Assembly (NCBI GenBank): GCA_964522815.1
Contig: CAZFXC010000003.1
Location: 2,261-29,501, forward strand
Length of the DNA stretch: 27,241 nt
Origin: an uncultured Candidatus Saccharibacteria bacterium
GTDB taxonomy: Bacteria; Patescibacteriota; Doudnabacteria; UBA920
Direction of reading: 5' to 3'
The position numbers and the translations under genes are program-made. The notes under the pieces were generated by a model. It ran no database searches and was not told the DNA's origin. It saw nothing but the letters and a program-made list of their open reading frames with translations. How positions within the stretch are numbered: the first letter of the stretch is position 1; each line of letters starts with the position of its first letter. This document shows positions 1-27,241 of this stretch, one piece after another.

Positions 1-987
1 CATGAATCCAGACGGATAGATAATCAGCTCCGCGGACGTGCCGGCAGACAGGGTGATGCTGGGTCATCGCAATTTTATGTAAGCATGGAAGACGATTTAA
101 TGCGTTTGTTTGGTGGGGAAAGAATGAAGTCCCTAATGACCACGCTAGGTCTGCCCGATGACCAACCTATTGAAGCCAAATTGGTGTCTCGGTCAATTGA
201 ATCCGCTCAAAAACGCATTGAAGGCCTAAATTTTGATACTCGAAAACACGTTTTAGAGTTTGATGATGTGTTAAACCATCAACGTAATACCATTTATACC
301 AAACGGAAAAATTTTGTTGCCGGTACCAAACAACAAACGGAATTCCATATCGCCGAAGAACTATTTCAATTAATTGAAAAAGAGTTAGACGATTTAATTC
401 AGTCCCACTTTGCCACCAGTGAAGACAAAACTGACAAAAATCTAGACGAGCTAATTAAAGCCATTACCGGCTTTATGCCGGTGACTTTGGAGCTCCAGAC
501 TGAAATTAAAAAATATGCCGATAATCCGGAATTGATAATTCAGACAATTAACGCTGAATGCAAAAAAATTTGGGCAAGTAGAATCCAGGAAATGGGTGAA
601 GAGGGTTTTTTGGGAGCTTTGAGATTTGTCGCACTTCAAGCCATTGACAGTCTGTGGATGGAACATTTAGACACAATGGATCATTTAAGAGACAGCGTAA
701 GGTTAAGGGGTTATGGCCAAAGAGATCCGTTAGTGGAATACAAAAAAGAAGGCCATCTTCTGTTTAAAAATTTATTGGCGGAAATTGATAAACAGATTGT
801 TTACACCATCTTTAGAGTCAGTATTAAAACCAACGAACAACTCAAACCACAGGAAAACTTAAGAGCTTTACAGACCGCAGATTCGACAGTTGGCAGAAAT
901 GATCCGTGCCCATGTGGGAGTGGAAAAAAATGGAAAAAGTGTGGCATGATTGGGGCAAAAGAACATGGGGTAAGTAGTAAGTTGTAA
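1..987 (+). CDS. secA: Preprotein translocase ATPase SecA, C-terminal part (5' end lies outside the window)
   Basis: Frame 1 is open from base 1: HESRRIDNQLRGRAGRQGDAGSSQFYVSMEDDLMRLFGG (SecA helicase motif VI region). Also IEGLNFDTRKHVLEFDDVLNHQR, WMEHLDTMDHLRDSVRLRGYGQRDPLVEYKKEG and a C-terminal GRNDPCPCGSGKK SEC-C motif. Confidence 0.99.
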   Translation, partial: HESRRIDNQLRGRAGRQGDAGSSQFYVSMEDDLMRLFGGERMKSLMTTLGLPDDQPIEAKLVSRSIESAQKRIEGLNFDTRKHVLEFDDVLNHQRNTIYTKRKNFVAGTKQQTEFHIAEELFQLIEKELDDLIQSHFATSEDKTDKNLDELIKAITGFMPVTLELQTEIKKYADNPELIIQTINAECKKIWASRIQEMGEEGFLGALRFVALQAIDSLWMEHLDTMDHLRDSVRLRGYGQRDPLVEYKKEGHLLFKNLLAEIDKQIVYTIFRVSIKTNEQLKPQENLRALQTADSTVGRNDPCPCGSGKKWKKCGMIGAKEHGVSSKL

Positions 988-1005
988 GCTGGTAAGTTGT
1001 AAGTA
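970..1005 (+). repeat. Five near-tandem copies of the 7-mer GTAAG(T/C)(A/T) spanning the secA stop codon
   Basis: GTAAGTA GTAAGTT GTAAGCT G GTAAGTT GTAAGTA, read directly from the sequence. Confidence 0.85.
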
Positions 1006-1040
1006 ATTAAAAAAAAATTAATCAATAATTATAAACAATT

Positions 1041-1316
1041 ATGGGAAAAGATTTTTTAAAAAAAGAACCAACCAAGTCGGAAAAAATGATTTATGAGTTA
1101 GCAATGAATCAACACCAAATGGAAAAAGCTATGTGGTCAACTTCCACCGTGGTAATGGCTTTGGCAATGCTAAGTAAAGTAAGTCCAGAAGATTTAGCCA
1201 AACAGATGTTTGAAGATGAAAAAATTAAAGCTTTTAGCCAACAAGTTAACGAAGTAATAAAAAAGTTAGAAGCAAGTAAAAATTCAGATGCGGATAAACA
1301 ATCCACAGGGCAATAA
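1041..1316 (+). CDS. Hypothetical protein (91 aa, predicted helical)
   Basis: ATG-started ORF filling the gap after secA on the operon strand, with amphipathic-helix composition. No family recognised. Confidence 0.75.
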   Translation: MGKDFLKKEPTKSEKMIYELAMNQHQMEKAMWSTSTVVMALAMLSKVSPEDLAKQMFEDEKIKAFSQQVNEVIKKLEASKNSDADKQSTGQ

Positions 1317-1325
1317 CAAGTATTG

Positions 1326-1334
1326 TGGTATAAT
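1326..1334 (+). promoter_or_regulatory. Extended -10 promoter (TGnTATAAT) for the 1343 ORF
   Basis: TGGTATAAT at 1326-1334 is a perfect extended -10. The ATG follows after an 8-nt gap. No clear -35. Confidence 0.65.
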
Positions 1335-1342
1335 ATGAGCGT

Positions 1343-1591
1343 ATGGAAAATACAAATTTTAAACCAATATTTGATTATATTGACCAAAAGGTTGATAATC
1401 TTGAAATTAAATTAAAGACTGAACTCGCGTCAAAACAAGATATCCAACGTATATTAAACGCAATTGATTCTTTTGCCGGACAATCTAAACTAAGAGAACA
1501 AGAACAAATAGTTCTTAAAGCAAAGACAGAAAGAATTGAGCATTGGGTTAATGATGCCTCAAAAAAAGTTAATGTGCCGTACTCAGTTTAA
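1343..1591 (+). CDS. Hypothetical coiled-coil protein (82 aa)
   Basis: ORF with its own extended -10 upstream and a terminator hairpin downstream. Heptad-like pattern IFDYIDQKVDNLEIKLKTELASKQDIQRILNAIDSF. Confidence 0.8.
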   Translation: MENTNFKPIFDYIDQKVDNLEIKLKTELASKQDIQRILNAIDSFAGQSKLREQEQIVLKAKTERIEHWVNDASKKVNVPYSV

Positions 1592-1618
1592 AACCATTGC
1601 TCAAAACTAAATAATCTT

Positions 1619-1647
1619 ATAAAATACCTTATATCAAGGTATTTTAT
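1619..1647 (+). terminator. Probable intrinsic terminator hairpin
   Basis: Perfect 12-bp inverted repeat ATAAAATACCTT / AAGGTATTTTAT with a 5-nt loop (ATATC) and a T-rich 3' side, 27 nt after the 1591 stop. Confidence 0.65.
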
Positions 1648-1653
1648 TATTTT

Positions 1654-2412
1654 ATGAATAACCCAGCCGAACAACCCAGAAATCCAGAAGCTAGACCTAA
1701 TCAGGAAATTGAAACTAAAATTAGAGATGTGGATTTGAAAATGCTCAAAGTAAATTTAAAATTGGCTCGTGCTAAGCTAACAACCGAGACAAGAAAGATT
1801 TCAGATAAAAGTTTTGAAAATAAAAAATCTCAATCTGGCGAGGGTGAGATTTTATCTGCAGAAGTGCTTAATCCGGAAAGTTTTAGGCAATTGTTTGAAA
1901 AGTTAGGCTATCAAGTAACTTCACAAAACGGGAAAATGCTTGTAAAAGGGGGAAATTTACATCCCAAAGTAAGAGTAAGAATCAGGAAAGACGGGGAAAG
2001 ATATTTTATAACCGCCAAATTTAAAGAAGCTAACCATAAAGTAGCTGAAGAGAGGGGAATAAAACAGAGAACCGAGTTAGAGGCCGAAATTCGGGATAAT
2101 TTAAATGCGGAAAAGTTGCTTAGAGCTTTGGGTTATGACTGTGCTTTTGAAAAAGAAAAGCATAGAACTTCCTACGAAATCGATTATAATGGCGTAAAGG
2201 TTAAGGTAGAAATTAATAAAAGTCCATTGGCTCAAGTTAAACCTTGGGTAGAAATAGAAGTCCCCAGTAATGAGTATTTGGTTAAAACCGCCCAACTTTT
2301 AGGGTTTAATAAACAAGATTTCTTTTCCGGCAGTGATAATGATTTATACCGGCGAGCCGGGGTTAGTGATGAGGAATTAAAAGTAATTAAATTTCCCAGT
2401 GGAAAAACTTAG
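1654..2412 (+). CDS. CYTH-domain (triphosphate tunnel metalloenzyme / CyaB-like) protein
   Basis: N-terminal ExExK motif (EIETK), VRVRIRKDG, ELEAEI...LLRALGY, EKEKHRTSYE and WVEIE, in the typical CYTH motif order. Confidence 0.85.
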   Translation: MNNPAEQPRNPEARPNQEIETKIRDVDLKMLKVNLKLARAKLTTETRKISDKSFENKKSQSGEGEILSAEVLNPESFRQLFEKLGYQVTSQNGKMLVKGGNLHPKVRVRIRKDGERYFITAKFKEANHKVAEERGIKQRTELEAEIRDNLNAEKLLRALGYDCAFEKEKHRTSYEIDYNGVKVKVEINKSPLAQVKPWVEIEVPSNEYLVKTAQLLGFNKQDFFSGSDNDLYRRAGVSDEELKVIKFPSGKT

Positions 2413-2845
2413 ACCAAAAATCGGGATTGGCGTATATATTTTAAATGCTCAAAAGCAAGTTTTATTAATGCTTAGAAAAGGTAAAAATGCGCCTGGAACT
2501 TGGGCTCCACCCGGTGGGCATTTGGAAATGGGCGAAGAATTACTTGACTGTGTAAAGCGAGAAACTTTAGAAGAAACGAATTTAAAGGTTAACGAGGCTG
2601 TGCTATGGGCGGTAAATAATAACACCAACGGTCAAGACTGGCACTATGTGAATTTGGATTATCTGGCAACAAGTTGGCACGGTGAAGCAAAAAATATGGA
2701 ATTGGAAAAGTGCGAAAAAATAGAATGGTTTAGTTTAAATAACTTACCTTCACCCCTAATGCTTCCAACCAAAAACTTTTTTGAGAGAAACCCCTTATGT
2801 TTATGTCAAAGCAATAAACGTTTTTACGATTGTCATGGAAAATAA
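2399..2845 (+). CDS. Nudix hydrolase (NUDT15/MutT-like) with C-terminal SEC-C-type motif
   Basis: Nudix box GGHLEMGEELLDCVKRETLEETNL. RPKIGIGVYI and NMELEKCEKIEWF resemble the NUDT15/NUDX1-type subfamily. GTG start overlaps the CYTH stop by 14 nt. Confidence 0.92.
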   Translation: MEKLRPKIGIGVYILNAQKQVLLMLRKGKNAPGTWAPPGGHLEMGEELLDCVKRETLEETNLKVNEAVLWAVNNNTNGQDWHYVNLDYLATSWHGEAKNMELEKCEKIEWFSLNNLPSPLMLPTKNFFERNPLCLCQSNKRFYDCHGK

Positions 2846-3398
2846 ACCTTTAAACTTCATTACCTCTAACCCCAAAAAAGTTTTTGAATTTCAAAAACGA
2901 CTTTTTCCTCTTATAGTAAAACAAATAAATATTGAACTGGAAGAAATCCAATCAATTGACCCAAAAGTAATAATCAAACATAAATTAAAATCCGCTTTTA
3001 AACACCACAAAGGACCGTTTTTAATAGAAGATGTATCGTTATACTTAGAATGCATGGGAGGAAAATTGCCAGGTCCGTTTATAAAGTTTTTTAATCAGCA
3101 TTTGGGTTCTAAGGGGATAGCTCATTTAGCCAAATCAACAAAAAAATTTAAAGCAAAAGCTGTGGTAATTATCGCTTACGCTAAAAATTTAAAACAGATA
3201 AAGTTTTTTACCGGCGTGGTAAAAGGAAAAGTTGTTTCACCCCGGGGGGCTTATAAATTTGGTTTTGATGAGTTTTTAGTCCCCAGCGGTCATTCTCAAA
3301 CCCTGTCAGAAATGAAAGCACAAGGGAACTTTGCACTAAGTCCCAGATCAAAAGCTATAGATAAATTAAAAAAACATTTGCAACATGAAAAATATTAG
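2835..3398 (+). CDS. rdgB: HAM1/ITPase-family non-canonical purine NTP pyrophosphatase (divergent specificity motif)
   Basis: FITSNPKK, ELEEIQ, IEDVSL, LPGPFIKFF, FGFD and terminal SPR (canonical SHR). Start reassigned to ATG 2835 (MENKPLNFITSN) because the 18 residues upstream in the ORF track overlap the Nudix gene and do not resemble the family. Confidence 0.88.
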   Translation: MENKPLNFITSNPKKVFEFQKRLFPLIVKQINIELEEIQSIDPKVIIKHKLKSAFKHHKGPFLIEDVSLYLECMGGKLPGPFIKFFNQHLGSKGIAHLAKSTKKFKAKAVVIIAYAKNLKQIKFFTGVVKGKVVSPRGAYKFGFDEFLVPSGHSQTLSEMKAQGNFALSPRSKAIDKLKKHLQHEKY

Positions 3399-5952
3399 AT
3401 TAGCAAACCATATTATCCCTTCGCGATATAAACTAATTTTAAAGCCAGATTTAAACAAGCATGTTTTTGAAGGTGAAGAAACTATTTATCTGAAATTGGA
3501 TAAATCGGTAAATGAGATTGTTTTGCATTCCAAGGAGTTAAAAATATTTAATGTGAAATTTTTAATTTCCAATTTTCAATTTCCATTTAAATCAGTCAAA
3601 TATAATAAAACCAACGAAACAGTAATTTTATGTTTTGCAAAAAAACTTCCCAAAGGCAAAGGAGAATTGAGATTAAAGTTTAAAGGCGTCTTAAATGATA
3701 AAATGCGAGGGTTTTACCGCAGTCAATACACCCACCAAGGTCAAACTAAACATTTAGCTACCACACAATTTGAGGCGACGGATGCCAGAAGGGCCTTCCC
3801 GTGTTTTGACGAGCCGGACAAAAAAGCTATTTTTGATATTAGCGTTATTCTGCCCAAAAAACTTACGGCAATTTCTAACACAGTGGAAAGTGAAATTCGT
3901 GAACATAATTCCGAATACAAGCTGGTTAAATTTGCCCCCAGTCCGAAAATGTCAACTTACTTAGTGGCTTTTATTGTTGGCGAATTTGAGTTTATTGAAG
4001 CAAAAACTCAAAGGGGAGTGGTAGTGAGGGTGTTTGTGACTCCCGGTAAACAGCATCAGGCAAAATTTGCTTTAAATACCGCAATTAAAGTTCTGGATTT
4101 TTATGAAAAATATTTTCAAATTAATTACCCCTTACCCATTTTGGACATGATTGCCATCCCAGATTTTTCTCATGGCGCCATGGAAAATTGGGGAGCTATT
4201 ACTTATCGAGAAAGCGCGTTATTATTTGATGAAGAAAAATCTTCCGCTTCCAACAAACAGTGGGTAGCTCTAGTGATTGCCCATGAGATTGCTCACCAAT
4301 GGTTTGGAAATTTAGTTACCATGAAATGGTGGACAGATTTATGGCTCAACGAAGGCTTTGCTTCTTACATTGAGTATCTGGCCGTTGATCAGATTTTTCC
4401 CAAGTGGGATATTTGGACTCAGTTTGCGTTTAATGATTTAGGGGTGGCTTTAAAATTAGATGCGTTAAATAATACTCATCCCATTGAAGTTAAGGTTAAT
4501 CATCCCAATGAAATTGGTGAAATTTTTGATGAAATTTCTTACAGTAAAGGCGCGAGTATTATTCGTATGCTGGCAGGCTACATTGGTGACGATAAATTTC
4601 GTCAGGGACTGAGATTATATTTAAAAAAGTATGCTTACGCCAATGCCGAAACTGTTAATCTCTGGCGCGCCTTTGAGCAGGTCTCTGGTAAACCTGTTCA
4701 AAAAATTATGAAGCTTTGGACTAGTCAAAGTGGTTATCCACTCGTTAAAATTACCCAAAAACCCACCGGTTTAGAATTTACCCAAGCTCGTTTTTATTCA
4801 TCCCCAATTTCCAAAAGAAAGTCAACAGACAAAACTCAATGGTCAATCCCCATCACTTTACAAAATTTAAACACTCATCAACGAGTCAGTTTTTTACTCC
4901 AAGGTAAATACTTTTTAAAGCTGGCTAAGCCTGAATTAACTCCAATTAAAATCAATTATTCAGAAACCGGATTTTACAGAACCGATTATCCGGCCGGGAT
5001 GTTACTTAATTTAAGCAAAGCGATTCAAAACAAAAAATTGCCCCCCATTGACCGACTGGGATTAATTAGAGACGCCTTTGCCATGTCGGAAAGTGCACAG
5101 TTACCAACCACGCAAGCTTTAAATTTAGCCAAAAGTTATCAGCACGAAACTGATTATACTGTCTGGGTGGAATTAAGTTCTGGCTTGCAAACTCTGGATA
5201 ATTTACTTTTTGGAACCAAATGTTACTTAGCTTATAAAGCTTTTTGTCAAGAACTTTATAAAAATATTGTGAAGCATGTGGGCTTTGTGGCGGTAAAAAA
5301 TGAATCTCATACTCAACAATTACTGAGAAGTTTAGTTTTGCAAATGGCTGGCAATGCGGGTAATAAAGCAGTCATTAGTCATGCAAAAAACCTCTTTTTA
5401 AAATGGCAACGTAACCATATCCCCGTTCCGGCCAATTTAAAGAGTGTGGTTTATAATTTGGTGGCGGAAACTGGCAATTTAAGCGACTACAACTTTTTGG
5501 TAAAAAAATATATTTCCGAGGATTTGCACGAGGAAAAAAATCGGATTGGCAGGGCTTTGGGTTTATTTAAAGATCCCAATATTATTTTAAAGACTTTAAA
5601 CTTTGCGCTCTCCAAACATGTTAGAATTCAAGATACGCCTAGTATATTTTTAAGCGCTTGGTCAAATCCTTATGCTCGAAAAACGGTTTTTCATTTCACT
5701 CAAAAACATTGGCCAAGCCTGTTAAACCGCTATCCAGCTTCCGGACACATGCTAAGCAGGTTCATCAAACCCATGTCGGTCTATAAAACCGCACAGGAAT
5801 TAGCTCAAGTCAAAAACTTTTTCAAAAACCATCAAGCCCCGGGTGCTTTAAGAGCCGTTAAACAGACTCTAGAAAAAATCCATTCCAATCTGTTGTGGTT
5901 GAATCGAGATATTCGGACAATTGAAAAATATTTATCCAAACCGAGTAATTAA
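3385..5952 (+). CDS. pepN: M1 family alanyl aminopeptidase (puromycin-sensitive/ERAP1-like C-terminal domain)
   Basis: ATTQFEATDARRAFPCFDEP, GAMENWG exopeptidase motif, zinc motif HEIAHQWFG followed by WLNEGFA, ISYSKG with the catalytic Tyr. 855 aa. Confidence 0.97.
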   Translation: MKNIRLANHIIPSRYKLILKPDLNKHVFEGEETIYLKLDKSVNEIVLHSKELKIFNVKFLISNFQFPFKSVKYNKTNETVILCFAKKLPKGKGELRLKFKGVLNDKMRGFYRSQYTHQGQTKHLATTQFEATDARRAFPCFDEPDKKAIFDISVILPKKLTAISNTVESEIREHNSEYKLVKFAPSPKMSTYLVAFIVGEFEFIEAKTQRGVVVRVFVTPGKQHQAKFALNTAIKVLDFYEKYFQINYPLPILDMIAIPDFSHGAMENWGAITYRESALLFDEEKSSASNKQWVALVIAHEIAHQWFGNLVTMKWWTDLWLNEGFASYIEYLAVDQIFPKWDIWTQFAFNDLGVALKLDALNNTHPIEVKVNHPNEIGEIFDEISYSKGASIIRMLAGYIGDDKFRQGLRLYLKKYAYANAETVNLWRAFEQVSGKPVQKIMKLWTSQSGYPLVKITQKPTGLEFTQARFYSSPISKRKSTDKTQWSIPITLQNLNTHQRVSFLLQGKYFLKLAKPELTPIKINYSETGFYRTDYPAGMLLNLSKAIQNKKLPPIDRLGLIRDAFAMSESAQLPTTQALNLAKSYQHETDYTVWVELSSGLQTLDNLLFGTKCYLAYKAFCQELYKNIVKHVGFVAVKNESHTQQLLRSLVLQMAGNAGNKAVISHAKNLFLKWQRNHIPVPANLKSVVYNLVAETGNLSDYNFLVKKYISEDLHEEKNRIGRALGLFKDPNIILKTLNFALSKHVRIQDTPSIFLSAWSNPYARKTVFHFTQKHWPSLLNRYPASGHMLSRFIKPMSVYKTAQELAQVKNFFKNHQAPGALRAVKQTLEKIHSNLLWLNRDIRTIEKYLSKPSN
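3557..3584 (+). repeat. Four tandem 7-mers AATTT(T/C)(T/C) inside pepN
   Basis: AATTTTT AATTTCC AATTTTC AATTTCC, encoding KFLISNFQFP. Confidence 0.6.
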
Positions 5953-5962
5953 CAGTGTACTC

Positions 5963-5991
5963 TTGCAAAAAAAATTAAACTTACCTATAAT
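5963..5991 (+). promoter_or_regulatory. Sigma70-type promoter for secDF
   Basis: TTGCAA (5963-5968), 17-nt spacer, TATAAT (5986-5991). The secD ATG follows after an 11-nt gap. Confidence 0.8.
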
Positions 5992-6002
5992 CTGTTGTAT
6001 AT

Positions 6003-7469
6003 ATGACAATAAAAGCTAAACAATATTTTGGGCTTTTGGGAGTAATACTGCTGGCGGTATCCGCTTTATGGATAGTTTATCCTAAAGGTTCAAAAATTAA
6101 TTTAAAACCCCTTAAAATTCCTTTTGAAAAAACCTTTAAAGTTAACCTAGGCTTAGATTTACAAGGTGGTTCGCATTTGGTTTACTTGGCTGATTTTAAA
6201 TCCATTCCAGAAGGGGATAGGCCTGAGTCTTTAAATGGGATTAGAGATGTAATTGAAAGAAGAGTCAATAGTTTCGGCGTTAGCGAGCCTTTGGTGGCAA
6301 TTTCGGGTAATGACAAAATTATTGTGGAATTGCCCGGTATTAAAGACGTAAATGAAGCCATTAAGTTAATTGGCGAAACCCCACTTTTGGAATTTCGCAC
6401 ACAGAATCCCGAACAAAAACCCATTACACCGGATGAAAATGGCAACGTTGTTCTTAACCCGTTAGAAGCTTGGTTACCGACTAAATTATCGGGTAAGCAA
6501 TTAAAGCGCGCCACGGTTGATTTTCAACAAAGCTCCGGTTTGGTGAACGAAGTGGTCGTAAGTTTGGAATTTAACGATGAAGGCAAGGAACTGTTTGCCA
6601 AGATTACCTCTGAAAATTTACAAAAACCGGTTGCCATAGTTTTAGATGGCGAAATAATTAGTGCCCCTGTTGTGCAAAGCGCCATTACCGATGGCAAAGC
6701 CATCATTAGTGGCAATTTTACCACTGAGCAAGCCAAAATTTTAGTTAGAAGATTAAACAGTGGCGCGTTGCCTGTGCCAATTGAATTAATTTCTCAGCAA
6801 AGTGTTGGAGCCAGCTTGGGTAAGGTTTCTGTGCATAAATCCTTAATTGCTGGCTTTATTGGTCTGTTAACCGTAATTATATTCATGATTGGTTACTATC
6901 GTTTCCCAGGTTTTCTAGCTTCCATAAGTTTATTAATTTACACATTGTTAGCTTTTGCGGTGTTTAAAATTGGCATTTCTTTTTCCGCGGTGGTCTTAGT
7001 CGGACTGTTCTTTTTCTTAGCATTAACTGTAAATTCCAAATTTGGAATTTTGGCCTTATTAAGTTATTTAATATTGGTTTTAAGTGGTGGTGTCTCTCCG
7101 GTTACCTTAACTTTAGCCGGTATTGCCGGTTTCATCTTATCGGTGGGTATGGCCGTTGACGCCAATATCTTAATATTTGAAAGATTAAGAGAAGAAATCA
7201 GAAGTGGTAAAACCATTGAAAAAGCTTTGGATGATGGTTTTAGCCGAGCTTGGTTATCTATCCGTGACTCAAATGTTTCCAGTTTAATTACTTGCTTAAT
7301 ATTATATTTATACGGAACGCCAGCCATCAAAGGTTTTGCTGTAACTCTCTCAATCGGAATTTTATTTTCCATGTTTACCGCCATAACCATAACCAAATTA
7401 TTTTTGAAACTTTTTATTACCAATAAGCTATTTGCCAGACCTTGGTTGTTTGGAGTTAAAATGAAATAA
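6003..7469 (+). CDS. secD: Protein translocase subunit SecD
   Basis: LGLDLQGG, IERRVNSFGVSEP, IIVELPG, AIVLDG, LNSGALPVP, TLTLAGIAGFILSVGMAVDANILIFER, GFAVTL. Confidence 0.98.
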   Translation: MTIKAKQYFGLLGVILLAVSALWIVYPKGSKINLKPLKIPFEKTFKVNLGLDLQGGSHLVYLADFKSIPEGDRPESLNGIRDVIERRVNSFGVSEPLVAISGNDKIIVELPGIKDVNEAIKLIGETPLLEFRTQNPEQKPITPDENGNVVLNPLEAWLPTKLSGKQLKRATVDFQQSSGLVNEVVVSLEFNDEGKELFAKITSENLQKPVAIVLDGEIISAPVVQSAITDGKAIISGNFTTEQAKILVRRLNSGALPVPIELISQQSVGASLGKVSVHKSLIAGFIGLLTVIIFMIGYYRFPGFLASISLLIYTLLAFAVFKIGISFSAVVLVGLFFFLALTVNSKFGILALLSYLILVLSGGVSPVTLTLAGIAGFILSVGMAVDANILIFERLREEIRSGKTIEKALDDGFSRAWLSIRDSNVSSLITCLILYLYGTPAIKGFAVTLSIGILFSMFTAITITKLFLKLFITNKLFARPWLFGVKMK

Positions 7470-7477
7470 ATGAATCT

Positions 7478-8356
7478 ATGCTAAACGTTTTAAAAAATTA
7501 TAAAATTTGGTTTGCAATTTCCGGAACCTTTTTAGTAATTGGTTTGTTTTCGGTATTTTCTTACGGTATGAAGTTGGGAATTGATTTTACCGGAGGCAGT
7601 ATTATTGAACTCAGTTTTAAGGCTAATCCCAATTTAGACCAGATTAAACTCAGTTTAAAAAATTTAAAACTGGAAAATTCTCAACTCCAAACCACCCAAG
7701 CTAACGGAGTAATCATAAAAACCCATCCTCTCCAAAAAGCTGAATTTGATAATTTGATTTCTGAACTAAACCAGCAAGTGGAAGTTAAAGAAGTTTTGAA
7801 ATTTGAAACCATCGGACCAATTATTGGCAAAGAGTTAAAAACCAAAGCAATTTACCAACTATTTTTAGTGTGCATGGGTATTTTAATCTATATTGGCTAT
7901 GCCTTTAGGAAAGTTACCAAACCCGTCAGTTCTTGGAAATTTGGTATTAGTGCTGTAATCGCGCTGTTTCATGATTTGCTAATTATGATCGGGGCTTTTT
8001 CCTTATTGGGAAAGTTTTATAACATTGAAATCGACAGCATGTTTATAACGGCCTTGTTAACCGTAATGGGTTTTTCCGTTCATGATACCATTGTAGTTTT
8101 TGACCGCATTAGGGAAAATCTTAAATTTTTAGGAGCGAAAACCCTAAAGGAAATCATTAATGCAAGCATTTCTCAAACCATTGTCAGGTCCTTAAACACC
8201 AGTTTAACCGTATTATTTGTTTTAGCTTCTTTGCTCTTATTCGGGGGTGAATCAATTCGTTATTTCGTGTTGGCTTTATTTATTGGGATTTTTGCCGGCA
8301 CGTATTCTTCAATCTTTATAGCCAGTCCAATATTAATGTTAATTAATAAAAAATAG
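7478..8356 (+). CDS. secF: Protein translocase subunit SecF
   Basis: LGIDFTGGS, ETIGPIIGKEL, ALFHD, LTVMGFSVHDTIVVFDRIREN, RSLNTSLT, GTYSSIFIASP. Directly follows secD. Confidence 0.98.
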   Translation: MLNVLKNYKIWFAISGTFLVIGLFSVFSYGMKLGIDFTGGSIIELSFKANPNLDQIKLSLKNLKLENSQLQTTQANGVIIKTHPLQKAEFDNLISELNQQVEVKEVLKFETIGPIIGKELKTKAIYQLFLVCMGILIYIGYAFRKVTKPVSSWKFGISAVIALFHDLLIMIGAFSLLGKFYNIEIDSMFITALLTVMGFSVHDTIVVFDRIRENLKFLGAKTLKEIINASISQTIVRSLNTSLTVLFVLASLLLFGGESIRYFVLALFIGIFAGTYSSIFIASPILMLINKK

Positions 8357-8370
8357 TAATTCTTGACTTT

Positions 8371-8397
8371 AAAACCGCTAAATTAAGCGGTTTTTTT
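8371..8397 (+). terminator. Intrinsic terminator after secF
   Basis: Stem AAAACCGCT / AGCGGTTTT, 6-nt loop, T7 tract at 8391-8397. Confidence 0.85.
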
Positions 8398-8414
8398 ATT
8401 ATTTAAGCATAGAT

Positions 8415-8443
8415 TTGACTAAAAAAATAATTTATGCTATAGT
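8415..8443 (+). promoter_or_regulatory. Sigma70-type promoter for the 8468 gene
   Basis: TTGACT (8415-8420), 17-nt spacer, TATAGT (8438-8443) preceded by TG (extended -10). Confidence 0.8.
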
Positions 8444-8467
8444 ATAGTTAAATTTAAACTTATCTTT

Positions 8468-9559
8468 ATGGGAATCTTGGATGCCATCATTCAAAATAAA
8501 CACACTCAAGCCTTAAGAGTGTTTGAACCTGACAAAATAGTCGAGGAGATTTTAATGTCAGTAAAAGAAAGAGAAAAACAGATTTTAATGAAACGTTACG
8601 GACTGAAAGGAAGCGAAATTAAAACTCTGGCTGCCATTGGACTTGAGCATAATTTGACTCGGGAAAGAGTAAGACAAATTGAAAAAGATTTGCTTAAAAC
8701 CCTTAAAAAATCTGCCAAAACTAGTTCGGCTTTAGTTTTAGCTAAAGAAGTCGTCATTGGCACAATTAATGAACATGGTAAGATTATGGCAGAAGATACT
8801 TTGCTTAAAGCCATGGGCATTAAATCTGAACTGGATAGAAATTCTATAATTTTTATTTTGCATTTGATTGAAGAAATTGATGCTTTCACCCACGAAAGTT
8901 ATAAAAAGTGTTGGTCTAGCGTTACTCTTAACAAACAATTACTTTTTGATTTTACCAACCACGCCCACACTTTGTTAAAAAGTTCCGATATTCCGATGCC
9001 CGAAAAGGATTTTTTAGACAATTTTTTCCAACACGAATTTTATTTAAAAAATCAATCGGAATTTTCCGAAAAAATTGCTTTAAATTATTTAGGTTTAGCC
9101 AATAAAATCGAAAAAAATGTTTTTGGTCATTGGGGTTTAATTAATTCCAAGCAAATTATTCCCAAAGATGTGGGCGACAAGGCGTATTTGGTATTAAAAC
9201 AACATAACAAGCCCGAACATTATTCCGAAATCACCAATCTAATTAACAAGGCCAAATTTGATGCCAGAGTAGCATATAAAGAAACTGTGCATAACGAACT
9301 CATTAAAGATAAAAGGTTTATTTTAGTAGGTAGAGGTATTTATGCTTTATCAGAATGGGGTTTTAAACCCGGTGTGGTGGCAGATGTGATTAAAGAAATT
9401 CTTGTGGAAGCGCAAAAACCCTTGCCTAAAGATAAAATTATTGAAGAAGTCCTAAAAAGACGACATGTGAAAAAAAATACGATTTTAGTGGGACTTTCCA
9501 ACAAACAGTATTTTAAAAAAGTAGATAAAAATCTTTATACTTTGGTAGAAAATAACTAA
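8468..9559 (+). CDS. Sigma70 region-4-like HTH protein with C-terminal tandem winged-HTH (HARE-HTH / RNAP delta-like) domains
   Basis: N-terminal EREKQILMKRYGL...TLAAIG...LTRERVRQIE matches the sigma region 4 signature. No sigma region 2 is visible. C-terminal repeats LVLKQHNKPEHYSEI...RFILVGRGIYAL and EILVEAQKPLPKDKI...YFKKVDKNLYTL look like winged helices. Confidence 0.75.
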   Translation: MGILDAIIQNKHTQALRVFEPDKIVEEILMSVKEREKQILMKRYGLKGSEIKTLAAIGLEHNLTRERVRQIEKDLLKTLKKSAKTSSALVLAKEVVIGTINEHGKIMAEDTLLKAMGIKSELDRNSIIFILHLIEEIDAFTHESYKKCWSSVTLNKQLLFDFTNHAHTLLKSSDIPMPEKDFLDNFFQHEFYLKNQSEFSEKIALNYLGLANKIEKNVFGHWGLINSKQIIPKDVGDKAYLVLKQHNKPEHYSEITNLINKAKFDARVAYKETVHNELIKDKRFILVGRGIYALSEWGFKPGVVADVIKEILVEAQKPLPKDKIIEEVLKRRHVKKNTILVGLSNKQYFKKVDKNLYTLVENN

Positions 9560-9579
9560 CTTTCAAAAAAGAAACAAAA

Positions 9580-10944
9580 ATGGCTATTATCTCCCAAGTT
9601 TTCCCTGACTTGGCTCCAATTCTAAACATCTCAACTCAGTTTTTTTTGCATGGTCTACCCTTTAAATTTGGGTGGGTTTTTAGTGGTTGGATATATTTTA
9701 TTTTGGGAATGGTTTATTTGCTCTGGAAAAGTTATTTACTGGAAATTCAGCATCAGTTTGTCCATAATAATAAGTTTATTTTTTTAAATATAAGAGTGCC
9801 AAAGGAAAATATGGTAAGTACTTTAGCAGTAGAAACAATTTTTTCCCAATTACATGCTTTACACGTGGCTAAGACATTTGCTGAGAAGTATGTAGAAGGT
9901 CAATTTCAATTATGGTATAGCTTAGAAATCGTTTCCTTTGGTGGAAAAATTTCCTTTATTATGCGAATTCCGGAAAAAATGAAATATACAGTTGAAGCTG
10001 CCTTTTATGCGCACTACCCTCAAGCGGAAATTACTGAAGTGGATGATTATATTGCCAATTACAACTATAATGTAGATGACCCTAATGAGCCAACTGAGAT
10101 GTTTGGTACAGAATGGAAATTAACGGCCGATGAAGTTATTCCAATCAAAACCTACAAGGATTTTGAGCATTCCACTGCTGAAGAATCCATTATTGATCCC
10201 TTAGCCAATTTGTTTGAAGCGCTATCAAAAATTGAGCCTCATGAAGTATTTGCCATTCAGATAATTATACAACCCTTAGGTGACGAAGAATGGAAACCGA
10301 AAGCAGAAGCTAAAATTCAAGAACTAATTGGGGCAGAAGCAAAACATGATTTAAAATTTTCAGATTCCTTACTTTCACCCATAAACAAATTTGCCAAGTT
10401 TAGTTATAAAGAAGCTCTGTTAGCCCATTCGCACGGACACGGCGAGGAAGGAACTAAGCCCAAGACCAATTGGCTTAGTATGACAGAAGGAGAAAAAGAA
10501 AGAGTGAGTTTAATTGAGCAAAAAATTGGCAAACCGGGTTATAAAACTAAAATTCGGTTCTTGTATATTGCGCCTAAAGATAAATATGATCCTTCTCGTC
10601 GTTCCTTAATTATTGGAGCTTACAGACCACTCGGCTCTGTGATGACAAATAAACTAAAGCCTGACACCTCTACTACGTGGACAGGCACGGATTATGTTTT
10701 TTCAAAAGGTTTAGAAGCTCCGTATTTAGATTGGGTTTTAAAGTATAAAAAAAAGCATTTTATTCGGGGTTATAAACAAAGAGATGTTCACATTGGCATT
10801 CCTATGTTTATTTTAAACACGGATGAAATTGCCACGCTTTACCATTTTCCCATTACAACTAAAACCACCACTGTGCAAAGCTCTATAGAAAGAACTGCTA
10901 GTAAAAAAGGTCAGCCACCTAGCGATTTACCGGTGTTAGAATAA
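9580..10944 (+). CDS. Conserved hypothetical single-pass membrane protein, partner or N-terminal-domain homologue of CPR VirD4-like ATPases
   Basis: Hydrophobic segment WVFSGWIYFILGMVYLLW followed by a soluble domain (FLNIRVPKEN, YSLEIVS, FYAHYPQAEITEVDDY, PIKTY, EIATLYHFP, PPSDLP). These motifs are recalled from CPR proteins adjacent or fused to coupling ATPases; not verified by search. Confidence 0.65.
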   Translation: MAIISQVFPDLAPILNISTQFFLHGLPFKFGWVFSGWIYFILGMVYLLWKSYLLEIQHQFVHNNKFIFLNIRVPKENMVSTLAVETIFSQLHALHVAKTFAEKYVEGQFQLWYSLEIVSFGGKISFIMRIPEKMKYTVEAAFYAHYPQAEITEVDDYIANYNYNVDDPNEPTEMFGTEWKLTADEVIPIKTYKDFEHSTAEESIIDPLANLFEALSKIEPHEVFAIQIIIQPLGDEEWKPKAEAKIQELIGAEAKHDLKFSDSLLSPINKFAKFSYKEALLAHSHGHGEEGTKPKTNWLSMTEGEKERVSLIEQKIGKPGYKTKIRFLYIAPKDKYDPSRRSLIIGAYRPLGSVMTNKLKPDTSTTWTGTDYVFSKGLEAPYLDWVLKYKKKHFIRGYKQRDVHIGIPMFILNTDEIATLYHFPITTKTTTVQSSIERTASKKGQPPSDLPVLE

Positions 10945-11038
10945 ACGACCGCAGATTATTAAAACACAGATTGCACAAAAAAATATCTAATTGACAGAGT
11001 CATGTGAGTTTATCAGTGTTTATCTTAAATATACATTT

Positions 11039-12805
11039 ATGGAAAAAGAATATATAACCTTATTTGCCAAAACTAACTTCCGAAATAAAGAAGTGCCTTT
11101 TGGTATTAAAACAGATGACAGAAGAAGGCATATGTATTTAATCGGTAAAACCGGTATGGGGAAGACCACTTTAATGGAAAATATGGTTATCCAAGACATT
11201 CAAAATGGCCACGGAGTTTGTTTTATTGATCCCCACGGTGATAGTGTGCAGAAAATTTTAAATTCCGTTCCTTCCAACCGAATTAATGACGTAATTTATT
11301 TTAATCCGGCTGACTTAGAATATCCTATTGCTTTCAATATTTTAGAAGCTGTGGATGTGGGTTATAAACATTTAGTCGCCTCCGGCTTAATGGGCGTATT
11401 TACTAAAATTTGGGCTAATGTTTGGTCAGCCAGAATGGAATATATTTTAAATAACACGATTCTGGCTTTATTGGAAAGTCCCGGTAACACTTTGTTGGGT
11501 ATAACTAGAATGTATGTGGACAAAAAGTATAGAAAAAAAATTATTGATAATATTAAAGATCCGGTAGTCAAGACTTTTTGGACCGATGAATATGCTAATT
11601 ATAATGAAAAGTATCGAACCGAAGCTATTGCCCCTATTCAAAACAAGGTGGGACAATTTTTATCGTCTGCGATTGTAAGAAATATTGTGGGTCAGCCTAA
11701 ATCTACCATTGAATTAAGACAGATTATGGATGAAAAGAAAATTTTAATCGTTGATATTTCCAAAGGCAAGGTGGGTGAAGATAATGCTGCGCTTTTAGGT
11801 GCCATGCTCATCACCAAACTGCAGTTAGCTGCTCTCTCTAGAGCCAATATTCCCGAAGAACAAAGAAATGACTTTTATTTATACGTAGATGAATTCCAAA
11901 ATTTTGCCACGGATAGTTTTGCAACTATTCTGAGCGAAGCTCGAAAATATCGGTTAAATTTAATCGTTGGACATCAATATATTGCTCAGCTGGAGCATGA
12001 TAAAAATACTCGGGTAAGAGATGCTATTTTTGGTAACGTAGGCACCATGGTCATGTTTAGAATTGGAGCTGCGGATGCCGAATTTTTGGAAACCGAATTT
12101 GACCCAATTTTTACGCCTAATGACTTGGTTAATTTACCCAAATACAATATTATTCTAAAGCTCATGATTAACGGGGTGGCGTCCGATCCGTTTTCAGCAA
12201 TCACTCTTGCCCCAAACCCCAAGCTAGTTACTGGTAATATGGAAAAAATTGTTAAAGTCTCCAGGGAAAGGTTTGGTAATCCGGTTTCCGAGGTTGAAGA
12301 AAAAATCCATAGATGGATGGGCTCTGACTACCATAAAGAAACAGCTATTTTAATTGGACAACATTCAGAAGAGGAATTAGAAAATAATGCCCAATCGGCT
12401 TTGGAACCTGTTTTTGAACAGCTCAAAGAAAAACCAGAGGTTGAACCAAAAATTTCCACTCACAATCCCGAAGTATTAACCAAACCCATTTTAAATCAAC
12501 CCAAACCCGTTCAGGCTAATAAAGAAGCGCTTAAAAAGCCGAATCATCAAAAAACCAACGATACTAGTAAACACTGGGAGGAACGAAAAAAACATAAAAA
12601 TGAGCAAAATCGAAATAAAGATAAAGGTAATCAAAAAAAAGAAAACCCAATTTGGCAAGTGGCTTTTGGTTTAAATCAAGCCAATCAAAAACCGCCTAGC
12701 CATACCAGTCCAGTCATTCCTGTAGTCAGAGAAGATAAGGAAGATCAGACGCCTAAACAGTCAAGTAAAATAGTACTAAGTCCGGGCGATAAACATAACT
12801 TTTAA
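11039..12805 (+). CDS. VirD4/TrwB/HerA-FtsK superfamily P-loop ATPase (type IV secretion coupling-protein-like) with long low-complexity C-tail
   Basis: DRRRHMYLIGKTGMGKT (Walker A), FIDPHGD, LYVDEFQNF (Walker B), LSEARKYRLNL, IFGNVGT. Start reassigned to ATG 11039; the ORF track's TTG at 10991 adds 16 non-homologous residues. Confidence 0.88.
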   Translation: MEKEYITLFAKTNFRNKEVPFGIKTDDRRRHMYLIGKTGMGKTTLMENMVIQDIQNGHGVCFIDPHGDSVQKILNSVPSNRINDVIYFNPADLEYPIAFNILEAVDVGYKHLVASGLMGVFTKIWANVWSARMEYILNNTILALLESPGNTLLGITRMYVDKKYRKKIIDNIKDPVVKTFWTDEYANYNEKYRTEAIAPIQNKVGQFLSSAIVRNIVGQPKSTIELRQIMDEKKILIVDISKGKVGEDNAALLGAMLITKLQLAALSRANIPEEQRNDFYLYVDEFQNFATDSFATILSEARKYRLNLIVGHQYIAQLEHDKNTRVRDAIFGNVGTMVMFRIGAADAEFLETEFDPIFTPNDLVNLPKYNIILKLMINGVASDPFSAITLAPNPKLVTGNMEKIVKVSRERFGNPVSEVEEKIHRWMGSDYHKETAILIGQHSEEELENNAQSALEPVFEQLKEKPEVEPKISTHNPEVLTKPILNQPKPVQANKEALKKPNHQKTNDTSKHWEERKKHKNEQNRNKDKGNQKKENPIWQVAFGLNQANQKPPSHTSPVIPVVREDKEDQTPKQSSKIVLSPGDKHNF

Positions 12806-12836
12806 ATAAAAGGGGATACTGTTAATAGCTTGAATA

Positions 12837-12873
12837 ATACAAAAAAAGCCTTTAATAAAGGCTTTTTTTGTAT
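12837..12873. terminator. Bidirectional intrinsic terminator between the convergent ATPase and trxA genes
   Basis: Perfect 17-bp inverted repeat ATACAAAAAAAGCCTTT / AAAGGCTTTTTTTGTAT with a 3-nt loop, giving a U7 tract on both strands. Confidence 0.92.
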
Positions 12874-12892
12874 GAGTTTAGCAACAGTTATA

Positions 12893-13213
12893 TTAAAGGT
12901 ATTTCTTTATTTCATTGACCAAAGTATTTTTAGGCGCTGCGCCAATCATTTCACCCACCTGTTTACCATTTTTGAAAAATTTGAGTGTAGGCATACTCAT
13001 TACTCCGTATTTCATGGTTAAAGCGTTATTTTTATCTACATCCACTTTAACTACTTTTAGCTGTTCTTTGAATTCTGTAGCTATTTCATCGATAATTGGC
13101 GATAAAACCTTACACGGACCGCACCATTCTGCCCAAAAATCAACCATAACCGGAATGGGAGAATTTAAAACTTCCTTTTCAAATTCAGCTTCGCTATTTA
13201 AATTCAATGGCAT
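12893..13213 (-). CDS. trxA: Thioredoxin
   Basis: PVMVDFWAEWCGPCK active site, VVKVDVD, GVMSMPT. 106 aa. Confidence 0.98.
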   Translation of the reverse strand: MPLNLNSEAEFEKEVLNSPIPVMVDFWAEWCGPCKVLSPIIDEIATEFKEQLKVVKVDVDKNNALTMKYGVMSMPTLKFFKNGKQVGEMIGAAPKNTLVNEIKKYL

Positions 13214-13254
13214 AAATTTTTATTTAATTTAATAATTTTAATCTTAACTAAACC

Positions 13255-13283
13255 AGTTTATCCACAAAACATATTTTTGTCAA
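13255..13283 (-). promoter_or_regulatory. Sigma70-type promoter for trxA
   Basis: On the - strand: TTGACA (13283-13278), 17-nt spacer, TAAACT (13260-13255), about 40 nt upstream of the trxA ATG. Confidence 0.7.
13258..13266 (+). promoter_or_regulatory. Consensus DnaA-box 9-mer overlapping the trxA promoter
   Basis: TTATCCACA is an exact match to the DnaA box consensus. Function here is unproven. Confidence 0.45.
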
Positions 13284-13342
13284 TAACCTATAATGAAGGT
13301 ATGAATTAATGGTCTATTTTAGGCTAACAAAGAAGCAATTTT

Positions 13343-14299
13343 GTGAAAAACAAAAAAATTTTAACCTTCCTTTTTACTCATCTCATTTTTTTAAATCTAT
13401 ATTTTCCTAGTGCTTTTAGCATACAAAATCGCACAGCATTAACTCAATTAAATCAACCCAAAGTTTTAGGAGCGTTTACAGAAAACCCCAGAAACGCTGT
13501 TTTGGAGCAATTACCGCCTATAAAAAAGTCGCCTTACAACCAAGCCTTAGAAGACGAAGTTTTAGGAAAAGCATATTTAGTCATTGATTTAAAAACCCAT
13601 GAGATTTTGCTAGACAAATCACCAAATTTAAAATTACCGATTGCCAGTATTACCAAGCTGTTAACGGCAGTTACCGCCTATGACTATTTGGACCCTATGC
13701 AAAATTATGCTGTGCCCAAGATTAATGAAAAGTATCGGGTAAAGCCAGCTTTAAATTTACTGGAAGATCAAAAAGTTAAAATGGTTGATTTATTAAAGAG
13801 TGCATTAGTATGTTCGGCTAATGACGCGGCGGAAGCTTTATCTCAAATTACTGAATTAGTCACTCAACAAGAGTTTATTTTTTTAATGAATGAGAAAGCC
13901 AAATCAATAGGAATGCTAAACAGTAATTTTTCCAACCCTACCGGTTTTGATAGCGAAAATAACTTTTCTACAGCCAGGGATTTACTCAAATTAGCCGAGT
14001 ACAGTTTGAATATGTCTATCATTAAACAGTTAGGCAAACTCAGACGGGTAGATTTTAGCAGTTTAGAAGGTAATCAATATGTATGTAAAACCAGCAATAA
14101 GTTAATATGGGAAAATTCTGAATTTGAGAATCTAAAAACCGGTTGGACAGAAAAATCTAACGGTTCCATGATTGTTAAAGCCAAAAATCATGTAAATGAA
14201 ATATTGGTAATTTTACTGAATAGTCCTGACAGGGAAGCAGATGTAAAGCGGTTAGCGGATCTGGCTTTTCAACAATTTCAGTGGAATTTGGAAAAATAA
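13343..14299 (+). CDS. D-alanyl-D-alanine carboxypeptidase (peptidase S11, LMW-PBP)
   Basis: N-terminal signal or TM segment; PIASITK (SxxK), SAN (SxN), LKTG (KTG); NSNFSNPTGFD. GTG start. Confidence 0.92.
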   Translation: MKNKKILTFLFTHLIFLNLYFPSAFSIQNRTALTQLNQPKVLGAFTENPRNAVLEQLPPIKKSPYNQALEDEVLGKAYLVIDLKTHEILLDKSPNLKLPIASITKLLTAVTAYDYLDPMQNYAVPKINEKYRVKPALNLLEDQKVKMVDLLKSALVCSANDAAEALSQITELVTQQEFIFLMNEKAKSIGMLNSNFSNPTGFDSENNFSTARDLLKLAEYSLNMSIIKQLGKLRRVDFSSLEGNQYVCKTSNKLIWENSEFENLKTGWTEKSNGSMIVKAKNHVNEILVILLNSPDREADVKRLADLAFQQFQWNLEK

Positions 14300-14307
14300 T
14301 CAAATTA

Positions 14308-14316
14308 TGGTAAAAT
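14308..14316 (+). promoter_or_regulatory. Possible extended -10 promoter for mraY, embedded in an 8-bp palindrome
   Basis: TGGTAAAAT at 14308-14316 with the ATG after a 9-nt gap. Inverted repeat TATGGTAA / TTACCATA at 14306-14326. Confidence 0.5.
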
Positions 14317-14325
14317 TATTACCAT

Positions 14326-15366
14326 ATGCGAAACATTTACCTAATAAAAATATTATTTCTAGGAAGTTTATCTTTCATTATCTCTTACATTCTTACCCCA
14401 ATACTCACAAATTTTCTCTACAAGAATCATTTGGGTAAAAATATCAGATCAGCCAATTTAGCCCCCATCTTTCATAAATTACATTCCAACAAATCGGGAA
14501 CTCCAACAATGGGTGGAATGTTGATTTGGGGCACCACTACCTTACTCTTAGTATTTTTTTGGATATGTGATCGTTTCTTTCACATAGAATCAGTAGCATT
14601 TTTAAATTTTTTAAGCCGAAAAGAAACACTGTTACCTTTTGGAGCATTTATTGGGTCAGCGATTGTGGGTTTAATTGACGACTGGCTGGATGTCAAAAAA
14701 TTAGGTCATGAAGGAAAAGGTTTAAGGTTTAGATTTAAAATTTGGTTATATTTGCTTGTGTCTGTTATTGGAGCTTATTGGTTTTATTTTAAACTAGATT
14801 TTACTTATGTTAACCTACCTTTTTTAGGAAATTTTGATTTAGGCATTTGGTTTATTCCATTTTTTATTTTAATGACAACCGGAATTAGTTTTGCTGTTAA
14901 TCAATCCGATGGGCTTGATGGACTTGCTGGAGGTCTTTTGCTTATTGCTTTCGTTAGCTATGGTGTAATTGCTTATACGCAAGCTGATTATAATTTAGCC
15001 AGTTTAATCGCCGTTGTTTGTGGCGCATTACTGTCATTTTTATGGTTTAATGTTTATCCAGCCAGGTTTTTTATGGGCGATACCGGATCTATGGGTATGG
15101 GTGTTTTATTATCTATCATTGCATTTTTGACTAATTCGGTAATTTTATTGATATTTTTTGGTTTTATTTTTGCTCTGGAAGGTTTTTCGACTTTAATTCA
15201 ACTGTTTTGGAAAAAATACTTTGGAAAAAAACTTTTTATTTCTTCGCCTTTGCATCACCATTTTGAAGCGCTTGGCTGGCCTGAAACCAAAGTTACCATG
15301 CGATTTTGGATAATTGCGGCCGTTATGTCTTCCTTAGGATTAATTATTTATTTCATCAATCTCTAA
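14326..15366 (+). CDS. mraY: Phospho-N-acetylmuramoyl-pentapeptide transferase
   Basis: KSGTPTMGG, GLIDD, NQSDGLDGLAGG, FNVYPARFFMGDTGS, SPLHHHFE; about 10 TM segments. Confidence 0.98.
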   Translation: MRNIYLIKILFLGSLSFIISYILTPILTNFLYKNHLGKNIRSANLAPIFHKLHSNKSGTPTMGGMLIWGTTTLLLVFFWICDRFFHIESVAFLNFLSRKETLLPFGAFIGSAIVGLIDDWLDVKKLGHEGKGLRFRFKIWLYLLVSVIGAYWFYFKLDFTYVNLPFLGNFDLGIWFIPFFILMTTGISFAVNQSDGLDGLAGGLLLIAFVSYGVIAYTQADYNLASLIAVVCGALLSFLWFNVYPARFFMGDTGSMGMGVLLSIIAFLTNSVILLIFFGFIFALEGFSTLIQLFWKKYFGKKLFISSPLHHHFEALGWPETKVTMRFWIIAAVMSSLGLIIYFINL

Positions 15367-15372
15367 ACTAAT

Positions 15373-16932
15373 ATGTATTCATTGCTTATAAAAAACGCAA
15401 CGGTAATTGATGGAACAGGCACACCGGGAAAAATTTTAGACATTGCCATTGAGGGCGACAAAATTGTAAACCTTGATAAAAATATTCCTTCTAAGGCCAT
15501 AAGAACCATTGATGCAAGTAATTTAGTAGTCAGTCCCGGCTTTATAGACTTACAAAACCATAGCGATACCTATTGGCAAATTTTTGAAAATCCCACTTTA
15601 GACAGTCTTCTGTTTCAAGGTTTTACTTCTATTATTATAGGCAATTGTGGAGCTAGTTTAGCTCCTTTATTATCCCATAATAGTTTGTTATCCAGCCAAA
15701 AATGGCATAACTTGCAAGGTATTAATACTGATTGGCAAACTTTCAATGAATTTTTGACTAGAATGGAGCAACATAAAATTGCTTTGAACGTGGGGAGTTT
15801 AGTTGGGTACAGCACCCTCAGAAGGGGAATAGTTGGTGATCAAATTCGTTCGCTGGATAAACCGGAGTTTAAAGCAATTACCAAAACTCTAATTGAGTGT
15901 TTGGAAAACGGAGCCTTTGGACTCTCCAGCGGATTGTCTTATTCCCACGAAATAATAGTTTCCGAATTAGAATTATTTGAGTTGGCCAAAATAATAAAAA
16001 ATTACCACTCGCTCTTGTCTATCCATTTACGCAATGAAGGCGATGAAATTTTAGAAAGCATAGAAGAAGTAATTGATATTGCCAAAAATGCTGAAGTAAA
16101 TTTAAAAATTTCTCATTTAAAAGTTAAGGGGAAAAATAATTGGAAAAAATTTAACGATGTTATCTCTGATTTAGAAACTGCTTTCCATAGGGGAGCTAAT
16201 ATTCATTTCGATGTGTATCCCTACGATACAGTTTGGCAACCGCTTTACTCTTATTTACCTAAATGGTCCATTGAAGGTGGAAGAAAAAATTTGATTCAAA
16301 ATTTAAATGATCCCATTCAAAAAAAGAAGATATTAATCTACTTAAACGGCTTAGGTATTAAATTACCCGAACTAATTGTAGCTTCCACAGGCAATCCTTT
16401 ATCGGCAACGGGTAAGAAGGTGGGTCAAATTGCTAAAAATATGGAATGTTCTTCTGAACAAGCCATAATTTATTTGATTCAGCACGGAGGAAGTGAAGTC
16501 CTAGTTTTTGAAAATAATCTTAATATGGAGCAGGTAAGACAACTATTATTCCATCCTTTAAGTTTAATTGGAACCGATGGTGCAGGATTTGGTTTAAATA
16601 ACCACGAGAAGCTAGTCCATCCGCGTTGTTTTGGCACCACAATAAAATTTTTAGAGTTGATGAAAGAAGCTAAACTTCCTTTGGAAGTTGGCATTAAAAA
16701 GTTAACCTCACTCCCGGCCAAAAAAGCGGGCATTAAGCACCGGGGGGAAATTCAAGTAAATAATTATGCGGATTTGGTTATATTTGATTCGGAAAGTTTT
16801 AAGGCCAAAGCCAATTATGTTAATCCTTTTCAATCCAATGAGGGAATTAAATACGTAATTGTTAATGGCCATATTGCCATGGAAGACAACAAAATTTCTC
16901 CGGTGCTTAAAGGAAAAGTTTTAAGAAAATGA
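15373..16932 (+). CDS. N-acyl-D-amino-acid deacylase (D-aminoacylase)-like amidohydrolase, divergent
   Basis: LIKNATVIDGTG, PGFIDLQNHSD, GNCG, GAFGLSSGL, SIHLRNE, ISHLK, FDVYPY, GTDG, HPRCFGT and ADLVIFD, all in D-aminoacylase order. Confidence 0.88.
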   Translation: MYSLLIKNATVIDGTGTPGKILDIAIEGDKIVNLDKNIPSKAIRTIDASNLVVSPGFIDLQNHSDTYWQIFENPTLDSLLFQGFTSIIIGNCGASLAPLLSHNSLLSSQKWHNLQGINTDWQTFNEFLTRMEQHKIALNVGSLVGYSTLRRGIVGDQIRSLDKPEFKAITKTLIECLENGAFGLSSGLSYSHEIIVSELELFELAKIIKNYHSLLSIHLRNEGDEILESIEEVIDIAKNAEVNLKISHLKVKGKNNWKKFNDVISDLETAFHRGANIHFDVYPYDTVWQPLYSYLPKWSIEGGRKNLIQNLNDPIQKKKILIYLNGLGIKLPELIVASTGNPLSATGKKVGQIAKNMECSSEQAIIYLIQHGGSEVLVFENNLNMEQVRQLLFHPLSLIGTDGAGFGLNNHEKLVHPRCFGTTIKFLELMKEAKLPLEVGIKKLTSLPAKKAGIKHRGEIQVNNYADLVIFDSESFKAKANYVNPFQSNEGIKYVIVNGHIAMEDNKISPVLKGKVLRK

Positions 16933-18287
16933 CTTTATCAGATTTAAACAATAAACAAATTGCGGTTGTAGGCTACGGCATGGAAGGCAAAGCAATTGTT
17001 AAATACTTACTCAAGCATAAGTTAACACCGGTTTTAGTCGACGAGTTACCTTGGGAGAAATGGTCAGCAGAAGAACAATTGGCAATCAAAAGCCTAAAAA
17101 TAAATTTTATTTTCGGTCCGGATGCTTTTTTAGAACTGGGCACTTTTGACATTATCTTTAGAAGCCCAGGAATTCCAATTTTAAAACTCAAACAACACGT
17201 TCCTAAAACTTGCATTATCACCAGTCAAACTAAATGGTTTTTTGACCATTGTCCCAGTAAAATTATCGGCATTACAGGCACCAAAGGTAAAGGGACAACC
17301 ACCTCACTGATTTACCACATTCTAAAAACCCAAACAACGCATACTGTTTATTTAACTGGCAATATTGGGCAAACTCAACCTTTGGAAATTTTAGACGAAT
17401 TAACCCCATCAGCTTATGTTGTATATGAATTGTCTAGTTTTCAACTCCAAGATTTAGACAAAAGTCCACATATTGCTGTAGTTTTAATGGTTACCAGCGA
17501 ACATCTGGATTATCATAAAGATTTAAACGAATACCAGACTGCCAAAGCGAATCTTACTCGTTTTCAAACCGAGCAAGATTTTGCAGTTATAAACGCAGAT
17601 TATGAAAACTCAGTAAAAATTGGAAAGTTGAGTTCAGGCAAACACAAATTTTTTAGCAGACAAAAACCAGTTGTTGATGGTTGCTATTTAGAAACAGATG
17701 CAATTATTACCACGGAATCAAATTTTAGATTTGCTATCAAACATTTTCCACTGAGAGGTAAGCATAATTTGGAGAATATTTGCGCATCCATTTTAGTTGC
17801 AAGGATTTTGAAGGTTGAATTTGAGGCAATAAATCATGCACTAACCAATTTTAAAGGATTGGAACATAGACTAGAGTTTGTGGCAAATCAAGGCGGAATT
17901 CAATACTTTAATGATTCATTTTCTACAACACCCGAAACCGCTATTGGTGCCATCAGCTCCTTTTTTGAACCTTTAATTGTCATTTTAGGTGGTTCCTCTA
18001 AAAATTCCAACTTTACAGAGCTGGGCAAAACCATAAACACTACTCCAAATTTAAAAGCGGTAATTTTAATTGGCGAAGAAGCAAAAAAAATTCAACAAGT
18101 TATTTCCAGAACCGATATTCCGATTTACACTTCAGCAACTAATATGAAACAAATTTTCGAACAAATCCATTTAGTGGCCCAACCCGGAGATGTGGTTTTA
18201 CTCTCACCGGCCTGCGCCAGTTTTGGAATGTTTAAAAATTATAAAGATCGGGGTGAACAATTTAAGTATTTTGTAGCTCATGCATAA
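16929..18287 (+). CDS. murD: UDP-N-acetylmuramoyl-L-alanine--D-glutamate ligase
   Basis: GYGMEG, RSPGI, GITGTKGKGTT P-loop, GNIG, ELSSFQL, HLDYH, FKGLEHRLEFV, NDSFST, LLSPACASF. Confidence 0.97.
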   Translation: MTLSDLNNKQIAVVGYGMEGKAIVKYLLKHKLTPVLVDELPWEKWSAEEQLAIKSLKINFIFGPDAFLELGTFDIIFRSPGIPILKLKQHVPKTCIITSQTKWFFDHCPSKIIGITGTKGKGTTTSLIYHILKTQTTHTVYLTGNIGQTQPLEILDELTPSAYVVYELSSFQLQDLDKSPHIAVVLMVTSEHLDYHKDLNEYQTAKANLTRFQTEQDFAVINADYENSVKIGKLSSGKHKFFSRQKPVVDGCYLETDAIITTESNFRFAIKHFPLRGKHNLENICASILVARILKVEFEAINHALTNFKGLEHRLEFVANQGGIQYFNDSFSTTPETAIGAISSFFEPLIVILGGSSKNSNFTELGKTINTTPNLKAVILIGEEAKKIQQVISRTDIPIYTSATNMKQIFEQIHLVAQPGDVVLLSPACASFGMFKNYKDRGEQFKYFVAHA

Positions 18288-19380
18288 AAAAAGTCAAAAA
18301 ATAGATTTGGTGTTTGTCTTTGCCTTAATTAGCCTTATGGTTTTAGGTTTAATTTCTTTATATTCCGCCTCAACTGTAAAAGCTTTTGAAAATTTTGGCT
18401 ACACCACTTACTACATTATTCACCAAATCTTGTATGGGCTTTTAGCCGGAATAATCGGTTTTATTATTTTCTCCAAACTTGATTATCATAAATGGCAAAA
18501 ATTTTTGCCCCTAATATTATTGTCTTCATTACTTTTATTAATCGCGGTCAAAATCCCCGGGATAGGTTTTTCTGCCAATGGCGCCGATAGATGGATCCAT
18601 TTTGGTCCGATTTTTTTTCAACCTTCGGAATACGCAAAATTGGCAATTATTATTTATTTAGCTAGCTATGCCCATAAATTTTCTTTAAAAAATTTACCGT
18701 TTTTAAGCGGAATTTTACCACCAATAATTTTGGTTCTAATTTATGCCTGGTTAATACTAATTCAGCCGGATTTTGGCACAATGAGTATTTTAGTTTTAAC
18801 CTCAATAATTATGTTGTTTGCCTCTGGCTTAAAGCTCAAGCACTTTATAATTTTAGGTCTATGCGGTTTATTGTTATCAATAGCTCTAATTAAATTGGAG
18901 CCGTATCGATATAATCGACTATTAAGCTTTTTAGACTCCAATCACGATAAATTAGGCGCCAGTTATCAGATTAATCAATCATTACTGGGGATAGGTGCCG
19001 GTGGGGCTTGGGGCTATGGTTATGGACTCTCCAGACAAAAATATAATTATTTACCCGAACCAATGAATGATTCAATTTTTGCGATTACCGCGGAAGAATT
19101 GGGTTTTTTTAGAACTCTGGTTATACTCTTAGCTTTTATCTTTTTTATTTTTCGGGGTTTAACCATTGCTAAACTGGCCAAAGACAAATTTGGCCAGTTA
19201 TTGACACTGGGAATAATTTCTTGGATTGGTCTCCAAGCCATTATTAACATTTCTGCCCTAACCGGTTTAATTCCTTTAACCGGAGTGCCATTACCTTTTT
19301 TTAGCTATGGGAGCTCAGCTCTGGTAGTTTTATTAACGGCTTGTGGTATTATTGCCAATATTAGCAAACAAAGTTCATAA
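18280..19380 (+). CDS. ftsW: SEDS family peptidoglycan glycosyltransferase FtsW
   Basis: GADRWI, FQPSEYAK, QPDFG, YQINQSL, YLPEPMNDSIFA, EELG, TGVPLPFFSYGSS. Immediately follows murD. Confidence 0.93.
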   Translation: MHKKSQKIDLVFVFALISLMVLGLISLYSASTVKAFENFGYTTYYIIHQILYGLLAGIIGFIIFSKLDYHKWQKFLPLILLSSLLLLIAVKIPGIGFSANGADRWIHFGPIFFQPSEYAKLAIIIYLASYAHKFSLKNLPFLSGILPPIILVLIYAWLILIQPDFGTMSILVLTSIIMLFASGLKLKHFIILGLCGLLLSIALIKLEPYRYNRLLSFLDSNHDKLGASYQINQSLLGIGAGGAWGYGYGLSRQKYNYLPEPMNDSIFAITAEELGFFRTLVILLAFIFFIFRGLTIAKLAKDKFGQLLTLGIISWIGLQAIINISALTGLIPLTGVPLPFFSYGSSALVVLLTACGIIANISKQSS

Positions 19381-19385
19381 TCAGT

Positions 19386-21395
19386 ATGTGGATAAAGTTT
19401 AGAAAAAAAACAACTACTTTAATTTCAATAAAACAGCCAATTGTAAAAAATGTCAATTGGCTTAATAGTTTCTTTCGGCATAAACTAAATTTAAACTCAT
19501 TAAAGCGAATTAATTTGCTGAATTTTTTTTTACTGGTGATAGTTTGCTGGGCAATCTTTCAAGTGGTTAGGATTTCAGCCATTGCCAATAATTTAAAGGA
19601 GCAAATTCTTAAGAAGGTGGCTGTGGTTACCACCCAATTTTCCCAAAAAGACAAGGCTTTAAATTTCAATCAACTCTCAACCGATCTCCAAACCATTGAG
19701 GAAACTTTAAATGAGATCGATCAAATTAATAACTCCATTGCCAATACGACCCTAAACTTGTCCAGATTGACTGCTGATTCAAAAAATCTAAAAAAACTAT
19801 CCAAACTCGGTTTACTGCTAACCGATAGTGGTAAAAAAATAATTAATCTTAAAGAATTATTCAGTAAACTTACTTTTAAAAGTTATGGCGTTTCAGGCAT
19901 AGAAAATATTAAATTTCTACAATCAGAACTACTGGCTTTAGAAGATAATTTGGTGCAAATTAATCAAATCATTAATCATAATAAGTGGAGCGGTCTGGAA
20001 CCTGGCTATGTAGCAAAGCTACAATCCTTAGCTAAAATTTTAGATCAATCAATAATTAAAATAGGACCAATCAATCAATTTGCCCAATTAGGTGACCAAT
20101 TATTGGAAGGCAGAAACAATTACTTAATCCTCTTACAAAACCAAAATGAACTCAGACCAACCGGAGGCTTTATCGGCTCATTCGCAAATTTCCATATAAA
20201 TCGAGGAAGTATTGAAAAGATTCAGCTTACGAGTATATATGACTTAGATGGTCAATTAATTGAAAAAATTACCCCGCCGGAGCCACTATTGGCAGTAAAT
20301 GATCGCTGGTATTTAAGGGATGCTAACTGGTTTGTTGACTTTGAGCAGAGCGCTAAAAAAATCACGGAATTTTTTGAAAAGGAGGGTGGAGAAACACCCG
20401 ATTTTATTATTGCGATAACCCCCAAAATTATTTCCGATTTAATTGCTTTGGTGGGACCAATTAAATTAGAAACCGGCTTAGAACTCAATTCGGAAAATTT
20501 AGTTGAGCAATTACAATTTCTGACTCAACAAAATTTATTGGCTGTCAAAAATGAACCGAAGCAAATACTTTCCACATTAATGGACAAATTATTTTATGAA
20601 ATCGAACAGTTACCCGGCGACCAAAAAACTCAACTTCCCAAAATTTTGTTTGAAAATTTGCAAGCTAAACAAATTTTAGCCTTTGCAAAAAATCCCAAAA
20701 CCCAAAAAATATTCAATGATTTTAATTGGTCAGGCAAAATTCATAACAATAGTAAGGACTTTCTTTTTGTAAATATTAGCAACCTAAATGGTTCAAAAAC
20801 CGATTTATTTATTAATCAAGGCTTGGATTTGGTGAGTAACTTTTCTCCCCAAGGCAAAATTACCAATACGCTTACCATTAAGCGAATCAATACCTTACCC
20901 GAAGGCAAAGATACGACTAGCTTAGTGTATGCCAGAATTTTGGTTCCAAAAGGTAGTAAATTTATTGAGGCGGTGGGTTTTAAAAATCTTGACCTACCAA
21001 AGTTAAGTTTAAATGAATATAAACCTGACGAAGACGTCAAAACTTGGGAAAAAAAATTATTGCGTGATGTAACGACCGGCACTACCATTGGAGAGGAAGC
21101 GGATAAAACTTTTTTTGCTAACTGGATAGAAGTCAAACCGGGGAGCGAGAGCAGTGTTAAATTGACCTACGAATTACCCTTTAAATTAAGTGCATTGAAT
21201 GCCTATAGTATAATTTTTCAAAAACAACCCGGCACCACTAACCAAACCGTAACGCATAAACTTGTTTATGAGAATAAACAAGTTCTCTGGCATAATTTAA
21301 CAAACCCGCTCATAGAAGATAACATACTTAGCTATAATACTGTATTGAATAAGGATTTAATTTTTGGTATCCTCTTAAAGGACAATGATAAATAA
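19386..21395 (+). CDS. DUF4012-like membrane-anchored extracellular protein
   Basis: One N-terminal TM (LLNFFLLVIVCWAIFQVV), a long helical region, then LLQNQNELRPTGGFIGSF, LRDANWFVDF, NLNGSKTD and QKQPG, motifs recognised from DUF4012 proteins. Confidence 0.8.
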   Translation: MWIKFRKKTTTLISIKQPIVKNVNWLNSFFRHKLNLNSLKRINLLNFFLLVIVCWAIFQVVRISAIANNLKEQILKKVAVVTTQFSQKDKALNFNQLSTDLQTIEETLNEIDQINNSIANTTLNLSRLTADSKNLKKLSKLGLLLTDSGKKIINLKELFSKLTFKSYGVSGIENIKFLQSELLALEDNLVQINQIINHNKWSGLEPGYVAKLQSLAKILDQSIIKIGPINQFAQLGDQLLEGRNNYLILLQNQNELRPTGGFIGSFANFHINRGSIEKIQLTSIYDLDGQLIEKITPPEPLLAVNDRWYLRDANWFVDFEQSAKKITEFFEKEGGETPDFIIAITPKIISDLIALVGPIKLETGLELNSENLVEQLQFLTQQNLLAVKNEPKQILSTLMDKLFYEIEQLPGDQKTQLPKILFENLQAKQILAFAKNPKTQKIFNDFNWSGKIHNNSKDFLFVNISNLNGSKTDLFINQGLDLVSNFSPQGKITNTLTIKRINTLPEGKDTTSLVYARILVPKGSKFIEAVGFKNLDLPKLSLNEYKPDEDVKTWEKKLLRDVTTGTTIGEEADKTFFANWIEVKPGSESSVKLTYELPFKLSALNAYSIIFQKQPGTTNQTVTHKLVYENKQVLWHNLTNPLIEDNILSYNTVLNKDLIFGILLKDNDK

Positions 21396-22983
21396 ATTCA
21401 AAGCATTAGAAAAAAATTTTTCAATTAACAAAGCTGCCATTATTATTGGCGTTTTCACAATACTGTCCAGACTTACCGGACTGATTCGCGACCGAATGTT
21501 TGCCAGTGGTTTTGGAGCAGGGGATACACTCGATGCTTACTATGCTGCCTTTAGAATCCCTGATTTCATTTATAATTTATTAATTTTAGGCACGCTTTCT
21601 ATTGCCTTTATTCCAATATTTAGCGAACTAATTGTTAAAGACAAAATTCAAGCCAATAAAACCGCTAACACGGTTTTAAACGCCAGTATAATTTTGGTAA
21701 GTGTCACCTGTTTGCTGGCTTTTCTTTTTTCAAAATTTATTACCAAAGCTTTAGTCCCTGGTTTTACAGAAGAAAAATTACATGTAACCATAAATTTAAC
21801 CAGGTTATTTTTATTATCACCAATAATTTTTACCATCTCCAATGTATTTTCCAGTATTTTAAATGCGCAAAAAAAATTTATTGCAGTTGGATTGGCTCCC
21901 ATTTTGTATAACTTGGGCATAATTGTGGGTCTGTTCATTTTCTATCCTAAATTTGGGATATATGGTGTGGGTCTGGGTGTCATATTGGGCGCTGTAATGC
22001 ACTTACTAATTCAAATTCCGGCAGTCGTTAAATCCGGTTTTACTTGGTTACCCATTATAAATTTTAACGATAAAGCTTTTTTAAAAATTACCAAATTATT
22101 TATTCCAAAAATATTAGGTTTGGATAATTCACAAATCAGCCTACTGATTGGATCAATGGTTGGCTCACTGTTAGCTTCTGGTTCCATTGCAGTTTTGAAC
22201 TTGGCTAACAATTTACAAGCAGTGCCAGTGGGAATTTTTGGCATTTCCATTGCTCTGGCTAGTTTTCCATTACTCAGCGAAGCATACGCCAAACATGACG
22301 AAAATCAATTTTTAAAGGCGTTGGGGGACAGTATTGTGCAAATCCTGTTTTTCATTTTACCCGTTACTGTTTTATTTCTTTTATTAAGAGCCCATATTGT
22401 GAGACTGGTATATGGCACAGGCAATTTTACTTGGGAAAATACAATTTTAACTTTTCAAACACTAGGTGTTTTTAGCCTTTCGTTATTCAGCCAAGCGATT
22501 TCTCCACTTCTTAGCAGATGTTTTTATGCAAGACAAAACACAATCATTCCGGTTATGATCAATTCACTGGTTATGGTCTTAAACGCGTTAGGCGCCTATT
22601 TTTTTGGCAAACTCTATGGAGTTTGGGGAATTGCTTTAGGGTTTAGTATATCAAGCATGGTTAGTGTTATACTGTTGTATATAACCCTCAATGCTTTTTT
22701 GCAAAAAAAGATTGACATGCCTAGCTTAAAACAGTTTAATTTTAACGTATTAATGAGTACTCTTAAAATTTTATTAGCTACGTTTATATCAGGCTTGGCT
22801 ATTTATTTTTGTTTGTACTTTATTGAACCTTTTGTCAATACGAGAACAGGTATTGGTTTATTGGTCCAAGCGGGGTTTGCTAGTTTCATGGGAATAGTTA
22901 TATATTTACTGTTTGGATACCAAATTAAAATTAAGCAAGTCGACTATTACATCAGACTGTTAACTTTATGGCGCAAGACTTAA
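21385..22983 (+). CDS. murJ: Lipid II flippase MurJ (MviN)
   Basis: SRLTGLIRDR, DAYYAAFRIPD, LANNLQAVPVGIFG, FYARQNT; polytopic membrane protein. Confidence 0.96.
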   Translation: MINKFKALEKNFSINKAAIIIGVFTILSRLTGLIRDRMFASGFGAGDTLDAYYAAFRIPDFIYNLLILGTLSIAFIPIFSELIVKDKIQANKTANTVLNASIILVSVTCLLAFLFSKFITKALVPGFTEEKLHVTINLTRLFLLSPIIFTISNVFSSILNAQKKFIAVGLAPILYNLGIIVGLFIFYPKFGIYGVGLGVILGAVMHLLIQIPAVVKSGFTWLPIINFNDKAFLKITKLFIPKILGLDNSQISLLIGSMVGSLLASGSIAVLNLANNLQAVPVGIFGISIALASFPLLSEAYAKHDENQFLKALGDSIVQILFFILPVTVLFLLLRAHIVRLVYGTGNFTWENTILTFQTLGVFSLSLFSQAISPLLSRCFYARQNTIIPVMINSLVMVLNALGAYFFGKLYGVWGIALGFSISSMVSVILLYITLNAFLQKKIDMPSLKQFNFNVLMSTLKILLATFISGLAIYFCLYFIEPFVNTRTGIGLLVQAGFASFMGIVIYLLFGYQIKIKQVDYYIRLLTLWRKT

Positions 22984-24773
22984 TTAGAAATTTTTGTATC
23001 ATTGCTCATATTGATCATGGTAAATCAACTTTAGCTGATCGGCTTTTGGAGATTACCCATACAGTATCAAAACGAGAAATGAAAGACCAATTACTCGACC
23101 AAATGGATTTGGAAAGAGAAAGAGGTATTACCATAAAACTCCAACCGGTTCGCATGGAATATCAGATTAGCAATTCAGCGACTCCTAAATCCTACATCCT
23201 GAATTTAATCGACACGCCTGGGCATGTGGACTTTTCTTATGAAGTCTCTAGGTCATTGGCCTGTTGTGAAGGCGCAATTTTAGTTGTTGATTCCACCCAA
23301 GGCATTGAAGCTCAAACTTTAGCTAATGTCAATTTAGCCCTAGAGCATAATTTAAAAATCATTCCAGTTATTAATAAAATTGACTTACCTAATTCCGACA
23401 GAAAAAAAACAGCAGAGGAAATTAAAGCAGCTTTTGGTTTTTCAGATGAAGAATTACTCTATGCTTCAGGCAAGACCGGAGAAGGAGTAGAAAATATTAT
23501 TAAAGCAATTATTGAGAAAGTGCCTGCCCCCAGAGGGGATGCCACTAAACCCTTAAGGGCTTTAATTTTTGATTCGATTTACGATAAGCATAAAGGCGTA
23601 GTAGCTTATGTTAGAATTTTTGATGGACAACTTTTGCCCAAAGAAAAAATTTTTACTCTTGGAAGCACCACTGAAGCAGAGAGTTTAGAATTAGGTTATT
23701 TTCGTCCCAAAATGGAAAAACATTTTGAACTTAAAACCGGAGAAGTTGGTTATGTACTTACCGGACTCAGAGACGTTTCTAAAGCCAGAGTGGGCGATAC
23801 CGTCACGCTCTTTGAAGGCAGGCAAACTGTTGTGCCACTAGCTGGTTATAAACAAGTAAAACCCATGGTGTATGCCACTATCTTTCCAACCAGTGGCGAC
23901 GATTACCCTTTACTCAGAGAGGCTATGGGAAAATTAAAACTTTCTGACGCGGCTGTGGAATATGAACCTATCAACATCCCTTCTATTGGTTTTGGTTTTC
24001 GTACTGGCTTTTTGGGACTACTGCATATGGATATTGTGCAAGAACGTCTATCGAGAGAATACGATTTAGATTTGGTTTTAACTGCTCCCAGTGTAGCGTA
24101 TCGAATTTTAAAATCCGATCAAACGCAAATGGTTATCCATAATCCAGCTGAATTTCCCGATCCATCCACTATTGAAAGTATTTTTGAGCCATGGATGAAC
24201 GTAGCGATTGTTACCCCTCCTGAATATATTGGACCTATCATGGAAATCGCCACTCAAAGGCGAGCGATTTCCAAAGATATTAATTATATTGGCCAAACTC
24301 GTGTGGAAATGTTTTTTGAAATGCCCTTAGCTTCAATTATTATTGATTTTTACGATAAATTAAAATCTGTATCAAGTGGCTACGCGAGCCTTAATTACGA
24401 CTTTTTAGCCGAAAAAATAGGGGATTTAGTTAAAGTGGATATTTTGGTAGCCGGAGAAAAAGTTGATGCTCTTTCTACAATTATGCACAAAGATAACGCC
24501 ACCAGTGAAGGCAAAGATTTAGTTGAAAGATTAAAACAATTAATTCCCAAACACCAATTTGAAATCGCAATTCAAGCAACCATTGGAGCCAAAGTAATTG
24601 CCCGAGAAACAATTTCAGCCTTAAGAAAGGACGTAACCGGCTATTTATATGGGGGTGATGTTACCAGAAAAATGAAATTATTAAATAAACAAAAAAAAGG
24701 CAAAAAACGAATGAAACAGATTGGACGAGTAGAAATCCCCCAAGATGCTTTTCTGGCTGTTTTAAAACAATAA
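22968..24773 (+). CDS. lepA: Translation elongation factor 4 (LepA)
   Basis: IRNFCIIAHIDHGKSTLADRLL, ERERGITIK, LIDTPGHVDF, NKID, GFRTGFLGLLH, GGDVTRKMKLL. Confidence 0.99.
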   Translation: MAQDLIRNFCIIAHIDHGKSTLADRLLEITHTVSKREMKDQLLDQMDLERERGITIKLQPVRMEYQISNSATPKSYILNLIDTPGHVDFSYEVSRSLACCEGAILVVDSTQGIEAQTLANVNLALEHNLKIIPVINKIDLPNSDRKKTAEEIKAAFGFSDEELLYASGKTGEGVENIIKAIIEKVPAPRGDATKPLRALIFDSIYDKHKGVVAYVRIFDGQLLPKEKIFTLGSTTEAESLELGYFRPKMEKHFELKTGEVGYVLTGLRDVSKARVGDTVTLFEGRQTVVPLAGYKQVKPMVYATIFPTSGDDYPLLREAMGKLKLSDAAVEYEPINIPSIGFGFRTGFLGLLHMDIVQERLSREYDLDLVLTAPSVAYRILKSDQTQMVIHNPAEFPDPSTIESIFEPWMNVAIVTPPEYIGPIMEIATQRRAISKDINYIGQTRVEMFFEMPLASIIIDFYDKLKSVSSGYASLNYDFLAEKIGDLVKVDILVAGEKVDALSTIMHKDNATSEGKDLVERLKQLIPKHQFEIAIQATIGAKVIARETISALRKDVTGYLYGGDVTRKMKLLNKQKKGKKRMKQIGRVEIPQDAFLAVLKQ

Positions 24774-24774
24774 T

Positions 24775-24876
24775 ATGTTTACCAACAGAAAATTTATTAA
24801 TAAAGCGATGTATTTTTTGGCGATTTTTATTATTATTTCAATGGTTCTATTGACTTTGGGTCAGTCATTCTTTTAA
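24775..24876 (+). CDS. Small single-TM membrane protein (33 aa), absent from the ORF track
   Basis: MFTNRKFINKAMYFLAIFIIISMVLLTLGQSFF. It exactly fills the lepA-to-PH gap: ATG 1 nt after the lepA stop and a TAATG overlap with the next start. Basic N-terminus followed by a hydrophobic helix. Confidence 0.75.
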   Translation: MFTNRKFINKAMYFLAIFIIISMVLLTLGQSFF

Positions 24877-25349
24877 TGCTAAAATTTACTTTACACGAAG
24901 GAGAAAATTTATTGAAAGTTTTTAGACAAGCTAATGCGGTTTTAATTTTACCCACTTTTTCTGCTCTACTTTTAATTTTTTTGCCCTGGCAATTTTTAAT
25001 CAAATATGAGCTAAACCATAAATTTTTGGATTTATTAATAATTTGGACAAGTTTAGTTTTGCTTTGGTTGTTAAACAAATATCTTTTGTGGTTAATAAAT
25101 ATTTACATCATCACCAATAAACGCTTAATTGTTTTAAACTATAAAACTTTACTGCATAAAGTTGTTCTCGAAACGCCAATTAGTCGGATTCATAATATTA
25201 GTTCGGAAACTAAAGGATTGCTGAGGTCAATATTAAAAATCGGCAGTGTAGTGGTTCAAATTGCTTCTTTAAGCCAACCATTAATTCTTCATAACCTCAA
25301 ACAACCGGAAAAATTTAAAGATTTTCTATGGCAGTCTCATGGGGAGTAA
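24876..25349 (+). CDS. Bacterial PH-domain-containing membrane protein (2 TM + bPH)
   Basis: Two TM segments, then YIITNKRLI, ETPISRIHNIS, GLLRSILKIGSVVVQIAS and LHNLKQPE, a bPH_2-like pattern. Confidence 0.8.
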   Translation: MLKFTLHEGENLLKVFRQANAVLILPTFSALLLIFLPWQFLIKYELNHKFLDLLIIWTSLVLLWLLNKYLLWLINIYIITNKRLIVLNYKTLLHKVVLETPISRIHNISSETKGLLRSILKIGSVVVQIASLSQPLILHNLKQPEKFKDFLWQSHGE

Positions 25350-25352
25350 TTT

Positions 25353-25724
25353 ATGCAAAAAATTTCTTGGTATTCAAGATCCACAATTTTTTTATTAGGA
25401 CTTTTGGCTCTTTTTTTAGGTTATCAAAAATTAGTTCAGTACCGATTACAAAAATCAGTGGAAAAAGAAAAATTACTTTTACAAAAGCAAATTTCCGATT
25501 TAGAAAAGACCAATACTGACTTAGAACAAACTCTTAATTTTTTAAACTCCGATTCATATAAAGAGATAGTTGCCAGACAACAATTAAATATGCAGAAAGC
25601 CGGCGAACAAACTTACAATTTTTCCCAGGTCGACGAAACAGTAATTAACCCAGAATCTCAAACAAAATCCGGTCAATCCAATTTTAAAAAATGGTTAAGT
25701 TATTTTTTGAATAATTCAAAATAA
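25353..25724 (+). CDS. ftsB: Septum formation initiator FtsB/DivIC family protein
   Basis: Short N-terminus, one TM, coiled coil (LQKQISDLEKTNTDLEQTLNFL), then SDSYKEIVARQQLNMQKAGE, the DivIC signature. Confidence 0.85.
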   Translation: MQKISWYSRSTIFLLGLLALFLGYQKLVQYRLQKSVEKEKLLLQKQISDLEKTNTDLEQTLNFLNSDSYKEIVARQQLNMQKAGEQTYNFSQVDETVINPESQTKSGQSNFKKWLSYFLNNSK

Positions 25725-25728
25725 TACT

Positions 25729-26532
25729 ATGACAATAAAACTTGCAAAATTTTTCAAGACAGTTAGTTTTTTTATCGCTGTCGTAATTTTATTAATCTTA
25801 TTTACTTTGTTTGGACTAACGAGTAGTGAAAAATTTAGAAACTTTTCTTTAAGAAATTTTCCAATTCCAATTGCATTAGTCAATAATCAGCCAATTTACA
25901 GCTCCGAACTATTTAGCAGATTATCCCTTCTTCCGAGCAAAAGCCAAACCCCGGATATCAAAAACCAAGTATTGAAACAGTTAATTTTTGAAGCCAAGCA
26001 AACTATTGTTTTGAAAAATTATAAAGCTAAATTGGGTAATTATAATGACTTTTTAGACAATTCAACCGCATCCGAAATAGGTATTATAAAATCGGCGAGT
26101 CTGGCTAAAGCCAAAGCAGATACGTATAAATTTTGGTTTAATTCCCAAGAACATTTAAATTCAAATGCCTATAATCAAGCCAAACAGATCTTATTGGATT
26201 TTAAAAACCAAGGGGACTTTAACACTTTAGTTAAACAATATAGTCAGGACAATTCTTCCAAAGAAATATATGGGGATTTAGGTTATCTCCAAATTAAAGA
26301 TTTGTTATTTGAACTACAAAATCCTCTATCCAATGCGGAAATTAATCAAGTTTTAATACTACCTAGCCGAAAAGGCATTCATGTTTTTAATATCCAAAAT
26401 AAGAAAATTTCTGAAAAAGGAGAAAATATGTTATACTTAAAACAAATTTTTATCCAGCCAAATAACTACTCTGATTGGATAAATCAACAATCAAAAACTA
26501 TTAAAACAATTTATTTTTTCAACAGTCTATGA
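25729..26532 (+). CDS. Membrane-anchored parvulin-type peptidyl-prolyl isomerase / PrsA-SurA-like foldase
   Basis: N-terminal TM, IALVNNQPI (SurA-N-like), GDFNTLVKQYSQD..SK..GDLGYL and KGIHVF parvulin motifs. Confidence 0.82.
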   Translation: MTIKLAKFFKTVSFFIAVVILLILFTLFGLTSSEKFRNFSLRNFPIPIALVNNQPIYSSELFSRLSLLPSKSQTPDIKNQVLKQLIFEAKQTIVLKNYKAKLGNYNDFLDNSTASEIGIIKSASLAKAKADTYKFWFNSQEHLNSNAYNQAKQILLDFKNQGDFNTLVKQYSQDNSSKEIYGDLGYLQIKDLLFELQNPLSNAEINQVLILPSRKGIHVFNIQNKKISEKGENMLYLKQIFIQPNNYSDWINQQSKTIKTIYFFNSL

Positions 26533-27241
26533 ATAACGAAGTCGTAAAATATATAAGCGATGCCATTAATGTTAATTTGGGTGAATTAGAAATCAAACGA
26601 AATTTACTCGAAGCCGGTTGGGATCCCAATATTGTTGAAGACTCATTTGCACATTTTAGAGCCAGTCAACACAAACCAACATTAAATAAAGACGAAGATG
26701 TGCAAATTAAACAGAAGACGACACCTACTGAAACTTCAGTAAGTATAGTAAGTAAAACCAATGTACCAACCACTGCTTTAAAAGAATTAAACACAGCTAC
26801 CGGTATTCCTTGGTATAAAAAAATAATCCTTTTACCAATAATCCTCTTAATTTTAGCTGGCGGATTTTTTGCTTTTTATACTTTTATATACGCAAGTCCA
26901 AATAAAGTTTGGCAAAAATTTACCAATCAAGTAATTCCTAAAACCCTAACTAGCAAAATTCAATTTTCTTACACAGACAATAAAACCCCAGTGGGCGAAA
27001 CTGAAACCAATATACCCGTAAAAAATTTGGTGTTTGGGATTGAAGGTAATCTCTACGCCAATACGGAAAACTCACAAGCACCCCAAAGTAGCTCCGATAT
27101 TAAGTATACTTTTACCTCCGGCAATACCAATTTCACCACAAGTTTGTCTTATAAATTAATTAATAAGAAATTTTATTTAAATGTAGGTGAAAATCCATAC
27201 TTAGATGCGATTCTATCTGAAATTAGTAAAGACAAAAAAAT
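26529..27241 (+). CDS. Hypothetical single-pass membrane protein, 3' truncated by the window end
   Basis: ATGA overlap with the previous stop; frame open to the window end. Translation: MNNEVVKYISDAINVNLGELEIKRNLLEAGWDPNIVEDSF..., a Thr/Pro-rich linker, TM IILLPIILLILAGGFFAFYTFI, then a beta-rich extracellular region. Confidence 0.8.
   Translation, partial: MNNEVVKYISDAINVNLGELEIKRNLLEAGWDPNIVEDSFAHFRASQHKPTLNKDEDVQIKQKTTPTETSVSIVSKTNVPTTALKELNTATGIPWYKKIILLPIILLILAGGFFAFYTFIYASPNKVWQKFTNQVIPKTLTSKIQFSYTDNKTPVGETETNIPVKNLVFGIEGNLYANTENSQAPQSSSDIKYTFTSGNTNFTTSLSYKLINKKFYLNVGENPYLDAILSEISKDKK

Follow-up and report, generated by a model that had tools for sequence, protein, structure and literature searches.

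The 27,241-nt window (the whole stretch of DNA analysed) carries genes for a CYTH protein, a Nudix hydrolase and a HAM1 protein within a gene slot, secA-orf91-[...]-pepN, that is kept across one Doudnabacteria-like family of Patescibacteria. On balance, we consider it probable that the slot is a loosely coupled island for nucleotide hygiene and salvage, in which separate enzymes are co-expressed from a position that varies family-wide, with no obligate multi-step pathway linking them. The three proteins are predicted to be separate, individually active nucleotide phosphohydrolases, and their co-location would lead to co-expression of enzymes sharing one theme, the clearance of nucleotides that are damaged or non-canonical, in a very small genome. 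Among the papers searched, none deals with CYTH, Nudix and HAM1 jointly. In window coordinates, the locus comprises:

1-987, forward strand: 3′ end of secA (Pfam SecA_SW, P-loop_SecA and SEC-C), the upstream anchor of the slot, syntenic in relatives
1041-1316, forward strand: orf91, a small conserved protein and near-constant follower of secA in the family (tblastn and HMM matches at nearly all slot loci; no Pfam family matched)
1343-1591, forward strand: orf82, a small ORF found in some relatives (tblastn matches in G001, G007, G010 and G031 only)
1597-1606, forward strand: conserved TTGCTCAAAA motif upstream of the hairpin, identical in the upstream regions of G000, G003 and G027
1619-1647, forward strand: AT-rich stem-loop with a U-run (free energy -12 kcal/mol, z = -3.2), ending 7 nt short of the CYTH ATG
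1654-2412, forward strand: long-form CYTH/triphosphate tunnel metalloenzyme (TTM), 252 aa (PF01928, 30 bits, cut-off 23.2; AF2 model and Foldseek)
2399-2845, forward strand: MutT/NUDX1/NUDT15-like Nudix hydrolase, 148 aa, GTG start (PF00293, 70.9 bits, cut-off 21.1)
2798-2836, forward strand: putative SEC-C-like zinc motif (C-x-C-x8-C-H) in the C-terminal tail of the Nudix, with exact ligand spacing
2835-3398, forward strand: ITPA-type HAM1/ITPase, 187 aa, ATG at 2835 (PF01725, 102 bits, cut-off 22.5)
3385-5952, forward strand: pepN, an M1 aminopeptidase (Pfam Peptidase_M1_N, Peptidase_M1 and ERAP1_C), the downstream anchor of the slot, syntenic in relatives

The genes from CYTH to pepN overlap one another, as the first-pass annotation had reported and the coordinates confirm: the CYTH stop codon (2410-2412) lies beyond the Nudix GTG at 2399 (14-nt overlap), the Nudix stop (2843-2845) beyond the HAM1 ATG at 2835 (11 nt) and the HAM1 stop (3396-3398) beyond the pepN ATG at 3385 (14 nt). 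These overlaps are not unusual, because overlaps of 4-16 nt occur at 8 of the 23 same-strand junctions in the window (read from the ORF list); they are the tight packing typical of this genome and carry no special signal. The same annotation's assignment of the three proteins to the CYTH, Nudix and HAM1 families was borne out by the Pfam scores and, for CYTH, by the predicted fold. Catalytic residues are intact in all three.

The CYTH protein contains the ExExK motif (E18-I-E20-T-K22), and residues E18, E20, R109, R111, K122, E141, R171, E200 and E202 are invariant among 33 long-form members. According to the AF2 model (pLDDT 93, pTM 0.86), the protein is a β-barrel tunnel of the CYTH/TTM fold, and the top Foldseek matches were all CYTH/TTM enzymes (PH1012, SaTTM and YpAC-IV; probability 1.0, target TM 0.74-0.78); a phmmer search against PDB sequences returned nothing at E ≤ 1. 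With the solved enzymes SaTTM (7NS8-7NSF), PH1012 (2DC4) and YpAC-IV (2FJT) it shares the ExExK motif, basic tunnel residues, C-terminal E-x-E metal ligands and the fold. SaTTM has the metal ligands E5, E7, E135 and E137 and cleaves PPPi (Km 41 μM); ATP and GTP were assayed with it as well (PMC8233210). E18, E20, E200 and E202 are plausibly the counterparts of these four ligands. Unlike enzymes of this type, which comprise ~165-180 aa, the CYTH protein has 252 aa, with an insert of ~50 residues (positions 56-105, predicted strand-helix-strand-strand) and a 16-residue N-terminal extension that are missing from solved TTM members. Most likely, it would act as a Mg-dependent triphosphatase on PPPi or on the γ-phosphate of NTPs.

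The long-form CYTH subfamily is small (about 45 clusters at 50% identity), and a word-index protein search returned only 3 close relatives. P0018 and P0034, whose contigs were too short or came without DNA, contributed nothing to the comparison of gene contexts. Relative to a same-genus genome the gene is under purifying selection (dN/dS = 0.27), and a stop codon cuts short one CYTH gene of the same genus. The plant enzymes TTM1/TTM2, in which a P-loop kinase is fused to a TTM (PDB 7Z67), also occur among the fold matches, and a comparable association of kinase and CYTH exists where a guanylate-kinase-like (GK-like) gene adjoins CYTH, namely in relative G019 and on contig P0028. Unlike in TTM1/TTM2, the window's cluster contains no kinase gene, and the kinase of this lineage is separate or fused to Nudix, not to CYTH.

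The Nudix protein has a Nudix box (G40...E46...R54-E55..E58-E59) whose last Gly position is occupied by Asn, as in the solved relative 4kyx, which together with AtNUDX1 and NUDT15 is among its best solved relatives. It shares its Pfam family and intact catalytic motifs with the house-cleaning enzymes MutT, NUDT15 and AtNUDX1 and is a putative pyrophosphohydrolase of this MutT/NUDX1/NUDT15-like kind. It differs from them in scoring below the equivalog cut-off for the MutT 8-oxo-dGTP diphosphatase (TIGR00586; 35.5 bits, cut-off 97.9) and in its extra C-x-C-x8-C-H tail. Within that tail, C134, C136, S138, K140, C145 and H146 are invariant in nine orthologues; the tail itself reaches 14.3 bits against Pfam SEC-C (PF02810; cut-off 20.4), and that of the G007 orthologue 25.3 bits, above the cut-off. 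With a dN/dS of 0.06 against the same-genus genome G003, the gene is under purifying selection. A coupling between loss of the fourth zinc ligand of SecA and gain of the Nudix tail does not hold, as two loci (L063 and L064) carry both a canonical SecA tail and a tailed Nudix.

HAM1 has 8ji1 and human ITPA as its best solved relatives. It shares the Pfam family and the catalytic motifs of ITPA/RdgB (T-[GS]-N-x-x-K, the Mg-binding Glu, [ED]-D, LPGP and F-G-[FYW]-D), which are conserved in 37 family members, and its dN/dS of 0.10 against the same-genus genome again indicates purifying selection. It differs from ITPA/RdgB in scoring 93 bits against the equivalog TIGR00042 (cut-off 145), in having S-P-R in place of S-H-R and in aligning an Asn with the EKN lysine of human ITPA; this variation is spread through the family. 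We predict HAM1 to be an ITPA-type (d)ITP/XTP pyrophosphatase.

Across relatives, the slot proved to be a mosaic. In a tally of 33 slot versions, counted by hand and pooled from several searches, HAM1 was present in 24, a Nudix in 26, CYTH in 11, a family-4-like UDG in 10, a GK-like P-loop gene in 6 (once, in G007, fused to Nudix) and an HD 5′-deoxynucleotidase (HD_3/YfbR-like) in 2; the genome contigs were scanned for related loci with the Nudix alignment. The synteny evidence is drawn entirely from related genomes of a single family, whose loci are not independent. The order CYTH-Nudix-HAM1-pepN recurs in G003, of the same genus, and in G027, of another, which upholds the co-location on which the first-pass annotation had built its module, though all three genes occur together in only 6 of about 33 slots. 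Every sub-combination is found too, and components are lost singly. Gene order is reshuffled as well: a metagenome contig reads CYTH-GNAT-Nudix-HAM1-UDG-pepN, locus L065 Nudix-HAM1-UDG-CYTH-pepN, and GK-Nudix-HAM1 in L060 stands against Nudix-GK-HAM1 in L063. Extra Nudix and DHH genes also occur. In its broad form, the proposal of a nucleotide-pool sanitation module is thus supported by co-location in relatives and by the UDG, HD 5′-deoxynucleotidase, Nudix and GK-like genes that share the slot.

An alternative account, that the trio reflects nothing but inherited gene order and an insertion-permissive gap, with no functional relation beyond a dense co-directional array, is in our estimate unlikely, while retaining some weight. 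HAM1 stands alone between orf91 and pepN in four relatives (G004, G006, G017 and G031), the overlaps are common in the window, and outside the family none of 67 loci of the same Nudix subfamily had HAM1 within 5 kb, as judged with a HAM1 HMM that finds E. coli RdgB at 6e-22. Off-theme genes are also found in the slot (GNAT, a TrpR-like HTH protein, DUF1653, a polysaccharide deacetylase, an MBL-fold protein and a glyoxalase), which is why it may partly be an indel hotspot. Against this account, however, the variable genes are in their great majority nucleotide or DNA-base hydrolases or kinases, a GK-like::Nudix fusion exists, and adjacency persists while slot order changes. Moreover, Nudix-CYTH and HD-CYTH adjacencies recur elsewhere: an unrelated MAG contains a Nudix-Nudix-CYTH-Nudix array, and the second CYTH-like gene of this genome adjoins an HD 5′-deoxynucleotidase and thyA. 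More specific is the suggestion, made in the first-pass annotation, that each member is non-canonical and that the trio might be directed at a single unusual modified nucleotide, derived for example from a phage or from the host. All three proteins do deviate from consensus and fall below their NCBIfam equivalog cut-offs, and the 50-aa CYTH insert, the SEC-C tail and the S-P-R and missing EKN lysine of HAM1 could be seen as tuned to such a substrate. Yet the HAM1 and Nudix deviations are lineage traits that also appear without the partners: the middle residue of S-x-R is P, A, M, T or H family-wide, irrespective of CYTH or Nudix in the slot, S-P-R is found in the solved ITPase 8ji1 too, and the tail is present in slots lacking CYTH or HAM1. 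Single components are lost, one CYTH is truncated, and long-form CYTH genes outside the slot adjoin neither Nudix nor HAM1. As the locus also has no phage genes nearby, and PADLOC is blank for CYTH and HAM1 and gives only a generic model for Nudix, we regard a dedicated pathway of this kind as very unlikely and the idea of an unusual modified-nucleotide target as unsupported.

CYTH and Nudix might instead act in succession on 5′-triphosphate ends, with CYTH taking off the γ-phosphate and Nudix cleaving the resulting diphosphate (for example, pppRNA to ppRNA to pRNA), or CYTH might be a class IV cyclase whose product is degraded by the others; to this we attach very little probability. RNA triphosphatases belong to the CYTH superfamily, as RppH does to the Nudix family; Nudix adjoins CYTH or shares its slot in 9 of 11 CYTH slots, as it does in the unrelated MAG, and the invariant SEC-C tail may tether Nudix to ribosomes. 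Set against this, the Nudix is nearest to NUDX1, NUDT15 and MutT-type enzymes and matches RppH models weakly (E ~5e-6, far below cut-off), CYTH occurs without Nudix in G019, and the HAM1, UDG, HD and GK-like neighbours suggest free nucleotides and DNA rather than RNA ends. The cyclase variant is further weakened by the score of CYTH against the CyaB equivalog for class IV adenylate cyclases (TIGR00318; 32.3 bits, cut-off 57.95). A related, equally improbable idea is a two-step removal of 5′-triphosphates from RNA 5′ ends or imported NTPs, in which the long-form CYTH would take off the γ-phosphate, the Nudix with its SEC-C tail would go on to process the diphosphate, and the tail would dock Nudix to ribosomes or SecA. 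If true, this would account for the first step of RppH-type RNA decay or, alternatively, keep scavenged nucleotides in quarantine in a symbiont whose genome yielded no canonical guanylate kinase; the search for this enzyme was negative in all 37 genomes examined in this order.

Separately, an anti-phage defence system was considered and rejected: PADLOC-DB had no match to CYTH or HAM1, and Nudix matched only the candidate model PDC-S07 (4e-13), in our view a generic hit to the Nudix domain.

Upstream of CYTH, the terminator hairpin claimed in the first-pass annotation proved to be a stable structure with a U-run, equalled in folding by none of 200 shuffles and kept in two other genomes; in G027, two of its base pairs have changed in a compensatory manner. 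With no more than 2 G-C pairs in its stem, it was not called by a consensus terminator scan. Its role may be that of a terminator, of an attenuator or of a hairpin in the 5′ UTR. Rfam gave no family match to it, the sole match being a chance sRNA inside the CYTH gene (E = 0.18). The position of hairpin and U-run directly 5′ of the CYTH start leaves promoter and transcript structure ambiguous. A weak promoter-like match lies at 1587-1615, and the TTGCTCAAAA motif is possibly a -35-like element. No internal terminator-like site was detected on the forward strand of CYTH-Nudix-HAM1-pepN, and the trio is probably co-transcribed with pepN. In a single wastewater study, four metatranscriptome runs gave contigs that bridge positions 900-6200; with DNA carry-over possible, these contigs are a weak hint of transcription, from which starts, ends, strand or a single RNA cannot be read.

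Under the favoured reading of a loosely coupled hygiene and salvage island, the slot would illustrate how an ultra-small patescibacterial genome organises these functions, with ITPase, MutT-like Nudix, UDG, 5′-nucleotidase, kinase-like and CYTH genes gathered behind secA. It offers three concrete enzymes, the insert-bearing long-form CYTH, the Nudix with its putative SecA-type zinc tail and the S-P-R ITPase, of use for annotating and modelling CPR metabolism rather than as a new kind of system. We read the slot as what may be an expanded relative of the E. coli secA-mutT linkage, one of several independent parallels to it. In E. coli secM-secA-mutT, as here, a MutT-type Nudix gene lies downstream of secA on the same strand, 59 bp away, whereas in the window 1.4 kb with orf91, orf82 and CYTH intervene, the Nudix has a SEC-C-like, putatively zinc-binding tail, HAM1 and pepN come next, and relatives' slots hold further nucleotide enzymes. 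In three relatives (G013, G021 and G029) and in two loci from other CPR lineages (L074 and L075), secA is followed directly by a Nudix gene.

The CYTH, Nudix and HAM1 genes (the trio) and pepN are arranged as follows, as read from the ORF list and the sequence:

1654-2412, CYTH gene, co-directional with Nudix, HAM1 and pepN; 252 aa
2399-2845, Nudix gene, co-directional with CYTH, HAM1 and pepN; 148 aa, GTG start
2835-3398, HAM1 gene, co-directional with CYTH, Nudix and pepN; 187 aa from its ATG
3385-5952, pepN, co-directional with the trio

The overlaps of 14, 11 and 14 nt (CYTH/Nudix, Nudix/HAM1 and HAM1/pepN) reported in the first-pass annotation were thus borne out; a TTG at 2781 was judged an unlikely alternative start for HAM1. 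Going by our own inspection of the ORF list, overlaps of 4-16 nt occur at 8 of the window's 23 same-strand junctions, and overlap is therefore a habit of the genome and not a mark of the trio. Positions 900-6200 are spanned by contigs from four metatranscriptome runs, all of one wastewater study, a weak hint that this region is transcribed. The assembly comprises 0.92 Mb in 128 contigs (94% complete), and the closest public MAGs are labeled Candidatus Doudnabacteria or Patescibacteria group.

For synteny analysis, 60 relatives were searched with each trio protein and the loci fetched; the sample was widened with metagenome contigs and, using the Nudix alignment as query, with a scan of GTDB species genomes, and loci were annotated by tblastn, our own HMMs and Pfam. 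A secA-orf91-[variable]-pepN-secD backbone is conserved throughout one family, and a hand count gave about 33 different versions of its variable stretch (the slot).

Genes found in the secA/orf91-pepN slot (number of ~33 versions)
HAM1: 24
Any Nudix: 26
SEC-C-tailed Nudix: 17
CYTH: 11
UDG-superfamily glycosylase (family-4-like by motif): 10
Weakly guanylate-kinase-like P-loop protein: 6
HD_3/YfbR-like 5'-deoxynucleotidase: 2
DHH protein: 1
Off-theme: GNAT, TrpR-like, DUF1653, polysaccharide deacetylase, MBL-fold, glyoxalase

The CYTH-Nudix-HAM1 order recurs in a genome of the same genus (G003) and in one of another genus (G027), and on one metagenome contig a GNAT gene interrupts the trio and a UDG gene follows it. 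Elsewhere the order reads Nudix-HAM1-UDG-CYTH (L065) or Nudix-HD-Nudix-orf91-CYTH(short)-HAM1 (G029). Co-location of the trio among relatives was thus confirmed, yet every sub-combination is seen as well: HAM1 alone (G004, G006), Nudix alone (G001), Nudix-UDG (G016, G010), Nudix-HAM1 (G002, L061, L064, L068), CYTH-kinase-HAM1 (G019), CYTH without HAM1 (G021 and the contigs of P0013 and P0028), and tailed Nudix without CYTH or HAM1. In G019, G025, L060 and L063 the slot combines a kinase-like gene with HAM1. Outside the slot-bearing family, an HMM that detects E. coli RdgB at 6e-22 found HAM1 within 5 kb of the same Nudix subfamily at 0 of 67 loci.

All three enzymes belong to known superfamilies, and each falls below the respective NCBIfam equivalog cut-off (CyaB, MutT and RdgB/HAM1). 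The CYTH protein gives a partial Pfam CYTH match (30 bits), and a PDB sequence search with it returned no match. Searching 1.84 billion representatives yielded 170 matches at E <= 1e-3, of which about 45, with 235-285 aa and full-length alignment, define a small long-form group; canonical 170-180-aa CYTH proteins align only from residue 105 on. Long-form genes in other contexts had no Nudix or HAM1 neighbor. Residues E18, E20, R109, R111, K122, E141, R171, E200 and E202 are invariant in 33 long-form members, and the acidic pairs among them are plausible counterparts of E5, E7, E135 and E137, which bind the two metals in the characterized triphosphatase SaTTM (PMC8233210). The best structural matches of an AlphaFold model built on the long-form alignment (pLDDT 93) were PH1012, SaTTM, YpAC-IV and thiamine triphosphatase, compared with which the protein is predicted to carry an extra strand-helix-strand-strand unit (residues 56-105).

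The Nudix protein (Pfam NUDIX, 70.9 bits) is nearest to 4kyx, Arabidopsis NUDX1 and human NUDT15, and its C-terminus closes with a C-x-C-x8-C-H motif that keeps its ligands unchanged in nine orthologs. HAM1 (Pfam Ham1p_like, 102 bits) is of the ITPA type, with 8ji1 and human ITPA as best solved matches. Its T-S-N-x-x-K, Mg-binding Glu, E-D, LPGP and F-G-F-D motifs are intact, and S-P-R stands where S-H-R is expected; the solved ITPase 8ji1 likewise has S-P-R, and the middle residue varies across the slot-bearing family. Between the window's genome (G000) and G003, dN/dS is 0.27 for CYTH, 0.06 for Nudix and 0.10 for HAM1, indicating purifying selection. In G003 the CYTH gene (L017 3917-4669) is interrupted by one TAG, at codon 191, before the final E-x-E strand is reached.

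These data are consistent with a nucleotide-hygiene island whose genes are co-expressed but loosely coupled; the trio would be expressed together without forming an obligate pathway. This functional theme is drawn from the dominance of nucleotide and base-repair enzymes among the variable genes, a kinase::Nudix fusion (G007), the shuffling of gene order with adjacency kept, and independent parallels: mutT lies 59 bp downstream of secA in E. coli K-12, a Nudix gene directly follows secA in other CPR lineages, an unrelated MAG has CYTH within a row of Nudix genes, and a dNTP-metabolism cluster of G000 holds a second CYTH-like gene, flanked by an HD 5'-deoxynucleotidase and thyA. The first-pass annotation had proposed a sanitation module, perhaps aimed at an unusual modified nucleotide of phage or host origin. 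Its nucleotide theme is supported by slot content, fusion and parallels; the special target is not supported, as the genes are lost piecemeal and one CYTH has a nonsense codon. Nor do the non-canonical features signal a special substrate, since tailed Nudix and HAM1 S-x-R variation do not track the trio, which likewise argues against an obligate pathway for one such nucleotide. Nothing points to a defense or phage origin. Taken by itself, the trio represents ordinary housekeeping, if in an unusual arrangement; the cluster extends, in a lineage-specific form, the known secA-mutT linkage and the known clustering of house-cleaning genes. Bench work appears worthwhile on the long-form CYTH, the SEC-C-tailed Nudix and the apparent absence of canonical guanylate kinase. 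The latter (PF00625) was found in none of 37 genomes (G000 and 36 same-order relatives, mostly >90% complete), among which only slot kinase-like genes (G007, G019) pass the cut-off, weakly. G000 encodes IMP dehydrogenase and ribonucleotide reductase; a search of this genome for a UDG-superfamily gene found none.

Upstream of CYTH, a 12-bp AT-rich stem-loop followed by a U-run (1619-1647; -12 kcal/mol, z = -3.2) ends 7 nt 5' of the ATG. A TTGCTCAAAA motif and then the stem-loop are common to G000, G003 and G027, and two stem positions of G027 are changed on both arms with pairing preserved at both; in other genera, either a G+C-rich terminator follows orf91 or the gap is absent. Because these three genomes keep the hairpin and other genera differ, it reads, by sequence comparison, as an RNA or DNA structure that one sub-lineage has conserved. 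An Rfam search at the hairpin matched no family; the structure may end the unit before it, attenuate read-through or form the start of the mRNA.

The G007 fusion (L026 1905-2954; 349 aa) joins a guanylate-kinase-like P-loop domain to a SEC-C-tailed Nudix, with Pfam SEC-C at 25.3 bits, over the cut-off. The second nucleotide cluster of G000 (contig C8, L139 3558-9857) reads, in order:

thymidylate-kinase-like gene (-)
dNMP-kinase-like gene (-)
5040-5657, HD_3/YfbR-like 5'-deoxynucleotidase
5730-6419, CYTH-like P0156
thyA
128-aa ORF
DHFR
transporter
dCTP deaminase (-)

P0156 (229 aa) has ExExK, RxR, RxExE and E-x-E motifs and no Pfam match. The array in the unrelated uncultured bacterium (L096 4538-9286) comprises co-directional Nudix, Nudix fragment, CYTH (canonical, 193 aa), Nudix, two unknown ORFs, Nudix and Nudix; neither secA nor pepN lies close by. 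From G000 to G003, orf91, CYTH and Nudix show a synonymous divergence of 0.29-0.53 and HAM1, pepN and secD one of 1.1-2.4, a jump suggestive of a recombination boundary close to the Nudix/HAM1 junction. The small orf91 (1041-1316, +) directly follows secA in almost every family genome; it matches no Pfam family, and its C-terminus is often His-rich. The SecA zinc motif of G000 (880-987) and many relatives reads C-P-C-G-S-G-K-K-x-K-K-C-G-[ML]..N..E-H, with Gly in the fourth-ligand place and His further on; other relatives (L018-L075 compared) have the canonical C-H-G-K end, and the variant and SEC-C-tailed Nudix do not strictly co-occur.

Follow-up and report, generated by a model that had tools for sequence, protein, structure and literature searches.

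A D-aminoacylase-fold protein encoded beside murD in Candidatus Doudnabacteria and other Patescibacteria, a possible accessory component of peptidoglycan precursor synthesis

The closest described relatives of the protein discussed here belong to amidohydrolase superfamily subtype V, which serves as the reference family: the A. faecalis D-aminoacylase (AfDam, PDB code 1M7J, EC 3.5.1.81), the Bordetella N-acyl-D-glutamate deacylase Bb3285 (BbDam, PDB code 3GIP, EC 3.5.1.82) and the GlcNAc1A de-N-acetylase PpOngB (PDB code 9KB1). These enzymes need a Cys/His/His set to hold a single catalytic Zn, an aspartate on strand 8 and both histidines of an HxH motif; the H68A, H70A and Asp mutants of PpOngB are all inactive, and OngB illustrates how remodelling of a loop in the insertion domain changes the substrate class within the family (PMC12017989). 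The bridging cysteine is absent from some active D-acylases (PMC12149444). Accessory proteins working with Mur ligases are also on record, since MurD2/MurL and MurT/GatD each combine such a protein with a Mur-ligase-type enzyme acting at the stem-peptide Glu (PMC8788868). Unlike the protein described below, MurL and GatD are not homologous to the amidohydrolases, and the ligase linked to our protein is, by score, a canonical MurD. Amidohydrolase-fold pseudoenzymes can serve as structural subunits: PyrC' of the Pseudomonas ATCase, an inactive dihydroorotase-like protein, and the CRMPs are barrels kept under selection after loss of metal or catalysis, beside or bound to a pathway partner. They represent a different subfamily and a different pathway.

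The window, by which we mean the whole stretch of DNA analysed, comprises 27,241 nucleotides of an uncultured bacterium deposited as Candidatus Saccharibacteria (GCA_964522815.1, CAZFXC010000003.1:2261-29501). All genes considered lie on its plus strand. An open reading frame at positions 15373-16932 encodes a protein of 519 amino acids, assigned to the D-aminoacylase fold from the reading frame, Pfam, a match to PDB entry 1m7j and an AlphaFold2 model. Upstream, mraY (14326-15366, NCBIfam equivalog TIGR00445, 196 bits against a cut-off of 192) ends with its stop at 15366, leaving a gap of 6 nucleotides. Downstream, the TGA stop shares four nucleotides (ATGA) with the ATG start of murD, which begins at 16929 and runs to 18287 (NCBIfam equivalog TIGR01087, 360 bits against a cut-off of 212; PDB MurD entry 3lk7, E 1e-58). 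The first gene of the cluster, 5' of mraY and kept across the class, encodes an S11 D-Ala-D-Ala carboxypeptidase, a low-molecular-weight PBP (13343-14299, Pfam Peptidase_S11, E 8e-39). The genes that follow murD are ftsW of the SEDS family (18280-19380, Pfam FTSW_RODA_SPOVE, E 1.5e-100), a DUF4012 membrane protein gene (19386-21395, Pfam DUF4012, E 2e-27) and murJ for the lipid II flippase (21385-22983, Pfam MurJ, E 2e-91); ftsW is kept 3' of murD, and the DUF4012 gene after ftsW across the class. A preliminary description had placed the reading frame 6 nucleotides past mraY in a co-operonic arrangement translationally coupled to murD. The placement is correct, and the co-operonic arrangement is supported.

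The window protein passes the Pfam cut-offs for Amidohydro_3 and Amidohydro_1. Among solved structures HMMER places AfDam first (1m7j, E 3e-59), with BbDam (3gip) at E 2e-49; a Klebsiella D-acylase and the sugar-acid deacetylase OngB are other close relatives. Profile comparison with the D-aminoacylase family gives E values from 1e-106 to 1e-108. The protein falls short of the curated NCBIfam cut-off for PRK09061 (340 bits), scoring 132.8 bits split over three stretches. With 51 orthologues as input, AlphaFold2 gives a model of pLDDT 94.3 that predicts a (β/α)8 barrel with an N/C-terminal β-sandwich and an α/β insertion domain, the three-part fold of the D-aminoacylase family. The top nine Foldseek matches all come from that family, with TM scores of 0.82-0.84 normalized by query and 0.89-0.92 by target (0.84/0.91 for AfDam, at 27% identity, and 0.84/0.92 for BbDam), and PpOngB shares both the fold and the anchor set discussed below. 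The identification as a divergent member of the family, made earlier from the sequence, therefore stands.

Alignment with 1m7j pairs DLQNHSD of the window protein with DSHTHDD, GNCG with GNCG, SIHLRNEG with ATHMRDEG, ISHLKV with ISHHKV and IGTDG with IGSDG. Cys92, His218 and His248 correspond to the β-site Zn ligands Cys96, His220 and His250 in AfDam numbering, Asp402 to the strand 8 catalytic aspartate (Asp366) and His63 to the second histidine of HxH. The GNCGxSLAPL and YPY motifs of AfDam are shared, as are its Tyr/Lys/Tyr/Arg anchors. The HMMER alignment and residue table confirm the residues named in the preliminary description, among them Tyr146 in GYSTLR and the DTVWQP segment at 285-290. 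Of the two HxH histidines of the family (His67/His69) the window protein has only the second, reading Gln61-Asn-His63; here it differs from AfDam and also from PpOngB, which keeps both histidines and works in chitin oxidation rather than cell-wall synthesis. Gln61 could still hydrogen bond to the aspartate, and on its own is no proof of inactivity. The window copy lacks only His61 and the serine anchor. With the Zn triad and the aspartate complete it may keep some hydrolase activity, possibly with slow turnover. Alignment with the first strand of the solved enzymes already begins at residue 2-4, leaving no room for a signal peptide, so that the protein is probably cytoplasmic.

The pocket is conserved at its head and altered further out. 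Tyr190, Lys250, Tyr282 and Arg418 are present in the window protein and nearly invariant in orthologues; these anchors, Tyr190, Lys250, Tyr282/Tyr284 and Arg418, kept almost without exception, would hold the free α-carboxylate and the amide of an N-acyl-D-amino acid. In the profile alignment YPYDTVWQPL lies opposite YPYVAGSTML, placing Trp288 where the family, AfDam included, has the anchoring Ser289. A segment of about 40 residues (approximately 292-331) takes the place of a specificity loop that is short in the solved D-aminoacylases, some nine residues around Leu298 in AfDam, Arg295 in BbDam and Gln298 in OngB. This insert carries an invariant LPxW..GG motif (Pro296 in 147/147 and Trp298 in 146/147 orthologues, with Tyr292 and Gly302-Gly303), and positions 304, 317 and 319 are mostly basic, a feature kept in 128-130 of the 147. 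The remodelled substrate pocket proposed earlier is supported and lies in the insertion domain. BbDam acts on N-acyl-D-Glu, the amino acid handled by the neighbouring MurD and MurI, and its Arg295 on loop 2 binds the γ-carboxylate. The insert cannot be aligned with that loop, and D-Glu specificity of the window protein is suggested by gene context only.

The insert is not unique to the CPR (Candidate Phyla Radiation) proteins. Among the best 150 matches, 82 of the 138 full-length representatives (470-600 amino acids) combine the complete canonical set, H-H-C-H-H-D, with the LPxW insert. These PRK09061-like relatives, at 32-37% identity (the best 150 matches span 32-47%), keep the anchors too. 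Unlike the CPR proteins they have the full catalytic set, and murD occurs in none of the three contexts looked up: one gene has a peptide ABC transporter 5' and a γ-glutamyl peptidase 3', one follows a lytic transglycosylase and one context is uninformative. Since the insert is common to these canonical relatives, the murD-linked CPR proteins appear, from their sequences, to have arisen as a branch within an uncharacterized canonical subfamily.

Close homologues of the window protein are those of Candidatus Doudnabacteria. The window genome, of 0.92 Mb and 94% complete, carries the gene in single copy, and 142 of the 146 genomes of the class encode the protein (117/118 among those of high quality). 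In an even sample of Patescibacteria it is present in 59 of 401 genomes, 25 of its own class and 34 of 376 others. A pattern scan with one genome per GTDB species finds at least 592 relatives, spanning Doudna-, Morani-, Portnoy-, Sung-, Azam- and Torokbacteria and other Parcubacteria.

The preliminary description asked whether the synteny recurs in the CPR. It does, in each of the six families that make up the class, where the order S11 carboxypeptidase-mraY-D-aminoacylase-like gene-murD-ftsW-DUF4012-murJ has few local exceptions, and in many other Patescibacteria. In the window's own family mraY lies within 1.5 kb upstream at 28 of 29 loci and murD within 1.5 kb downstream at 26 of 29. Of 20 loci retrieved from other classes, every one has at least one of mraY, murD and ftsW no more than 4 kb away. 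Across 147 distinct orthologues no neighbour is more constant than murD, which follows on the same strand in 126, at a distance of 300 nucleotides or less in 103; same-strand mraY lies upstream at 98 loci. In Moranbacteria-type lineages the pairing with murD lasts though mraY and ftsW sit elsewhere. Outside the class, 18 genomes have both this gene and murI; the distance between them is at most 1.4 kb in 12, and in eight they are immediate neighbours. Related genomes in the sample are not independent, and the recurrence is far beyond chance. The recurrent adjacency defines a conserved core of the D-aminoacylase-like gene and murD, frequently with murI, and the common denominator of these genes is D-glutamate. 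The link to D-Glu is therefore firmer than the sequence of one locus had indicated.

A search for fused forms gave no fusion to MurD, MraY or MurI. An apparent 861-residue open frame in one genome (G060), suggestive of fusion to MraY, was rejected because the two matches lie in different frames. Distant homologues (25-34% identity) outside the CPR clade are fused to S13 DD-carboxypeptidase, class-C β-lactamase-type or aminotransferase domains.

Does the protein take the place of MurI or Alr, as had been proposed? The window genome encodes murI (220 bits, above the cut-off), alr (238 bits), ddl beside a murF-like ligase, and murC, murD and murE. A conventional supply of D-Glu and D-Ala is in place, and with murI, alr and ddl present the cell is not dependent on the D-aminoacylase-like protein for either amino acid. 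The proposal is refuted for this organism. Nor does the predicted anticorrelation with murI appear in the phylum sample of 317 murD-bearing genomes, given tallies that depend on HMM thresholds and draft genomes: murI is present in 31 and absent from 26 of the 57 carriers, and present in 131 and absent from 129 of the 260 genomes without the protein. These murI tallies were counted by hand, and the 131 include one unpublished genome (G293), removal of which alters nothing. About half of the murD-bearing Patescibacteria lack a recognizable glutamate racemase. Three genomes (G128, G129 and G427, 99-100% complete) have murD and the protein, and have no gene of the Asp/Glu-racemase family and no dat. 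G128 and G129 carry a degenerate copy, and G427 belongs to the same family as copies of the N-H-S-Y-H-N form described next.

Residues were counted over the 147 distinct CPR orthologues, among which the motif blocks align unambiguously. The canonical H-H-C-H-H-D set occurs in only six. The pattern of the window protein, Q-H-C-H-H-D, is the commonest of those listed here (73), with N-H-C-H-H-N (19), N-H-S-Y-H-N (11) and T-H-C-H-H-D (10). Position 61 is invariantly glutamine in the class sample and histidine in only 11 of the 147. The aspartate at position 402 is replaced in 50 orthologues, at least 26 have lost one or more of the C/H/H Zn ligands, and 94 keep the C/H/H/D set whole against 53 that do not. 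On a maximum-likelihood tree the aspartate changes at least nine times, with at least ten transitions between complete and incomplete sets, and stepwise series can be followed: HHCHHD to NHCHHN to NHSYHN, and QHCHHD to QHSHHN to QHSSHN. The anchors show the opposite behaviour, Arg418 being kept in 146/147, Tyr284 in 143, Tyr190 in 142 and Lys250 in 141, with arginine in a further five.

The degenerate forms are still functional proteins and not decaying genes. They retain the anchors, murD lies directly downstream in 28 of the 30 N-H-C-H-H-N and N-H-S-Y-H-N forms, and they are under strong purifying selection, dN/dS being 0.04 in a pair whose dS is not saturated and 0.07-0.09 in other pairs. 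In one degenerate genus (g28) conservation of the protein equals or exceeds that of MurD (81% against 60% in one pair). Because the bridging cysteine is dispensable in some active D-acylases, a change from Cys to Ser alone is not decisive, and the argument from erosion rests on the joint loss of Cys, His and Asp. With murD linkage, anchors and purifying selection all kept through these losses, hydrolysis cannot be what holds the gene beside murD across the clade. Residue loss combined with purifying selection, the mark of a pseudoenzyme, is found in 53 of the 147 orthologues and not in the window copy. The earlier proposal of a hydrolytic D-amino-acid route is weakened: about a third of the orthologues have lost the aspartate, Zn ligands or both. 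The window protein does keep Cys92, His218, His248 and Asp402.

The explanation that we prefer, tentatively and as something short of an even chance, is that the protein is a MurD-coupled binder of an N-acyl-D-amino-acid ligand of D-Glu type, for which hydrolysis is dispensable. In part of the CPR, the MurD reaction of peptidoglycan precursor synthesis would have a protein companion of its own. Selection would preserve recognition of the N-acyl-D-amino-acid head group rather than its cleavage, and the protein might assist, buffer or regulate the MurD/MurI step through hand-off or sensing of substrate or product. The head of the D-amino-acid pocket seems to be kept, and the outer pocket is remodelled and partly basic. 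Both the MurD product and the MraY substrate terminate in a D-amino acid that is N-acylated and has its α-carboxylate free. The gene neighbourhood and the chemistry of the family suggest the identity of the ligand. A predicted complex with MurD, with both chains supplied as alignments, has a score of 0.01, mark 0.32, and weighs neither way on binding. Against this explanation, 94 of the 147 orthologues, the window copy among them, retain C/H/H/D, which argues for a continuing importance of metal binding or catalysis in the majority of lineages. In a wider sense the protein may, though we hold this a little less readily, be an unrecognized accessory component of peptidoglycan precursor synthesis, its orthologues a natural series in which an enzyme has become a ligand-binding pseudoenzyme many times.

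The main rival, which we consider unlikely without dismissing it, is an active mononuclear-Zn amidohydrolase working in salvage, parallel to MurI, and releasing D-Glu, or L-Ala together with D-Glu, from N-acyl-D-Glu, L-Ala-D-Glu or muropeptide fragments for use by MurD. In essence it is the proposal of the preliminary description, stripped of the replacement of MurI and Alr. The window protein retains Cys92, His218, His248, Asp402 and His63 with all anchors, the C/H/H/D set is intact in the majority of orthologues noted above, and the six fully canonical CPR members are mostly found in the order murI-X-murD. CPR bacteria rely on scavenged metabolites, and Bb3285 reportedly also cleaves L-Xaa-D-Glu dipeptides. 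The peptide transporter, γ-glutamyl peptidase and lytic transglycosylase genes adjoining the canonical relatives fit such a role, and the family contains an N-acyl-D-Glu deacylase (3gip; PMC12149444). However, Gln61 replaces a histidine whose alanine mutant is dead in PpOngB (PMC12017989), and Trp288 replaces the anchoring serine. Salvage leaves unexplained the degenerate, murD-linked and strongly constrained orthologues, with at least ten independent catalytic or Zn losses through which linkage and purifying selection were kept. The window genome has murI and alr, and the protein shows no association with murI absence. In the two genomes without murI and dat that carry a degenerate copy, G128 and G129, hydrolysis cannot be the source of D-Glu.

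It is improbable that the gene is an operon passenger, an unrelated housekeeping hydrolase such as a generic D-aminoacylase or dipeptidase caught up in a compact genome. CPR genomes are tightly packed with mixed operons, and the connection with MurD is drawn here from gene data. Against this, the gene stays next to murD in different orders and classes, including loci from which mraY and ftsW have moved away, and nearly every genome of the class has it, as a single copy. In the one genome where murD was not found (G058, n=1) the anchors of the protein are degraded.

Non-hydrolytic catalysis at the D-Glu centre, analogous to MurL, has a very slim chance of being correct. In its favour, G128, G129 and G427 have murD and the protein while lacking dat and any Asp/Glu-racemase-family gene, and the amidohydrolase superfamily includes isomerases. 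The MurD2 and MurL genes are presumably adjacent in Xanthomonas. The two were recovered together in a Xanthomonas complementation screen (PMC8788868), and the window MurD has, as MurD2 does, a glutamate at the position of E. coli Asp182. Yet murI is also absent from 129 of the 260 murD genomes without the protein, so that its absence is not specific to carriers, and the window genome itself has murI. No catalytic base pair is identifiable. Among the linked MurDs the Asp182 position is occupied by Glu in 35, Asp in 36 and Asn in four, and Lys348 is kept in all but one; with this split, MurD2-like specificity of the linked MurD was dropped. Homology to MurL (XOO_1319) was likewise rejected by description, as MurL has no known conserved domain (PMC8788868) and the window protein is an amidohydrolase. 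An editing hydrolase that strips a wrongly ligated D-amino acid from MurD-made UDP-MurNAc-L-Ala-D-Xaa has an equally slim chance: MurD products are N-acyl-D-amino acids that fit the family pocket and the gene is translationally coupled to murD, but the degenerate orthologues weigh against editing as they do against salvage and we know of no precedent for editing of the MurD product.

In full-text literature searches, no paper turned up that reports a D-aminoacylase-like gene from the cell-wall clusters of CPR bacteria. Taken as a whole the preliminary interpretation is partly supported. Nothing about the fold or ancestry of the protein is unusual; what stands out is its fixed coupling to murD and the repeated shift towards a non-catalytic form. 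The cytoplasmic Mur pathway, one of the most thoroughly studied bacterial pathways, is generally regarded as complete, and here a conserved extra gene is tied to murD across hundreds of CPR species, its catalytic residues decaying while the anchors remain. Should the protein bind D-Glu or the product of MurD, cell-wall precursor synthesis in organisms with minimal genomes would have a new level at which it is controlled or its intermediates are handed on. Were the binding role that we prefer correct, the family would also provide a clean natural case of the conversion of an enzyme to a pseudoenzyme.

The DUF4012 membrane protein is encoded in the window at 19386-21395, between ftsW and murJ, and this position is kept in every family of the class Doudnabacteria as well as in some other classes. 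Upstream of the cell-wall cluster, at a distance of a few kb, the window encodes a VirD4/TraG-like coupling ATPase (10991-12805), and several further members of the family have it there as well (loci L044, L046, L049, L050 and L052). Elsewhere in the window's genome, on contig C44 at 2418-4870, is a murF-like ligase which scores 149 bits against a murF cut-off of 289. Since it directly precedes ddl, this is probably a divergent MurF.

A 3.4-kb contig labelled Acidobacteriaceae (L124) carries a CPR-type mraY-amidohydrolase-murD-ftsW block at 45% identity, and loci of the Doudna- or Moranbacteria type occur in many 'TPA_asm' records that bear the label 'uncultured Candidatus Saccharibacteria' or 'Bdellovibrionales'. 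These records and L124 are probably mis-binned or mislabelled.

Among the 317 murD-bearing genomes of the Patescibacteria sample, 155, approximately half, give no glutamate racemase match at E <= 1e-5. In three such genomes that are 99-100% complete (G128, G129 and G427) neither a PF01177 protein nor a D-amino-acid aminotransferase was found either.

In the window MurD the position of E. coli Asp182 is occupied by Glu (SEH, murD residues 190-192, window 17496-17504), the residue state also seen in MurD2, the L-Glu-adding ligase of the Xanthomonas MurD2/MurL system. The equivalent of Lys348 is retained. Across the amidohydrolase-linked MurDs this position is Glu in 35, Asp in 36 and Asn in four.

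Distant D-aminoacylase homologues, with 25-34% identity, are fused to domains of the S13 D-Ala-D-Ala carboxypeptidase or class-C beta-lactamase type (P0123, P0125, P0126 and P0157-P0162). Such fusions hint that other branches of the D-aminoacylase family process peptides ending in D-amino acids.

In G058, a genome 98% complete, no MurD above paralogue level was found, the top score being 62 bits. Its amidohydrolase (L048:3980-5527) is placed between mraY and ftsW and is the most divergent of its family, at 41% identity, with degradation of the anchor residues, those that in the D-aminoacylase family hold an N-acyl-D-amino acid (Y190Q and Y284F, window-protein numbering). The combination of degraded anchors and no MurD, observed in this single genome, is consistent with functional coupling of the amidohydrolase to MurD.
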